Below, piece after piece: positions 1-64,000 of a stretch of 64,000 nucleotides of DNA. The position numbers and the translations under genes were made by a program. Origin of the DNA: an uncultured Solirubrobacterales bacterium (lineage in GTDB: Bacteria; Actinomycetota; Thermoleophilia; Solirubrobacterales; JBBDJG01); assembly GCA_963816975.1 (NCBI GenBank), contig CAWFMD010000006.1, positions 1,499,208-1,563,207 of the forward strand, in the 5' to 3' direction. How positions within the stretch are numbered: position 1 is the stretch's first letter; every line of letters begins with the position of its first letter. The notes beneath the pieces were generated by a model, which saw nothing but the letters and a program-made list of their open reading frames with translations, searched no databases and was not told the DNA's origin.

Positions 1-120
1 TCCTCCGGGTTCCCTCGAACCGCAGGTTGCACGCAGTCTTGACCGCTGGTGTGAAAGAAACCTTTACGAGCGGTTAAGCCCGGATTAAGACAGCGGTATC
101 CCGCGTGTGGAGCGGAATTG
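1..120 (-). ncRNA. ssrS: Probable 6S RNA (3' part runs off the window edge)
   Basis: Lower-GC segment downstream of nadB. The minus strand folds as a rod: ACCGC/GCGGT stem, central bubble, apical stem CTTAACCGCT/AGCGGTCAAG. The 3' arm CAACCTGCGGTTCGAGGGAAC resembles the conserved 3' segment of 6S RNAs as I recall it. Ends are approximate. Confidence 0.5.
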
Positions 121-146
121 CCGAGCGCACGCCGGCGCCCGCGCGG

Positions 147-1634
147 TCAATCCCAGCGCTGCCAGCCCTGGCCGGCGCGTCCGGTGACCCAATGGTGTGA
201 GTCGAGCGTGGAGTCCGTGGCCGGGAAATCGGCGCGCAGATGACAGCCCCGGGTCTCCCGGCGTTGGAGCGCGGAAGCGGCGATCGCCCTTGCCAGCGGG
301 TGGGGGTCGCCGGCAAGCTGCGCGAGCCCGGCGGCGTCGCGCAGCGGTCCCGCGTGGCGCCAGAGTGCGTCCCGGGTTTCCTGCGTGAGGGCGGGGCCGG
401 GGTCCGCGGGCGGGGGTGTCTTCGAGCCCTGGCCCGGCGGAGGCTCATCGAGCGCCGCATGGGCCGCCCGGCGGCCGAACACGAAGCATTCCGAGAGCGA
501 GTTCGAAGCCAGCCGGTTCGCCCCGTGCACTCCCGTGCATGCGCACTCGCCCACGGCGTAGAGTCCGGCGAGGGTCGAGCGTCCGCGGTCGTCGGTGACC
601 ACGCCACCGATCATGTAGTGGGCGGCGGGCGCGACCGGGATCGAGTCGCGGGTCGGATCGAGCCCGCCCTGCGCCAGCTTCTCGGTGATGTTGGGAAAAC
701 GGGCCGAGTCGACGGCGCGCATGTCGAGGAACACCGCGCTCCCGGAGCGCAGGCGCGCATCGATGGCCCGCGCGACCTCGTCACGCGGCGCGAGCTCGTC
801 GACGAAGCGCTCGCCCCGGTCGTCCACGATCAGCGCGCCCTCGCCGCGCACGGCTTCGGTCACGAGAAAGCCGTCGAGCGCTCCCTCCGTGCGCAGCGCG
901 GTCGGGTGGAACTGCATGAACTCGAGGTCGGCCAGCGCCGCGCCTGCCTCGAGCGCCAGGAACAGGCCGGCACCGACGGCGCCCCGCGGGTTCGTGGTGC
1001 GGCTCCAGAGCGCCGCGGCTCCACCGGTGCCCAGCACGGTCGCCCGGGCCGAGATCGTGGTCGTCTCGGTCACGACGCCCATGCAGCGGCCGTCCGCGAC
1101 GATCAAGGCTAGCGCCGACGTGCGCTCGTGCACGCCGACGCGCGGGTGCGCCGCCACCAGCTCGGAGAGGCGCGCGGTCAGATGGCGCCCGGTGGCGCTG
1201 CCGCCCGCGTGGACGACGCGCCTGCGACTGTGGCCGCCCTCGAGCGACAGCTGGAGAGCACCGTCGCCCGCGCGATCGAACGGGATGCCCAGCCGCTCCA
1301 GTTCGTGCACGCGGCCCGGCGCCTCGTCGCAGAGGATCCGGACCGCATCCGCGCTGCACGTCCCGCGCCCCGCCGCGAGGGTGTCCGCGACGTGCAGGTC
1401 GGCGTCGTCGTCCGGCGCGATCGCGGCGGCGAGGCCGCCCTGGGCCCAGTAGCTGGCCGACTGGGCGAGCGGCGAGCGGGACACGAGCGCCACGCGGGCG
1501 CCCTGCTCCGCTCCCACCAGCGCCGTGAAGAGCCCCGCGGCGCCGGCACCCACGACCACCACGTCGGCTGCCTCGTCCACGGCCGCAGGGCGGGTCAACG
1601 CGGTGCGCGCGCTCGCATGTGGCGGGTCTCGCAT
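147..1634 (-). CDS. nadB: L-aspartate oxidase
   Basis: GAGAAG FAD motif, [42 protein letters not shown]. Start uncertain. Confidence 0.9.
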
Positions 1635-1716
1635 GGGGCGGACGCTGGCAGGGCCGGGGGTGGCACGGGCCAGTACGGTATCCGCACCCGGGAGCCCGCA
1701 CCGCTTCCCGGCATGC

Positions 1717-2733
1717 ATGAGTCGCGCCTTGTACCTACATCACCCTTCGTCCCTGGAGCACGACACGGGCGACCATCCGGAGCAGCCCGCGCGCATCACG
1801 GCGATCGAGCGCGAGCTGGAGGGCCGCGGCTGGCTGGGCTACGAGCGCGAGCCGGCGCCGCGCGCGGAGCGCAGCGCGGTCGAGGCCGTGCACCCGCGCG
1901 CGCATGTGGATCGCATCGCCGCGATCAGCCGGCAGGGCGGGGGGATGCTCGACATGGACACGGTCGCCTCGGCGCGCTCGTTCGATGCGGCGCTGCATGC
2001 GGCCGGCGGTGCGGTCCGCGCCGTGGAGGCGCTGCTTTCCGGAGAAGCCGAGGTGGCCTTCTGCGGGCTGCGACCGCCCGGCCACCACGCCGAGACGGCG
2101 CGCGCGATGGGCTTCTGCCTGTTCAACAACGTGGCGATCGGTGCGCGCCGCGCGCTCGCGGGCCGCGGCGTGGACCGTGTGCTGATCCTCGATTGGGACG
2201 TGCACCACGGCAACGGAACGAACGACATCTTCTACGACACCGCCGACGTGCTGTACGTCAGCCTTCATCAGTCGCCGCTCTATCCGGGCACGGGATCGCT
2301 GCACGAAAACGGCGCGGGCGCGGGCGAGGGGTACACGGTGAACCTGCCGGTGGCACCGGGCGCCGGCCACGACGATTGGCTGTCGCTGTTGGAGCACGTG
2401 GTCGCGCCGATCGCGCGCGAGTACCGGCCGGAGCTGATGCTGGTGTCGGCGGGCTTCGACGGCCACCGCGACGACCCGCTCGCGAATTGCGAGCTGACCG
2501 AGCGCAGCTACGGCGCGCTGTCGGCCGGCATGCGCGCGCTGTCGCACGAGCTGTCAGCGCCGCTGGGATTCGTGCTCGAGGGCGGGTACGACCTGCGCGC
2601 ACTCGCCGCCTCGGTCGCGGCGACCATGGAAGCCGCGCGCAGCGGCGCCGCGCCGGCGGGCGTCGAGGCGGGCGCGCTCGCGCAGCGCGCGCGGTCCCAC
2701 TACGAGCGGTGGTGGCCGACGCTCGCCGGCTGA
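1717..2733 (+). CDS. Histone deacetylase family (AcuC/AphA-like) deacylase
   Basis: HPE, RPPGHHA, GFCLFNN, DWDVHHGNGT, SAGFD, LEGGY motifs. Confidence 0.92.
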   Translation: MSRALYLHHPSSLEHDTGDHPEQPARITAIERELEGRGWLGYEREPAPRAERSAVEAVHPRAHVDRIAAISRQGGGMLDMDTVASARSFDAALHAAGGAVRAVEALLSGEAEVAFCGLRPPGHHAETARAMGFCLFNNVAIGARRALAGRGVDRVLILDWDVHHGNGTNDIFYDTADVLYVSLHQSPLYPGTGSLHENGAGAGEGYTVNLPVAPGAGHDDWLSLLEHVVAPIAREYRPELMLVSAGFDGHRDDPLANCELTERSYGALSAGMRALSHELSAPLGFVLEGGYDLRALAASVAATMEAARSGAAPAGVEAGALAQRARSHYERWWPTLAG

Positions 2734-2746
2734 GCGGCTCGCGCGC

Positions 2747-2780
2747 AAAAAGAAGGGCGCCGTGCAAGCACGGCGCCCTT
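2747..2780 (-). terminator. Intrinsic terminator for a minus-strand transcript
   Basis: Perfect 12-bp stem AAGGGCGCCGTG-CTTG-CACGGCGCCCTT followed by CTTTTT on the minus strand. Confidence 0.85.
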
Positions 2781-3185
2781 GCCCCCCGCTAGCAAGGCTC
2801 CCCAGCGTCTAGCGCTGCCTCCCGGGAGCCTCGTATGTAACGACCGCCGCGAGGGCGGCCGCCGAGGCGTCGGCCTCATGGTGTGGCGCGAAGCGATGGC
2901 TCTTCGCGCAATCGGCCTGGAGACGGTGGAACGGTCTCCAGCCCCTGCCGGCCGACCCTGCCATGTTGCCCTCGGTAGGAATCGGCCATCTGTTGAGGAC
3001 GACGCACCCGCTCTTGACGATCCGGGTTCGCCGGACTATGGCGTTGCCACGAACGCATGTCGCACTGGGCGTGCGACGAGCCGCAATGGCCAAGATAGAA
3101 CGGCCAAGCCGCTCCGTGGCTGCCAATGGATCCTCCTTGTCCCGCGAATCACACGGACCGAAGTCCGCAGGCGAGTAAACGCCTG
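2747..3185 (-). ncRNA. Candidate large structured RNA (~440 nt); also contains a 105-codon ORF (2809-3126)
   Basis: About 10 consecutive hairpins, a cUUCGg tetraloop (3153-3168), G.U pairs that work only on the minus strand, an upstream TATAGT and a terminator at the 3' end. Confidence 0.55.
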
Positions 3186-3190
3186 TCGTG

Positions 3191-3229
3191 ACTATAGAGG
3201 CGACTGGACGGCCGGGCCATCTTTTTTTT
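3191..3229 (-). promoter_or_regulatory. Putative sigma70-type promoter (TATAGT -10, upstream A8 tract)
   Basis: Minus-strand TATAGT at 3196-3191, weak -35 (TGGCCC) 17 bp upstream, A8 run (3222-3229) in the UP-element position. Confidence 0.55.
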
Positions 3230-3338
3230 GGCGTCGAATCGGCAGCCCTGCGGCCACGATTCTTGACGCCTGCGACTGGATCGGTACGGCTCTGCCCGAC
3301 ACGCTTCGCGCGTCAACTCGATCGGACAGGAGGTCGTC

Positions 3339-3581
3339 TTGCTCGTACCTTTCCTTCACCAGCAACTCCTACTCGCGCGGCAGGCTCGGCTGGTGCATCG
3401 CGCCGGCTCTTGCACGCGTGGTCAGGGCACCGTGGAGTACGTCGCGCTGATCACTTTGGTGGCGCTCGTCATGGTCGGAGTGATCGCCGCACTCAAGAGC
3501 GCCCAGTTCGCAGAGGGCCAGGAGCTTGGCGCGATGATCCTGAAGAAGATCACCGAGGCCGTCAGCAAAGTGAAGTACTGA
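3339..3581 (+). CDS. Flp/Fap-type (type IVb/Tad) pilin
   Basis: RBS AGGAGG before TTG; G-X4-E-Y motif (RGQGTVEY) followed by a hydrophobic helix; 80 aa. Confidence 0.75.
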   Translation: MLVPFLHQQLLLARQARLVHRAGSCTRGQGTVEYVALITLVALVMVGVIAALKSAQFAEGQELGAMILKKITEAVSKVKY

Positions 3582-3607
3582 GGGCCGTCGGCCATAGCAT
3601 TGCGTCC

Positions 3608-4337
3608 GTGGCGACGACTCGCTCCGACCACCGCGCTCCCGACGCGCTGCGCCCCGTCCACATCGAACCCGGCTTCGTGGGCAGTGCGCACGGGTCGGCG
3701 CTGATCGCCGTGGGCGGCACGCGGGTGATCTGCACGGCCTCCATCGTGGAGTCGGTGCCCGGTTGGCGCGAGGCGTCAGGGGGCGGATGGCTGACGGCCG
3801 AGTACGGGATGCTCCCCGCGTCCACCGGCAGCCGCAGGCAGCGCGACGTCACGCGGGGGCGGCCCGATGGCCGCACGGTCGAGATCCAGCGCCTGATCGG
3901 TCGCGCGTTGCGGGCAGTTGCGGACCTCGACGCCTTCGGCCCCCGCAGCGTGTATGTCGACTGCGACGTGCTGGAGGCCGACGGCGGCACGCGCTGCGCC
4001 GCGATCACCGGCGGCTTCGTGGCGCTCGACCTGGCGCTGCGAAGCCTGGTGCAGCGCGGCAAGCTGGAGCGGGTCCCGTTGCACGGCTCGGTCGCGGCGG
4101 TGTCGTGCGGGCTGGTATCGAGGTGCGCCGCTGCTCGACCTCGACTACAAGGAGGACTTCGGGGCGGAGGTCGACATGAACGTGGTGATGACCGGCGAGG
4201 GCGAGTTGGTCGAGGTGCAGGCGACCGCCGAGGAGGTGCCGTTCTCGCGCGCGTCGCTCGATGACCTGCTGGGGCTCGCGGCCAAGGGCATCTCGGAGCT
4301 CGACGCCGCCCAGCGCGCCGCGGTCGCGGCGGCCTGA
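3608..4337 (+). CDS. rph: Ribonuclease PH with one frameshift (~4115-4121); pseudogene or sequencing error
   Basis: N-terminal part ([31 protein letters not shown]) is in one frame and C-terminal part ([22 protein letters not shown]) is in the +1 frame; followed by rdgB as usual. Confidence 0.9.
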
Positions 4338-4403
4338 GCAGCCCGCGGCCGGCGCACTCCGGCGCCTCGGTCGCGCCACCTGCTTCCCTACGATGGGATC
4401 GCC

Positions 4404-4985
4404 TTGCGCTTGGTAGTCGCAACCCTCAACCCGCACAAGCTGCGTGAGCTCGGTGGCCTGCTGGCCGCCCACTCGCTGATCCCCTTGCCGTATTGGGCGG
4501 AACTGCCGGAGGAGGTCGGCAAGACGTTCGAGGACAACGCGGTCAGCAAGGCGCACGCCGCCGCCGCCGCGGCCGGCATCCCCGCCGTGGCGGACGACTC
4601 GGGCATCGTCGTGTACGCGCTCGACGGTGCGCCCGGCGTGCGTTCGGCGCGGTTTGCGGGCGAGGGCGCCACCGACGAGCAGAACCTGCAGAAGCTGCTC
4701 CGCGAGATGCGCGACCAGGACAATCGCGAGGCGGCGTTCGTGTGCTCGATCGCCTATGCGGAGCCGGACGGCACGAACACGGTGTTCCACGGGCGCTGCG
4801 AGGGCCGCGTGATCGAGTCTCCGCGCGGCGCGGGCGGCTTCGGCTACGACCCGGTGTTCGTCCCGGCGGACCTGAACGGCGCCGAGCGCACGATGGCGGA
4901 GCTGTCGCAGGCCGAGAAGGACGAGATCAGCCACCGCGGCCGCGCCATGCGCGAGCTGGTGGACTGGCTGCCACCGGGGCTGTGA
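4404..4985 (+). CDS. rdgB: Non-canonical purine NTP pyrophosphatase
   Basis: ATLNPHKLRE, ADDSG, APGVRSAR, GFGYDPVF, SHRGRA. Confidence 0.95.
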   Translation: MRLVVATLNPHKLRELGGLLAAHSLIPLPYWAELPEEVGKTFEDNAVSKAHAAAAAAGIPAVADDSGIVVYALDGAPGVRSARFAGEGATDEQNLQKLLREMRDQDNREAAFVCSIAYAEPDGTNTVFHGRCEGRVIESPRGAGGFGYDPVFVPADLNGAERTMAELSQAEKDEISHRGRAMRELVDWLPPGL

Positions 4986-5035
4986 CCGGCAGGCCCTCAC
5001 GACGCGCCCGCGAGGGCGGCGGTCGTGGAGGTGTT

Positions 5036-5965
5036 CTGAACACGCCGCTGATCGCCCCGGATGCGGTCAAGGGGTCGACCAAGTTCGGGGCCGCCCGGCT
5101 CTCGATCGTGTCAAACACGACCCTGATCTTGCTGAAGGTGGTCGCCGGAGCGGTCACGGGTTCGATCGCGATCATCACCGAGGCGGTGCACTCGAGCATC
5201 GATTTGCTCGCGTCGATCGTCGCCTACCTGTCGCTGCGCAAGGCCGACGAGCCGGCCGACGCGGAACACCAGTACGGGCACGCCAAGGCCGAGAACCTCG
5301 CCGCGGCGATCGAGGGCATGTTGATCCTCGTCGGAGCCGGCGTGATCGTGTACGAGGCATCGCGGCGGCTCGCGCTCGGCGGCGACGTCGAGAACCTGGG
5401 ATTCGGCATCGCGGTGATCGCGGTGTCGGCCGTCGTGAACCTCGTGGTGTCCACCTATCTCTACCGGCGGGCACGGGCACACGACTCGCCCGCGCTCGAG
5501 GGTGATGCTGCGCACCTGCGCGCCGACGCGGCCACGTCGCTGGCAGTGCTGCTCGGCCTCGTGCTGATCGAGGTGACCGGGTTCGAGCAGCTCGACGCGA
5601 TCGTCGCGCTGATGGTCGCCTCCGCGATCGTGTACACGGGAGTGCGGATCCTGTCTCGCTCGTCGCGCGTGCTGATGGACGAGGCGCTGCCGCAGGACGA
5701 GCTGGACATCGTGCGCAAGCTGATCTCCGACTACCCAGGCTCGGAGCTCGAGGGGTTCCACAAGCTGCGCGGGCGCCGCGCGGGCAGTGCACGCTACATC
5801 GACCTGCATCTGCAGTTCACCCAGGGCACGTCGCTGGAGCGGGCGCACGACGTCGCGCACGAGATCCAGGCCGCGGTGCGCGAGCAGATACCGGCCGTCG
5901 ACCTGCTCGTGCACGTCGAGCCGTCGAGGCGCGCCGTGGCGCGGTCGGTCAGGGGAGAAGGTTGA
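5036..5965 (+). CDS. Cation diffusion facilitator transporter (FieF-like)
   Basis: EAVHSSID, PADAEHQYGHAKAE, HLRAD, C-terminal VHVEP; six TM segments. Start uncertain. Confidence 0.9.
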   Translation: MNTPLIAPDAVKGSTKFGAARLSIVSNTTLILLKVVAGAVTGSIAIITEAVHSSIDLLASIVAYLSLRKADEPADAEHQYGHAKAENLAAAIEGMLILVGAGVIVYEASRRLALGGDVENLGFGIAVIAVSAVVNLVVSTYLYRRARAHDSPALEGDAAHLRADAATSLAVLLGLVLIEVTGFEQLDAIVALMVASAIVYTGVRILSRSSRVLMDEALPQDELDIVRKLISDYPGSELEGFHKLRGRRAGSARYIDLHLQFTQGTSLERAHDVAHEIQAAVREQIPAVDLLVHVEPSRRAVARSVRGEG

Positions 5966-6092
5966 CGGCGGCCGACAGGCCCACGAAGGCGAGCACGGCG
6001 CTGTAGCCGTCGTAGCCGTTGATGAGCAGCAGCAGGGACGCGATCGCGCAGATGCCGGTAACGGTGATCCAGGCCGCACGGGACAGGGTCAT
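5949..6092 (-). CDS. Small two-TM membrane protein (47 aa)
   Basis: MTLSRAAWITV...AAVNLLP; two hydrophobic helices and typical high-GC codon usage. Confidence 0.6.
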   Translation of the reverse strand: MTLSRAAWITVTGICAIASLLLLINGYDGYSAVLAFVGLSAAVNLLP

Positions 6093-6173
6093 GGACCCGT
6101 GCATTGTGCCGCAGGCAGCCGTCGGCCATGCGTCGCGCCCAATGGTCCGCCTGCCGGGTTTATCGTGTGGGCG

Positions 6174-6581
6174 GTGCCCACGTCCGCCCACGACCTCGCG
6201 CTGCGCTATCTGCTCGAGCTGTCCGCCGACATCCGGGGCGCACTGCTGCTGGACCGCGACGGACGGCTGCTCGCGAGGGCCGGCCATTTGCCTCCGGAGG
6301 ACCTCGAGTCGGTCGGGCGGCGGCTTGCCGACAGCGCCCGCGCGCTGTCGCACAACGGCGGGCCGGCCGGGGCCGGGCACGACCGGCAGGCGGCGGTCGA
6401 GGTCGACGTGCTCTCCGGCGGCGGCGCGATGTTCCTGCTGGGCGAGGCCGATCTCGTGATGGCCTGTGTCACCAATCGCAACGTCAACCCCGGCCTGATC
6501 TTCTACGACATGCACGCCGTGCTGCGTGACCTCGAGCGGGCGGCGGCGGCGGAGGCGCGCCGCGAGGCAGGGACCCGATGA
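6174..6581 (+). CDS. Roadblock/LC7-like protein
   Basis: IRGALLLDRDGRLLA and ACVT..NVNPGLIFYDM pattern; TATCGT 7 nt upstream of GTG. Confidence 0.65.
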   Translation: MPTSAHDLALRYLLELSADIRGALLLDRDGRLLARAGHLPPEDLESVGRRLADSARALSHNGGPAGAGHDRQAAVEVDVLSGGGAMFLLGEADLVMACVTNRNVNPGLIFYDMHAVLRDLERAAAAEARREAGTR

Positions 6582-6808
6582 AGCCGCCGGGAGGACGCCT
6601 GGGCGGGTACGCGGGCGAGGTCGCCGCCGCATTGCGCCGCCGCAAGGAGGTGCGTCGTCCACGCGTGCGCGTGCGTCTCGACCACCGCGAGGCGCGATTG
6701 CTCGACCAGGGCACCGCGGAGGCGGAGCGGCTCCTCACTCTCGCCCGCGAGCTGATCGGGGAACCCCCATTGGAAGAAACGCGAAAGGAGCCAGGACATG
6801 CCGGCTGA
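6578..6808 (+). CDS. Small hypothetical protein (76 aa)
   Basis: ATGA overlap with the upstream gene and overlap with the tldD start. Confidence 0.6.
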   Translation: MKPPGGRLGGYAGEVAAALRRRKEVRRPRVRVRLDHREARLLDQGTAEAERLLTLARELIGEPPLEETRKEPGHAG

Positions 6809-8198
6809 GTCACCCGAGTTGCTTCCGGCGGAGGTCGCCGGCCGGCTCGTCGAGCGCGCGCTGCGCCGCGGAGGAGACTTCGCGGATCTGTACGTCGAGC
6901 GGCGCGACGGCTTCACGCTGTCGCTCGATGACCGCCGGGTGGAGCGCGCGCAGACAGGCTCGGAGACCGGCGCCGCGATCCGCGTCGTGGCCGGCGACGC
7001 CACGTATTTCGGACACGTCGACGGCTTGGCGGAACCCGACCTCGAGCGGCTCGCGGACGAGGTTGCGTCCGCCGTTCGCGGGAAACGCGGGCAGTCGCGG
7101 GCCCTCGCGGCGGCGCACGCACATCCGCGCCAGGAGGTGCAGATCGACCCGCACTCCGTGCCGCCCGAGCGCAAGGCGGCGCTGCTGCGGGAGTGTGACG
7201 AGCGCGCGCGCGGCATCGGCCAGGCGGTCACGCAGGTGGCGGCCTCGTATGTCGAAGGCCGGCGGCGGGTCCAGGTCGCGAACTCCGACGGCCTGCTGGC
7301 GGGCGACGATCGTACGCGCGTGCGGCTCGGCGCTCAGGTGGTGGCACGCCGCGACGATCGTGTCGAGGCCGGCAGCGAGTCGCTCGCCGGCCATGCGGGT
7401 TTCGAGCTCTTCGAGGGCGACCCCGCGCGGGTGGCCGAGCAGGCCGCCCGCCGCGCGTTGACGATGCTCGGCGCCCGGCCTGCGCCTGCGGGGCGCATGC
7501 CGGTCGTGGTCGGCAACGGCTTCGGCGGCGTCCTGTTCCACGAGGCGACCGGACACGGTCTCGAGTCGGATGCCGTGCAGAAGCACGCTTCGGTGTACGA
7601 GGGACGCCTGGGGGACAGGCTCGCGTCCTCGATCGTCAGTGCCTATGACGACGGCACGATGCCGGGGGAGTGGGGTACCGACGCGATTGACGACGAGGGC
7701 ACGCCCTGCCAGGCGACCCAGGTGCTCGATGGCGGGGAGCTGTGCACCTACCTGTACGACCTGTTGCGTGCGAGCAAGGACGGGCGCCGCTCGACGGGCA
7801 ACGGACGGCGCCAGAGCTTCCGCCATCTCCCGATCCCGCGCATGACGAACACCTACATCGCACCGCTGGACGCGGACCCGCAGGACATCATCGGGGACGT
7901 GGAGCAGGGCCTCTACGCCGTGTCGTTTGCGGGGGGCCAGGTTGAGCCCGCGACGGGTGACTTCGTGTTCGGGCTCTCGGAGGGCTACCTGATCGAGCAG
8001 GGCGAGGTGACCGCGCCGGTGCGGGGAGCCACGCTGATCGGAAACGGCCTCGACGTGCTGACCAGGATCGACGCGATCGGCAACGACCTGGCGATGAAGA
8101 GCGGCTTCTGCGGCAAGGACGGTCAGCAGGTCCCGGTCGGAACCGGTCAGCCGACCGTGCGGATCTCCGAGTTGACCGTGGGAGGCACCGATGTCTAG
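6798..8198 (+). CDS. tldD: TldD metalloprotease subunit
   Basis: FHEATGHGLE, DDEG, PRMTNT, CGKDGQ. Confidence 0.93.
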   Translation: MPAESPELLPAEVAGRLVERALRRGGDFADLYVERRDGFTLSLDDRRVERAQTGSETGAAIRVVAGDATYFGHVDGLAEPDLERLADEVASAVRGKRGQSRALAAAHAHPRQEVQIDPHSVPPERKAALLRECDERARGIGQAVTQVAASYVEGRRRVQVANSDGLLAGDDRTRVRLGAQVVARRDDRVEAGSESLAGHAGFELFEGDPARVAEQAARRALTMLGARPAPAGRMPVVVGNGFGGVLFHEATGHGLESDAVQKHASVYEGRLGDRLASSIVSAYDDGTMPGEWGTDAIDDEGTPCQATQVLDGGELCTYLYDLLRASKDGRRSTGNGRRQSFRHLPIPRMTNTYIAPLDADPQDIIGDVEQGLYAVSFAGGQVEPATGDFVFGLSEGYLIEQGEVTAPVRGATLIGNGLDVLTRIDAIGNDLAMKSGFCGKDGQQVPVGTGQPTVRISELTVGGTDV

Positions 8199-9549
8199 CA
8201 GCGACCTCGAGGCGTCGGCCAGGCTGGCCGTCGACGCGGCGCTCGCCGCGGGCAGCGACGAAGCCGACGCGTGGTGCCAGGACTCCGTGGAGCGCACGGT
8301 GCGTGTCTACGGCGGGGCCGTCGAGAGCCTCACCGAGGCCGGTGCGCGCGGCGCGGGGGTGCGCGTGTTCCGCGCCGGGCGCAGTGGATATGCCTACGGC
8401 TCCGACCTCAGCGAGGAGGGTCTGCGCGCCCTCGGCCGCGCGGCGACCGCCGCGGCCGGCGTGACGGAGCCCGACGAGCATGCGGGCATCCCACGCAATT
8501 CGGGCGCGGCGCCGATCGACGGCCTCAGCGCGCCCGGGTTCGGTGACTGGACGATGGAGCGCCGCATCGAGCTGGCCCTGGCGGTGGAGCGCGCCGCGCG
8601 CGCCCGCGATGCGCTCGTCAGCAACGTCGAGGACACCGTCTACTCCGACACCGAGGCGCGCGCCGCGCTCGCAAACTCCAACGGCTTCTGCGACTCCTTC
8701 GAGGAGACCCAGTGCTACGCATTCGCGTACGCCTTCGCAGGCGAAGGCGCCGATCGCATGACCGGCATGGGATTCGCGGTCGGCCGCGGGCCCGACGACC
8801 TCGATCCCGAGCAGGTCGGCCGCGAGGCCGCCGACCGCGCGCTGGCCCTGCACGGCGCGCGTCAGCCCGGGAGCCGCCGCTGCCCGGTGGTGCTGGACCC
8901 GCACGTCGCCGCCAGCTTCGCGTCGATCATCGGCCGCACCCTGTCGGCGGACGCCGTACAGCGTGGCCGCTCCCTGTTCGCCGGGCGCGAGGGCGAGCAG
9001 ATCGCGTCCCCGGCCTTCCGGCTCGTCGACGACGGCCTGCACCCGGAGGGGCTTGCGACGGCGCCGTTCGACGGCGAGGGCGTGGCCCAGCAGACCACGC
9101 CGCTGATCGAGGACGGGGTGCTGCGCACCTACCTGTTCGATGTCTACACGGGCAACAAGGCGAAACGCGCCTCCACCGGCAACGGCGAGCGCGGCTCGTA
9201 CAGGACGCCGCCCGCGGTGGCGCCGTCGAACCTGCGCGTCGCGCCGGGCGATGCCGGCGCCGATGACCTCCTGAGGCAGGCCGGCGACGGCCTCTACGTG
9301 ATGAGCGTGGCGGGACTGCACTCCGGGGTCAACCCCGTGTCCGGGAGCTTCTCCGTGGGCGCCACGGGTCGTCTGATCCGGGGTGGCGAGCTGGCCGAGC
9401 CGGCGCGCGAGATGACGATCGCCTCCGACCTCGTGTCGATGCTCCAAGGGGTCCAAGGCGCCGCGCGGACGGCCCGCTGGGTGCCGTTCGGGGGTAGCGT
9501 CCAGGCTCCCGCTCTGCTCGTCCGCGAGATGACGGTGGGCGGCTCCTAA
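8191..9549 (+). CDS. pmbA: TldE/PmbA subunit
   Basis: PFDGEG, STGN, NPVSGSFS; no HExxH; follows tldD. Confidence 0.9.
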   Translation: MSSSDLEASARLAVDAALAAGSDEADAWCQDSVERTVRVYGGAVESLTEAGARGAGVRVFRAGRSGYAYGSDLSEEGLRALGRAATAAAGVTEPDEHAGIPRNSGAAPIDGLSAPGFGDWTMERRIELALAVERAARARDALVSNVEDTVYSDTEARAALANSNGFCDSFEETQCYAFAYAFAGEGADRMTGMGFAVGRGPDDLDPEQVGREAADRALALHGARQPGSRRCPVVLDPHVAASFASIIGRTLSADAVQRGRSLFAGREGEQIASPAFRLVDDGLHPEGLATAPFDGEGVAQQTTPLIEDGVLRTYLFDVYTGNKAKRASTGNGERGSYRTPPAVAPSNLRVAPGDAGADDLLRQAGDGLYVMSVAGLHSGVNPVSGSFSVGATGRLIRGGELAEPAREMTIASDLVSMLQGVQGAARTARWVPFGGSVQAPALLVREMTVGGS

Positions 9550-9613
9550 GTCGTCAAATCCGTGAGCGCTGCTAGGGTAGCGCCCCGATTTGCCCACCGA
9601 AGAAGGGGGAAGC

Positions 9614-9892
9614 GTGACGAAGCAGGAGTTCATCGACCAGGTCGCGACCCGGACCGGTCTATCGAAGAGGGACGCAACGGAGGCGGTCGAGTCCGTGCTG
9701 GGCACGATCACCGACACCCTCAAGTCCGGAGGCGAGATCAACTTCACCGGCTTCGGCAAGTTCCACGTCGCCGAGCGCGGCGACCGCCAGGGAGTCAACC
9801 CGCGCACGCGGGAGCGAATCACCATCAAGGGTGGGAAGGTGCCGCGCTTCACGGCGGGCTCCGCGCTGAAGACGTCCGTCAAGGGCGGCTAG
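9614..9892 (+). CDS. hup: HU DNA-binding protein
   Basis: GFGKF, GVNPRT, VPRFTAGSALK. Confidence 0.95.
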   Translation: MTKQEFIDQVATRTGLSKRDATEAVESVLGTITDTLKSGGEINFTGFGKFHVAERGDRQGVNPRTRERITIKGGKVPRFTAGSALKTSVKGG

Positions 9893-9938
9893 CCGCCGCG
9901 TCCACAACCGCAGCACGACCATTGCCGGCCACGGGCCG

Positions 9939-10847
9939 GTGAAGTTCGGCGACCGCCTGGCGCACCTCGTCCGTGCGCGGGAGAGCCAGCTGCTGCTGGG
10001 ACTCGACCCGGATCCGGCGGAGCTGCTGCCGGAGGCCCGCGCGGCGGCCACCGGGGACTCTGCGGCGCAGCGCGCGGCGACCGCGGCCGCCGCGCACTGC
10101 CGGGCCCTGATCGACTCGGCCGGCGCCGCCTGCGTCGGCGTGAAGCTGCAGCTGGCGTGCTTCGAGCGGCTCGGGGCGCCCGGATGGGCCGCGCTCGTGG
10201 ACGTGGCCGCACACGCCCAGGCCGCGGGCATGCTGGTGGTCGCGGACGGCAAGCGCGGCGACGTGCCCCACACCGCGGCCGCCTACGCGCAGGCCCTGCT
10301 GGGCTCGACCCCGACTCCCTGGGGCGCCGTCCCGGGGCTGGGCGCGGACGCGATCACGGCGAACCCGCTGCTGGGGCGCGATGCAATGGAGCCAATGGTG
10401 GCGGCGGCCCGTAGCGCGGCGGCAGGTGTGTTCGTGCTGGTGCGTACGTCCAATCCCGGTGCCGCCGAGATCCAGGACGTCGCGCCGGGCGGGGGCTCCC
10501 CGTTACGTGATCGCCTCGCCGGCCTGGTCCACGAGCTGGGCGCGGAAGGGGTCGGCGAGGAGGGACTCTCCGATGTGGGCGCGGTCGTGGCGGCCACTGA
10601 GCCGGCGCTGCTGGCCGCACTGCGCAGGCAGATGCCGCACGCCGTGCTGCTGCTCCCCGGAGTGGGGGCGCAGGGGGGCCGGGTCGAGGACCTCGCCCCC
10701 GCCTTCGCCGGGAGGCCGGCCGCGGCGCTGGTGACCGTCTCACGCTCGATCGCGCGTGCGGCGCTCGACGCGGGTCACGCGGCCGCGGCGCGACCAACCG
10801 CGGAGGCGCTGCGCGCAGCCGCTTGGTCGGTAGCCGGCCGCTCCTGA
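9939..10847 (+). CDS. pyrF: Orotidine-5'-phosphate decarboxylase
   Basis: GLDP, DGKRGDV, RTSNP, PGVGAQGG. Confidence 0.93.
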   Translation: MKFGDRLAHLVRARESQLLLGLDPDPAELLPEARAAATGDSAAQRAATAAAAHCRALIDSAGAACVGVKLQLACFERLGAPGWAALVDVAAHAQAAGMLVVADGKRGDVPHTAAAYAQALLGSTPTPWGAVPGLGADAITANPLLGRDAMEPMVAAARSAAAGVFVLVRTSNPGAAEIQDVAPGGGSPLRDRLAGLVHELGAEGVGEEGLSDVGAVVAATEPALLAALRRQMPHAVLLLPGVGAQGGRVEDLAPAFAGRPAAALVTVSRSIARAALDAGHAAAARPTAEALRAAAWSVAGRS

Positions 10848-10939
10848 CGATCGTCCTGCAACCACGAGGCGCACGTCGCCGTTCGCTGACGGCCGCAGGA
10901 CGTTGGAACGGGGGACGCGCCGGTATCATCGGGCCGGGC

Positions 10940-11377
10940 ATGAGCGCCCACCAGCAAAGTCCCATGAGGCTGCTCGCGCCCGCCGCACTGGCTGTTTTCG
11001 CGATCGCCTTCCTGATCGTCGTGATCGCGTCGCTCGGCGGGGACGGCGACACCTCCACAACGGAGCGTCCGGCGGCCGCGTCCCAGCGCGGGCAGGACTC
11101 GCGCACGGCCCGGCAGCGCCGCCAGGCGCGCAGCGGCGCGCGCGAAAACGGCGGGCCACGCTTCTACACGGTGCGTACCGGGGACAACCTGGCGCTGATC
11201 GCGGGCAAGACCGGCGTGTCGCTGGACGAGCTGCGGTTGCTGAACCCGTCGGTCGACCCGCAGGAGCTCGTCACCGGCCAGCGCGTGCGGCTGCGCGCCA
11301 CCGCCGCCGGGGCCACCGGCGCGACGGGCGCCACCGGCGCCCAGGGTGACACGGGCTCGCGGGGCGGCACGGAGTGA
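10940..11377 (+). CDS. Membrane-anchored LysM protein with a Gly-X-Y tail
   Basis: N-terminal TM; YTVRTGDNL..IA...LRLLNP....LVTGQRVRL LysM domain. Confidence 0.85.
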   Translation: MSAHQQSPMRLLAPAALAVFAIAFLIVVIASLGGDGDTSTTERPAAASQRGQDSRTARQRRQARSGARENGGPRFYTVRTGDNLALIAGKTGVSLDELRLLNPSVDPQELVTGQRVRLRATAAGATGATGATGAQGDTGSRGGTE

Positions 11378-12606
11378 CGCCGCCGCAGCGCCCCGAGCGG
11401 GCGCGAATCGCGTGCACGGCGGTGGCCGTGACGCTCCTGGCGCTCGGATCGCCGGTCGCCACCGCGGGCGCGAAGGGCGCGCCCCAGATCGACGCGCCCG
11501 CCGCGACGATCATCGATGCTCGCGACGGCGAGGTGCTCTACCGGCGTGCGGCGACCGAGCAGCGGCCGATCGCCTCGGTCACGAAGCTGATGACCGCGCT
11601 CGTCGTGATCGACCAGCTGCCGCTGGAGCGCCGCGTGCGCGCGGTGGGCTACGTGCCCGGGCCCGCCGAATCGCGGATCGATCTGCGGGCCGGCGAGCGG
11701 ATGTCGGTCGCGGACCTGCTCCGCGCCCTGTTGCTGGAGTCCGCCAACGACGCGGCCAGCACGCTCGCGGTGCGCGCGTCCGGATCGGTAGACGCGTTCG
11801 TCGCGCGCATGAACGCGCAGGCGCGCGCGATGGGACTCTCCCGCACCCACTTCGCCAACCCGATCGGGCTCGACGACCCCGGGAACCACTCCTCCGCAGT
11901 GGACCTCGCGCGGATCGCCCGCCGGGTCCTGGCGAACGACTTCCTGGCCGGCACCGTGGACATGGCTCGCGCCCGGCTCACCACGGGAGCGCGCACGCGG
12001 ATCGTGGTCAACCGCAACCGCCTGGTGGGCCGCGTGCCGTCGATCGACGGGGTGAAGACCGGTCACACGCAGAGCGCCGGCTACGTGCTCGTGGGAGCGG
12101 CCACGCGCAAGGGTGCGCGTCTGATCAGCGTCGTGCTGGGCGAGCCCTCCGAGGCCGCCCGCGACGCGGATACGCTCGCACTGCTGCGCTACGGCTTCTC
12201 GCTGTACGTCCGCTTGCCCGTGCTGCGGCCCGGCGCGACGGTCGCGCACGCCAAGGTGAAGCACTTCGGGGATCGCGAGGCGGCCCTGGTGCCCGCGCGC
12301 CGCCTGTCGGTCACGGTGCGCAGGGGAGCGCGCGTGCGCACCGTCGTCGAGGCCCCGGGCACCCTGCGCGGGCCGCTGTCCGCAGGCGCACGGGTCGGCA
12401 CGGTACGCGTGTATCGCAACGCCCGGCTGCTGCGATCGATCCCGCTCGTGACGGCAGAGGCGGTGCCGGAGGCCGGCTTCCTGCGCCGGCTCCCGGGGTT
12501 CCTGCTGCCGGTCGCGATGGTGGGCGCGGGGGTCGCGATCTGGCTCGGGCTGCGCAGGCGGCGCGCCGGCAGCGTTGCGATTCACCATCACGCACAGGCG
12601 GATTGA
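11374..12606 (+). CDS. dacA: D-alanyl-D-alanine carboxypeptidase (peptidase S11)
   Basis: SVTK, SAN and KTG motifs; signal peptide and C-terminal TM. Confidence 0.9.
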   Translation: MTPPQRPERARIACTAVAVTLLALGSPVATAGAKGAPQIDAPAATIIDARDGEVLYRRAATEQRPIASVTKLMTALVVIDQLPLERRVRAVGYVPGPAESRIDLRAGERMSVADLLRALLLESANDAASTLAVRASGSVDAFVARMNAQARAMGLSRTHFANPIGLDDPGNHSSAVDLARIARRVLANDFLAGTVDMARARLTTGARTRIVVNRNRLVGRVPSIDGVKTGHTQSAGYVLVGAATRKGARLISVVLGEPSEAARDADTLALLRYGFSLYVRLPVLRPGATVAHAKVKHFGDREAALVPARRLSVTVRRGARVRTVVEAPGTLRGPLSAGARVGTVRVYRNARLLRSIPLVTAEAVPEAGFLRRLPGFLLPVAMVGAGVAIWLGLRRRRAGSVAIHHHAQAD

Positions 12607-12683
12607 GCGTCCCCGGCGCCCCGGCGAGCATCGTCTTGCCGCGCGTGCTTGTATAGATAGGGCTTCGGGAGGGGAGCGCTTGC

Positions 12684-13649
12684 ATGATCATCACAGTCAC
12701 GCTCAACGCGGCAATCGACAAGACGCTGGCCGTGCCCAACTTCCAGATCGGGCGGCGCCACCGTTCCAGCGAGCAGCGCACGATGGCGGGCGGCAAGGGC
12801 GTCAACGTCGCGCGCGCGCTCAAGACACTCGGGCAGCCGGTGATCGCGACAGGCTTCGCAGGTGGCGCGACCGGCACTCGCATCATCGAGCAGCTCACGG
12901 CCGAGGCGATCCTGTGCGACTTCGTGCGCATCGGGGAGGAGTCGCGCACCTCGACCGCCGTGATCGATCCGACATCCGGGGTGCAGACCGAGGTCAACGA
13001 GATCGGCCCGGCGGTGACGGAGAGCGAGGTGTCGCTCTTCTGCGACAAGCTCACCTACCTCGCCAAGGGCGCGGACATCTGCGTGTTCGCCGGCTCCCTG
13101 CCACGTGGCATCGACGGCAAGATCTACGCGGATTTGATCACGCAGCTCAAGCGCCTCGACGTGATCACGGTGATCGATGCCGAGGGCGCGCCGATGGAGC
13201 AGGCGCTGCGCTCCGTTCCCGACCTGGTCTCTCCGAACTCAGGCGAGGCCGAGCAGCTCGTGGGGCACGAGTTCCGCGACGACCCCGACCACGTCTTCGC
13301 CCTCTACGAGCTCTGTGAGCGCGGTCCGCGCGAGGCGATCATCACCCACGCCGAGGGGTGCTACGCGCTGGTCGGGCGCGATCACGAGCGCTCCCTGTGC
13401 GAGCTGCGCATCGACCCGCTGGAGCCGGCTTCGGCGATCGGGGCGGGGGATTCATTTCTGGCCGGCTACCTCGCCGCCCGCTACATGCGCCGGCCGCATC
13501 GGGACGCGCTGAGGTTCGCGGTCGCGTGCGGGGCCGAGTCGACCCTGCATCTCGGCGCCGGGGTGCTCGACCCGCGCGCCGCGGAGCGGCTCGAGCAAGA
13601 GGTCGTGCTGACCGAGCTCGAAAAGCCGCGCGTCGACGCGACCGCCTGA
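12684..13649 (+). CDS. 1-phosphofructokinase family (PfkB) sugar kinase
   Basis: TVTLNAAID, GGKGVNVA, IGAGDSF. Confidence 0.9.
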   Translation: MIITVTLNAAIDKTLAVPNFQIGRRHRSSEQRTMAGGKGVNVARALKTLGQPVIATGFAGGATGTRIIEQLTAEAILCDFVRIGEESRTSTAVIDPTSGVQTEVNEIGPAVTESEVSLFCDKLTYLAKGADICVFAGSLPRGIDGKIYADLITQLKRLDVITVIDAEGAPMEQALRSVPDLVSPNSGEAEQLVGHEFRDDPDHVFALYELCERGPREAIITHAEGCYALVGRDHERSLCELRIDPLEPASAIGAGDSFLAGYLAARYMRRPHRDALRFAVACGAESTLHLGAGVLDPRAAERLEQEVVLTELEKPRVDATA

Positions 13650-13803
13650 GATACAGCGACGGCTTCGTCGCCACGCGCGTTCCCGCACCTTCCGGAAAAG
13701 GTCGGGGAACTCCGAGAAACCGCTGGTACCATCGGATGTCCGTTGTCGCCCGCCGCCGACAGCCGCGCACTTCCTCGTCATCCCGCATCCCTAGGATTGC
13801 GCG

Positions 13804-15009
13804 ATGGAGATTGAGATCGGCAAGGGCAAGAAGGGCCGCCGGGGCTACGGCTTCGACGACATCGCGATCGTCCCGTCCCGGCGCACGCGCGACCCCGACG
13901 ACGTAGACATCTCCTGGACCCTCGGGCCGTACCGCTTCGAGCTGCCGATGCTGGCGGCCGCGATGGACGGCGTCGTCTCACCCCGCATCGCGGGGCTCGT
14001 GGGCAAGGCCGGCGGGCTCGGTGTCCTCAACCTGGAGGGCATCTGGACGCGATACGAGGACGCGGACGAGCAGCTCGAGCGCATCTCCAAGCTGCCGCCC
14101 GAGCAGGCCACCCGCGAGATGCAGCGGATCTACGCCGAGCCCGTGAAGGCCGAGCTCGTCGCCCAGCGAATCCGCGAGATCAAGGCCGAGGGAGTGGTCG
14201 CGTCCGGGTCGCTCACGCCTCAGCGCGTCCGCGACTTCTGCGACGTGGCGCTGGATGCCGGGCTGGACCTCCTGGTGGTCCAGGGGACTGTGATCTCCGC
14301 CGAGCACGTCTCCTCCTCGGTGGAGCCGCTCAACCTCAAGGAGTTCATCGCCGAGTTGCCGGTTCCATGCATCGTGGGTGGCTGTGCCAGCTACTCGACG
14401 GGTCTGCACCTGATGCGGACCGGCGCCGTGGGAGTCCTCGTCGGCGTCGGACCGGGGGCGGCGTGCACGACGCGGGGCGTCCTCGGCATCGGCGTGCCGC
14501 AGGCCACGGCCATCGCGGATGTGCAGGCGGCACGCTCCCAGCACATGCTCGAGACCGGCACCTATGTGAACGTGATCGCCGACGGCGGGATGCGCAACGG
14601 CGGTGACATCTCCAAGGCATTCGCGTGTGGCGCGGACGCGGTCATGATCGGCTCTCCGCTTGCAAGGGCCAAGGAAGCGCCCGGCCGTGGGTTCCACTGG
14701 GGGATGGCGACCTTCCACTCGTCACTGCCGCGCGGCGCCCGCGTCGCGACCCGGCAGAATGCGACCCTCCAGGAGATCCTGCTCGGTCCCGCGATGGAGA
14801 ACGACGGGAGCTTCAACCTGTTCGGCGCGCTGCGCACTTCGATGGCGACTTGCGGCTACGCGGACGTGCCGTCCTTCCACCGCGCGGAAGTGATGATCGC
14901 GCCGTCGCTCCAGACCGAAGGCAAGCAGCTGCAGCGCGAGCAGCACATCGGCATGGGGTCGAACGGCAAGAGCCAGGCGTCGGCGGCGGTTTCCACGCTG
15001 GATGACTAG
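13804..15009 (+). CDS. guaB3: GuaB3-family IMP dehydrogenase-related protein
   Basis: [34 protein letters not shown]; upstream of guaA. Confidence 0.9.
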
Positions 15010-16603
15010 CCCCGTGGCCGGCACAGCGGGCCAGGGCGTCGAAGCCTCGGCACGGCCGGCCGCCACCGAGGAGGTTCTGGTCCTCGACTTCGGGGGGCAG
15101 TACTCCCAGCTGATCGCACGGCGCATCCGAGAGTGCGGGGTCTTCTCGGAGCTGCTGCCCCACGACGCGCCCTTGGCGGAGCTGCAGGCGCGCCGCCCGC
15201 GCGGCCTGGTGCTGTCCGGGGGCCCGTCGTCGGTGTACTCCGAGGACGCACCGCCGCTGCGACGCGAGCTGCTCGAGCTCGGGATCCCGGTGCTCGGCAT
15301 CTGTTACGGCATGCAGGCGATGGCGCTGGCGCTGGGGGGCCGGGTCGAGGGGGCCGCGGTGGCGGAGTTCGGCCGCACCGACCTGCACGTGGGCGAGCAG
15401 GGCCGGCTGCTGGCGGGCCTTCCGGACGAGCAGAGCTGCTGGATGAGCCACCGCGACACGGTCTTCGCTGCGCCCGCCGGGTTCACCGCGCTGGCATCGT
15501 CGCCGGCGTCGCCGGTCGCGGCGTTCGAGTCGGTTGACCGCGGTCTGTACGGCATCCAGTTCCACCCCGAGGTGGTGCACACGCCACACGGCACGCAGGT
15601 GCTGCGCACCTTCCTGCGGGACCTGTGCGGCTGCGAGCAGCAGTGGACGCCGGCCTCCGTCGTCGATGAGCAGATCGCGCTGATCCGGGAGCAGGTCGGC
15701 GCCGGCCGGGCGATCTGCGGCCTGTCCGGGGGCGTCGACTCCTCCGTCGCTGCGCTGATCGTCCACCGCGCGCTCGGCGACCGGCTGGTGTGCGTGCTGG
15801 TCGACCACGGCCTGCTGCGCAAGGACGAGGCCCAGCAGGTCGTGCGGACCTTCGGGGAGCACTTCGACGTGCCCCTGGTGCACGTCGATGCGCGCGACCG
15901 TTTCCTGGCGCGGCTCGCCGGCGTGACCGACCCGGAGCAAAAGCGGCGCATCATCGGCGACGAGTTCATCCGCGTGTTCGAGGAGGAGGCCGCGAAGCTC
16001 GACGATGTCGGGTATCTCGTGCAGGGCACGCTCTACTCGGACGTGATCGAGTCCGGCGGGGGTGCGAGCGGCGACGCCGCGATGATCAAGTCCCACCACA
16101 ACGTCGGCGGCCTGCCCGAGCACTTCGACTTCGATCTGATCGAGCCGCTGCGCCGGCTGTTCAAGGACGAGGTGCGGGTCGTGGGCGCGGAGCTCGGCCT
16201 CCCCGACCGGCTGGTCTGGCGCCAGCCCTTCCCCGGTCCCGGCCTCGCGATCCGGGTGATCGGCGGCGAGGTCACGCGCGAGCGCCTGGACATCCTGCGG
16301 GAGGCCGACGCGATCCTGCAGGAGGAGATCCGCGCGGCCGGCCTCTACCGCGAGCTTTGGCAGTCGTTCACCGTGCTGCCCGCGGTCCGTTCGGTCGGCG
16401 TGCAGGGCGACGAGCGCACCTACGCGTACCCGATCGTGATCCGAGCGGTGACGTCGGACGACGCGATGACCGCCGACTGGGCGCGGCTGCCCTACGACCT
16501 GCTCGAGCGGGTGTCGAGCCGCATCATCAACGAGATCCCGCACGTGAACCGCGTGGCGCTGGACATTTCGTCGAAGCCGCCCAGCACGATCGAGTGGGAA
16601 TAG
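15002..16603 (+). CDS. guaA: GMP synthase
   Basis: [34 protein letters not shown]. Confidence 0.97.
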
Positions 16604-16643
16604 CCGACAGCGGACGGGCGTCCGCCTGCCGCGGCGGGCTCGG

Positions 16644-17936
16644 CTAGCTCGCCCGGTCCCAGCGGCGCAGGTCCGGCAGGGGGTCCACCGGGTGCCCACC
16701 GTCGTACCAGCCGGGGGCGGTCCACTCCTCGAAATGCAGGTGGCAGCCGCGCGCGTTGCCGGACTCGCCCACCGCGCCGATCTCCTGGCCCGTGTAGACG
16801 CGGTCTCCGACCTGCACTCCGGCCTTCTCGCGCAGGTGCATGTATGCGTAGTCGGAGCCGGTGCCCTTTCCGTCGATCACCACGTAGTAGCCGGCGGCGG
16901 AATGGAAGCCGGCGAACTTGACCTTGCCGCCGCGAGCGGCGGCCAGCGGCGTGCCGCAGGCGGCGAACACGTCCTGGCCCTGGTGCGAGTGCCCCGACCG
17001 GCCCGACCCGAAGCCCGAGCCGCCGCTGCCGAAGTCATGCCTGCCGCGGATCGGGAACATGTGGTCGAAGACGGTCACCGACTCGGCCGGCTCACTCGCC
17101 GAGCGCACGCCGGCGGCCGTTGCCCCGCGCGTCGAGAGCACGAACGCGTACCTGCCCTTGCGTGGCACGCGCCCTCTCACCGAACCCGTCCAGCGCACGC
17201 GGTGCAGCGCCCCCGGCGCGATCGCCGGGCGCTCCCAGGCGCGGATCACGCTGTCGTCAGTGACGCGCACGAGGTTGACCTGGAGGTCCATCGGCTGCGG
17301 CCCGAGCGCGCGGTACGTGAAAACGGCGCGCTGTGGGCCGCCGTAGAAGAGCTTGCGCGGCTCAGACAGCGCGGCCTGCACCGGCTGCGGCGCGCCCGCC
17401 GGGCGGAAGGTGCCGAGCGCCGGTTGCAGCCCCTCGACCATGAACCCGGCCCATCGCCGGGAGCGCCTGCCGGCGAGGTCGATCACCGTGACGGGACCGC
17501 TGCGGGCGCCCGCCGGAACGGATGTGAGCACGCGCCGCGCGCTCAGGGAGGACGCGGGTGCGCTGACGTCGTCCCGCGGTCCGCGCTCGCCGTAGAACAC
17601 GACCAACGCCGCTGCGCCGAGGTTGCGACCGCTGACGCGGATGCTCGCCCCGGAGGCGGCGCGGTGGCTGTCCACGCACGGGCCTTCGGGATTCGAGACG
17701 CAGCGGACGTCGAGCACCACGGGGCCGGTGCCCCCCGCCGGCGCGCCCGCCGGCGGGGGAGCGGGGGCGACACCGGCGCCGCCGCTGTCCGCGCGGGCGG
17801 GTGCGCCGCCGATCCCGAGGAGCACGGCGCATGCGCAAGCGAGCCCCACGCGCACCGCGCGCAGGTCCCGCTGGAGTGCGGCTCGGCTGCGGGACCGCGT
17901 CCCGCGCAAAGCCGTTTCTGTCGACGGCGACCGCAA
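16644..17936 (-). CDS. Secreted M23 peptidoglycan endopeptidase with Ig-like N-terminal domains
   Basis: HQGQD, YAYMHL, HLHFE motifs; signal-like hydrophobic stretch. Confidence 0.9.
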
Positions 17937-17953
17937 ACAAGCCTCTCTTTCGA

Positions 17954-18120
17954 CGGCCTACGGAGTTAGCTGACGGGCTCGCGCTGAAAGAGCAGCGCTA
18001 CGGTCTCGGTCGCGTCCTCCGACGCGTTCCCGGCCGATTCGCCCCGTGGGCGGAAACATTCCGCCCGAGCGGTTCCCCCGTTTCCGACCCGTTGCTGCCC
18101 GGGCACGGAACTCGGCTGGC
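17954..18120 (-). promoter_or_regulatory. c-di-AMP (ydaO-yuaA) riboswitch
   Basis: Minus strand GCCGAGTTCC...GGAAACGGGGGAACC...GGGGCGAATC...GAGCCCGTCAGCTAACTCCGTAGGC, upstream of a cell-wall hydrolase; TATACT at 18142-18137. Confidence 0.93.
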
Positions 18121-18355
18121 CTGGTTGAAGGGCGGCAGTATAGACACGGCACCGGATCCGGACGGTGCCCGCCGCACCTCTTCTGCGAGCTTGAGACAGG
18201 CGTTACAAGGTCCTCGACCACCTCCACGGAGGCGTTTCGGCGGCCATGCGAGACTTCCCTCCGGCCTCCGGGTCTCCTGCCCCGGCCCTGAGCGCCGCGC
18301 CCAAGCGGCTATCATTCGCCGGTCGTCGCGGGCCGCGGCGGCTCTGGTTCTGCCT

Positions 18356-18793
18356 GTGAAGACCTTCGTGGCGACACCCTCGACCCGCCAGCGCGACTGG
18401 GTGCTCGTCGACGCCAACGGCAAGACGCTCGGCCGGCTCGCGACTCAGGTCGCCGACATGCTCCGCGGCAAGCGCAAGCCGGAATACACCCCGCACGTGG
18501 ACACCGGCGACTTCGTGGTCGTCGTGAACGCCGAGAAAGTGCACGTCACCGGGGACAAGCGCTCCGCGAAGATGTATCGCCACCATTCCGGCTATCCCGG
18601 GGGTCTGCGCTCGCGCACGCTGGAGCAGATGCTCCAGCGCCGCCCCGAGGAGGTCATCCGCATCGCCGTGAAGGGGATGCTGCCGCGCAATCGGCTGGCC
18701 CGCCAGCAGCTGCGCAAGCTGAAGGTGTATGCGGGGCCCGAGCACCCGCACGAGGCACAGCAGCCCAAGCCCGTCGAGATGGAGAAAGTGTGA
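18356..18793 (+). CDS. rplM: 50S ribosomal protein L13
   Basis: [26 protein letters not shown]. Confidence 0.98.
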
Positions 18794-19473
18794 TCGAAAG
18801 CGAACAGCCCGACCAGGTCGAGCAGACGCCGCCGGCTGCGGAATCAGCTCCGCCCGAGCCCGAGCCCGAGCCCGCCGCAGCGCCAGAGCCCGCCGCAGCG
18901 CCAGAGCAGGCCGCAGCTCCCGAGCCGGCTGCAGCTCCCGATCCGGCTGCGGAGACCCCGACCGAGCCGGAGACCCCGGCCGAGCCGGAAGCGGAGGTGC
19001 CGGCCGAGCCCGCGGCGCCGGTCACGGCGAACGGCAGCGAGCCGGTCGCCGAGGAACAGCCCCGCACGCTCGACGAGCTTGCCGCCGGAGCGCGGTACCA
19101 CGCGACCGGCAAGCGCAAGAGCTCCGTGGCGCGCGTGATCATCCAGCCGGGATCCGGCCAGTTCAACCTCAACGGCCGCGCGCTCGAGGTCTATTTTCCC
19201 CGCCGCACGCACCAGGCGGTCGTGCGCCAGCCGCTCGATGTCGCCGGCTACGGCGATCGGATCGACGTGCGCGCGCGGATCCACGGCGGCGGCATCTCCG
19301 GCCAGGCGGACGCCGTCCGCCACGGGATCGCGAAGGCGCTGATCGATGCGGACCCAGCCCTGCGCCCGGAGCTCAAGCGCCGACAACTCCTGACGCGCGA
19401 CCCGCGCGAGAAGGAGCGCCGCAAGGCAGGTCTCAAGAAGGCGCGTAAGCGGCCGCAGTTCTCCAAGCGCTAG
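18790..19473 (+). CDS. rpsI: 30S ribosomal protein S9 with a long acidic N-terminal extension
   Basis: [25 protein letters not shown]. Confidence 0.97.
18856..18957 (+). repeat. In-frame tandem repeats (6-bp GAGCCC x3, then ~5 x 18-bp EPAAAP units)
   Basis: GAGCCCGCCGCAGCGCCA occurs twice exactly, followed by three degenerate copies. Confidence 0.85.
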
Positions 19474-19481
19474 CCGCGCCA

Positions 19482-20831
19482 ATGGCGGTGGCGCCGGGTA
19501 CCAGGCTGTTCGGCACCGACGGTGTCCGCGGGCTGGCGGGCGAGTTCCTGTCGGCCGAGCTGGCGTTCACGCTCGGGCGTGCGGCCGCGGCGGTCTGCGA
19601 CGCGCCGTCGCCCCAGGTGCTCGTCGTGCGGGACACGCGGGTGTCGGGAGAGATGCTGGAGGCCGCGCTCTGCGCCGGGATCGCAGCCGCGGGCGGGCAG
19701 GCGCTGCTCGCCGGAGTGCTGCCGACCCCGGCTGCCTCGATCTTGGTCCGGCGCTACGGGTTCGACATGGGCGCCGTGATCTCCGCCTCGCACAACCCGT
19801 ATTACGACAACGGAATCAAGTTCTTCGACGCGCACGGGCAGAAGCTGTCGGACCAGGCCGAGGCCGCCGTGGAGGCCAACGTGCAAGTGGGCGGAGCACG
19901 TGCCCCGGGCGCGGATCCAGCCACCTGCGGTCGCGTGCGGGCGTTCAAGGGCGCCGTGGACGACTACCTCAGAGAGCTGGAGAGCCGCTTCGAGCTGTCC
20001 CTCGCGGGTCGCCGGGTGCTGCTCGACTGCGCGCACGGCGCGACCTACCGGGCGGCGCCGGCCCTGTTCGAGCGTCTGGGCGCCGACGTCGAGGCACTCG
20101 CCTGCGAGCCGGACGGGGTCAACATCAATGCGGGCTGCGGCTCGACCCATCCCGAGCTGATCGCCCAGCGCATCCGGGCGGGCGGCCACGACCTCGGCTT
20201 TGCGTTCGATGGCGACGGCGATCGCGTGCTCGCGGTCGCGCAGGACGGCAGCATCGTCGACGGGGACGAGATCATCGCCGCCATCGGCCGGGACCTGAAG
20301 CTGCGCGGCGAGCTCCAGGGCGACGGCGTCGCCGTCACGGTCATGACGAACTTCGGGTTCCACACGGCGATGGACGAGGCCGGCATCGAGGTCGCGACCA
20401 CCGACGTGGGAGACAGGCACGTGGTCGAGGAGCTGTTGCGCCGCGACTGGGTGCTGGGCGGCGAACAGTCCGGCCACATCGTGGACATGCGGCTGACTCC
20501 GTCCGGCGACGGGATCGCGGCGGCCCTGCTGCTGCTGCGGGCACTGGGCGATCGGCCGCTCACGGCGGGGCTGGCGATGCGCAAGCTCCCGCAACTGCTC
20601 GTGAACGTCCGGGTCGATGATCGGGACGCGCTGGCCACGTCCTCGGCAGTCTGGGAGACGGTCGAGTCCGAGTCGCACGAGCTCGAGGGCGAGGGCCGGA
20701 TCCTGGTGCGGCCGTCGGGTACGGAGCCGGTCGTGCGCGTGATGGTCGAGGCTCCCACCCAGCAGCGCTGCGAAACGGTCTCGGCGCGCGTCGTCGAAAC
20801 GGTGCGACGCGAGCTCGGGACGCGCGACTGA
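19482..20831 (+). CDS. glmM: Phosphoglucosamine mutase
   Basis: FGTDGVRG, ISASHNP, DGDGDR, GEQSGH, RPSGTEP. Confidence 0.96.
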   Translation: MAVAPGTRLFGTDGVRGLAGEFLSAELAFTLGRAAAAVCDAPSPQVLVVRDTRVSGEMLEAALCAGIAAAGGQALLAGVLPTPAASILVRRYGFDMGAVISASHNPYYDNGIKFFDAHGQKLSDQAEAAVEANVQVGGARAPGADPATCGRVRAFKGAVDDYLRELESRFELSLAGRRVLLDCAHGATYRAAPALFERLGADVEALACEPDGVNINAGCGSTHPELIAQRIRAGGHDLGFAFDGDGDRVLAVAQDGSIVDGDEIIAAIGRDLKLRGELQGDGVAVTVMTNFGFHTAMDEAGIEVATTDVGDRHVVEELLRRDWVLGGEQSGHIVDMRLTPSGDGIAAALLLLRALGDRPLTAGLAMRKLPQLLVNVRVDDRDALATSSAVWETVESESHELEGEGRILVRPSGTEPVVRVMVEAPTQQRCETVSARVVETVRRELGTRD

Positions 20832-20954
20832 GCTACAGCTCAACCCCTGTCACACCGAGCACCGCTGATGCAGGTTTTTGGCATGGGAAGTGGAATCAGG
20901 GGTAGAACCAACGTCCAAATACCGGGATTTTCCGCGACCGTCAGACGTCTGCAG

Positions 20955-21056
20955 TGGTACAGTTGCAATCTCTTCCGGTCGAGGGCTAAGGAGCCGCAAC
21001 GGCGGCTCTTTTTCAGTTGGAGGAGCAAACCGACACCGGAAGGAAGGAGGTGCGTT
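20955..21056 (+). promoter_or_regulatory. glmS promoter and structured 5' leader
   Basis: Extended -10 TGGTACAGT (20955-20963); P1 CTTCCGGT/ACCGGAAG; inner hairpin GAGCCGC-AACG-GCGGCTC+TTTTT; RBS AAGGAGG. Confidence 0.6.
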
Positions 21057-22931
21057 ATGTGCGGCATCGTCGGATATGTGGGCGAGCGCTCGTGCCGCGA
21101 GCTCTTGATGCATGGACTGGAGCGCCTCGAGTACCGGGGCTACGACTCCGCAGGCCTCTCGCTCGTGACGGACGGCCGGATCGAGTCGGTGCGTGCGGTC
21201 GGCAACCTCAGCCGCCTGCGCGAGGCGGTCGACGCGAACGACTCGAACGGCAGCGCCGCGGTCACGCTCCAGATCTCCGAGGCGACGACCGGTATCGGCC
21301 ACACGCGCTGGGCGACGCACGGCAGGCCCTCCGAGCGCAACGCGCATCCCCATCCCGACTGCACCGACCGCGTGCACATCGTCCTCAACGGGATCATCGA
21401 GAACTACGTAGAGCTACGGGCGCAGCTCGAGGCCGAAGGACACCACTTCTCGTCCGAGACGGACGCCGAGGCAGTCGCGCACCTGATCGAGAAGCATGTC
21501 GACGCGCTCGGTCCCGGCAACCTGACCGAGGCGACACGCCTCGCCTACCTCGAGCTGCGCGGCCACTATGCGTTCGTGGCCGTGTCGGCCGACGACCCCG
21601 ACACGATCGTAGGCGCGCGCAAGGACTGCCCACTCGTGATCGGCGTCGGCGAGGGCGAGCACTTCGTCGCCTCCGCGATCCCCGCTTTCCTGCGCGAGAC
21701 GCGCCGCGTGCAGCTGGTCAACGACGACGAGATCGTGACCGTGCGTCGCGGTGCCGCCGAGTTCCGCAGCGCGGCCGGTGAGCAGGTCTCCCGTGAGATC
21801 GAGGAGATCACCTGGGACGAGGAGGCCGCCGAGAAATCCGGGTACCCGACGTTCATGCTGAAGGAGATCAACGAGCAGTCCGACGCCGTCGCGGAGACGA
21901 TCGCGGACCGGCTGGCCCACGACGAGACCGTCGACCTCAGCGACGTCGGGATCGACGACGACAAGCTCGCGCAGTTTCGCCGGATCGTGATCGTCGCGTG
22001 TGGCACCTCTTACCACGCGGGCCTCGTCGGCCGCTACGCGATCGAGAAGTGGGCACGGGTGCCGGTCGAGATGGACATCGCCTCGGAGTACCGCTATCGC
22101 GACCCCGTGATCGGCCCCGACGACCTCGTGATCGGCATCTCGCAGTCGGGTGAGACGGCGGACACGCTGGCGGCGATGCGCCTCGCGCGCAGCCGCGGCG
22201 CAACGGTGCTCGCGGTCACGAACATCCTCGGCAGCCAGGCGACGCGCGATTCGGACGGCGTGCTCTACACACGGGCCGGCCTCGAGATCGGCGTGGCCGC
22301 CACCAAGACGTTCGTCGCGCAGGTGGCCGCCATGTACCTGATCGGCCTGAAGCTGGCCGAGCTGCGCCACACGATGGAGCCCGCCGAGCTGCATGGCCTG
22401 ATCCGCGACCTGAAGGCGATTCCCCACCGGATCGAGATGCTGGTGCAGCAGTGCGAGCAGCAGATCCGGGCGATCGCCCGCACGCACTCCGAGCGCGACT
22501 TCTTCCTGTACCTGGGGCGGCACATCGGTCTGCCGATCGCGCTCGAGGGCGCGCTGAAGCTGAAGGAGATCTCCTACATCCCGACGGAGGCCTACGCGGC
22601 GGGCGAGATGAAGCACGGGCCGATCGCGCTGCTCGACAGCTCGACGCCGGTCGTGTGCGTTGCCACCGACAGCCCGGTCCTGGACAAGGTGCTCTCGAAC
22701 GTGGCGGAGGTGAAGGCGCGCGGCGCCGAGGTGATCGCCGTCGCGACCGAGGGCTCCGGCCATGTCGCCGCGGCGGCTGACCAGACGGTCTTCATTCCTC
22801 GCACGGACTGGATCCTCCAGCCGATCCTGGCGGTCGTCCCGCTGCAGCTGCTGGCGTACCACATCGCGCGCCTGCGCGGATTGAACGTCGATCAGCCGCG
22901 GAACCTGGCGAAGACCGTCACCGTGGAGTGA
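21057..22931 (+). CDS. glmS: Glutamine--fructose-6-phosphate aminotransferase
   Basis: MCGIVG start, EYRGYDSAG, HTRWATHG, PRNLAKTVTVE. Confidence 0.98.
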   Translation: MCGIVGYVGERSCRELLMHGLERLEYRGYDSAGLSLVTDGRIESVRAVGNLSRLREAVDANDSNGSAAVTLQISEATTGIGHTRWATHGRPSERNAHPHPDCTDRVHIVLNGIIENYVELRAQLEAEGHHFSSETDAEAVAHLIEKHVDALGPGNLTEATRLAYLELRGHYAFVAVSADDPDTIVGARKDCPLVIGVGEGEHFVASAIPAFLRETRRVQLVNDDEIVTVRRGAAEFRSAAGEQVSREIEEITWDEEAAEKSGYPTFMLKEINEQSDAVAETIADRLAHDETVDLSDVGIDDDKLAQFRRIVIVACGTSYHAGLVGRYAIEKWARVPVEMDIASEYRYRDPVIGPDDLVIGISQSGETADTLAAMRLARSRGATVLAVTNILGSQATRDSDGVLYTRAGLEIGVAATKTFVAQVAAMYLIGLKLAELRHTMEPAELHGLIRDLKAIPHRIEMLVQQCEQQIRAIARTHSERDFFLYLGRHIGLPIALEGALKLKEISYIPTEAYAAGEMKHGPIALLDSSTPVVCVATDSPVLDKVLSNVAEVKARGAEVIAVATEGSGHVAAAADQTVFIPRTDWILQPILAVVPLQLLAYHIARLRGLNVDQPRNLAKTVTVE

Positions 22932-22937
22932 CAAAGG

Positions 22938-23020
22938 CCGGATTTTCCTTAGTCGGAAAATCCGGGAGCTCTGAGATTCGCCTTAGGCGGAAAATCCGGG
23001 AGCCCTGAGATCCGCCTTAG
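22938..23020. repeat. REP/MITE-like palindrome plus 34-bp tandem repeat
   Basis: CCGGATTTTCC-TTAGTC-GGAAAATCCGG; the unit CCTTAGKCGGAAAATCCGGGAGCYCTGAGATYCG occurs at 22947 and 22981, with a partial copy at 23015. Confidence 0.85.
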
Positions 23021-23353
23021 TTATTTGGGTGGCAGGCGCGAGGCGAAGTCCTCGGCCCTGCCGACCCATCGCTCCAGGTCGGCGTCCTCTGCGACCGCCG
23101 TGGGGGCGACGTACAGCCAGCCGCGCATCGGGCGGCCCGTGAAGTCCATCGGGCGCACGCCTGACTCGGAGGCCAGCAGCTGCTGTGCTGCGTCGGGGTC
23201 GAGGCGCACGATCAGGTCCTCGCCGATCACGCCGCAGCACATGTTGCCCCCGACCAGGAACGCGAGGCCCCCGAACATCTTTCGCTCGGCCACGTCGGGC
23301 TGACCGTCCAGCAGGCCGCGCACGCGCTCCGCCAGTTCTGCGTCGAAGGCCAC
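23021..23353 (-). CDS. TfoX N-terminal domain protein
   Basis: LAERVR, ERKMFGGLAFLV.GNM, GRPMRGW. Confidence 0.88.
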   Translation of the reverse strand: MAFDAELAERVRGLLDGQPDVAERKMFGGLAFLVGGNMCCGVIGEDLIVRLDPDAAQQLLASESGVRPMDFTGRPMRGWLYVAPTAVAEDADLERWVGRAEDFASRLPPK

Positions 23354-23447
23354 CCCGGCAGCCTACGAAGTTGGGCGCGGCTCCCGCGGGCGACCGGCGC
23401 CTGCGCCGGCCTCGCCGCCCCTGCCCGAACGCGCCGAGGCGTCCACT

Positions 23448-23467
23448 ATGCTTGAGGACGCAAGCAT
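23448..23467. promoter_or_regulatory. Putative MarR operator overlapping the marR -10
   Basis: Palindrome ATGCTTG-AGGACG-CAAGCAT overlapping TATGCT. Confidence 0.7.
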
Positions 23468-23927
23468 GCCGATCCGAGCGATGATCCAGACCGAGTACGC
23501 GGCCGAACCCTGGGTGTGCCTGCATCGGGGCCACGCCGCTGTGCGCCGTTCCGTCGCGGCGCGGCTCCAGGCAGCACACGGGCTGACTGTCAACGACTAC
23601 GAGGCGCTGGTGCTACTCTCCCGCGCCGACGGGCACCACATGCGCCGCGTCGACCTGGCGAAGGGGCTGCAGCTCACGGCCTCTGGGGTGACCCGCCTGC
23701 TGGACGGGCTCGAACAGCAGGGCCTGGTGAAGAAAAAGGCCTGCTCGACTGATGGTCGCGTGACATACGCGGTGCTCACGAAGGCGGGCCGCAGGAAGCT
23801 CGAACAGGCGGCCGCCGCGCATACGGCGGCGATCCGGTCGGTGTTCGAGGAGCGCTTTACACCGGGCGAGCTGGCGGTCCTGGCCGAGCTGCTGGCCAGA
23901 CTGCCGGAAGGCGCTCCGCGGGTTTAG
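23466..23927 (+). CDS. MarR family transcriptional regulator
   Basis: GLTVNDYEALVLL, LTASGVTRLLDGLE..GLV, DGRVTYAVLT. Confidence 0.92.
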   Translation: MPIRAMIQTEYAAEPWVCLHRGHAAVRRSVAARLQAAHGLTVNDYEALVLLSRADGHHMRRVDLAKGLQLTASGVTRLLDGLEQQGLVKKKACSTDGRVTYAVLTKAGRRKLEQAAAAHTAAIRSVFEERFTPGELAVLAELLARLPEGAPRV

Positions 23928-23967
23928 TTGCGCACTCAACTTGTGTGCTATAGTTGAGGACGCAAAT
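23926..23967 (+). promoter_or_regulatory. Sigma-factor promoter flanked by two MarR-type boxes
   Basis: TTGCGCACTCAA (23928-23939), extended -10 TGCTATAGT (23946-23954), TTGAGGACGCAA (23954-23965). Confidence 0.7.
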
Positions 23968-24036
23968 AATTTCTCCCGGGGCGAGGACACATGCGCGATG
24001 CAGCGCCTGGTCATGCCACGGGACAGAAAGGGACGA

Positions 24037-25002
24037 ATGGGAAGAACCGATACCAGCAAGGCCAGAGGCCGCGCACGCGGCGAGCACCGCGACGCCACGA
24101 CTCGCTCGGCGCCGCGGCGGCCGGCCGCGCCTGCCCGCGGCGAGCGGTCGGTGCGCCGCGCGGCGGCCGGGCATGCCGCTGCCGACGAGGCCGCGGTCGA
24201 GCCGCTCCAGCGCTTTTTCGTGCACGCGGGTCGCTACCCGCTGCTGACGGCGGCCGAAGAAGTCGAACTTGCGAAGCGCATCGAGCGCGGGGACCTCGCG
24301 GCCAAGGAGCGCATGATCCAGTCCAACCTGCGCCTGGTGATCTCGATCGCCCGCAAGCACCAGAACCTGGGGCTGCCCCTGGGCGACCTGATCCAGGAGG
24401 GCATCATCGGCCTGATCCGTGCTGCCGAGAAGTTCGACTGGCGCCGTGGATTCAAGTTCTCGACGTACGCCACGCTCTGGATTCGGCAGTCCATGCAGCG
24501 CGCGCTCTCGAACACCGCGCGGACGATCCGGGTGCCGGTCCACATCGAGCAGCGCCAGCGTAAGCTCGCGCGGGCCGAACGCGAGCTCACGAACAAGCTC
24601 GGGCGCGACCCGACGGACGAGGAGCTCGCGCAGGCGGCCGAGATGGAGCTCGACGAGGTGTTCGAGCTGCGCGAAGCACCGCAGGCGGTGACCAGCCTCG
24701 ACCGACCCGTGGGCGAGGACGGCGAGACCGAGCTGGGCGACCTGGTGCCCAGTGACCAGGCCGACCCCGGCGAGGAGCTCGTCGAGGGGGAGCGCCGGGA
24801 GTCGCTTGCCACGGCGCTGGACCAGCTCTCGTCTCCGGAGCGCAGGGTGATCGAGCTGCGCTACGGCCTCGAGGATGGACAGCAGAGGACGGTCGCGGCG
24901 ATCGCCAAAGAGCTCGGGGTCACAAAGGAGCAGGCCAACCGCCTGGAGAGCACTGCGCTGCAGCGCCTGCGTCACGTGGACGCGCTGCGCGACGCAGCCT
25001 GA
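24037..25002 (+). CDS. Sigma-70 family RNA polymerase sigma factor (group 2-like, RpoD/SigB-related, no region 1.1)
   Basis: PLLTAAEEVELA, SNLRLVISIA, DLIQEG, KFSTYATLWIRQ, SLDRPVG. Confidence 0.92.
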   Translation: MGRTDTSKARGRARGEHRDATTRSAPRRPAAPARGERSVRRAAAGHAAADEAAVEPLQRFFVHAGRYPLLTAAEEVELAKRIERGDLAAKERMIQSNLRLVISIARKHQNLGLPLGDLIQEGIIGLIRAAEKFDWRRGFKFSTYATLWIRQSMQRALSNTARTIRVPVHIEQRQRKLARAERELTNKLGRDPTDEELAQAAEMELDEVFELREAPQAVTSLDRPVGEDGETELGDLVPSDQADPGEELVEGERRESLATALDQLSSPERRVIELRYGLEDGQQRTVAAIAKELGVTKEQANRLESTALQRLRHVDALRDAA

Positions 25003-25054
25003 GCAGTCGGGATCAACGGGCCGCGCGCCCGCGCCGGATAGGCTCCGCGCCGCC

Positions 25055-26623
25055 ATGAGCGAGCTGCCTCCCTGGCTCGAGCCGTTGTTCACGGCCGACG
25101 AGATGCGCGCCCTCGACGCGTGGGCCATCCACGACGAGGGCGTGCCCTCGCTCGAACTGATGGACCGGGCGGGCGCCGAGGTCGCGCGCGTCGTGACCGC
25201 CAGGGCGCCCGACCGGCCGGTCCGGATCGTGTGTGGAAAGGGCAACAACGGGGGCGACGGCCTGGTGGTCGCGCGCCTGCTGGCCGCAGCTGGTCTCGCC
25301 GCGGAAGCGCTGCTGCTGTTCGATCCGCATGAGCTCAGCGATGACGCGCGTGCCAGCTTCGACCGGATCTCGGACGGAAGCTCGGCGTGGCGGCAGGTCG
25401 GCGCCTCGGATCTGGCAGACGCGCTCGCGGGCTCCGGCGTGGTCGTCGACGCGATGCTCGGCACCGGGTTCGACGGGATGCCGCGCGCTCCGCTCGACGC
25501 CGCGATCGAGGCGGTGAACGGCGCAGGTGCGCCGGTGATCGCCGTCGATGTTCCCTCCGGGCTGAACGCATCCACCGGCGAGATCGGCGGCGCGTGCGTA
25601 CGGGCCGACGTGACCGTCAGCTTTCACGCCGCGAAGGTCGGGCTGTGGGTCGACCCCGGAAAGAGCCGGGCCGGCAGGGTGGAGGTGGTGGAGATCGGCA
25701 TCCCGCCCGAGCGCTACGGTGCACCGCTGCCGCGCACGGCCGGCTTGGTCGGGCCTGGGGTGCGGAGCGCGCTCCCCACCCGGGTGGCCGCGTCGACCAA
25801 GTTCTCCTCCGGCTCCGTGCTCGTGATCGGCGGGTCGGCCGGGCTCACCGGAGCGGTGTGCCTGACCTGCGAGGGTGCGATGCGCTCCGGCGCGGGGTGG
25901 GTCCGGGCCGGTGTGCCGGCATCCCTTCACTCCGTGTTCGAGGTGAAGCTCACCGAGGTGATGTCGCTGCCGTTGCCGGACGCCGGCGGTGCGCTCGGCG
26001 CGGAAGCCGCGGACGCCGTCCTGGAAGCGGCCGAGCGCGCCGACGCCGTCGTGCTGGGCCCGGGGATGGGCAGGGCGCCCGCCTCGTTCGCGCTCGCCGT
26101 GCAACTGATCGAGCGCGTCGAGCGACCGCTGCTGGTAGACGCCGACGGGCTCAACGCGCTGGCCGAGACGGGAATCGAGCGGGCGGCCGCGCGGACCGCG
26201 CCCACCGTGCTGACCCCGCACGCAGGCGAGCTGGGGCGGTTGCTCGGGCGCCCCTCGAGCGAGATCGCGGCCCGCCGGCTCGCGAGCGCGCGCGAGGCGG
26301 CGGAGCGCGCGGGCGCGGTGGTCGTGCTGAAGGGCGACGACACGATCATCGCCCCGCCCGGGGATGCGGCGGTGGGGATCAGCCGTGGCGGTGCCGGGGC
26401 GCTCGCGACCGCGGGCACCGGCGACGTGCTGAGCGGAGTCGGGGCGGCGTTTCTTGCGCGTGGCCTGGACGCCTTCCGGGCCGCTTGCGCGGCTGTGGAG
26501 ACTCACCGCGAGGCGGGTCGTGAAGCGGCGCGCCGGCTGGGGGGTACCGACGCGGTGGTGGCGGGAGACGTGATCGCGGCCCTGCCCACCGCCTTGCGAG
26601 GCGGGTCCGGACGGCCTGCCTAG
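25055..26623 (+). CDS. nnr: Bifunctional NAD(P)HX epimerase/dehydratase
   Basis: GKGNNGGDG, DVPSG, DADGL, TPHAGE, TAGTGDVL. Confidence 0.93.
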   Translation: MSELPPWLEPLFTADEMRALDAWAIHDEGVPSLELMDRAGAEVARVVTARAPDRPVRIVCGKGNNGGDGLVVARLLAAAGLAAEALLLFDPHELSDDARASFDRISDGSSAWRQVGASDLADALAGSGVVVDAMLGTGFDGMPRAPLDAAIEAVNGAGAPVIAVDVPSGLNASTGEIGGACVRADVTVSFHAAKVGLWVDPGKSRAGRVEVVEIGIPPERYGAPLPRTAGLVGPGVRSALPTRVAASTKFSSGSVLVIGGSAGLTGAVCLTCEGAMRSGAGWVRAGVPASLHSVFEVKLTEVMSLPLPDAGGALGAEAADAVLEAAERADAVVLGPGMGRAPASFALAVQLIERVERPLLVDADGLNALAETGIERAAARTAPTVLTPHAGELGRLLGRPSSEIAARRLASAREAAERAGAVVVLKGDDTIIAPPGDAAVGISRGGAGALATAGTGDVLSGVGAAFLARGLDAFRAACAAVETHREAGREAARRLGGTDAVVAGDVIAALPTALRGGSGRPA

Positions 26624-26637
26624 TACGCTGATCCCGC

Positions 26638-27741
26638 GTGCGGGCGCTTGCGCACATCGATCTGGGCGCGGTCGAGCGCAACTGCGCGAGGCTCGCGCAG
26701 CGGGTCGGCTCGGCGCGGCTGTGCGCGGTCGTGAAAGCCGACGGCTATGGCCACGGCGCGACGGCCTGCGCGCGCGCGGCGCTGGCCGGGGGTGCGACGT
26801 GGCTGGCAGTCGCGACCGCGAGCGAGGCCGCCGCCCTGCGGGCGGACGGCGTCACGGGTCGCCTGCTGGTGATGGGCGCGTTGACCGGCGAGGAGCTCGC
26901 GGTGGCACTCGCGGCCGAGGCCGACGTCGTGGCGTGGACCGAGGACCTCGTACGCGCGGTAGAGGCCGCTTGTGCACCGGAGCGGCCCGGGCGCGTGCAT
27001 GTGAAGCTCGACAGCGGGATGGGGCGTCTGGGGACCAAGGATCTGCGCCAGGCGCGCGCCGTCGCGGACGCGGTGGATTCCGCTGCGCGGCTCGAGCTGG
27101 CCGGCGTGATGACGCACTTCGCGACCGCGGACGACCCCGAGTCCGGCTTCTTCGAGGAGCAGCTCGGCCGCTTTCGCCCATTCGCCCGGGAGCTCAAGCA
27201 GTCGCACCCCGACTGCATCGTGCACGCCTCCAACAGCGCTGCAGCGCTGCGCGGCACGGCGGCGCACTTCGACATGGTGCGCTGCGGCATCGCCGTCTAC
27301 GGCATGGATCCGTTCGGCGAGGACGCAGCGCTGCGGGATCTCGAGCCGGCGCTCGCGTTGCGCTCTTATGTGGCTCAGGTGAAGGAGATGGCCCCGGGCG
27401 AGTCGGCCGGCTACGGCCGCACGTGGTCCGCGACCGCGCAGACGCGCGTGGCGGTGCTGCCGATCGGTTATGGCGACGGTTACCGGCGCGGCCTCGGCAA
27501 CACGGCGGAGGTGCTGATCCGTGGGCGCCGCCATCCGGTCGTGGGGACGATCAGCATGGACAACATCACGGTCGAGATCGGCGATGCCGAGGTCGCGATC
27601 GGGGACCCCGCAACTCTGATCGGGGCTGACGGCGACCAGCGCGTCACGGCAGAGGACCTGGCGCGCCTGCTCGACACGATCAACTACGAGGTCACGTGTG
27701 GGATCTCGGCGCGCGTCCCGCGCGTTCACCTGTCGTCGTGA
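26638..27741 (+). CDS. alr: Alanine racemase
   Basis: AVVKADGYGHG, DSGMGRLG, GYGDG, TINYEV. Confidence 0.96.
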   Translation: MRALAHIDLGAVERNCARLAQRVGSARLCAVVKADGYGHGATACARAALAGGATWLAVATASEAAALRADGVTGRLLVMGALTGEELAVALAAEADVVAWTEDLVRAVEAACAPERPGRVHVKLDSGMGRLGTKDLRQARAVADAVDSAARLELAGVMTHFATADDPESGFFEEQLGRFRPFARELKQSHPDCIVHASNSAAALRGTAAHFDMVRCGIAVYGMDPFGEDAALRDLEPALALRSYVAQVKEMAPGESAGYGRTWSATAQTRVAVLPIGYGDGYRRGLGNTAEVLIRGRRHPVVGTISMDNITVEIGDAEVAIGDPATLIGADGDQRVTAEDLARLLDTINYEVTCGISARVPRVHLSS

Positions 27742-29171
27742 GCGCCCTCGCGGAGCGGCTGGAGCGCGCGCCGGCCGTGCGCACGGTGCTCGGCGCGCTC
27801 CCCGCGGTCGAGGCCTGGCTGGTCGGCGGCACGGTGCGTGACGCGCTCCGCGATCAGACCGCGCTGGACGAGCCGGACCTGGTCGTGACCGGGGCGGCCG
27901 AGCCCGTGGCGCGGGCGCTGGCCGATCGCGTCGGCGCGTTCGTGTTCCCCCTGTCGGAGCGGTTCGGCGCGTGGCGGGTGATCGCGCGCGACCGCGCATG
28001 GCAGTCGGACATCACTCCCGCGCGCGGGACGATCGAGGAGGACCTCGCGCTGCGCGACTTCACCATCAACGCGATGGCGGTGCCCACAGCCGACCCCGGC
28101 CGGCTGATCGACCCGCATGGCGGCCGGAGCGACCTGGAGGCCGGCACGGTGCGAGCGGTCGGTCCACGCACATTCGCGGACGATCCGCTGCGCGCGCTGC
28201 GGATGGCGCGCTTCGCATGCGAGCTGGAGTTCGAGGTCGAGAGCAGGACGAGCGCGCTGGCCGCCGCGGAGTCGCCACGCATCGATGCCGTTGCCCCCGA
28301 GCGCTGCTTCTACGAGCTGCGCCGCCTGATCACGGCGCCGCAGCCGCGGCGGGGGATCGACCTGATGGACTCGGTGGGGCTGGTCGCCGGCCTGCTGCCC
28401 GAGCTCGAGGGACTGAAGGGAGTCGAGCAGAACCCGTACCACCATGCGGACGTATGGGGTCACACCCTCGACGTGCTGGACCGTGTCGTCGAGGTGACCG
28501 GCGACCCCGGCCGGATGCTGGGCGGGGCGGCGCCGGGCATCGCGCGGGAGCTGGCGAGGCCGCTGGCCGACGACCTGACGCGCGGCGAGGCGCTGCGGTT
28601 CGGCGCTCTGCTGCACGATGCGGGGAAGCCCGCAACCCGCGCGGTGACCGCCGAGGGCCGCGTCCTGTTCTGGGGGCACGACCGCGTCGGCGCCGACATC
28701 GCGCGCGACTTCGGCCGGCGCATGCGCGCGAGCACCGCGCTCGGGGACTTCCTCGCCGCGATCGCGCAACACCACCTGAGGCTCGGCTTCCTCGTGCACG
28801 AACGGCCGCTGTCGCGGCGCGACGTCTACCGCTACCTGCGCGCGTGCGAGCCGGTCGAGGTCGAGGTGACCGTGCTGTCCGTGGCGGACCGGCTCGCCAC
28901 GCGGGGCCCGAAGACGCGACGGCAGGCGCTCGACGATCACCTCGAGCTGGCGCGGCAGCTCGCGCCGGAGGCGCTCGCGTGGCGCACGGACGAGCGGCCC
29001 CGGGCCCCGGTGCGGGGCGACGACCTGATCGCGGAGCTGCGCATCGAGCCGGGGCCCGAGGTGGGGCGCCTGCTGGAGACGATCGAGGAGGCGGCGTTCG
29101 CAGGAGACGTGCGCACCCGCGAGGACGCGCTCGCCCTGGCGCGCCGCGAGTCCCACCCAAAAATCCCTTAG
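27738..29171 (+). CDS. Class II tRNA nucleotidyltransferase with HD domain (probably CC-adding type)
   Basis: GGTVRD, RDFTINA, DDPLRALRMARF, HD motif LLHDAGKP. Confidence 0.88.
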   Translation: MSALAERLERAPAVRTVLGALPAVEAWLVGGTVRDALRDQTALDEPDLVVTGAAEPVARALADRVGAFVFPLSERFGAWRVIARDRAWQSDITPARGTIEEDLALRDFTINAMAVPTADPGRLIDPHGGRSDLEAGTVRAVGPRTFADDPLRALRMARFACELEFEVESRTSALAAAESPRIDAVAPERCFYELRRLITAPQPRRGIDLMDSVGLVAGLLPELEGLKGVEQNPYHHADVWGHTLDVLDRVVEVTGDPGRMLGGAAPGIARELARPLADDLTRGEALRFGALLHDAGKPATRAVTAEGRVLFWGHDRVGADIARDFGRRMRASTALGDFLAAIAQHHLRLGFLVHERPLSRRDVYRYLRACEPVEVEVTVLSVADRLATRGPKTRRQALDDHLELARQLAPEALAWRTDERPRAPVRGDDLIAELRIEPGPEVGRLLETIEEAAFAGDVRTREDALALARRESHPKIP

Positions 29172-29247
29172 CCACCGGGATTTCCGGCTAAGGAAATCCC
29201 GCTATGTCCACCGGGATTTCCGGCTAAGGAAATCCCGCTAAATCCCG
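29169..29247. repeat. REP/MITE-like palindrome, two tandem copies (36-bp period)
   Basis: CGGGATTTCC-GGCTAA-GGAAATCCCG at 29176-29201 and 29212-29237. Confidence 0.9.
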
Positions 29248-29254
29248 GCTGGGG

Positions 29255-30463
29255 TTACCCGAGCCAGCGTTCGTCGAGCCGCCGCACCACTCCCTCGCAC
29301 AGGCGCACGCCGTCGGCGAACGTGGCGTAGTCGACGTGCTCGGGCGTGTCGGTGCGCCAGTGGTAGTTCGCGGGCGCCTTGTAGTCCGTCACCGACCCCA
29401 GGCAGGCGCACGGGTAACCGCGCTTCAGCGCGTGCAGCCCGTCGGTCGCGTTGCGCAGCCTCAGGTTGGGGAACAGCCACACGCCCAATTCCTCGGCCAC
29501 GGAGTCGACCAGGTCGAGCCCGGCGCGCGGGTACTCGTTCATGTGGAGCATGCCCTCGCCCCTGATCGCGGTCAGGTGCGGCGAGCCGATCGTGTCGACG
29601 GCGAGGAAGAAGGTGTCCCGGGGCGGCAACGCCGGCGCATGGCGGCGCATGAACGCCTGCATGCCCTCCATGAACGACTCCTCCGAACCGGTCGATACGA
29701 GCAGCACGCGCACCGACGACGTGGGTTGGGCGGCGAGCCGGCGCGCCAACTCGATCAGCGCGATCACCCCGGTGCCGTTGTCGTTTGCCCCGGGCACGAC
29801 GCGGGTCGAGCCGATCTGCGCGAACACCGCGGCCGCACCCGCCGACACGATCGCGCCGGCGCGGCGCAACGCGCGGTTGCCGGTCAGCGAGCCGAGCGCC
29901 GCGAGCGCGGGCCCGGCGAACACCGGCCACATCAGCGGGGGGCTCGTGTCGTTGTCCTCGATCAGCGTGGGAAAGTGACGCCACACGAATGCGGGGATGG
30001 CGGGGTGGAAGATCACGCCCGACTTGGCGGCGTCGTGATGGGCGACGACCACGACCGTGCGCCCGGCGTCCGCGGGGCCCATCTCGGCGACCACGTTGAA
30101 GGTCTCGCGCTGCGGCAATGGCCGGCGCGCGTGCTGCCGGCCGCCGGTGATGTCATCCCACACTCCCGCCGCCGCCAGCGCCGCCAGCGCCCCGCCCGCG
30201 ACGCGGTGGCGTCCCCCGATCATCGCTCCCGCCACACCGCCGGTGCTGAGCAGCGCGAGCGGGCCCCAGTAGCCGCCGTGCACGCGCGCAGTCTCGATCG
30301 CCGCCCGGGCGCCGTGCGCAGCCAGCCGTTCGACTGCCCACTCGGCCGCCCGGCGCTCCCCAGCGGATGCGGACGGGCGGTGGATCGACGCCAGCTCGGT
30401 CAGCTCCGATCGCAGGCGATCGACCGGTGGCGCCGGGATGCGTTCGGTGACCGGAGCGCTCAC
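29255..30463 (-). CDS. M28 family membrane-associated peptidase
   Basis: AHHD, PGANDNGTG, SEE, D and YH zinc ligands. Confidence 0.85.
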   Translation of the reverse strand: MSAPVTERIPAPPVDRLRSELTELASIHRPSASAGERRAAEWAVERLAAHGARAAIETARVHGGYWGPLALLSTGGVAGAMIGGRHRVAGGALAALAAAGVWDDITGGRQHARRPLPQRETFNVVAEMGPADAGRTVVVVAHHDAAKSGVIFHPAIPAFVWRHFPTLIEDNDTSPPLMWPVFAGPALAALGSLTGNRALRRAGAIVSAGAAAVFAQIGSTRVVPGANDNGTGVIALIELARRLAAQPTSSVRVLLVSTGSEESFMEGMQAFMRRHAPALPPRDTFFLAVDTIGSPHLTAIRGEGMLHMNEYPRAGLDLVDSVAEELGVWLFPNLRLRNATDGLHALKRGYPCACLGSVTDYKAPANYHWRTDTPEHVDYATFADGVRLCEGVVRRLDERWLG

Positions 30464-30594
30464 GTGGTGTTGATCGCGTGTCCGGCGTAGGCGAGCGGCC
30501 TACCGCGCGTCTCGTCGTCGAGCGGCATCAGCGCGCGCAGCATAGTCCAGGGTCGATCGGGTCGGCCGGAGCGCGCCCTATAGGCTTTCGCCTC

Positions 30595-31011
30595 GTGGCC
30601 GACCCCCAGGCTCATTGCATCTTCTGCCAGGTGATCGCAGGCGAGATCCCCGGCGAGGTGATCGACTCGGACGACCACACGTTGACCGTCCTGGACATCA
30701 ACCCGGCGACCCGCGGCCATGCCGTCGTGATCACACGGACCCATGCCGAGAACCTGCTCGAGCTGAGCGACGCGGACCTGCTGTCGGCGATGAGCGCGGT
30801 GCGGCGGGTCGTGCTCCGCATGCGCGACACGCTGGAACCCGACGGTTTCAACGTGCTCCACAACATCGGAAGGGCGGCATGGCAGTCGATCTTCCACTTC
30901 CACGTGCACGTGATCCCGCGCTACCGGGACGATCCGCTGCAGCTTCCGTGGCTGCCGGAACCGGCGGACCCGGAGGAGCTGAAGCGGGTCGCAGCCACGC
31001 TTCGCGGTTGA
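30595..31011 (+). CDS. HIT family hydrolase
   Basis: CIFC, HFHVH. Confidence 0.93.
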   Translation: MADPQAHCIFCQVIAGEIPGEVIDSDDHTLTVLDINPATRGHAVVITRTHAENLLELSDADLLSAMSAVRRVVLRMRDTLEPDGFNVLHNIGRAAWQSIFHFHVHVIPRYRDDPLQLPWLPEPADPEELKRVAATLRG

Positions 31012-31044
31012 TCCCGAGACGTCGCTAGTAACCTTTGGGGCCGC

Positions 31045-31263
31045 ATGGGAAAGGAAGAAAAGATCGAGATGGAGGGCGAGATCCTGGAAGCCCTCCCGAA
31101 TACGATGTTCCGCGTGAAGCTCGACAACGAGCACCTGGTCCTGGGCCACATCTCCGGGAAGATGCGCCGGCACTACATCCGCATCCTGCCGGGTGACCGC
31201 GTGAAGATCGAGCTGTCGCCCTACGACCTCGAACGCGGCCGCATCACGTACCGCTACAAGTAA
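31045..31263 (+). CDS. infA: Translation initiation factor IF-1
   Basis: [22 protein letters not shown]. Confidence 0.98.
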
Positions 31264-31264
31264 G

Positions 31265-31327
31265 GCGGGATTTCCTTAGGCGGAAATCCCGGTGGCTGTG
31301 GGACGGCGCCGGAAATCCCGGGGGCTA
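31265..31327. repeat. REP/MITE-like palindrome (one full copy plus one half copy)
   Basis: CGGGATTTCC-TTAGGC-GGAAATCCCG-GTGGCT; near reverse complement of 29169-29204. Confidence 0.9.
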
Positions 31328-32701
31328 CGGGACGGCCGCGGCGCTTTGGGCGAGCGGCGGTACTGCGTCGACGAACCGGCGCTCGGTGGCCTGCTCGAGC
31401 AGCTCCGCGACGTCCAGCAGGCGTTCGTCCTCGCGCCAGTGTGCGACCAGGTGCAGGGCGACGGGCAGGTTGTGCCGCGTGAAGCCGCACGGAGCTGACA
31501 GCGCGGGCACGCCCGTGAGGTTGCCGATCCCACCCTGGCGCACGTTGGCGTAGTCGGCCGGGACCTCGCCGGAGGGGAGCTGCACGCGCGGGTCCTCGAT
31601 CGGCGGCGCGGGCGCGGGGACCATCGGCCAGGCCAACACGTCTACGTGCTCGAACGCTCTGGCCAGGGAGCGACGCAGCTGGGCGCGCACGAGCTCGGTG
31701 CGCACCAGCACGGTGGCGGGCGCCAGGCTCAGGTATTTCGCGAGCGCGCGGCCGACCGGCGAGACATCGGGCTCGACCTCCCGCCAGATCTCGGGCTTCG
31801 CAAAAGGATCACCCTCGAGCCCGAGGCGCAGCACCGTCGCGATGCGCACGTGCTCGGTGCCCTCCAGCTCCACCTCGGTGACGGTCAGGCCACTCTCGCG
31901 CAGGCGCTCCACCGCCGCCTCGCAGTGTTCGCGCACCTCTGGATCGACGTCGTCCCAGAACGTGCGCACGACGCCGATCCGCAGGCTCGTCGCGCGCCCC
32001 GCCTGCAGTGTTCGCCCGAGCAGGGCCCCGCCCAGCACGCGCGCGTCGGCGACGTCGCGGCACATCGGCCCGGGCGCGCCCAGCGACGCGTGGCCGTGCG
32101 TGTAGCCGTCGGGCGGCACCAGCCCCCAGGTGTGCTTCAGGCCCGTGATGCCGTTGTATGCGGCCGGGTAGCGAATCGACCCGCCGCCGTCCGTTCCCAC
32201 CGCGCCCGCGACGAGTCGCGCCGCGACCGCCGCACCGGAGCCGCCGGAGGACCCGCCGGCGCAGCGTGAGGTGTCCCAGGGGTTCGCGCACGGCCCGTAG
32301 GCCGACAGGTGGCCGGTGGAGCCCGCACCGAACTCGTGCATGTTGGTGACCGCCACGATCACGGCGCCCGCGTCACGCAACCGCCGGTAGACGGCGGACT
32401 CGCCGGGCCCGAAGCCCTGGAGGTTGCGGGGTGCGCCGTCGCGGGGCGCGCGCCACGGCAGCGTGAACATGTCCTTGACGGCGATCGGCACGCCGTGGAG
32501 CGGTCCCTCGGGGGCCTCGCTCAGCATGCGCGCCGACTCGGATGCGAAGGTGTCGACGATCGAGTTGACCGGCCCGTCGCGCTCCTCGATGCGGCTCAGG
32601 GTGGCCTCCAGCAGCTCGGTCGCGTCGAGCTCCCCCGACGCCACCGCGCGCGCCTGCTCGCGCAGCGAAAGCTCCTGGGGATGGCTGCCCTCGACGCTCA
32701 T
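31325..32701 (-). CDS. Amidase signature family enzyme
   Basis: PIAVKD, GGSSGGS, GTDGGGSIRYPA. Confidence 0.93.
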   Translation of the reverse strand: MSVEGSHPQELSLREQARAVASGELDATELLEATLSRIEERDGPVNSIVDTFASESARMLSEAPEGPLHGVPIAVKDMFTLPWRAPRDGAPRNLQGFGPGESAVYRRLRDAGAVIVAVTNMHEFGAGSTGHLSAYGPCANPWDTSRCAGGSSGGSGAAVAARLVAGAVGTDGGGSIRYPAAYNGITGLKHTWGLVPPDGYTHGHASLGAPGPMCRDVADARVLGGALLGRTLQAGRATSLRIGVVRTFWDDVDPEVREHCEAAVERLRESGLTVTEVELEGTEHVRIATVLRLGLEGDPFAKPEIWREVEPDVSPVGRALAKYLSLAPATVLVRTELVRAQLRRSLARAFEHVDVLAWPMVPAPAPPIEDPRVQLPSGEVPADYANVRQGGIGNLTGVPALSAPCGFTRHNLPVALHLVAHWREDERLLDVAELLEQATERRFVDAVPPLAQSAAAVP

Positions 32702-32910
32702 CCGGTGGTGCCCGCGTCGGTGGGCGCCCGGGACGGGTCGAAATCGTGCTCGTACGGGACCTGGCTGAGGTCCGCGGCGAGCAGGGCGTCCCGCTCGGGG
32801 CCGTAGACCGCCTCCGCGATGCTCATCACGGCGAGGTCGACCGCGTCCACCTGGATGCCCGCACGAGCCAGCGCCACGCGGGCGTACTCCTGAAAGTCCT
32901 CTCCCGGCAT
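32698..32910 (-). CDS. Small acidic protein, possible GatC/AtzG-like amidase partner
   Basis: 70 aa, ATGA overlap with the amidase; TAGGGT 8 nt upstream of ATG. Confidence 0.65.
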   Translation of the reverse strand: MPGEDFQEYARVALARAGIQVDAVDLAVMSIAEAVYGPERDALLAADLSQVPYEHDFDPSRAPTDAGTTG

Positions 32911-33007
32911 CGGCGCCAACCCTATCGCGGGGCCACCTGGGACAAACGCTTCCGCCGCGGCCGGGCCGTGCAGGCCCGCCGGCCTCGAGCGCGAAACACT
33001 GTCCGGC

Positions 33008-33799
33008 ATGCGGAACTTGCGGCTCCGATACGTGTTAGGGCGGCTGATGTCAGTGAAGCTCCTCCGCGGCCTCCCGGCCATCGGTGCGGCGTGCGCATTC
33101 GCGGCGACCGCGCTGGCCGCCGGCCCCGATCACGGCCGCAATGCGGCCGCTCAGTCGATCGTGCTGGGCAAGACGCCCGAATACCCGGCGTCCGGTTGCC
33201 CCGCCCCGGACCAGTGCGAGGTCGTGGCCCGGGTGACCGGGATCCAGATGCGCGCCTTCGGGATCGAGCATCCCTTCAAGTCGCCCGCCTCCGGTCAGAT
33301 CGTGGCCTGGTGGCTGAAGCTCCCGAAGCTCCGCAGCACGCAGATCCGGACTTTCAACGGCCTGTTCGGCGGCGACCCCGCGGCGCGGGTCGCGGTCCTG
33401 CGCCGCGGTAAGCGCGGGCGCTTCAGGCTGATCCGCCAGAGCGATACCCAGCCCCTGCGCGGCGACCTCGGGCGGGCCGGGCGCGCGCGGTACCGGCTAT
33501 CGACCCCGCTGCGCGTCAAGCAGGGCGACTACGTCGGGCTGACGGCCGTCACGTGGCTGCCGGCCTTCGCCGTCAACCTCGATGCCGCCGGGAACTCCTG
33601 GTTGGCCAGTCGTCCAAAGCGCCGCTGCGCCACGCCCGCGAGCAGCCGGCCAAAGCAGTTCGCCGAGTACTACAAGCGCAACGACGCCCAGCTCCAGGCG
33701 AGCACCGTGAAGGAGTACAGGTGCTCGTACCAGACGGCGCGACTGCTCTATTGGGCGCGGATCGTGCCGGACCCCGCCGCCCCCGCCGGCACGTCCTAG
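33008..33799 (+). CDS. Secreted hypothetical protein
   Basis: Signal peptide (ATALAA), four Cys in the mature part, strong coding codon bias; start may be 33047. Confidence 0.75.
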   Translation: MRNLRLRYVLGRLMSVKLLRGLPAIGAACAFAATALAAGPDHGRNAAAQSIVLGKTPEYPASGCPAPDQCEVVARVTGIQMRAFGIEHPFKSPASGQIVAWWLKLPKLRSTQIRTFNGLFGGDPAARVAVLRRGKRGRFRLIRQSDTQPLRGDLGRAGRARYRLSTPLRVKQGDYVGLTAVTWLPAFAVNLDAAGNSWLASRPKRRCATPASSRPKQFAEYYKRNDAQLQASTVKEYRCSYQTARLLYWARIVPDPAAPAGTS

Positions 33800-33824
33800 G
33801 GGGCGTTCCCCGCCGGGCCGGGCC

Positions 33825-34217
33825 TCAGCAGGCGCTCGGGTTCTCCTGACAGAACTGCTCGAAGCGCTCTGCCGGGCTCCCGCTCGGCGGCGGTGTGTCG
33901 TTCGTCTCGGTGTCGGCCGGGGGGGAGGCGCCGCCACCGGAGTCCGGCTGCGACGGCGCAGGTTGACCCGGGTCGTCCGCGCCGCCGGACTGGTCCTGCT
34001 GCGACTGACTCTCGTCGGTCGTCGTGCGATCGCCCCGGGTGCGCGTGTTCGACTCGTCCAGCGACGAACCGGGCGGGGGCGTCAGCTCCGGCACGGACTG
34101 GGGCGCCCCGCCGCCGCCTCCTTCATCCCCGCCGCCGGCGATCACGACGCCGGCCACGACTCCGGTGGCGACTGCTGCAATGGCGATCAACGCGAACCTG
34201 CGCGCGGTGGGGGACAC
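33825..34217 (-). CDS. Membrane-anchored low-complexity protein with a C-terminal CX5C
   Basis: N-terminal TM, P/S/Q/D linker, ends FEQFCQENPSAC. Confidence 0.75.
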   Translation of the reverse strand: MSPTARRFALIAIAAVATGVVAGVVIAGGGDEGGGGGAPQSVPELTPPPGSSLDESNTRTRGDRTTTDESQSQQDQSGGADDPGQPAPSQPDSGGGASPPADTETNDTPPPSGSPAERFEQFCQENPSAC

Positions 34218-34222
34218 GAGAG

Positions 34223-34525
34223 TTAAGGGTGACGCGGCAGCGGCGCCATGCGCCTGCCGCAGTAGGGGCAGTCGCTCAGATCCCGGCCGACCAGCTCCTC
34301 GCAGTGGGGGCAGAGCCGCAGGTTCTCCGGGGAGCGGGGCAGATTGGACGGGCTGTTTGCGGTCGGCACGAGTTTGCCGACCACCTCCATGCGCTCGCCG
34401 GTCACGTGGTCGTAGTAGCCGACGGCGTCGCTGTCCCGGGGCACGGCTACGTCCCCGTCCAGGGAGACGACCGATTCACGGCCGGAGGCCGGCGCGCGCA
34501 GCCTGTATCGCTCAGGGCGCTTCAC
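34223..34525 (-). CDS. Zinc-ribbon protein
   Basis: CPHC-X10-CPYC; TATCTT 7 nt upstream of GTG. Confidence 0.75.
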   Translation of the reverse strand: MKRPERYRLRAPASGRESVVSLDGDVAVPRDSDAVGYYDHVTGERMEVVGKLVPTANSPSNLPRSPENLRLCPHCEELVGRDLSDCPYCGRRMAPLPRHP

Positions 34526-34578
34526 CGCGGGCAAGATAGCAAGCGCCCGGGACCACGGGGCGCGGGTCGGCCCGCGCC

Positions 34579-35532
34579 TCAGCCGGAGACCATGTCGACG
34601 GCGCTGCCGTCCTGCCAGCGCGCCATCAGGTCGCCGGTCTGCCACGGCGCGCCGTCGTCGAGGCGCCCGACCTGCTCGACATAGGCTGCCAGCGCCCGCC
34701 GTGCGGCGGGGGTCGACGCCGCCGCCATGAACCCCGCGCGCTCAACGTGCAGGCCCTCCGGCAGCGGCCTGGACGCCCCTTCGTAGACGGCCTCCTTGAG
34801 TGCTCGCACAGACGCCGGGGAGCGCCGCGCGAGCCGCGCCGCGGTGGCGATCGCCTCCTCGAGCAGCTGCGCCGGCTCCGCCGTGCGGTGCACGAGGCCC
34901 GCCTCGAGCGCCTCCGCCGGCGTCAGCACCCGCCCCTCGAGCATCATCTCGAGCGCCCGGGTCGGTCCCAGCGCTCGCACCAGGCGCTGGGTGCCGCCCG
35001 CTCCCGGGATGATCCCCAGCGTGACCTCGGGGAGCCCGATCCGGTGGTCGCCGCGCGCCATGATCCGGATGTCGCAAGCGAGCGCCAGCTCGCAGCCGCC
35101 GCCCAGCGCGAGGCCGTTGATGGCCGCCACGAAGACCTTGTCGAGCCTGTTCATGCGCAGGAAGACGTCGTGGATCTGCAGCAGCGCGGACATCCCGCCC
35201 ACCGGGGAGCGCTCGATCAGCCCGCGCGCGCCGGGGATCCGCCGCACGGCGCCGATCGCGCGCAGGCCCCCGCCGGCCTGGGCGGCCGACACGGTGGCGC
35301 CGACGCGCTGGGTCCCGCGCCTGATCTCCTCCACGTCGAAGTGGGTGATGAACACGTCGGGGGGAGTGCCCGTGAGGACCACGGCGCCCACCGAGCGGTC
35401 GCCTTCGAGGTCGCGGCACAGCGCCTCCAGCTCACCCACCATCGCTTGCGTCATGAAGTTGCGCGGAGGGTTGTCGAGGCGCGCCACCAGCACGCGGCCG
35501 TTGCGCTCGATGTGGACTGTTTCGTTGGCCAT
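34579..35532 (-). CDS. Enoyl-CoA hydratase/isomerase family protein
   Basis: ALGGGCELALACD, PEVTLGIIPGAGGTQRL. Confidence 0.92.
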   Translation of the reverse strand: MANETVHIERNGRVLVARLDNPPRNFMTQAMVGELEALCRDLEGDRSVGAVVLTGTPPDVFITHFDVEEIRRGTQRVGATVSAAQAGGGLRAIGAVRRIPGARGLIERSPVGGMSALLQIHDVFLRMNRLDKVFVAAINGLALGGGCELALACDIRIMARGDHRIGLPEVTLGIIPGAGGTQRLVRALGPTRALEMMLEGRVLTPAEALEAGLVHRTAEPAQLLEEAIATAARLARRSPASVRALKEAVYEGASRPLPEGLHVERAGFMAAASTPAARRALAAYVEQVGRLDDGAPWQTGDLMARWQDGSAVDMVSG

Positions 35533-35621
35533 CGCAGCTCCCAGGTCGTGGTGTGCGGACCGAGCCTATCCGCCGCCCGCCGCTCACCGGCTGCCGCCGG
35601 GTTATCTAGACTCGCGACGCC

Positions 35622-37301
35622 TTGAGGCTCCTGATCTTCCACGGCTATCTGCTGCGCGGCACCGGGTCGAACGTGTACAACGCCGAGCTGGCCGTGGCGC
35701 TCGCGCGGCTCGGGCACGACGTGCACCTGTTGTCGCAGGAGGCCAATCCCGAGCAACTCGGCTTCGTGGACTCGATCGGCCGCTGGCAGGGGGGCCGACT
35801 GGAGGTGCATCAGGTGCGCCGGCCCCCCTATGCGGGCACGGTGACCGTCTACCGGCCCGACCTGCACGGCCTGTTGCCGGTGTACGTGTACGACGACTAC
35901 GAGGGCTTCGAGGTGCGCACGTTCGACCGGCTCGACGACTCCGAGCTGGAGCGATACGTGCAGGCGAATGCGGATGCGGTGCACGACGTGGCGCGGATCG
36001 CCGACGTCGAGGCCGGGTTTGCGAATCACGTGCTGATGGGCCCCGCGATCCTCGCGCGCGGCCTCGGCGCGCGGCCCTACGCGGTGAAGATCCACGGCTC
36101 GGCGCTGGAGTACACGCTGAAACCCCACTACAAGCGGTTTGCTCCGTACGCAAGCGAGGGGCTCGTCCCCGCCAAGGCCGTGCTGGTCGGCTCGCGCCAC
36201 ACCGCGGAGAGCCTCTGGGCGGCGATGCCGCTCGAGGGGTTGCGCGAGCGCACGTTCCTGGGACCGCCCGGCGTGGACGTGCACACGTTCGTCCCGCGTG
36301 ACAAACCGTCCGCGGCCCAGGAGCTGGGCGCGCTCGTGCGCTGGCTCGACTCCGCGGAGCGCACCGGTTTCGGACCTGCCGCGGGTGAGGCGATCGGCGC
36401 GCTGTGTCATCCGCGCCGCGACAAGCTCCCCGAGCCGGAGGAGCTGGCCGCGGTGCGCGCCGGGTATGACGTGACCGGCATCGACCTGGGCGCGCCGGAC
36501 GGGCTTGCCGCGCTGGACCCGCGGCGTGAGCCCATCGTCTGCTATGTGGGCAAGCTGATCGTCTCGAAGGGAGTCGACCTGCTGCTCGCCGCCTGGCCGC
36601 GCGTGCTCGCGCGCGAGCCCCGGGCAAAGCTCGTGATCGTCGGCTTCGGCACCTATCGCGAGGGGCTCGAGGTCCTCCTGCGCGGGCTGGAGCGCGCCGA
36701 CGAGCGCCTGCTGATGCACATCTGCCGCCAAGGCCGCGCGCTCGAAGGCGGGCCGCGCGACCAGCTCACTTATCTGCGCACGTTCCTGGAGGGCATCGCC
36801 GGCCGCCACGAGCGCTACTTCGCGGCCGCCAAGAAGATGCGCGAGAGCATCGTGTTCACGGGCCGGCTCGACCACGGCGAGCTCGCGCGTGTCCTGCCGA
36901 GCGCGGAGGAGATCATCGTGCCGAGCATGTTCCCCGAGGCCTTCGGGATGGTCGCCGCCGAGGGGGCCGCCTGCGGAGCGCTCCCGATCTGCGCCGCGCA
37001 CTCCGGCCTGGCCGAGGTGACCGCGATCCTGGGCGAGAAGCTGCCGCCGCAGGTGCGACGGCTGCTGTCCTTCGAGCGGGGCATGCATGCGGTCGAGGAC
37101 CTCGCGTCCGCGATGACGGGGTGGCTCGATCTCGACGAGCGCCTGCGGGTCTCGGGCCGGGTCGGCCTGGCCGCCACCGCTGCCGGCCGATTCGGGTGGG
37201 AATCGGTCGCCGGGAGCGTGATCAACGCGGCGCGAGGTCGCACGGCGGTGCTGGAGCCGGTGCCGGGCGCGGTCCCGTTCTCGGGCCAGGCCGCTTCGTA
37301 G
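35622..37301 (+). CDS. GT4 family glycosyltransferase
   Basis: GTGSNVY, VGKLIVSKGVD, EAFGMVAAE. Confidence 0.9.
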   Translation: MRLLIFHGYLLRGTGSNVYNAELAVALARLGHDVHLLSQEANPEQLGFVDSIGRWQGGRLEVHQVRRPPYAGTVTVYRPDLHGLLPVYVYDDYEGFEVRTFDRLDDSELERYVQANADAVHDVARIADVEAGFANHVLMGPAILARGLGARPYAVKIHGSALEYTLKPHYKRFAPYASEGLVPAKAVLVGSRHTAESLWAAMPLEGLRERTFLGPPGVDVHTFVPRDKPSAAQELGALVRWLDSAERTGFGPAAGEAIGALCHPRRDKLPEPEELAAVRAGYDVTGIDLGAPDGLAALDPRREPIVCYVGKLIVSKGVDLLLAAWPRVLAREPRAKLVIVGFGTYREGLEVLLRGLERADERLLMHICRQGRALEGGPRDQLTYLRTFLEGIAGRHERYFAAAKKMRESIVFTGRLDHGELARVLPSAEEIIVPSMFPEAFGMVAAEGAACGALPICAAHSGLAEVTAILGEKLPPQVRRLLSFERGMHAVEDLASAMTGWLDLDERLRVSGRVGLAATAAGRFGWESVAGSVINAARGRTAVLEPVPGAVPFSGQAAS

Positions 37302-37406
37302 CGCCGTGGCCGCCCGCCCTATGCAGGAGCTTTCGTCGCGCCTTCACGGCGGCGGCCGCGTTTACTAATCTTGCATCAATAGGCACGAATACAGGGGGAA
37401 TGCCGT

Positions 37407-37793
37407 ATGCATGTTCGGGATGGGATGTCCAGCGTGGTGTTGACGGTCGGGCCGGGGCACAGCCTCGCCGATGCCGCCCGCCTGATGGCCGAGCGCAACG
37501 TCGGCGCGGCGATCGTGGTTGACCCCGAGAGCCCCGGCCCGGGCATCATCACCGAGCGTGACATCCTGCGGTCCGTCGCCGCGGGGGAGAACCCCGCGAC
37601 CGAAGTCGTGGCCGACCATCTCACCGGGGAGCTGATCAGCGCCTCACCCGACTGGAGCCTCGAGCAGGCCGCGGAGGCGATGCTCGACGGCTCCTTCCGC
37701 CACCTGCTGGTCGTGAACGGCGCGGAGCTCGAGGGCATCCTCAGCATGCGCGACATCGTGCGCTGCTGGGCGCAAAACCGCGTCGCGGGGTAG
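37407..37793 (+). CDS. CBS domain pair protein
   Basis: GIITERDI, FRHLLV, GILSMRD. Confidence 0.92.
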   Translation: MHVRDGMSSVVLTVGPGHSLADAARLMAERNVGAAIVVDPESPGPGIITERDILRSVAAGENPATEVVADHLTGELISASPDWSLEQAAEAMLDGSFRHLLVVNGAELEGILSMRDIVRCWAQNRVAG

Positions 37794-37808
37794 GCGCGGA
37801 CGGACGGT

Positions 37809-38033
37809 CTAGCGCTCGCGCGGCAGCTGCTCGTACTCGGCCCGCGCGACCTTGATCCACCGCCACGTGGTGAACAGCGTGATCGCGGCGCCCGCGATCA
37901 CGAATCCCCAGGAGAGGATCAGCCCCACGAGGGCCACCGTGATCCCGATCGCGGCGAACAGCGGCAGCAGGCTGGGCGCCGGCAGGTGTATCTGCTCGGC
38001 CTGGTCGCCGTTCTTGCGGGGGCGGTACGGCAT
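37809..38033 (-). CDS. Small two-TM protein, cytochrome c oxidase accessory subunit-like
   Basis: IHLPAPSLLP motif resembles oxidase subunit I-tail/CtaF segments; downstream of the cta cluster. Confidence 0.65.
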   Translation of the reverse strand: MPYRPRKNGDQAEQIHLPAPSLLPLFAAIGITVALVGLILSWGFVIAGAAITLFTTWRWIKVARAEYEQLPRER

Positions 38034-38143
38034 CAGTTCAGGTACAGGTGCGCGACCAGGAACGTGGCGCCGAAGATCATCACCGACAGCGATGCGGCGA
38101 TCAGGCCGGTGACGAGGTTCTTGCGGGCGAGCTTGCGGTCCAT
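38033..38143 (-). CDS. 36-aa single-TM protein
   Basis: MDRKLARKNLVTGLIAAS...; TAGGAT 7 nt upstream; TGATG coupling to the next ORF. Confidence 0.65.
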   Translation of the reverse strand: MDRKLARKNLVTGLIAASLSVMIFGATFLVAHLYLN

Positions 38144-38172
38144 CGGCGGGATCCTAACCTGAGGCGCGCCGG

Positions 38173-39081
38173 TTACAGCACGCGGTCGATCGCCATCGCG
38201 CAGAAGAGCAGCGCAAGATAGGCGAGGGAGTAGTGGAACAAGAGCGCCGCGGAACGCCGGTCGGAGCGGCGGTAGAGGCGGATGCAAAGCCACAGGAAGG
38301 CGAGGTTGAGCACCGTCGCGGCGACCGCGTAGATCATGCCGAAGAGCCCGCCGGCGATCGGTAGCGCCGTGATCGCGAGCAGCAGCCACCCGTACAGCAG
38401 GATCTGGCGGCGCGTCTCAGCCTCGCCGTCGACCACGGGCAGCATCGGAATCCCCGTGCGCGCGTACTCGTCCTTGATCAGCAGTGCCAGCGCCCAGAAG
38501 TGCGGGGGGGTCCAGTAGAAGACGATCGCGAACAGGTAGAACGCCGACGGGTCGAGGCCGCCGGTGGCGGCCGCCCAGCCGACCAGCGGCGGGACGGCGC
38601 CCGCCGCGCCGCCGATCACGATGTTCTGGGTCGTGCGCGGCTTCAGCCACAACGTGTACACGAACACGTAGCCGAGCAGCCCCGCCATCGCCAGCAGCGC
38701 CGCCGGCAGGTTCACGGCCAGCGCGAACAACGCGAACGAGAGCGCGCCCAGCGCGATTCCGAACCACAGTGCGGCCCGCGGCTCGATCCGGCCCGATGGC
38801 AGCGGGCGCCGCGAGGTGCGCGACATGCGTGCGTCGATGTCGCGCTCGATGTAGTGATTGATCGCGCCGGCTCCACCGGCCGCCAGGTAACCGCCGGCGA
38901 GCGTCGCCAGCAGCAGTCCCAGCGACGGCGAGGGGTCCGCGACGAACATGGTCGCCGCAGTGGTCACCAGCAGCAGGGAGATGACCCGCGGCTTGGTCAG
39001 GGCCACGTAGTCGGCGACCAGCTCGCGGGCGCCGTACAGCCAGGTTGCGTGGGCCGGACGTGCCCCGGTGCCGGCTTCCAT
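38173..39081 (-). CDS. ctaB: Heme o synthase (protoheme IX farnesyltransferase)
   Basis: LTKPRV, ERDIDARMSRT, WTPPHFWAL. Confidence 0.96.
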   Translation of the reverse strand: MEAGTGARPAHATWLYGARELVADYVALTKPRVISLLLVTTAATMFVADPSPSLGLLLATLAGGYLAAGGAGAINHYIERDIDARMSRTSRRPLPSGRIEPRAALWFGIALGALSFALFALAVNLPAALLAMAGLLGYVFVYTLWLKPRTTQNIVIGGAAGAVPPLVGWAAATGGLDPSAFYLFAIVFYWTPPHFWALALLIKDEYARTGIPMLPVVDGEAETRRQILLYGWLLLAITALPIAGGLFGMIYAVAATVLNLAFLWLCIRLYRRSDRRSAALLFHYSLAYLALLFCAMAIDRVL

Positions 39082-39109
39082 CAGGCGCTGCTCCGGTCGG
39101 AACGAGCGC

Positions 39110-40147
39110 TCATGCGGTTGCCGCCTCCACGGGGGCCCGCCGCCGGGCGCCCGCGGGCGAGGGTTCGGGCACGCTCGTCAGCCGCAGCGCGAACAGCACG
39201 ACCGCGATCCACAGCAGCGCACCGCCCGTCAGGTGGGCGACGATCAGCCAGGCGTGCTCTCCGGCCCAGACGTTCACGGCGCCCAGCAGCACCTGCACCA
39301 GCATCACGCCGACGATGCCGAGGCCGAGTCGCGTGAGCGCGGCTGCCGAGTCGGGGTCCAGGCGGCGCCGCTGGCGCATGACCACCGCGAACAGCGCCAG
39401 GAGGATCGTCACCGCCACGTACATCAGGGCGCGGTGCGTGAGGTGGATGTCGAGCGCCTGGCTGCGGCCGAAGGGGAGGAACTTCCCGCCGCAGGACGGG
39501 AACTCGGCGCCGCACGCCATGTGCGCGTCGACCGAGCGGTGCTCCTGTCCGGTGCCGTGCAGTTCGCTGGCCGACATGTAGCCGCCGGCCACGATCGTCG
39601 CCAGCACCGTGACGAGCGCCACCGGCGTCAGGATGCGCAGCGCGCGCGTGGCGCCGGGCTTCAGCGAGGGGGGAGAGGGGTCGGGCGCGCCCAGCCTCGC
39701 CATCATCAGCACGAGCCCGATCTGCAGCATCGCGACGCCGAGATGCGTCGCGACCAGCTCCTCCTCGAGCCCCTGCTCGACGGTCAGCCCGCCGAGCGCC
39801 GCCTGGAACAAGATCAGCACGAACGCCGCGACGCTGACGCGCACCAGCAGTCGCTCCGAGCGCCGCCGGCGGTACGCGGTCCATGCCAGGTAGGCGATCA
39901 GGATCGCGACGATCCCGGCCAGCACGCGGTGCGTGTACTCGACGATCATGTTGGTGTCCACGGAGGGGAGCAGGCCGCCGCCGCACAGCGGCCAGCCCTC
40001 GGTGCCGCTCCCGGCTGCGCCGCAGCCCAGGCCCGAGTCGCTGATCCGCACGACGCCGCCCACGATGATCAGGGCGAAGACGAGCGCCGCCGTCACATAC
40101 GCCAGGTTGCGAAACCGGCGCGCCTCCGTGTCGGTGAACGCGCTCAA
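39110..40147 (-). CDS. ctaA: Heme a synthase (COX15/CtaA)
   Basis: GGVVR...SGLGC, WPLC, EYTHR, HL and THR His ligands; TTGA overlap with ctaD. Confidence 0.9.
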   Translation of the reverse strand: MSAFTDTEARRFRNLAYVTAALVFALIIVGGVVRISDSGLGCGAAGSGTEGWPLCGGGLLPSVDTNMIVEYTHRVLAGIVAILIAYLAWTAYRRRRSERLLVRVSVAAFVLILFQAALGGLTVEQGLEEELVATHLGVAMLQIGLVLMMARLGAPDPSPPSLKPGATRALRILTPVALVTVLATIVAGGYMSASELHGTGQEHRSVDAHMACGAEFPSCGGKFLPFGRSQALDIHLTHRALMYVAVTILLALFAVVMRQRRRLDPDSAAALTRLGLGIVGVMLVQVLLGAVNVWAGEHAWLIVAHLTGGALLWIAVVLFALRLTSVPEPSPAGARRRAPVEAATA

Positions 40148-41877
40148 AGCGGGCCCGGCTGCTTGCCCGGTGGCTCGGTAACCTGCGCTCCAGCGCCGTC
40201 TCCGTGGCCGTTGGAGAGCGCCGCCTCCCGCTCCTGCACCGCGCGGCGAATGTCCTTCATGGGCTCGAGGCTCCGCACCGTTGGGATCACGTCGAAGTTG
40301 TGCTCCGGGGGCGGCGAGGGGGTGAACCACTCGAGCGTGTTCGCCTTCCACGGATCGGGCCCGGCGGGCCGGCCCTTCCGGACGCTCACGAACACGTTGT
40401 AGACCGTCACCAGCACGCCGAGCGCGAGCACGAACCCGCCGATCGTCGAGATCACGTTGTACTCGGTCAGCCTGCCACCGTGGTACTCCGCGACCCGCCG
40501 CGGCATGCCGGACAGCCCGGCCGAGTACTGCGGCAGGAACGTGACGTTGAAGCCGATCACCATCAGCCAGAAGGAGAGCTTCCCGAGCCCCTCCGACATC
40601 ATCCGCCCAGACATCTTCGGGAACCAGTAGTAGAGCCCGGCCATGATCCCGAACGCGACGCCGCCGAACAGCACGTGGTGCATGTGGGCGACGATGAAGT
40701 AGGTGTCGGTGAGCTGCCAGTCGATGGGGAACACGGCCAGCATCACGCCCGTCATCCCGCCGAGTGCGAATTGCGCGACCAGTCCCACGGCGAACAGCAG
40801 CGGCACCGTGAACTCGATGTTGCCGCGCCAGAGCGTCCCGAGCCAGTTGAAGATCTTGATGCCGGTCGGGATCGCGACCGCGAACGACGTGATCATGAAG
40901 AAGCCGAGCACACCGGTGGCCAACGGCGTCGCGAACATGTGGTGCGCCCACACCATCACGCTGAGGAACGCGATCGCCGCGATCGCCGTCGCCATCGCCT
41001 TGTAGCCGAAGATCGGCTTGCGCGCGAAGACGGGGATCACCTCGCTCACGATCCCGAAGGCCGGCAGCACCATGATGTAGACCTCGGGGTGGCCCATGAA
41101 CCAGAAGAGGTGCTGCCACAGGATCGGATCGCCGCCCTGGTTCGGATCGAAGAACGTGCCGCTGAACTGGCGATCCACGAGCAGCATCGCGAGCGTCGCG
41201 GCGAACGACGAGAGCGCGATGATGATCAGGTACGCGTAGATCAGGATCGTCCACACGAACAGCGGCATGCGGCCCAGCGACATCCCCGGTGCGCGCATGT
41301 TGTGGATCGTCGTGACGAAGTTGATCGCGCCCAGCACCGACGAGATCCCGATCAGGTGCAGGCTCACGATCCACGCGTCGATTCCGCTGCCCGGCAGGAA
41401 GTCGGTGCTCGAGAGCGGCGCGTAGGAGGTCCATCCCGCCGCCGCGACGTCCCAGAAGATCGAGCCGTAGAGCACGACGCCGCCCGCGACCAGCAGCCAC
41501 CACGAGAGCATGTTGAGGCGCGGGAACGCCATGTCCCGCGCACCGATCATGAGGGGCACGAGATAGTTCCCGAACCCGGCGGCGATCGGGACGACCACCA
41601 TGAAGATCATGGTCGTGCCGTGCAGCGTGAAGAGCTGGTTGTAGGTCGTCGGGTCGAGGAACGTGTTATCCGGCGAGCCCAGCTGGATGCGCATCAGCAG
41701 CGCCTCGACCCCGCCCACCAGGAAGAAGAACGCGGTCGTGAACAGGTACAGGATCCCGATCTTCTTGTGGTCGGTCGTCGTGACCCAGTCGATCCATCCC
41801 GACCGGCGCTCGGGCAGGCCGCCGACGATGATCTCGGGCGATGGGGCCGGCTTTGCGGCAGGGGCTGCGGTCGTCAC
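40144..41877 (-). CDS. ctaD: Cytochrome c oxidase subunit I (type A1)
   Basis: TTDHKKIG, HGTTM, GHPEVY, WAHHMF, MPRR. Confidence 0.97.
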   Translation of the reverse strand: MTTAAPAAKPAPSPEIIVGGLPERRSGWIDWVTTTDHKKIGILYLFTTAFFFLVGGVEALLMRIQLGSPDNTFLDPTTYNQLFTLHGTTMIFMVVVPIAAGFGNYLVPLMIGARDMAFPRLNMLSWWLLVAGGVVLYGSIFWDVAAAGWTSYAPLSSTDFLPGSGIDAWIVSLHLIGISSVLGAINFVTTIHNMRAPGMSLGRMPLFVWTILIYAYLIIIALSSFAATLAMLLVDRQFSGTFFDPNQGGDPILWQHLFWFMGHPEVYIMVLPAFGIVSEVIPVFARKPIFGYKAMATAIAAIAFLSVMVWAHHMFATPLATGVLGFFMITSFAVAIPTGIKIFNWLGTLWRGNIEFTVPLLFAVGLVAQFALGGMTGVMLAVFPIDWQLTDTYFIVAHMHHVLFGGVAFGIMAGLYYWFPKMSGRMMSEGLGKLSFWLMVIGFNVTFLPQYSAGLSGMPRRVAEYHGGRLTEYNVISTIGGFVLALGVLVTVYNVFVSVRKGRPAGPDPWKANTLEWFTPSPPPEHNFDVIPTVRSLEPMKDIRRAVQEREAALSNGHGDGAGAQVTEPPGKQPGPL

Positions 41878-42734
41878 TGGCGCAGCTCCGCGTCGATCTG
41901 CTTGCGCTGCTCCTGCGCGAGTCGCTGCGCCTCCGCGCGCTCACGCTTCTGGCGCTCGACCCACGCCTCGTAGTCCTGCGGCTCGACGACCGTCACCTTC
42001 GCGGTCATCGCGTAGTGGCCCGTGCCGCACAGCTCCGCGCACTGGCCTTCGAAGGTGCCGGTCTTGGACGCCTTGAACCACGTCTTGTTCTGATAGCCCG
42101 GGACCGCGTCGACCTTGCCGCCCAGCGCGGGGATCCACCACGAGTGGATCACGTCGTTCGCCTTCACCGTGAGCGTCACCGTCGTGTCGCGTGGGACCAC
42201 CATTTCCTGAAAGGAGACGGCTTGGTTCGGGTACTGGTAGCGCCACAGGTACTGCTGCCCCGACACCTGCACCTCGAGCGCCTTGCCGCCGGGCGGCGGC
42301 GGCTGGTTGATGGTGGCGAACTGGTCACGGGCTTCCGCGACCGCCTCGGGGCCGGAGGCCACGGGTTGCGTGATGTCGTCGAGATAGATGTAGGTGACGC
42401 TGGTGATCACGATCACGATCACCGCCGCCGCGGCCGTCCAGCCGATCTCGAGCTGTGTGTTTCCCGAGATCTGCGGCGCCTGGCGGCCGCGGCGGGCGCG
42501 AAAGCGGAACAGCGAGTAGATCAGGACCGCCCAGACCGCCCCGATCACGACCAGCCCGATGTAGAGCACGATCTTGTAGAGGTCGTCGATCTTCTGCGCG
42601 TTCGGCGTGGGCCCGTCCTCGGGCGTGAGCACGTCCGCCCAGGCAGCCGCGGGCAGCGCGAACAACGCAACCACGGTCAATCCGGCAAGGACCAGCGCGA
42701 CAGTGGCGGCCCGGGGCTTGGCTCGACCTCGCAT
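41874..42734 (-). CDS. ctaC: Cytochrome c oxidase subunit II
   Basis: DVIHSWWIP and the CuA motif CAELCGTGHYAM. Confidence 0.96.
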   Translation of the reverse strand: MRGRAKPRAATVALVLAGLTVVALFALPAAAWADVLTPEDGPTPNAQKIDDLYKIVLYIGLVVIGAVWAVLIYSLFRFRARRGRQAPQISGNTQLEIGWTAAAAVIVIVITSVTYIYLDDITQPVASGPEAVAEARDQFATINQPPPPGGKALEVQVSGQQYLWRYQYPNQAVSFQEMVVPRDTTVTLTVKANDVIHSWWIPALGGKVDAVPGYQNKTWFKASKTGTFEGQCAELCGTGHYAMTAKVTVVEPQDYEAWVERQKRERAEAQRLAQEQRKQIDAELRQ

Positions 42735-42829
42735 CCGGCGCGCGATTCTATACGGGGGCTCCGCCCCCTCGGCCGCTGCGCCGCCTCGCCCCGCCGATAC
42801 GGGGTCGCGAGCAGCGCAAAACCGGCCCA

Positions 42830-43627
42830 TCAGCGGCCCGTGAAGCGCGGGTCGCGTTTCTCGACGAAGGCCGTGACGCCCTCGATGAAGTCCGCGCTGG
42901 TCACCATCTCGCTCTGGATGTCGGCCTCCAGATCGAGCTGCTCGTCCATGATCTTGAGCAGGGAGTTGTTGAGTGCCCGCTTGGACTGGGCGTAGGAGCG
43001 TGTCGGGCCCTGGGCGAGTCGCGCCGTCAGGTCGCGTGCTGCGGGCATCAGCTCCCCGTCGGCCACGACGCGGTTGATCAGACCCCAGTCGAGGGCCTGC
43101 GCGGCCGGGATCGGGTCTCCCAGCAGGGCCATCTCGAGCGCGCGCGCCTTGCCGGCCGCGACCGGCACGAGGAACGTCGAGCCGCCGTCCGGCACCAGGC
43201 CGATGTTCACGAAGGCGAGCCCGAACACCGCCGACTCGGCCGCCCAGATGAGATCGGCGGCCAGCGCCAGCGAGCAGCCGATCCCCACGGCCGGGCCGTT
43301 GACGGCGGCCACGACGGGCTTGGGCAGCTCCCTGATGCCCTTGATGATCGGGTGGTAGCGGGTGCGGAGCATCTCGCCGACGTCGGGGACCGCTCCGCCC
43401 TCGGCCCGCTGCTCCAGCATCTCCTTCAGGTCGGCCCCCGACGAGAACCCGCGGCCGGCGCCGGTGATCAGCACGGCTCGCACCTCGGGCGCGGCCGCCT
43501 CGATGAGAATCGCCTCGCGCAGCTCGTCACCGAACTGCGCGGTCCAGGCGTTCAGGCGCTCGGGCCGGTTGAGGGTGATCTCCGCGACGCCGTTGGCGAT
43601 CTTGATGTCGACGGTCTCGTGGGGCAT
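42830..43627 (-). CDS. Enoyl-CoA hydratase/isomerase (PaaG-like)
   Basis: LNRPERLNA, FSSGADL, GLVPDGG. Confidence 0.92.
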   Translation of the reverse strand: MPHETVDIKIANGVAEITLNRPERLNAWTAQFGDELREAILIEAAAPEVRAVLITGAGRGFSSGADLKEMLEQRAEGGAVPDVGEMLRTRYHPIIKGIRELPKPVVAAVNGPAVGIGCSLALAADLIWAAESAVFGLAFVNIGLVPDGGSTFLVPVAAGKARALEMALLGDPIPAAQALDWGLINRVVADGELMPAARDLTARLAQGPTRSYAQSKRALNNSLLKIMDEQLDLEADIQSEMVTSADFIEGVTAFVEKRDPRFTGR

Positions 43628-43681
43628 GGGGGCTCCTTGTGGTCGGGGCCGGAAACCTAGTGGAGGGCTACCTTGTGCGGC

Positions 43682-44335
43682 ATGGCCCGGATCGCGCCGC
43701 CCCTCGACGACATCGAATGGCTGGGGCACGCCGGCTTTCGGATCAGGACGTCGGCGGGGTGGTTCTACATCGATCCCTATCGCGCGCCGGAGGGCCCGCC
43801 GGCTGCCGCGATCCTCGTCACGCACGACCACTTCGACCATTTCTCTCGCGACGACGTGCTGCGGGTGGCGGGGCAGGGAGCGGTGTTCGTCGGTCCCGCC
43901 ACCGTCACCGAACAGCTGCGCGGAAACACGCACACCGTGACGCCGGGCGACATCGTCCCGGTCGGCACCGTGGAGGTCCTCGCCGTGGCCGCGTACAACA
44001 CCAACAAGCGCGACAGCGAAGGCCGGCCCTTCCATGCTCGCGACGCCGGCTGGCTCGGCTACGTGATCCGTGACGGCGGACGCAGGATCTACCATTCGGG
44101 CGACACCGACGTGATTCCCGAGATGGATCAAGCCGCGGGGGTCGACGTGGCCCTGCTGCCCGTCAGCGGGACGTACGTGATGACCTCCTCCGAGGCCGCC
44201 GAGGCGGCCCGCCGGATCGATCCGGGGGTGGCGGTGCCGATGCACTGGGGGACCGTGATCGGGTCGCGGGAGGACGCCGAGGCGTTCGTGCAGGCCGCGC
44301 CCGTGGACGCCCGCATTCTCGAGCCGGTCGGATGA
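43682..44335 (+). CDS. MBL-fold metallohydrolase
   Basis: THDHFDH, SGDTD, PMHWG. Confidence 0.9.
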   Translation: MARIAPPLDDIEWLGHAGFRIRTSAGWFYIDPYRAPEGPPAAAILVTHDHFDHFSRDDVLRVAGQGAVFVGPATVTEQLRGNTHTVTPGDIVPVGTVEVLAVAAYNTNKRDSEGRPFHARDAGWLGYVIRDGGRRIYHSGDTDVIPEMDQAAGVDVALLPVSGTYVMTSSEAAEAARRIDPGVAVPMHWGTVIGSREDAEAFVQAAPVDARILEPVG

Positions 44336-44347
44336 CGAGGAGGAGTC

Positions 44348-46110
44348 ATGGCGCGTAACGGAAACGGCATGCGGCAATCCCTGCTGCGGATGGCGGAGCG
44401 CGAGCCCGAGCTCGCCGGCAGGATGGTCATGACCGCGCTTCCGGCGGCCGCCGCGAACGTGCGCGGAAACCTCGACTACCGGCTCGTGCTGGACGGCCTC
44501 GGCGCGTACCACGTGTCGATCGACGACGGGCACGCGCAGGTGATCGAGGAGCACGCCGCGGGGGCCACGGCGGCGAACGGTGGGCCGGACTTCACGCTCC
44601 AGACGAGCCCCGAGGTCTTCGCCCGCATGGCGGCGGGCGCGAGCCCGCTGCGGCTGATGCTGACCGGGCAGCTGCGCATCCGCGGAAAGCGCCGCCGGGC
44701 GCTGAGGCTCCGCAAGCTGGGGGGCGACCTGACGATGCGCGACGTCACGCGCGCCGGGATCGACCCCGACCCCGACCTCCTGTACCGGGCGCTGCCCTAC
44801 GCCCTCGACCCGGAATGGACCGCCGGCCACCGCTTCACCCTCCAGTACGTGATCGAGGGAGACTCCTGCGGGCCCGGGGGGCAGTGGTGCCTGAACGTCG
44901 CCGACGGCGCGGTGACGACCACCAGCGCGCCCCCCAAACCGGCGCGGACGCCATCCTGCGGCTGCGCCACGAGACCTGGCTGGAGCTCGTGCGCGGCGAG
45001 CTGATGCCGCACGAGGCGATGCGCCAGGGACTCGTGCGCGTGGAGGGAAAGATGTATCCCGTGACGCTCGTCGGCCGCTGGATCGAGCGCTCGGAGGGGC
45101 GCGACGACCCCGAGCTCGCGCGCGAGCGAGAGCAGTCGCGCGTGCAGAGCGCCCGCGCCACATGGGGATCACGATCGAACGGCGTGGGCCCGGGTCAGGG
45201 CGACCCGGCCGTGGATCGCGGCCGCCGCCAGCGCAGTCAGCTGATGGGTTACGAGGATCTCTATGCGTTGTGGGAGCGCCAGAATTGGCGCGCGCACGAG
45301 ATCGACTTCAGCGTGGACAAGCAGCACTGGCTGGCAACGCCCGCGGTCAGCCAGCTCGACACGATGTGGTCGCTGGCGAGCTTCTACATCGGCGAGCAGC
45401 GGGTCGCAACGGACCTTGCGCCGTTCATCCTCGCCGCTCCGACCGGGGAGGCGGAGATCTTTCTCGCCACGCAGCTCGCCGACGAGGCGCGCCACGCTGC
45501 GTTCTTCGACCGCTTCATGGCGGAGGTGATGGCGCTCCGCGCCGACGACATCCGCGGCCGGCTGGCCGAGATGGAGGCGCTGATGCTTCCTGCATGGCGC
45601 ACGGTCTTCGACGACCACCTGCGCGGCGTCTCCCGGCGCCTTCAGGAGCGTCCCGACGACATGGACCTGTTCGTGGAGGGCATCGTCACCTACCACGTGG
45701 TGATCGAGGGAGTGCTGGCGATGACCGGCCAGCACCAGATCCTCAAGTACCTCGAGGACCACGACATCTACCCGGGGTTCCGGCGGGGCTTCTCGCTGGT
45801 GGAGCAGGACGAGCACCGGCACATCGCGTTCGGCGTGCGCTTCCTGGCCGATGCCTGCGAGCGCGAACCGCGCTATCGCCGGCTGATCACGGACAAGATC
45901 GCGGAGCTCGTGCCGGTGGCGTCGCAGATATTCGTGCCGCCGGGCACCGAGGACCCGAGCGACTTCATGAGCTACGACTACCACTCGTCGGAGACCTACG
46001 GGTTCGCCTACCGCGCACTGCGGCGCCGGATGGCCGTGGTCGGGATCGAGATCCCACCCGCCGACCAGCTCATGCCCGGGCCGATCGACCGGGTCCCGGC
46101 TGCCGCCTAG
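44348..46110 (+). CDS. SCP2-SCP2-R2lox (ferritin-like ligand-binding oxidase) fusion with one frameshift in the C6 run 44930-44935
   Basis: Two SCP2-like repeats (PDFTL..LMLTGQLRIRG; ADAIL..AMRQGLVRVEG); R2lox ligands GEQRV, DEARH, YHVVIEG, DEHRH. Confidence 0.8.
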
Positions 46111-46151
46111 CTCCGCGGTCCGGTCGGGGCCCAAACCTATACTCGCGCCCG

Positions 46152-47060
46152 GTGAGGGCCTCCTTCCTGCGGGTGGCGTCGTGGGCCGCCGTCTGCGGCG
46201 GCATCGCGCTGCCGCTGGCTCGCCGCCGCCTGCGGGTGTCCGCCCCCGTCGCCGCGGTCGCCGCGGTGGCCGCGCCCTTCGGCCTGGCGGTCGCGGTGCC
46301 GCGCTCGAGAAAGCGCGATGCTGCCCTGTATGGACTGCAGATGTGGGCCTACATCGCGCTCCATGAGGTGCCCTACGAGGACCCCACGCGGCTCGAGCGG
46401 CGCGCGCACGTCGATTACCCGATCGCCGTTGACCGGGCGCTGTTCGGGCGCGATCCGACGCCGGTGCTCCAGCGCGCGCTGGCGCGCGGGAACGCGCCCA
46501 CGCCGCTCGACCACGCACTGGTCTACGCGCACTGGGCCTGGTTTCTCCAGCCGCACGCCGCCGCGGCGTACATACTCTGGAGGCATCCTGCGCGCTTCTC
46601 GCGGTCGGCGGTGCTCATCTGCGCCGCGTTCGACATCGGGCTGGTCGGGTACTTCCTGGTGCCGACCGCCCCGCCGTGGTGGGCTGCGGAGCACGGACGG
46701 ATCGAGGGTATGCGAAGGATCATGGCGGACGTGGGCCAACAGTTCTGGGGCCGATTGTGGTCACCGCTGTACGGGTTTTTGGGAGGAAACCCGCTCGCGG
46801 CCATGCCCTCGCTCCATTTCGCCACGTCCCTGATGGCCGCGCACGTGCTGGCGGAGGCGAGCCCCGCGGCGGGCGCCGTCGGTTGGACCTATGCCGCGAC
46901 GCTCGGCTTCGCGCTCGTCTACCTCGGAGAGCACTACGTCGCGGACCTGGCCGCGGGCGCCGCGCTCACGGAGGGCATCCGTGTCGCCGCGCCGCGCGCG
47001 ACGCCCGCCCTCGCCGCGGTGGCCCGTACGCTCGCCGCGCTGGAGCGAAGGGCCCGATGA
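46152..47060 (+). CDS. PAP2 superfamily membrane enzyme (AUR1/IPC synthase-like)
   Basis: PTAPPW, AAMPSLH, HYVAD. Confidence 0.88.
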   Translation: MRASFLRVASWAAVCGGIALPLARRRLRVSAPVAAVAAVAAPFGLAVAVPRSRKRDAALYGLQMWAYIALHEVPYEDPTRLERRAHVDYPIAVDRALFGRDPTPVLQRALARGNAPTPLDHALVYAHWAWFLQPHAAAAYILWRHPARFSRSAVLICAAFDIGLVGYFLVPTAPPWWAAEHGRIEGMRRIMADVGQQFWGRLWSPLYGFLGGNPLAAMPSLHFATSLMAAHVLAEASPAAGAVGWTYAATLGFALVYLGEHYVADLAAGAALTEGIRVAAPRATPALAAVARTLAALERRAR

Positions 47061-48271
47061 GGGCGTTTCGCCCGGACAACCCCCGCGGCGGACCGGAAAC
47101 GCGCCCCCACGAGGTGGAGCCGCCCGCGGCCGGCCTGACCGACGGGCACCACTACGACGAGCCGGTCACCGCAGAGGTCGAGTCGCGGATGCTGCTCGAC
47201 CGGGGGCGGCTGATCACTTACGCGCTGGTCGTGGCGGTGATCCTGGTGGCGCTCTACTTCGTGCTGCCGGAGCTGACAGGCCTCGAGGACTCGCTGCGCC
47301 GCATCGAGGACGCCGATCCGGTCTGGATCACGATCGCGCTCGGTTTCAACCTGATGTCCTTCGCCGCCTACATCGCGCTGTTCCGCGGCATCCTCGGGGG
47401 GCGTGCGGTGTCCCGTCAGGTGGGCGAGCGGCTCGACTGGAGCACCTCGTACCAGATCACGCTCGCGGGCCTCGCCGCCACGCGGCTGTTCTCCGCCGGC
47501 GGCGCCGGGGGGATCGCCATCACCTATTGGGCGCTGCGCCGCGCCGGCATGGAGGCGCGGCAGGCGGCGAGCCGGATGGTTGCGTTCCTCGTGCTGCTCT
47601 ACACCGTGTACCTGCTGGCGGTCGTGATCTGCGGCATCTGCCTGCGCGTCGGGCTGTTCGCGGGCCCGAGTCCCGTGGCGATGACGATCGTGCCGGCGGG
47701 CGTGGCCGGCGCCGCGCTGATCGTCCTGTTCCTGCTCTCGCTGATACCGCTCGACCTCGACCGGATGGTTGCGCGCTGGGCCCAGGGGCACCGGCGGGTG
47801 CGCATGGCGCGGCGGATCGCGAGCGTTCCCGCGACGATCGCCGCAGGCACGCGCGAGGCGCTCACGATTTTGCGTCATCCCTCCAGCGGCCTGCTCGCGC
47901 TGACGGGCGCGGTCGGCTTCTGGGCGGCGAACATCGCCGTGCTGTGGGCGTGCTTCCACGCCTTCGGCGAGTCGGTGCCGATGGCCGTCCTGGTGCAGGG
48001 CTTCTTCGTGGGGATGACGGCCAACCTGCTGCCGTTCTTCCCCGGAGGGGTCGGCTCCGTCGACGCCGGGATGATCGCCGCGTTCCTGGCATTCGGCGAA
48101 CCCAGCTCGACGGTCTTCGTGTCGGTGCTCGCCTACCGCGTGATCGCCTTCTGGCTGCCGATCCCGCCCGGCATCCTGGCGTACCTGCAGCTGCGGCGGA
48201 CCGTGGGCCGCTGGCGGGCGCAGGACGCGCCGGCGCCGGCGCAAGCCGATGCATCACCCGAGCCGGCCTGA
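47057..48271 (+). CDS. Lysylphosphatidylglycerol synthase TM-domain / flippase-like protein
   Basis: About 8 TMs, PGGVGSVD, LAYRVIAFWLP. Confidence 0.85.
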   Translation: MRAFRPDNPRGGPETRPHEVEPPAAGLTDGHHYDEPVTAEVESRMLLDRGRLITYALVVAVILVALYFVLPELTGLEDSLRRIEDADPVWITIALGFNLMSFAAYIALFRGILGGRAVSRQVGERLDWSTSYQITLAGLAATRLFSAGGAGGIAITYWALRRAGMEARQAASRMVAFLVLLYTVYLLAVVICGICLRVGLFAGPSPVAMTIVPAGVAGAALIVLFLLSLIPLDLDRMVARWAQGHRRVRMARRIASVPATIAAGTREALTILRHPSSGLLALTGAVGFWAANIAVLWACFHAFGESVPMAVLVQGFFVGMTANLLPFFPGGVGSVDAGMIAAFLAFGEPSSTVFVSVLAYRVIAFWLPIPPGILAYLQLRRTVGRWRAQDAPAPAQADASPEPA

Positions 48272-48395
48272 TCGGGACCCCGGGCCGGTGCGGCGGTTAA
48301 GCTTGCCGGGCCGTCGGGGCCGCGGGGCCGCCGCTAAGCTTTACAAAGTGAAGTGACGATGTATCTGCTCTCAGGAACAGGTTCGCGGAGGAGCA

Positions 48396-49379
48396 TTGGC
48401 TAACGAGAACGGGAAACAGCAGGCGTACGAGATCATCATCGTCGGCGCGGGCCCTGCCGGCCAGAGCGCCGCGCTGTATGCCGGGCGCTCCCGCATCCCG
48501 ACCCTGGTGCTGGAGCGCGGCATTCCCGGCGGGCAGCTGTGGAACACCGCCGAGGTGGAGGACTACCCGGGATTCGAGCACATCATGGGCCCCGACCTGG
48601 CCGACCGGATCCAGAAGCACGCCGAGAAGTTCGGCGCCACCTTCGAGACCGGTGCCGAGGTGACGTCCGTATCCGCCGACGGCGACGATCGCGTGGTGCG
48701 GACCGCCGACGGACGTGAGTTTCGCGCGCCGGCGGTGATCGTCACGGCCGGCGGCGAGGCCCGCAAGCTCGGGGTGCCGGGCGAGGACGAACTGGCCGGC
48801 AAGGGCGTCTCCTACTGCGCGGTCTGCGACGGCGCGTTCTTCGAGGGCGCGGACATCGCGGTCGTCGGCGGGGGCGACTCCGCCGTCGAGGAGGGCACCT
48901 TCCTCACGCGCTACGGCAAGAAGGTGTCGGTCATCCACCGGCGCGACGCGTACCGCGCGCAGCCGATCCTGATCGAGCAGATGCGCGCCACCGGCAAGGT
49001 GGACGAGGTCATGAACACCGTCGTGGACGAGATCCACGGCACCGACGGGCGCGTCTCGCACCTGACGATGCGCAACGTCGAGACCGGCGAGCAGTCGCGG
49101 CTCCCGGTGAACGCCGTGTTCCCGTTCGTCGGCTTCACGCCGCACTCCGGCATCTTCGACGCGGACCTCGCGAGCCAGATCGAGCTCGACGAGTCCGGCC
49201 ACATCGTGACCGACCAGGCGATGCGCACCGGCGTGCCCGGCATCTTCGCCGCCGGGGACGTGCGCTCCCAGTTCGTCCGCCAGATCACCAACGCGGTCGG
49301 CGACGCGACCACCGCGGCGCTGGCCGCGCACCAGTACGTCGAGCATCTGAAGCACGCGCGCGCCAAGCAGGCGGCGTAG
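48396..49379 (+). CDS. trxB: Thioredoxin reductase
   Basis: GAGPAG, CAVCDG, GGGDSA, FAAGDV. Confidence 0.95.
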   Translation: MANENGKQQAYEIIIVGAGPAGQSAALYAGRSRIPTLVLERGIPGGQLWNTAEVEDYPGFEHIMGPDLADRIQKHAEKFGATFETGAEVTSVSADGDDRVVRTADGREFRAPAVIVTAGGEARKLGVPGEDELAGKGVSYCAVCDGAFFEGADIAVVGGGDSAVEEGTFLTRYGKKVSVIHRRDAYRAQPILIEQMRATGKVDEVMNTVVDEIHGTDGRVSHLTMRNVETGEQSRLPVNAVFPFVGFTPHSGIFDADLASQIELDESGHIVTDQAMRTGVPGIFAAGDVRSQFVRQITNAVGDATTAALAAHQYVEHLKHARAKQAA

Positions 49380-49396
49380 CCGCACGCGCTCTCACG

Positions 49397-50467
49397 TCAT
49401 CCGGGCGCCCGCAGGTAGATCGGGTTCGACAGGATCCACGTGCGCGCGCGTCCGTGGGCCTCGCGGTAGGCCTCGAGTCGGTAGACGCCCGGCGCAGCGG
49501 CCCGGTGCTCGAGGGTGTCGCCGTGGACGGCGGCCACCTCCACGCCGCCGCGCAGCAGCCGCAGCCGCGCCGCCGCGGGAGTGCGCGCCCGCAGCACCCA
49601 ATCGCCCGCCGCCGACTCGTCGCCCATCGCGAGCAGGCTCGCTCCCTCCGCCCAGAAGCTGAAGCCGCGCGCCGGCGCAAGGGAGTCGACCGCGACGTAG
49701 GCGTGCCCCGAGCGCAGCGCCCCGAACAGTGCAGCGCGGTCGGCTTCGAGGTCGCCGCCCAGCGGCGCGCGCAGTAGCAGGTGCGTGCGCAGGTGGCGGA
49801 ACGACCGCCTGTAGGCCATCAGGCGCAGCGGCACGTGGCCGGCCACCCGGATCCCGACCTGGTGGGCATCCACGCCGCCGAGCGCAACACAGCGGCGGCG
49901 TGCGCAGAGCCGGTCCCAGGCGTCCAGATTGCGCTGCGGCGGGTGGTCGAGGAACCGGCCGGGCCGGACGATGAAGGAGAGCAGCTCGCGCACGCTGTTG
50001 ACCCGCTCGGCGGAGTCGGTCACGAAGCTCCACAGCTCGATGCCGGTGTAGCCGGTCGCGTCCAGGTCGCGCCACGGCATGCCCGCGCCGCCGCGCTTGA
50101 ACCGCTCGGAGCCTTTGGAGAACGGGTGCGCGAGGAACCCGAACCCGCCCCCGGCCGCCACGCGCTCGACGATCTGTCCGGGGGTCATGCCGCGGTGGTC
50201 GATCGGTTCGCGCAGCCCGAAGGCGAGGTAGTGGTTCTCGCGCCGCGGCGACACCTCGCAGCCGGCCAGCAGGAGCGTCGATCCATACCAACCCTCCTCG
50301 CCGCGGTCGGCGGCCGCCAGCGTGTCGTGATCTGTGAGCAGCACGTAGTCCAGGCCGGCGCGGCGCGCCGCGGCCGCGATCTGCGCCACTGTGCCAGTGC
50401 CGTCGGAGTGCGTCGAGTGGCAGTGGATCACGCCCGCGAGGTCGTATACCGGCGGCGGCTCGGCCAT
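49397..50467 (-). CDS. PHP-domain metallohydrolase
   Basis: HCHSTHSDG, TDHD, AHP, DAH. Confidence 0.88.
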   Translation of the reverse strand: MAEPPPVYDLAGVIHCHSTHSDGTGTVAQIAAAARRAGLDYVLLTDHDTLAAADRGEEGWYGSTLLLAGCEVSPRRENHYLAFGLREPIDHRGMTPGQIVERVAAGGGFGFLAHPFSKGSERFKRGGAGMPWRDLDATGYTGIELWSFVTDSAERVNSVRELLSFIVRPGRFLDHPPQRNLDAWDRLCARRRCVALGGVDAHQVGIRVAGHVPLRLMAYRRSFRHLRTHLLLRAPLGGDLEADRAALFGALRSGHAYVAVDSLAPARGFSFWAEGASLLAMGDESAAGDWVLRARTPAAARLRLLRGGVEVAAVHGDTLEHRAAAPGVYRLEAYREAHGRARTWILSNPIYLRAPG

Positions 50468-50562
50468 CGCCGCAGGTTATCCCGCGGGACAGTGGGCACG
50501 GGTGTCCGCGCCATGACCGCAGTTGACCGCGCTCGAAGCGCTGCGCTAGGGTCGCCACAGGA

Positions 50563-52782
50563 GTGAGGCGCTGGCTTGCAGTCCCGGGGGTGATCGTCGC
50601 CATGCTGGCATGCGCGGCAGGCGCGTCACCGGCTGCGGGACAGGTGCCGCCCGGGCTGAAGGCGTCGTGCTCGCCGCGCACCGCGCAGGCGGGCTACACG
50701 TACGAGTTTTGCACCGACGGGAACACGCCCGTGAACGGCCGCACCGCGAACGTCGGCGGCATCAAGGGAGTTCGCGTGCCCGCGAAGTACGACGGCTTCG
50801 AGGGCCTGCCCACCCAGGCCTCCGACGCGACGACCGTGCCGGGCTCCGACGCCGAAGGCATGGTGACGATCGACGTCGACATCTCGCGGCCGACGATCCC
50901 GGCCCCGTCCGGCGGCTACCCGCTGATCGCGTTCATGCACGGTTGCTGCGCCGGTGACAAGTTTGCGTGGCAGTCTCCCGACTTCGGCTCCGGCGAGCGG
51001 TGGCACTACAACAACGCGTGGTTCGCCGCGCGCGGGTACGTGGTGGTCAACTACACCTCGCGCGGCTTCCGCAACCAGTCCGGCGGTGGGGGTTCGACCG
51101 GCGAGACCCAGCTCGACTCGCGCCGCTACGAGATCAATGACTTCCAGTACCTCACCGGCTTGATCGCGGACGACCCGTTCTTCAACGTCGATCCGCAGAA
51201 GATCATCCCCACCGGCGGGTCCTATGGCGGCGGATTCGCTTGGCTCGCGCTCACGGACCCGAAGTGGCGCAGTCCGGGGGGCAAGGCGATGAAGCTCGCG
51301 GCGACCGCGCCCAGGTATGGCTGGACCGACCTGGTGTACTCGCTGATCCCGAACGGGCATCACTCCCAGTACGCGGACAGGCTGCCCGCGTTCAACGGGT
51401 CGACCTCCACCTCGCCGTTCGGAATCCCCAAACAGAGCATCGACAACCTCTTGTACGGCACCGGCCAGTTCGGGGCCACCTTCACGACCGACGTCGACGC
51501 GGCATTCGTTTGCCTGGGCTCGTCCGAGCCGTTCGAGACCGCACCGGGGTGCCAGAACCCGATTGCCGACACCCTGCCGGAGTTCCTCGACGATCGCTCC
51601 GCCTACTACCAGAACCAGTGGTTCTCACGGATCGGGCGAGACGGCGGCCGCTGGTGGGACTGGTGGGGACGCCACCGGTCCAGGTCCGATTACCGCATCC
51701 CGATCTTCAACGCAGGCACGCTCACCGACCCGTTGTTCACGCCGGTGGAGAGCCTGCGGATGTCGAACCGCATCCAGCGGCAGATCCCGAAGTACCCGAT
51801 CAAGCAGTACTTCGGGGACTACCAGCACTTCGTGCAGAACAAGGCCAAGGAGTGGGGCGATCTGTGCGGTGCCGACCACCACGTCTGCACCTTCGCCGAC
51901 TACCCGGGCGGCGACGTGAACGCGGCGCCCACCGGCCTGTACCGCACGGGCGTGACGAGCCGCCTGAACGACTTCATCGACCACTTCGCCAAGCCGCCGG
52001 GCAATCCGAGCGAGCCCAAGCCCACGAGCGACGTGACCGCGGCGCTGCAGATCTGCCCGCAGAACGCGTCGCCCGCGTACCCGGCGGACGAGCCGGGGCC
52101 GACCTTCACCGCCGGCACGTTCGACCAGCTCGCGCCCCACCGGCTGCGTTACGAGTTGACGGGGACGCAGACGACGACGAACAACGCGGAGCCGAATCCA
52201 CACGCGGGCCAGGCGGACCCGATCACGAACCTGTTCGTCAACGCGGCGCGCTGCCCGGTTTCCACTGCTCCGGCCGGCGCGGGCGTCGCCGTCTACGACA
52301 CCCCGGACCTGACGGCCACGGCGACGATGATCGGCGCCACGAAGGTGACCGTCGACTACCAGGCCTCGACCGCACAGGGCGTGCAGCTGAATGCCCGGCT
52401 CTATGACGTGTTGCCGAACGGCACGCAGGTGTTGGTCGACCGTGGTCCGTACCGAGTCGTGAACGCCAACGGACCGGCGACGTTCGAGCTGCACGGCAAC
52501 GGCTGGCGCTTCGAGCCCGGCCACAGGATTCGCATCGAGCTGGCCCAGGACGACGCGGGGTACCTGAAGGTCTCCGAGGTCGCCGCGACGATCACGATCA
52601 ACAAGGTGAAGCTGCGGATCCCGGTGCGCGAGCCGCAGCCACCTGTACGCGTGGACTACCGCACCTCGTTCGAGTTCTGCGCCGCGGAGCGCGATTACCT
52701 GGGCGACGCGGCCTTCAACGCGAAGTACCGCGGCTGGCACTGGGGCATCGCCTTCTGGCGATGCATCTGGGAGAACTTCTGA
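50563..52782 (+). CDS. Secreted CocE/NonD (S15-like) alpha/beta hydrolase
   Basis: Signal peptide, ARGYVVV..TSRGF, GGSYGGG nucleophile, C-terminal LYDV..WRFEPGHRIRIEL domain. Confidence 0.82.
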   Translation: MRRWLAVPGVIVAMLACAAGASPAAGQVPPGLKASCSPRTAQAGYTYEFCTDGNTPVNGRTANVGGIKGVRVPAKYDGFEGLPTQASDATTVPGSDAEGMVTIDVDISRPTIPAPSGGYPLIAFMHGCCAGDKFAWQSPDFGSGERWHYNNAWFAARGYVVVNYTSRGFRNQSGGGGSTGETQLDSRRYEINDFQYLTGLIADDPFFNVDPQKIIPTGGSYGGGFAWLALTDPKWRSPGGKAMKLAATAPRYGWTDLVYSLIPNGHHSQYADRLPAFNGSTSTSPFGIPKQSIDNLLYGTGQFGATFTTDVDAAFVCLGSSEPFETAPGCQNPIADTLPEFLDDRSAYYQNQWFSRIGRDGGRWWDWWGRHRSRSDYRIPIFNAGTLTDPLFTPVESLRMSNRIQRQIPKYPIKQYFGDYQHFVQNKAKEWGDLCGADHHVCTFADYPGGDVNAAPTGLYRTGVTSRLNDFIDHFAKPPGNPSEPKPTSDVTAALQICPQNASPAYPADEPGPTFTAGTFDQLAPHRLRYELTGTQTTTNNAEPNPHAGQADPITNLFVNAARCPVSTAPAGAGVAVYDTPDLTATATMIGATKVTVDYQASTAQGVQLNARLYDVLPNGTQVLVDRGPYRVVNANGPATFELHGNGWRFEPGHRIRIELAQDDAGYLKVSEVAATITINKVKLRIPVREPQPPVRVDYRTSFEFCAAERDYLGDAAFNAKYRGWHWGIAFWRCIWENF

Positions 52783-52831
52783 CCGAGGCGTAGTATCTGC
52801 CCCGGCAGCGAGCGGCGAGGAGGTCCATCTG

Positions 52832-53971
52832 ATGGCGACGGTTGAGTCTCCCGAGACTCTCGGGATCCGGCCCTTTGGCGAATTCGACGGCGTCTACGAC
52901 GTTTGGCCGCGAGGGGAGCGGCCCGATGCGATCCGGGATGCGGCCCGCCGATTCCGCGCGCGCTTCGCGACCGACGAGAACCGCGTGCGGGCGGTGCAGA
53001 CCGTGGACCTCGCGTCTGCGGCCTACCCGGTGTCGTTCGCGTTCCACGGCGCGGCCCGGACGCTGAACCCCTACATCAACATCGTGAACCGCCTCGTGAT
53101 CGTGCAGTTCGAGGACTTCGAGGGCAACCTCAAGACGCTCGCATGGGAACCGACGATCGCGGAGGGGGCGGCCGAGGCGCCGTTCTACGACCAGCTGCTG
53201 AAGCGCTACGGCGAGTTCCTCTCCTACAAGGTCTTCGCGAACTTCTACAACACGGTCGCGCAGGCCATCGCCCGCTGCGGCATCACTCCGGCCGACGTCG
53301 ACTACGTGAGCTTCGACCACCTGCACGTCCAGGACCTACGGCTGACCATGGGCACGACCCGTCCCGTACTGGGCGAGTCGCAGCCGCGCATGCCCTTCTT
53401 CCCCAACGCGAAGTTCCTGTTCCAGCGTAAGGAGGTCGACACCTTCAAGGCGCCGCATCCGACCCAGTGGGCGTGGTACGTGCCGGGCGGGATGGACGAC
53501 GTGATCGAGGACAACCTCGTGCTGCTCGACGGCGACGTCGAGCTCGGCAAGGGCGTGGCGATCGTATGGACTCCGGGACACACGGACGGCAACCACAGCC
53601 TCGCGCTGAACACCGAGGACGGGGTCTGGATCACCTCCGAGAACGGCGTCAGCGCCGACTCCTGGCATCCCCATCAGTCGAAGATCCCCGGCATCCGCAA
53701 GTACGCGGAGTTCTTCAACCGCGAGGTCGTGATGAACGCGAACACGCTCGAGGACTCGGTGGACCAGTACGACTCGATGGTCAAGGAGAAGGCGATCGCC
53801 GACCCCAACCCCAGGGATCCGCGCTGGCTGAACGTGTTCCCTTCCTCCGAGATGCCCGCCTGGCGCCGGCAGTGGCCGGTGATGCCGAGCTTCACCTACG
53901 GCGGGATCAACTACGGTGCGATCCAGCGCCCGGCGAGCGCCAACGGGGCCGCCCGCAACGGCGCGGCGTAG
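52832..53971 (+). CDS. Divergent MBL-fold protein
   Basis: VDYVSFDHLHVQD, FPNAKF, TPGHTDG; RBS GAGGAGG. Confidence 0.78.
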   Translation: MATVESPETLGIRPFGEFDGVYDVWPRGERPDAIRDAARRFRARFATDENRVRAVQTVDLASAAYPVSFAFHGAARTLNPYINIVNRLVIVQFEDFEGNLKTLAWEPTIAEGAAEAPFYDQLLKRYGEFLSYKVFANFYNTVAQAIARCGITPADVDYVSFDHLHVQDLRLTMGTTRPVLGESQPRMPFFPNAKFLFQRKEVDTFKAPHPTQWAWYVPGGMDDVIEDNLVLLDGDVELGKGVAIVWTPGHTDGNHSLALNTEDGVWITSENGVSADSWHPHQSKIPGIRKYAEFFNREVVMNANTLEDSVDQYDSMVKEKAIADPNPRDPRWLNVFPSSEMPAWRRQWPVMPSFTYGGINYGAIQRPASANGAARNGAA

Positions 53972-54012
53972 TTCGCGGCGGCGTCCCGACAGCCGGCAGA
54001 GCAGGGGTAACG

Positions 54013-54462
54013 GTGTACAAGCTGATCGTCAGACGTATCGTGAGGCGCACGTTCGCACGCCTCAGCCAGGGCGAGTACGAGCAGATCGTGAAGCAATTCC
54101 GCCCGCAGTCGCGCTTCATGTTCGCGGGGGAGCACGCGCTCGGCGGCGAGCGGTGGGGCCAGGCGGCGGTGCGCGACTGGTTCGCGGACATGCAGCGGCG
54201 CTTCCCGGGCATCCAGATCGTGCCGCAGGAGGTCGTCGTCAACGGGTGGCCCTGGAACACGGTGATCGCCACACACCTCGAGATCAGCGCTCCGCGCCCG
54301 GGCGGGCGCGAGTATCGCAACGAAGGGATGCAGCTGCTGCGCCTGTCGTGGGGGCGGGTGGTCGAGGACCTGATCTTCGAGGACACGCTCGCGTTGGACG
54401 GCGAGCTGCGCCGCAGCGCGCATTCGGGTGAGCGTGAGCCGCTCGCGGAGCGCACGCCGTGA
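54013..54462 (+). CDS. NTF2/SnoaL-like protein
   Basis: GEHALGG, VNGWPWNT, YRNEG..LRLSWGRV. Confidence 0.8.
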   Translation: MYKLIVRRIVRRTFARLSQGEYEQIVKQFRPQSRFMFAGEHALGGERWGQAAVRDWFADMQRRFPGIQIVPQEVVVNGWPWNTVIATHLEISAPRPGGREYRNEGMQLLRLSWGRVVEDLIFEDTLALDGELRRSAHSGEREPLAERTP

Positions 54463-54540
54463 GCATCCACGGGCCGGCGCCGCTTTCTTGACGGTCACGC
54501 GGTAACGCGTGACTTCGCCTGTCCTACACTCGTTACGGGC

Positions 54541-55332
54541 ATGAAGAGGTCGGAACGCGGACAGGCGTCGGTCGAGTGGAGCGCATTGGGTCTGATGCTG
54601 GCGCTGCTGTTCGCGACCGCGGCATTCGCGGTGGCGCGGACCGACGCCTGGGAGTTCGGCGACGGCATCGTGCACTCGCTGGTGTGCGCCGTAAAGGGTG
54701 GGTGCGACGCGGGCGACGCTCTGTCCTTGGCGTACGGCGACGATGTCGCCGCGCAGATGCGCCGCTATGCCCCGAACGTGGCGTATGACCCGCGCAGCGC
54801 CGCGCTGCCGATCGACTTCCGCCGCTGCCGCAAGACCGGCTGCTCGGACGGGTCTGATGCGGCGCGCGAGGTCGCCCGCTCCAGCGCCGGGCTACCCGTC
54901 ACGGCCTTTACGCGCGTGGTCGACCGGCGCGCCGGGGGCGGGCCGCTGTACCTCCAGTACTGGTTCTACTACCCGGAGAGCTTCACCGGTGCCGTCGGCC
55001 GCGTGTTCGGCGACCGGTGGCCGGGGTATCACCCGGACGATTGGGAGGGATACCAAGTGCGGATCCCACCGGCGGGCCGCGCCTCTGCGCGCGCCACGGA
55101 GCACGGCGGCTACGGCGCCGGGTGGCAGCCCTGGACCGGGTGGATGAGCGTGGCCGGCGGCAGCCACGCCGGCCAGATCGTCGAGCGCGGCCGCGGCGGT
55201 CGCAACACCCGCGCCGAGCAGATCGACCTGATCCCCCTCGAACGCCTCGAGGGAACGTCGCGGCATCGGTTCGCGGTCCCGCCGCCGTGGGACAAGGACG
55301 TGTACCGCCGGCCCGAGTCGGCCGGTTCCTGA
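54541..55332 (+). CDS. TadE-like pseudopilin N-terminus fused to a Vps62/NPP1-like domain
   Basis: ERGQASVEW plus TM; LQYWFYYP, HPDDWEG, HG, GGSHA. Confidence 0.65.
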   Translation: MKRSERGQASVEWSALGLMLALLFATAAFAVARTDAWEFGDGIVHSLVCAVKGGCDAGDALSLAYGDDVAAQMRRYAPNVAYDPRSAALPIDFRRCRKTGCSDGSDAAREVARSSAGLPVTAFTRVVDRRAGGGPLYLQYWFYYPESFTGAVGRVFGDRWPGYHPDDWEGYQVRIPPAGRASARATEHGGYGAGWQPWTGWMSVAGGSHAGQIVERGRGGRNTRAEQIDLIPLERLEGTSRHRFAVPPPWDKDVYRRPESAGS

Positions 55333-55348
55333 GCCGGCCGGCGGGCGC

Positions 55349-55726
55349 TCAGGCGGGGGTGTGGCAGACGGCTTCGATGTTGTTGCCGTCGGGGTCGAGC
55401 ACGAAGGCGCCGTAGTAGTCCGGGTGGTAGATCTCGCGAGTGCCGGGGCCGCCGTTGTCCTTGCCGCCGGCTGCGAGCGCCGCGGCGTGGAAGGCGTCCA
55501 CGGTCTCGCGGTCCGCGGCCGCGAAGGCCACGTGGACCCCGCTGTCAGGCCCGCGATCACGCTTGGCGATCCAGAAGAACGGAAACTCGTCGCCGAAGCC
55601 GCAGACACCGGGAATCGGCTCCATCACGACCCTCATCCCGAGGGGGGAGAGCGCCTGCTCGTAGAACGCCCGGCTGCGCTCGTAGTCGTCCACGTCCAGT
55701 CCGATGTGGTCAAGCCTGGGTTTCAT
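55349..55726 (-). CDS. VOC/glyoxalase family protein
   Basis: LDHIGL, HVAF, YYGAFVLDPDGNNIEAV. Confidence 0.92.
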   Translation of the reverse strand: MKPRLDHIGLDVDDYERSRAFYEQALSPLGMRVVMEPIPGVCGFGDEFPFFWIAKRDRGPDSGVHVAFAAADRETVDAFHAAALAAGGKDNGGPGTREIYHPDYYGAFVLDPDGNNIEAVCHTPA

Positions 55727-55765
55727 GAAGCCTCCATCGCGTGTCGGGCCCCCCATCACACCACG

Positions 55766-56053
55766 CTAGCCGTACCCGAGGTCGGCCAAAGTCTCCTCGT
55801 CCATGCCGAAGACGTGCCCCACCTCGTGCAGAACGGTGCGACGGACCTCCTCGACGTTCGGATTCGCGTCCCTGAAGATCACGATCCGCTGCAGGCCGCC
55901 GATCGGGTCGTAGATGCCCATCAGGCCCGCGGGGTGCCGGTCCTCGATCACGACGGCGACCTCGCCGAGCTGCGCCGCGAACTCGTCAGGCAGCTCGTCC
56001 AAGGCATCCTGCACCGCGGCGCGCACCTGTTCGTCTGTCAGCCGGGCCTGCAC
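55766..56053 (-). CDS. Minimal zincin-like metallopeptidase
   Basis: TVLHEVGHVFG, LADLGY. Confidence 0.85.
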   Translation of the reverse strand: MQARLTDEQVRAAVQDALDELPDEFAAQLGEVAVVIEDRHPAGLMGIYDPIGGLQRIVIFRDANPNVEEVRRTVLHEVGHVFGMDEETLADLGYG

Positions 56054-56088
56054 GGGACCAAGGCTAGACGGAAGGTAAGGTCCCCGCC

Positions 56089-56556
56089 GTGGATGCTCTT
56101 CGCGAGCGCATGTCGGCGGCGATGGACGGCCGCCTGCCCGGCTTGTTCGGGGTCGAGTTGCTGCGCATCGAGCACGGCGCGACCGAGACACGCCTGGAGC
56201 TGAAGGAAGAGCACCTGGCGCCGAACGACTTCCTCCATGCAGGCACGGTGATCACCCTTGCGGACACGAGCTGCGGCATGGGGTGTTTGGCTTCGCTGCC
56301 GGAAGGCGCAGTGGGGTTCACGACGATCGAGCTGAAGACCAACTTCCTCGCCACGGCGCGCGAGGGGGCGCTGCGGTGCGAGGCACGGCTCGTGCACGGG
56401 GGCCGCCGCACCCAGCTGTGGGACGCGACGGTCGCCCGCGAGGCCGATCAGCGCGTGATCGCACTGTTCCGCTGCACGCAGTACCTGCTACAGGCGGACG
56501 ACGCCCGTACCGAGCGTCAGCGCCAGAACGCCGAACTCCCCAAGGAGGAGACATGA
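56089..56556 (+). CDS. PaaI family thioesterase
   Basis: LHAGTVITLADT, TTIELKTNFL. Confidence 0.9.
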   Translation: MDALRERMSAAMDGRLPGLFGVELLRIEHGATETRLELKEEHLAPNDFLHAGTVITLADTSCGMGCLASLPEGAVGFTTIELKTNFLATAREGALRCEARLVHGGRRTQLWDATVAREADQRVIALFRCTQYLLQADDARTERQRQNAELPKEET

Positions 56557-57137
56557 GCGCACCAAGACGGTCGGCTCCAGCCGGCACGCGATCGTCCTCG
56601 AACGCCGGGCGGAACTCGGGGGCCGGGCCCAGCGCGGCCGTGCGTCGCAAGCGCGAGGCGACCGTGCGGGAGCACATGGAGTCCGAGAACCGCCATGACT
56701 TCGACACGACGATGAAGACGTTCCATCATCCCCGCTACGAGATCATCGCGACGGGCGAAGTCCATGACGGCGAGGGCGAGGTGGCGGACTACTTCAAGGA
56801 GACCCGGGCCGCGTTTCCGGACCAGCGCAACGAGCTGGTCGCGCTGCACCACGCCGATGACGCGGTGGTCGTCGAGTTCGACCTGAAGGGGACGCACCTC
56901 GGGTCGCTGCGCGGCCTGCCGCCCACCGGTCGCGAGTTCACATGCCGCATGGTGGCCCTGTTCCTGTTCGAAGAGGATCGCCTGGTGGGCGAGCGCGTCT
57001 ACTTCGACGTCGCCACGATCCAGCGCCAGCTGGGGATCGCCCACGACCCGCTGACGCTGAAAGGACGGTTGGCGACACTGGCAAATCACCCGCTCACGAT
57101 CAGCCGCGCGGTGGTGCGCTCGGTCATCGGCCGGTAG
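56553..57137 (+). CDS. SnoaL-like ester cyclase family protein
   Basis: AFPD, GTHLG...LPPTGR, ERVYFD. Confidence 0.85.
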   Translation: MSAPRRSAPAGTRSSSNAGRNSGAGPSAAVRRKREATVREHMESENRHDFDTTMKTFHHPRYEIIATGEVHDGEGEVADYFKETRAAFPDQRNELVALHHADDAVVVEFDLKGTHLGSLRGLPPTGREFTCRMVALFLFEEDRLVGERVYFDVATIQRQLGIAHDPLTLKGRLATLANHPLTISRAVVRSVIGR

Positions 57138-57203
57138 CCGCGCGCAACTTTTCGCGCACCTTCGGCTGGACGTTCGTACGATGGGTGCACTGCGTCTCCG
57201 GCA

Positions 57204-58400
57204 GTGGATTCGAACTCGGTGGAACTTGCAAAACGACAGCCCCTGTCGGCGCTGGCGGCATCCTTGGTCGCCCTCGCGCTGGTCCTGGCGCTCCTTCCCG
57301 GAGTCGCACACGCACGGCAGCTCGAGTGCGGCGAGCGCATCACGCAGGACGTAAAGCTCGACTCCGACCTGCACGACTGCGAAGGCGTGGGACTCGTGAT
57401 CGCGCGGGACGACGTCACTGTCGACCTCGCCGGCCACACGATCGACGGAACCGGGCGCGGCACCGGGATCGTGAACGGCTACGGCGCCGGCGGCCGCAGC
57501 GGGGTCCACATCCGCAACGGCACGGTGCGCGGCTTCAAGGTGGGCCTGCGCAGCGGGGGGCGCGGCACCACGCTGCGCCGCCTCACGGTCATTCGCAACG
57601 CCACCGGAGGGGTGGTCCTGCGCGGCTCCCGCTGCACCGTCGAGCGCAGCACGGTCGCCGAGAACGGGTACGGCCACGGCATCTCCATCGTGGCGGCGAG
57701 CGGCTGCAGGATCGATGCGAACCGCGTCTCCCGCCACCTCGGGGCCGGCATCCAGGCATCGCGGTCCAGGAGCCTCGTGATCGACGGCAACCGGGTCTTC
57801 TCCAACCGCCGCGCGGGAATCCTGCTGGCCGGCACGAGCGCCTCGACCGTCGAGGACAACACGGTCTCGAGGAACGAGACGGGGATCGCCCTCTTCGACC
57901 GGGCCGACTCGAACGTCGTGCGGCGCAACACCGCGGCTGCGAACGTGACCGGCATCGCGCTCACGTTCGGCGGAGCGGACAACCGCATCGAGCACAACTC
58001 GGTCTCGGCCAGCGAGGGCGCTGCGATCCGTCTCGCCGAGACGGGCTCGCGCAACGCGGTCGTGCGGAATCTCGTGACCCTCAGCGCCGCGGATGGGATC
58101 CGCGTGATCGACAGCGCCGCGCTGCGCATCGAGGGCAACTCCGTCTACGACAACCGCTCCGACGGCATCTTCGTCGCTGCGCAGGATGCCGGCGGCACCT
58201 CGATCAGCCGCAACACGACGAACCACAACGGCGACGACGGCATCGACGTCGACAGCGCGCTGGTCTCGATCGAGCAGAACATCGCCGAGTACAACAACGA
58301 CTTCGGCATCGAGGCGGCGCCGGGTGTCACGGACGCCGGCGGCAACAAGGCGGTCACGAACGGGAACGTTGCGCAGTGTGCCGGCGTGGAGTGCTTCTGA
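57204..58400 (+). CDS. Secreted right-handed parallel beta-helix protein
   Basis: Signal peptide, CG..IT.DV.L..DL.DC, repeated N-x-GI PbH1 units. Start uncertain. Confidence 0.85.
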   Translation: MDSNSVELAKRQPLSALAASLVALALVLALLPGVAHARQLECGERITQDVKLDSDLHDCEGVGLVIARDDVTVDLAGHTIDGTGRGTGIVNGYGAGGRSGVHIRNGTVRGFKVGLRSGGRGTTLRRLTVIRNATGGVVLRGSRCTVERSTVAENGYGHGISIVAASGCRIDANRVSRHLGAGIQASRSRSLVIDGNRVFSNRRAGILLAGTSASTVEDNTVSRNETGIALFDRADSNVVRRNTAAANVTGIALTFGGADNRIEHNSVSASEGAAIRLAETGSRNAVVRNLVTLSAADGIRVIDSAALRIEGNSVYDNRSDGIFVAAQDAGGTSISRNTTNHNGDDGIDVDSALVSIEQNIAEYNNDFGIEAAPGVTDAGGNKAVTNGNVAQCAGVECF

Positions 58401-58467
58401 TGGGCTGGCGACACCGCACCGCCGCTTAGACCAGCAAGCCTTGACGCCGCGGCACGACGCCGCGGCT

Positions 58468-60072
58468 TTACTCTTCGTACTCGAAGAACCCGCGGCCGGT
58501 GGCCTCGCCGATCGCACCTTCGGCGACCATCCTGCGCAGCAGGGGCGCGGCCCGGTAGCGCTCTTCCTTCAACTCCTCGTACAGCGCGTCGAGCGTCGAG
58601 AGGATGTGGTCCACGTCGATCAGGTCCGCCCACTCCAGCGGGCCGCGCGGGTAGTTGTAGCCCGCGCGCATGGCGACGTCGACGTCTTTGGGCGAGCCGG
58701 CTCCCTCCGACACCGCGAAGGCCGCCTCGTTGACCAGTTGGCAGACGATCCGCCCGAGTATCAGGCCCGGCCCGTCGCCGACCCATTCGACGTGCTTGCC
58801 GAGCGAGCGGAAGAAGGCCTCGGCGCGCCCGGCGTCGCGCTCGCGGGTTTCCGTGGAGCGGGTCAGCTCCACGAGCCGCGAGTCGGCCAGCGGGGGCAGC
58901 GCATGAAAGCCGACCGCCCCGCCGCGGGTGTCCAGCTCGGCCAGGCTGCCGTCGACGCACAGTGCGAGCACGAGCGTCTCGGGGTCGTCGATCGTGGGCT
59001 CCGACTCGAGCGGGGAGCGGCCCGTGACCGCGTCGACCAGGATGTCGGGTGCGTCGCCGTTGATCTGCTCGATGTCGAGGACCTCGTAGCCGGCCGCGGC
59101 AGCCGCGTCGCGCAGGTCCTCGGCGATGCGCCCGTCGCCGGCCACCACGATCACGCCCGATGCGTCGCTTGCCTCCGGTGGCACGGGATCGTCCGGGCGG
59201 TGCGCCTGGCCTGAGTAGTCGTAGTAGCCCCGGCCCGCCTTGCGGCCGAGACGGCCGGCCTGCACCATGCGCGCCTGGATCATGCTCGGGCGCCAGCGCG
59301 GCTCGTGGAAGCTCTGCTCCCAAAACGACTTCGACACCTCAAATCCGACGTCGATCCCGACCAGGTCCGCCAGCTCGAAGGGTCCCATGCGAAAGCCCGC
59401 GCCCATGCGCACCACGCGGTCGATCGTGGCGTGATCTGCGACGTCCTCGGCGAGCAGCTTGAGCGCCTCCATGCCGAACGGGCGGGCGCAGCGGTTCGCC
59501 AGGAACCCGGGGCCGTCGCGCGCAACGATCACGCGCTTCCCCATGCGCTCCCCGACCGCGCGGGCCAGGTCCACGGCCGCGTCGTCCGACTCCGTGCCGG
59601 CCACGACCTCGAGTAGCTCCATCAGGGCGGGAGGGTTGAAGAAGTGCATCCCGACCACGCGCCGCGGATCTGCTGCCGCCGTCGCCAGCGCGGTCACCGG
59701 CAGGGAGGACGTGTTGGTCGCGAGCACCGTCTGCGCTCCGCACACCTCCGACAGCCGCGCGAACAGGGAGCGTTTCAGCTCCATGTCCTCGGGCGCGGCC
59801 TCGATCACCAGCCCGCAGCCGGCGAGCTCCGCGATGGCCTCGGCGCGGTGGACGCGCTGTAGCGCGAGCTCCGCGTCGCCACCGGTCCAGCGCCCGCGCT
59901 GCACGCCCTTCTCGAGGCCCGTGCGGATCGTCCCGAGGCCTCGGTCGAGCGCCTCGGCAAACGGATCGTGCAGGTGCGTCTCGTATCCGGCCAGCGCCGC
60001 GACCTGCGCGATGCCGGCGCCCATCGTGCCGGCGCCCACGACCCCGAGGCGCCGCACCTCCACCGTGCTCAC
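58468..60072 (-). CDS. 3-hydroxyacyl-CoA dehydrogenase (PaaH-like)
   Basis: GAGTMGAG, TNTSSL, GMHFFNP, duplicated C-terminal domain. Confidence 0.93.
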   Translation of the reverse strand: MSTVEVRRLGVVGAGTMGAGIAQVAALAGYETHLHDPFAEALDRGLGTIRTGLEKGVQRGRWTGGDAELALQRVHRAEAIAELAGCGLVIEAAPEDMELKRSLFARLSEVCGAQTVLATNTSSLPVTALATAAADPRRVVGMHFFNPPALMELLEVVAGTESDDAAVDLARAVGERMGKRVIVARDGPGFLANRCARPFGMEALKLLAEDVADHATIDRVVRMGAGFRMGPFELADLVGIDVGFEVSKSFWEQSFHEPRWRPSMIQARMVQAGRLGRKAGRGYYDYSGQAHRPDDPVPPEASDASGVIVVAGDGRIAEDLRDAAAAAGYEVLDIEQINGDAPDILVDAVTGRSPLESEPTIDDPETLVLALCVDGSLAELDTRGGAVGFHALPPLADSRLVELTRSTETRERDAGRAEAFFRSLGKHVEWVGDGPGLILGRIVCQLVNEAAFAVSEGAGSPKDVDVAMRAGYNYPRGPLEWADLIDVDHILSTLDALYEELKEERYRAAPLLRRMVAEGAIGEATGRGFFEYEE

Positions 60073-60866
60073 CTCCCGCGGAACTCCGGCCGGCGCTTCT
60101 CGAGGAACGCCTGCATGCCCTCGACGCGGTCCTCGGTCGCCATCGCCAGCTCGTACAGACGGCGCTCGTGCGCGAGTCCCGCGGTGAGGGTCATCTCGTC
60201 GGCCGCCAGCACGGCCTGCTTGGCGAGCTTCACCGCCAGCGGCGGCCGGCGCGCGACGACTCCAGCCAGCTCGAGCGCGTCGGCGAACCAGCTCTTTCGG
60301 GAACTGACCTTGTTCACGAAGCCGAGGCGGGCCCCTTCCATCGCGTCGATGCGCCTGCCCGACAGGACCAGCTCCATCGTGCGCTGCTTGCCGATCACGC
60401 GCGCCAGCCGCTGCGTGCCGCCGCCTCCCGGGATGATCCCCAGCGTGATCTCCGGCTGCCCGAACTCGGCGGTCTCCGACGCGACGATCATGTCGCACAG
60501 CAGGGCCAGCTCGCACCCGCCACCGAGGGCAAAGCCCGAGACGGCCGCGATCAGCGGAGTGCGGCAGTCGGCCACGCGCTGCCAGAACGGCATGGTCGAC
60601 GCTTCCAGCACCTCCTGGAAGCTCCGCTCGGCCATCGCCTTGATGTCGGCGCCTGCGGCGAACACCTCGTCCGTGCCCGCGATCACGATGCAGCGAACTG
60701 TCTCGTCGGCATCGAGCTCACCGATCACCGCGGCCAGCTGTTCCATGACGGCGGGCGAGAGTGCGTTGCGCCGCTCGGGCCGGTTCATCCGCACGACGCC
60801 GACGGCTTCGAAGCGCTCGACCGCGACGTCGCTGCCGACCGCGGGCTGCCGACCTCCGACCGCCAT
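60069..60866 (-). CDS. Enoyl-CoA hydratase (PaaF-like)
   Basis: FAAGADI, ALGGGCEL, PEITLGIIPG. Confidence 0.93.
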   Translation of the reverse strand: MAVGGRQPAVGSDVAVERFEAVGVVRMNRPERRNALSPAVMEQLAAVIGELDADETVRCIVIAGTDEVFAAGADIKAMAERSFQEVLEASTMPFWQRVADCRTPLIAAVSGFALGGGCELALLCDMIVASETAEFGQPEITLGIIPGGGGTQRLARVIGKQRTMELVLSGRRIDAMEGARLGFVNKVSSRKSWFADALELAGVVARRPPLAVKLAKQAVLAADEMTLTAGLAHERRLYELAMATEDRVEGMQAFLEKRRPEFRGR

Positions 60867-60869
60867 CAG

Positions 60870-62030
60870 CTACTCGGGGATGAGCGCATTGATTCCCGTC
60901 GCATGTCTGCCGATGATCAGCTTCTGGATCTGCGACGTGCCCTCGTACAGCGTCGTGACACGCGCGTCGCGCATGTAGCGCTCCACCGGGTATTCGTCGA
61001 TGTAGCCGTAGCCACCGTGCACCTGGATCGCGTTGTTCGCGCAGCGCACGGCGGCCTCGGTCGCGTAGTACTTGGCGATCGACGTCTCCAGCGTGTTCGG
61101 CCGCTTCTGATCCTTCAGGTGCCCGGCGCGCCACACCAGCATCCGCGCAGCGTCGGTGTCGACGACCATCTCCGCGATCAGCTCCTGCACGAGCTGGAAG
61201 CTCGCGATCGGGCGGTCGAACTGACGGCGCTCCTTCGAGTACTTGACCGACTCGTTCACGCAGCCCTGACAGATCCCGACACAGCCCGCGGCGACGCTGT
61301 AGCGGCCGCGGTCGAGCGCGGACATCGCGATCTTGAACCCGTCGCCGATCTCGCCCAGCAGCTCGTCGTCGGACACCTCGACCCCGTCCAGCGTCAGCTC
61401 GGCCGTGTCCGACGCGCGCAGCCCCAGCTTGCCGTGGATCTCGTGTGACGAGAAGCCGGGGCGGTCCGTCGGGACCAGGAAGCATGCGACGCCGCGGTGC
61501 CTGCGCTCGGGGTCGGTCTGCGCGAAGATCATCGCGACCTTCGCGTGGTTGCCGAGGGAGATGAACATCTTGGACCCGGAGATCGACCAGCCACCGTTGC
61601 GCTTCGTCGCGCGGGTCGCGACCGAGGCGGCGTCGGAGCCCGTGCCCGGCTCGGTCAGGCCGAAGCAGCCGAGCCACTGCCCCGTACAGAGCTTGGGCAG
61701 GATCTCGCGCTTCTGCTCCTCGGTGCCCCATTGCTCGATGGAGCCGGCGACCAGCGAGGTCTGCACGGACACCACGGTGCGCGCGGAGGAGTCACCGCGG
61801 CCGATCTCCTCCACGATCAGACCGTAGGAGATGTAGTCCAGGCTGCGTCCGCCGTACTCCTCGGCGACGGGCGCGCCCAGGTAGCCCATGCCGGCGATGC
61901 GCTGCACGAGGTCGAGATCGAAGCGCTCGGCCCGGTCGTTGTCGCGGGCGCGAGGGATGATCTCGCGGTCGCAGAACTCGCGCGCCGTCTCCTGGATCAG
62001 GCGCTGCTCGTCGCTCAGCTCGAGGTTCAT
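60870..62030 (-). CDS. Acyl-CoA dehydrogenase
   Basis: FGLTEPGTGSD, RRQFDRPI, QVHGGYG, YEGTSQIQ. Confidence 0.95.
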   Translation of the reverse strand: MNLELSDEQRLIQETAREFCDREIIPRARDNDRAERFDLDLVQRIAGMGYLGAPVAEEYGGRSLDYISYGLIVEEIGRGDSSARTVVSVQTSLVAGSIEQWGTEEQKREILPKLCTGQWLGCFGLTEPGTGSDAASVATRATKRNGGWSISGSKMFISLGNHAKVAMIFAQTDPERRHRGVACFLVPTDRPGFSSHEIHGKLGLRASDTAELTLDGVEVSDDELLGEIGDGFKIAMSALDRGRYSVAAGCVGICQGCVNESVKYSKERRQFDRPIASFQLVQELIAEMVVDTDAARMLVWRAGHLKDQKRPNTLETSIAKYYATEAAVRCANNAIQVHGGYGYIDEYPVERYMRDARVTTLYEGTSQIQKLIIGRHATGINALIPE

Positions 62031-62857
62031 CCGCCCTCGAGGTTGACGGCGCCGGTGAGCTCTGCCTGGATGTGCTCGGAGAGCAGGTCCGCCACCTTTT
62101 TCGTCACCGGGCCGGGGCAGTTGAACTCGAGCCCGTCGAGTGACGAAACGCCCTGCACCTCGCGCAGCGAGGACGCCAGGAACAGCTCGGCGGCGCCCAG
62201 CACGTCGCTGAGGTTGCAGCTCTCGTCCTCGGCGACGGGCACGATCCGCATGATGCGCTCGCGTGTGATCGAGGCGAGTACGCCGGCCGCCAGCTCCGGT
62301 GTGTGCAGATTGCCGTCACTGTCGACCCAGAAGAGGGTGGAGGTGGGCGCCTCGAGCACGGTGCCGTCGGGCTCGATCAACAGCGCCTCGTCGGCGCCGT
62401 CCCGTTGCGCGAGCCGGGTCGCGCGCATGTTGCCGCCGTAGGAGAGCGTCTTCAGCTGGTTGAGCACGATCGTCGGCTGATAGCGCACACCCGACAGCGA
62501 GAGCCCGTGGCGGAACTCCGGCAGCGGCTCGATGATCGCGATGCGGCGGCCCCCGCGAGTGAGCACGAGTCGCAGCGCGGCGTCGTGCTTGCCCTGCTCG
62601 GAGATCAGCGCGTGCGTCTCGCGCTCGAACGCAGGTCGGTCGTACTCGAGGAAGATGCCGGCGGCGGAGCGGTCGAGCCGCGTGAAATGGTCCGTGAAGC
62701 CAAACGGGCGACCCTCGTAGAGCTTCAGCATCTCGAATGCGCCGTCGCCGCGCAGGAACCCGTCGTCGGTGATCGAGACCGTCGCCTCGGCCACGGGGCC
62801 GATCTGCCCGTCCACGGAGCAGAGCAGGGGAATCGCGGGCGCGGAGGTCTCGGCCAT
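62027..62857 (-). CDS. Class IV aminotransferase (BCAT/DAAT/PabC-like)
   Basis: GDGAFE, HFTRL, LKTLSY, EAPTS, LASITR. Confidence 0.9.
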   Translation of the reverse strand: MAETSAPAIPLLCSVDGQIGPVAEATVSITDDGFLRGDGAFEMLKLYEGRPFGFTDHFTRLDRSAAGIFLEYDRPAFERETHALISEQGKHDAALRLVLTRGGRRIAIIEPLPEFRHGLSLSGVRYQPTIVLNQLKTLSYGGNMRATRLAQRDGADEALLIEPDGTVLEAPTSTLFWVDSDGNLHTPELAAGVLASITRERIMRIVPVAEDESCNLSDVLGAAELFLASSLREVQGVSSLDGLEFNCPGPVTKKVADLLSEHIQAELTGAVNLEGG

Positions 62858-62864
62858 CAGCGGG

Positions 62865-63269
62865 CTAGCTTATTCCACCGGCTGCGGCCGCCTGCGCGTG
62901 GTCGTAGTAGGTGTGCAGGCGGAACATCTTGTCCTCACGGAACTCGTACACCCAGCCGACCGGCTGGTCGAGCTCGACGCCGCTGCCCCGCCCGCGGGCC
63001 CGGACCGACCCCAGCACGACCACCAGGTTGTCACGCTCGTGGACCTCGCCCATCACGATCTCCCAGGTCTCGAAGTTCTCGTCGAGGGCCGCGAGCCACT
63101 GGCGGGCGCCCTGGTGTCCGCGGAACGGCTCCCCCTGGAAGGCGTCGCCGATCCCGGTGCGGATCTCGACGTCCGGATGAATGTCATCCAGCGGCGCGGC
63201 CCGGTCTCCGCCGTTCCAGCGCTCGATCGCACGCCGCACCCGGGCGGCGTTGCCGCCGCCGGTGTTCAT
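62865..63269 (-). CDS. NTF2/SnoaL-like protein
   Basis: [20 protein letters not shown]. Confidence 0.85.
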
Positions 63270-64000
63270 GCGGCGGTGTTCTCCACGACGGTGGCGAGGC
63301 CCTGGCCGACCCCGATGCACATCGTCGCGAGCCCGCGCCTTGCCCCGCGGCGGCGCAGCTCGTGGATCAGCGTGCCGAGCAGGCGCGCGCCCGAGGCGCC
63401 GAGCGGATGCCCGAGTGCGATCGCGCCGCCGTTCACGTTCAGGCGCGCGAGGTCCAGGTCCAACTCGCGCGCGCACGCGAGCACCTGCGACGCGAACGCC
63501 TCGTTCAGCTCTACGAGGTCGATGTCGCGCACGCCCAGGCCGGCGGCCGCGAGCGCCCTGCGCGCGGCGGGGATCGGGCCGATGCCCATCACGCGCGGCT
63601 CGACGCCGGCCGCACCGGTCGACACGATCCGCGCCAGCGGCTCGCGACCCAGCGCGCGGGCGCACGCGGGGCTGGCCAGCACCAGGCAGGCCGCCCCGTC
63701 GTTGATCTGGGAAGAGTTGCCGGCTGTGACGCTGCCGCCCTCACGGAAGATCGCGCGCAGGCGGGCGAGCTTCTCGAGCGTGGTGTCCGGGCGCGGGCCC
63801 TCGTCGGCGTGGACGGTGACCGGGTCACCCTTCGGCTGCGGCACCGGTAGGGGCACGATCTCGGCGTCGAAGAGCCCCGCCTCCTGCGCGGCCAGCGCGC
63901 GACGGTGGCTCTCGAGCGCGAACTCGTCCTGGTCTGCGCGGGACACGCCGAAGCGCTCCGCGACGTTCTCGGCGGTCTCGCCCATCGAGTCGGTGCCGTA
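63266..64000 (-). CDS. Thiolase (PcaF/PaaJ-like), 5' end outside the window
   Basis: [29 protein letters not shown]. Confidence 0.95.

Follow-up and report, generated by a model that had tools for sequence, protein, structure and literature searches.

What kind of gene is read from the minus strand between positions 3185 and 2747 of the window, that is, of the whole 64,000-nucleotide stretch of an uncultured Solirubrobacterales bacterium analysed here? The interval combines a dense array of potential helices with a 105-codon open reading frame (ORF) behind a Shine–Dalgarno (SD)-like box, and the question is whether its product is a peptide, an RNA or both. The answer developed below, to which we assign a probability of roughly 0.8, is a stand-alone structured ncRNA gene of about 440 nt, the representative of an RNA family that is new and restricted to a single family-level clade within the Solirubrobacterales. 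A novel self-contained structured ncRNA had also been the core of an earlier sequence-only reading of this DNA, and that core is borne out by covariation, by the lack of codon-type conservation, by negative Rfam searches and by the presence of the housekeeping RNAs elsewhere in the genome.

Architecture of the transcription unit

The interval holds as a self-contained unit, in which an A-tract, a TGG-type -35-like element and a TATAGT -10 box are followed by a series of helices and a 12-bp terminator. The sequence features pointed out earlier (A8, TATAGT, AAGGAGG, the TTG start, the 105-codon ORF and the terminator) were all found in their places. The parts are listed here in the order of transcription and in window coordinates.

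3229-3222, minus strand: A8 tract, UP-element-like, read from the letters of the sequence
3219-3214, minus strand: -35-like TGGCCC, 17 nt from the -10 box
3196-3191, minus strand: -10 box TATAGT (TATAGT or TATATT in 35/35 relatives)
3185-3180 with 3173-3168, minus strand: 5' hairpin P1, 4 of 6 pairs compensatory
3167-3163 with 3158-3154, minus strand: 5' hairpin P2 with UUCG loop, 2 of 5 pairs compensatory
3151-3132, minus strand: conserved linker GAUUCGCGGGAC, then SD-like AAGGAGG (3138-3132), columns invariant or nearly so
3126-2809, minus strand: 105-codon ORF, starting with TTG (3126-3124) and ending with TAG (2811-2809), the stop codon falling within the 3' hairpin loop
3123-3046, minus strand: core of the 5' domain, with P4, P5 and a further hairpin
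3120-3115 with 3051-3046, minus strand: P4, GCCACG with CGUGGC, plus GGC/GCC
3114-3108 with 3104-3098, minus strand: hairpin P5, 89% paired, 2 compensatory pairs
3077-3071 with 3065-3059, minus strand: further hairpin of the 5' domain
3010-2863, minus strand: four-way junction domain, with the long-range helix 3010-3000 with 2872-2863
2987-2977/2959-2950, 2941-2934/2924-2917 and 2909-2902/2893-2886, minus strand: hairpins inside the long-range helix
2860-2842, minus strand: hairpin GGCCGCC/GGCGGUC (helix 6 of the covariance model R1 described below), 96.5% paired, 5 of 9 pairs changed on both sides
2831-2795, minus strand: invariant 3' hairpin, 100% paired, made of AGGCUCCC (2831-2824), the bulge GGGAGG (2823-2818) and GGGAGCCU (2802-2795)
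2817-2803, minus strand: inner stem CAGCG/CGCUG and loop CUAGA of the 3' hairpin
2794-2781, minus strand: G-rich linker UGCUAGCGGGGGGC with the palindrome GCUAGC, invariant in the alignment
2780-2747, minus strand: intrinsic terminator with 12-bp stem, CUUG loop and CUUUUU

Judging from the spacing of the -10 box, transcription of the 440-nt RNA would start at about 3186-3184. A tract of at least four A residues lies upstream in all 35 distinct full-length relatives, and 34 of the 35 have TGG at the -35 position. A generic scan for the sigma-70 consensus returned no site at the locus, and the promoter is accepted because of its conservation in relatives, not because of that scan. Its layout of A-tract, TGG and TATAGT is not common to the promoters of the 6S, tmRNA, RNase P and SRP RNA genes of the source genome. 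At the opposite end, the stem of the terminator carries compensatory changes in 2 of its 12 pairs and its loop varies in length. The resulting RNA would measure about 439 nt in the source genome and 418-486 nt in relatives. A promoter and a terminator of its own, together with base pairs showing compensatory change, are what is generically expected of an independent ncRNA gene, and as far as sequence comparison can tell this locus has them all.

The 3' domain recurs, at 90-98% likeness, on contigs from four RNA libraries, each produced in a different study, and these give a slight hint in favour of the earlier suggestion of an abundant stable RNA; these records are assembled contigs that possibly include DNA, and they derive from relatives of the source organism. 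The 5' domain and the flanking genes, where such relatives may be less than 80% alike, are not covered by them. Three of the contigs stop at 2783 and one at 2752, positions that are contig ends and are not taken as 3' ends of the RNA.

Selection on base pairing, not on codons

The minus strand folds with a minimum free energy of -234.8 kcal/mol (z = -5.8), and none of 100 shuffled sequences folds as well. Energy alone does not decide the strand because the opposite, plus strand also folds with z = -5.2; the strand is fixed by G-U pairs, one of them invariant in 40 of 40 alignment cells and another kept in 36 of 43. When the 12 helices of the sequence-only reading are laid on an alignment of 12 genomes, 84.3% of the cells are paired, where slid partners give 37-45%; changes on both sides affect 35 of 89 pairs, a count that falls to 10-18 in the slid controls. 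Alifold, run on the 12 genomes, gives 94 pairs, of which 31 show compensatory change. The 3' domain can be followed further, in 45 distinct sequences, and here 96.1% of the cells are paired (37.5-44.6% with slid partners) and 29 of 58 pairs have changed on both sides (6-11 with slid partners), values that none of 500 shuffles reaches. To a large extent the covariation sets two or three clades apart from one another, so that it stands for fewer events than there are cells. When all column pairs were scored in search of pseudoknots, most of the pairs obtained were false and driven by clade, no stack was consistent, and pairing of the loop CUAG with the GCUAGC of the linker is not supported by the sequence variants.

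The alignments divide the fold into two domains, one 5' and one 3', and the individual helices differ in how well they are kept. Six helices proposed earlier for the 3' part stand (77-100% paired). Towards the 5' end, where the alignment is poor, CAGGCG/CGCCTG, CGGAC/GTCCG, GCCACGGA/TTCGTGGC and GTCGCAC/GTGCGAC are 67-82% kept across genera; TGGCC/GGCCA (70%) is doubtful and competes with a better-kept hairpin, GAGCGGC/GCCGTTC (89%), and TCCGG/CCGGA, at 48% paired, is not conserved. To the earlier set has to be added the long-range helix CGGGTGCGTCG/CGACGCCTCG, which is 99% paired with 2 compensatory pairs and closes the four-way junction. Compensatory changes in P1 and P2 occur both within and between genera, and in other genera a single nested hairpin takes the place of the two. 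P4 is present in all four sequence groups with a shifted register, reading GGCAGC/GCUGCC in two of them.

For the 3' domain a covariance model, R1, was built that corresponds to the 3' 233 nt of the RNA. Its helices 1-5 are 82-100% paired in the 45 distinct sequences, with 24 of 35 pairs changed on both sides. The 3' hairpin has undergone one-sided changes only, between G-U and A-U and between C-G and U-G. Alignment A3 was aligned to the model and has its 3' hairpin fixed by the search pattern, and the invariance of this hairpin in the metagenome set is partly a product of how sequences were selected, because the same stretch served as the search pattern. The GGGAGG bulge is kept in all relatives and is predicted to be unpaired with a probability of 0.73, compared with 0.34 for the RNA overall. 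The G-rich linker that follows is predicted to be mostly paired (unpaired probability 0.32), and its GCUAGC is missing in one genus (the G007 group).

How does the reading frame fare in the same relatives? Its pN/pS is 0.76 in frame and 0.92 and 0.97 out of frame, and variable columns are spread over the three codon positions as 31/34/36; for the adjacent deacetylase gene, taken from the same genomes as a control, the corresponding values are 0.31 in frame, 1.87 and 2.34 out of frame, and 45/30/113. Codon-type conservation is thus not seen in the ORF. The earlier impression that about a quarter of its codons end in A or T was accurate, as its GC3 is 0.755; among the neighbouring genes measured, RNase PH has 0.774 and the remaining five range over 0.85-0.93. 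The product matches no family in Pfam or NCBIfam, and the 105-codon ORF is probably not a conserved protein.

A part for translation has been weighed all the same: the transcript might be a dual-function RNA or an unusually structured mRNA, in which the SD-like box and an NUG codon start translation of a frame of 81-117 codons, and the function would lie partly in translating as such or in a basic peptide that evolves fast. Several observations speak for it. AAGGAGG, a spacer of 2-12 nt and UUG, AUG or GUG follow one another in 33-35 of 35 relatives, 30 of 33 have an ORF of 80 codons or more, in-frame stops are fewer (26) than in the other frames (58 and 45), GC3 exceeds GC1 (0.64) and GC2 (0.62), and the in-frame pN/pS is slightly the lowest of the three. 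Against them have to be set the even spread over codon positions, frameshifts in 2 of 7 same-genus genomes, three truncated ORFs of 27-36 codons, and peptides that share between genera no more than an N-terminal MAA. In addition, the distance from the start to the 3' hairpin takes all three residues modulo 3 within one clade, and in 6 relatives each of the three frames is open. The 'start codon' itself may be incidental, because NUG varies at its first base alone and UGGCAGC forms one strand of a helix. Translation as part of the function, a dual role that the sequence-only reading had raised as possible, is unlikely. Selection, as the aligned relatives reveal it, acts on the base pairing of the 440-nt RNA and not on its codons.

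Purine-rich tracts and their possible partners

If the RNA works as RNA, what would it act upon? Tentatively, and with the odds against us, we propose that it presents purine tracts (AAGGAGG, GGGAGG and G6) to a pyrimidine-rich or GGA-reading partner. The branched fold would then serve as a scaffold for these purine-rich tracts, which would be offered to the partner. AAGGAGG is identical in 33 of 35 relatives, with two variants, and the whole 64-kb window has just 9 copies of the perfect 7-mer. Its linker is predicted to be moderately exposed (unpaired probability 0.46 for AAGGAGG, compared with the 0.34 of the whole RNA), and among the purine tracts only the GGGAGG bulge is clearly predicted to be unpaired. 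The proposal is weakened by the G-rich linker, with its mostly paired prediction, and by the position of the start codon at the foot of the stable P4 and P5, where initiation would be hindered. We infer that the partner would most likely be the anti-SD tail of 16S rRNA, with CsrA as the alternative. The 6C sRNA, a candidate C-rich partner, was not found in the source genome, which is 93% complete.

A 30S subunit bound at the purine tracts could make the RNA more stable, much as STAB-SD elements do; alternatively, its binding could tie up or sense ribosomes. STAB-SD sequences of Bacillus mRNAs are SD-like sequences near the 5' end that bind 16S rRNA, not for initiation, and protect the RNA. The RNA described here resembles them in having a perfect SD-like box near its 5' end and in that translation is apparently not the selected function. 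It differs from them in the start codon that follows the box, and the likeness is one of mechanism by analogy only. A bolder variant, which we consider doubtful, is a class of RNA that poses as an mRNA: an exposed SD and start codon would capture the 30S subunit (or CsrA), so that the molecule acts as a decoy or a sensor. In such a molecule a rigid fold with multiple junctions would keep the perfect SD and the start permanently exposed at its mouth, and soil Thermoleophilia would contain an abundant RNA that is not made for the sake of a translation product.

Long multi-hairpin RNAs with a ribosome-binding site and an ORF are known. RNAIII/hld of Staphylococcus and SgrS/SgrT are regulatory RNAs of this build, in which the peptide is short and conserved. 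The frame considered here is unlike theirs in that it spans nearly the whole RNA and lacks codon-type conservation.

CsrA deserves separate treatment, as the AAGGAGGAU box and the GGGAGG bulge could bind this protein, with the RNA either titrating CsrA or being regulated by it. The source genome encodes a canonical 76-aa CsrA (PF02599, 83.8 bits, and an NCBIfam equivalog), no FliW antagonist was found in it, and the ACAAGGA of the linker fits what we take to be the CsrA SELEX core. In these respects (GGA-containing purine boxes on a stand-alone RNA, and CsrA without a detected FliW in the genome) the locus is similar to CsrB/RsmZ. It departs from them in lacking a repeated GGA-loop architecture, GGA enrichment and a co-distribution with CsrA. 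GGA occurs 9 times as against 8.1 +/- 2.2 in dinucleotide shuffles, three relatives are similar, and just two conserved GGA sites lie outside helices. There is no signal of co-occurrence between CsrA and the RNA, because 56 of the 61 genomes from the order encode CsrA and the RNA is restricted to 4 of 6 genera of one family. A CsrA-binding RNA is, on this balance, quite improbable.

Kinship, distribution and significance

Does the RNA belong to a family already described? A cmscan search with all 4227 Rfam families (E<=10), applied to 8 kb around the locus, to 501 nt and to the loci of four relatives, gave no family match, and neither Ms1 nor 6S, the two families that had been singled out beforehand, was matched; terminator look-alikes and other chance-level matches appeared far below threshold. 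ARAGORN found no tRNA or tmRNA at the locus. RNase P, tmRNA and SRP RNAs are each found elsewhere in the genome above the cut-off, in agreement with the earlier remark that the locus lacks their hallmarks. The genome's 6S RNA (RF00013, 65.5 bits) lies on another contig, and RF00013 gave no match at the RNA locus.

The 3' end had reminded the first reading of Ms1, a likeness that found no support, and an Ms1- or 6S-like RNA that binds RNA polymerase is highly improbable. Like Ms1 it would be an actinobacterial stand-alone RNA, probably abundant, longer than typical sRNAs, of the same order of size and with hairpins at both ends, and Ms1 sequences diverge beyond the reach of BLAST or Rfam according to PMC9130861. 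Rfam includes an Ms1 family (PMC9130861), and the Rfam test is weak because its model, by the same account, reaches only close relatives of mycobacteria; no match appeared even when only the 501 nt were searched. Ms1 is described as about 300 nt long and rod-like, with a central bubble and short terminal hairpins (PMC9130861, PMC4191392), and its neighbours, in the former, are genes for a HAD-IB hydrolase and an oxidoreductase. The RNA here, at 418-486 nt, is branched and two-domained with a four-way junction, is flanked by a deacetylase gene and flp-rph, and coexists with a bona fide 6S RNA; Thermoleophilia, moreover, are absent from the main text of PMC9130861. A cis-acting element in the UTR of one of the adjacent genes, or a mobile-element RNA (omega RNA, retron or intron), to which the intergenic gap and the strong structure might point, has negligible probability for a gene that lies antisense to both neighbours (convergent with the histone-deacetylase-family gene and divergent from flp) with its own promoter and terminator, is single-copy in the source genome and strictly syntenic in the compared loci, and has no reverse transcriptase, IscB or TnpB gene nearby.

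The stand-alone ncRNA gene has a narrow range. Full-length homologs, 83-89% identical, are present in all six same-genus genomes, and partial homologs in five further genomes of the same Solirubrobacterales family. The R1 search located the RNA in the source genome and in 11 of 17 other genomes of the family, its carriers making up 4 of 6 genera, and accepted no match in 133 genomes of five other families. Two genomes from other families (G021 and G126) gave marginal matches of 20-21 bits over 88 and 122 nt, which were judged by their scores alone and set aside, as were three loci (L036, L038 and L064) with chance pattern matches and no model match. Among 30 RNA loci compared, the order deacetylase, RNA, flp-rph-rdgB is kept wherever the flanks reach these genes. 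The family's two other genera showed no diverged copy by motifs or by R1 with filters off; the three genomes checked there (G010, G011 and G015) have the deacetylase gene and rph on one contig, about 0.5-2.7 kb apart, with a GT4 glycosyltransferase gene in the place of the RNA in G011 and just some 460 nt between the two genes in G010.

Bacterial RNAs that are large and carry many conserved helices are uncommon, and those that have been solved tended towards unusual biochemistry. OLE, ROOL, GOLLD and the raiA-motif RNA are orphan large structured bacterial ncRNAs, all of them in Rfam. The RNA described here shares with them a stand-alone gene of several hundred nucleotides, covariation-supported helices, multi-way junctions, a narrow lineage range, a sequence that betrays no function and an appearance in environmental RNA data. 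In contrast to them it matches none in sequence or structure (by Rfam) and has an SD-like box with NUG, an open frame and a different fixed neighbourhood; it is also smaller than OLE, ROOL and GOLLD. 'New' is meant at the level of the RNA family, and the kind of function may prove familiar.

We know of almost no recorded RNA biology from the source lineage, uncultured Actinobacteria that are abundant in soil. The covariation of this RNA is unusually clean, and the RNA also occurs in environmental RNA libraries. Above all, it shows an odd pairing of an evolutionarily fixed ribosome-binding site with an unprotected reading frame, and therefore an RNA that mimics mRNA as a decoy, or one that is stabilised by the ribosome, becomes a testable idea.

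Locus, gene order and distribution of the RNA

The candidate RNA gene (about 439 nt, 3185-2747) is a compact unit on the minus strand, situated between a histone-deacetylase-family gene and a small flp-like gene, with the RNase PH gene next.

Features of the RNA locus (window positions)
1525-2733, plus: histone-deacetylase-family gene (Pfam E = 5.6e-90)
3229-3222, minus: A8 tract, read in the sequence
3219-3214, minus: -35-like TGGCCC, with a 17-nt spacer to the -10 box
3196-3191, minus: TATAGT -10 box, read in the sequence
After TATAGT, minus: near-continuous helices over about 439 nt
2780-2747, minus: terminator, 12-bp stem plus T-tract

The genome that carries the window (G000) has one copy of the element, and wherever the RNA is present with flanks that are long enough (30 RNA loci compared), the gene order is deacetylase, RNA (antisense), flp-rph-rdgB. 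For one genome of the same genus, the match to the deacetylase comes in two pieces (L002:2052-2216 and L034:3869-4033, with 84% and 62% identity), possibly through a frameshift or rearrangement at the 3' end of that gene, beside the RNA's terminator. The 80-codon ORF that diverges from the RNA gene (3339-3581, plus strand) has a GGAGG box upstream, carries the motif G-QGTV-EY ahead of a hydrophobic stretch, and shows 65-85% amino-acid identity beside the RNA across the loci compared; in its motif it resembles a Flp-type prepilin. Pfam returned a class III signal peptide for it below threshold only (E = 0.012), and NCBIfam nothing. A 223-codon open frame (2779-3450, plus strand) runs antisense across the entire RNA gene, an illustration of the ease with which long spurious ORFs appear in DNA of 65-75% G+C such as this.

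A BLAST search of 61 related genomes recovered full-length relatives (83-89% identity) in six of six same-genus genomes and partial ones in five more genomes of the family. The invariant 3' hairpin, used as a search pattern, matched 12 records in GTDB (one genome per species), mostly titled Solirubrobacterales and two by chance (L036 and L038), as well as 38 metagenome contig records, one by chance. R1, a covariance model built from the 3' 233 nt and searched in 151 genomes of the order, places the RNA in G000 and in 11 of 17 other genomes of the family: 6/6 in its own genus (g1), 3/3 in g4, 1/2 each in g2 and g3, 0/1 in g5 and 0/3 in g6, the unpublished genome G008 being counted as a non-carrier. 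The 133 genomes of five other families gave just two marginal matches of 20-21 bits, which were not accepted as relatives. In three g5/g6 genomes checked, the deacetylase and rph genes lie on the same contig, about 0.5-2.7 kb apart, and the RNA is absent between them. Judging from these searches, the RNA does not extend beyond one family-level clade of uncultured Solirubrobacterales. G011 belongs to a sister genus that lacks the RNA; there, a gene for a GT4-family glycosyltransferase (L094:2466-3422) directly follows the deacetylase gene and is antisense to it, as the RNA gene is in G000.

A conserved gene whose fold is under selection

The RNA folds far better than shuffled sequence (z = -5.8, 0/100 shuffles equal). 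The opposite strand also folds well (z = -5.2), and the strand must therefore be assigned from promoter and terminator, together with the G-U pairs. One G-U pair of the 3' domain is invariant (40/40 cells) and another is found in 36/43; read on the opposite strand, both become A-C mismatches, in agreement with the orientation of promoter and terminator. RNAalifold on 12 genomes predicts 94 pairs, 31 of them with compensatory changes. When 60 matches are aligned on the model (45 distinct rows, including one spurious reverse-strand row), standard pairs occupy 96.1% of 2403 cells vs 37.5-44.6% with partners slid by 1-3 columns, both sides change in 29 of 58 pairs vs 6-11 with slid partners, and 0/500 shuffles reach the observed values; this alignment is fitted to R1, its 3' hairpin is fixed by the search pattern, and a scan of all column pairs makes evident that much of its variation separates a few clades. 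Together, these results establish the RNA as an independent, conserved gene whose fold is the selected property.

The 5' domain comprises 5' hairpins, the conserved linker GAUUCGC(A)GGAC-AAGGAGG (moderately exposed by prediction), helix P4, starting at the UGGCAGC in which the putative start codon lies, hairpin P5 and additional hairpins that vary. In the 3' domain a long-range helix (10 bp, 99% paired) closes a junction with three hairpins, followed by a further hairpin, the invariant hairpin (GGGAGG bulge, loop CUAGA) and then the G-rich linker that leads into the terminator. The sequence-only reading had listed twelve helices, ten of which are kept in the 12-genome alignment, while TCCGG/CCGGA is 48% and TGGCC/GGCCA 70% paired, the latter probably displaced by GAGCGGC/GCCGUUC (89% paired); the long-range helix was absent from that list.

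The invariant 3' part (2781-2812, minus strand) holds two self-complementary elements, the loop CUAG(A) and the linker GCUAGC, which could mediate RNA-RNA self-association; variants show no covariation between the two. In addition, the single CCUUG (2797-2793, minus strand) has three alternative AAGG-containing partners, namely the feet of the 3' hairpin and of the terminator (GCAAGG) and the 5' CAAGG overlapping the SD-like box; the stretches concerned are 2795-2780 and 3139-3135. This is a possible conformational switch, in which every partner is invariant.

Coding potential and known RNA families

The 105-codon ORF inside the RNA (3126-2809, minus strand) is real, with its TTG start and a strong RBS whose AAGGAGG box is perfect. 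Codon-type conservation is lacking: pN/pS is 0.76 in frame vs 0.92 and 0.97 in the other frames (six intact sequences; the two genus members with a broken frame and four distant genomes were excluded), and variable columns are spread evenly over codon positions (31/34/36 of 106 each, seven genus members). The adjoining deacetylase gene served as a control, with 0.31 vs 1.87 and 2.34 (in five of those genomes; two whose alignments had gaps and one that was partial were set aside) and 45/30/113 variable columns (four genus genomes). Frameshifts shorten the ORF to 30 and 91 codons in two of the seven genomes of the genus, peptides from different genera share only the N-terminal MAA, and the product matches no Pfam or NCBIfam family; by these comparisons it is not a conserved protein gene. 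Translation of the frame is an improbable reading. An open frame does persist: at least 80 codons are open in 30 of the 33 sequences where the pattern located box and start, with 26 in-frame stops vs 58 and 45 in the other frames. This persistence is real but weak evidence for coding, as all three frames are open in six relatives and, in one clade, the distance from start to 3' hairpin takes every value mod 3. The SD-like box (3138-3132) is kept in 33/35 sequences, with two variants, and is followed by UUG, AUG or GUG; because UGGCAGC is a helix strand, this NUG is free to vary at its first base only, and start-codon conservation is not demonstrated.

No Rfam family matched at E<=10 (8 kb, the 501 nt alone and four relatives' loci); the hits were terminator look-alikes or stood at chance level, far below threshold. 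RNase P RNA, tmRNA and SRP RNA, whose hallmarks the sequence-only reading did not see in the RNA, are each found elsewhere in G000, as is its own 6S RNA (65.5 bits). The suggested likeness to Ms1 is not supported: as described in PMC9130861, Ms1 is about 300 nt long, is rod-shaped, with a bubble at its centre and short hairpins at its ends, and lies between HAD-IB hydrolase and oxidoreductase genes, whereas our RNA differs in length, architecture and neighbours and coexists with 6S RNA. According to the same source, Rfam represents Ms1 only for close relatives of mycobacteria, and its main text makes no mention of Thermoleophilia. A full-text literature search, within the portions of papers it exposes, found no description of a structured RNA from Solirubrobacterales or Thermoleophilia. 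With compensatory pairing, no codon-type conservation and no Rfam match, the core of the original reading stands: the RNA belongs to a new family of large structured ncRNAs.

Expression and possible partners

Part of the RNA stretch occurs in 24 public runs, 15 of them recorded as RNA libraries. Four RNA libraries from four studies (two soil, one groundwater, one rhizosphere) all yielded contigs over the 3' domain: two cover 2783-2988 with 6 and 12 differences, one covers 2752-2857 with 2, and the others are shorter. These contigs are assembled, come from relatives and do not reveal strand, ends or level; they are a hint, not proof, of expression.

Of the segments drawn outside helices, purine-rich tracts rank among the best conserved: AAGGAGG in the 5' junction, the bulged GGGAGG and the G6 linker. 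Their predicted unpaired probabilities are 0.46, 0.73 and 0.32 against 0.34 for the whole RNA, so exposure is not predicted for the G6 linker. As a perfect 7-mer, AAGGAGG occurs nine times within the 64-kb window. We tentatively favour, at odds of roughly three in ten, a mechanism in which these tracts would pair with the anti-SD of 16S rRNA.

CsrA is the second candidate partner. A canonical 76-aa CsrA is encoded in this actinobacterial (Thermoleophilia) genome outside the window (G000:C6:920747-920902; L114:2676-2906, minus strand), in a gene not adjacent to flagellar genes, and FliW was not detected in the genome. However, the RNA is without the GGA-repeat design of known sponges, and CsrA is order-wide (56/61 genomes, counting the unpublished G008 and G046) whereas the RNA is not.

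The mRNA-like 5' junction of the RNA is intriguing. STAB-SD elements stabilise RNA through anti-SD pairing, and anti-SD pairing may stabilise this RNA in the same manner; alternatively, an abundant RNA may hold or sense 30S subunits.
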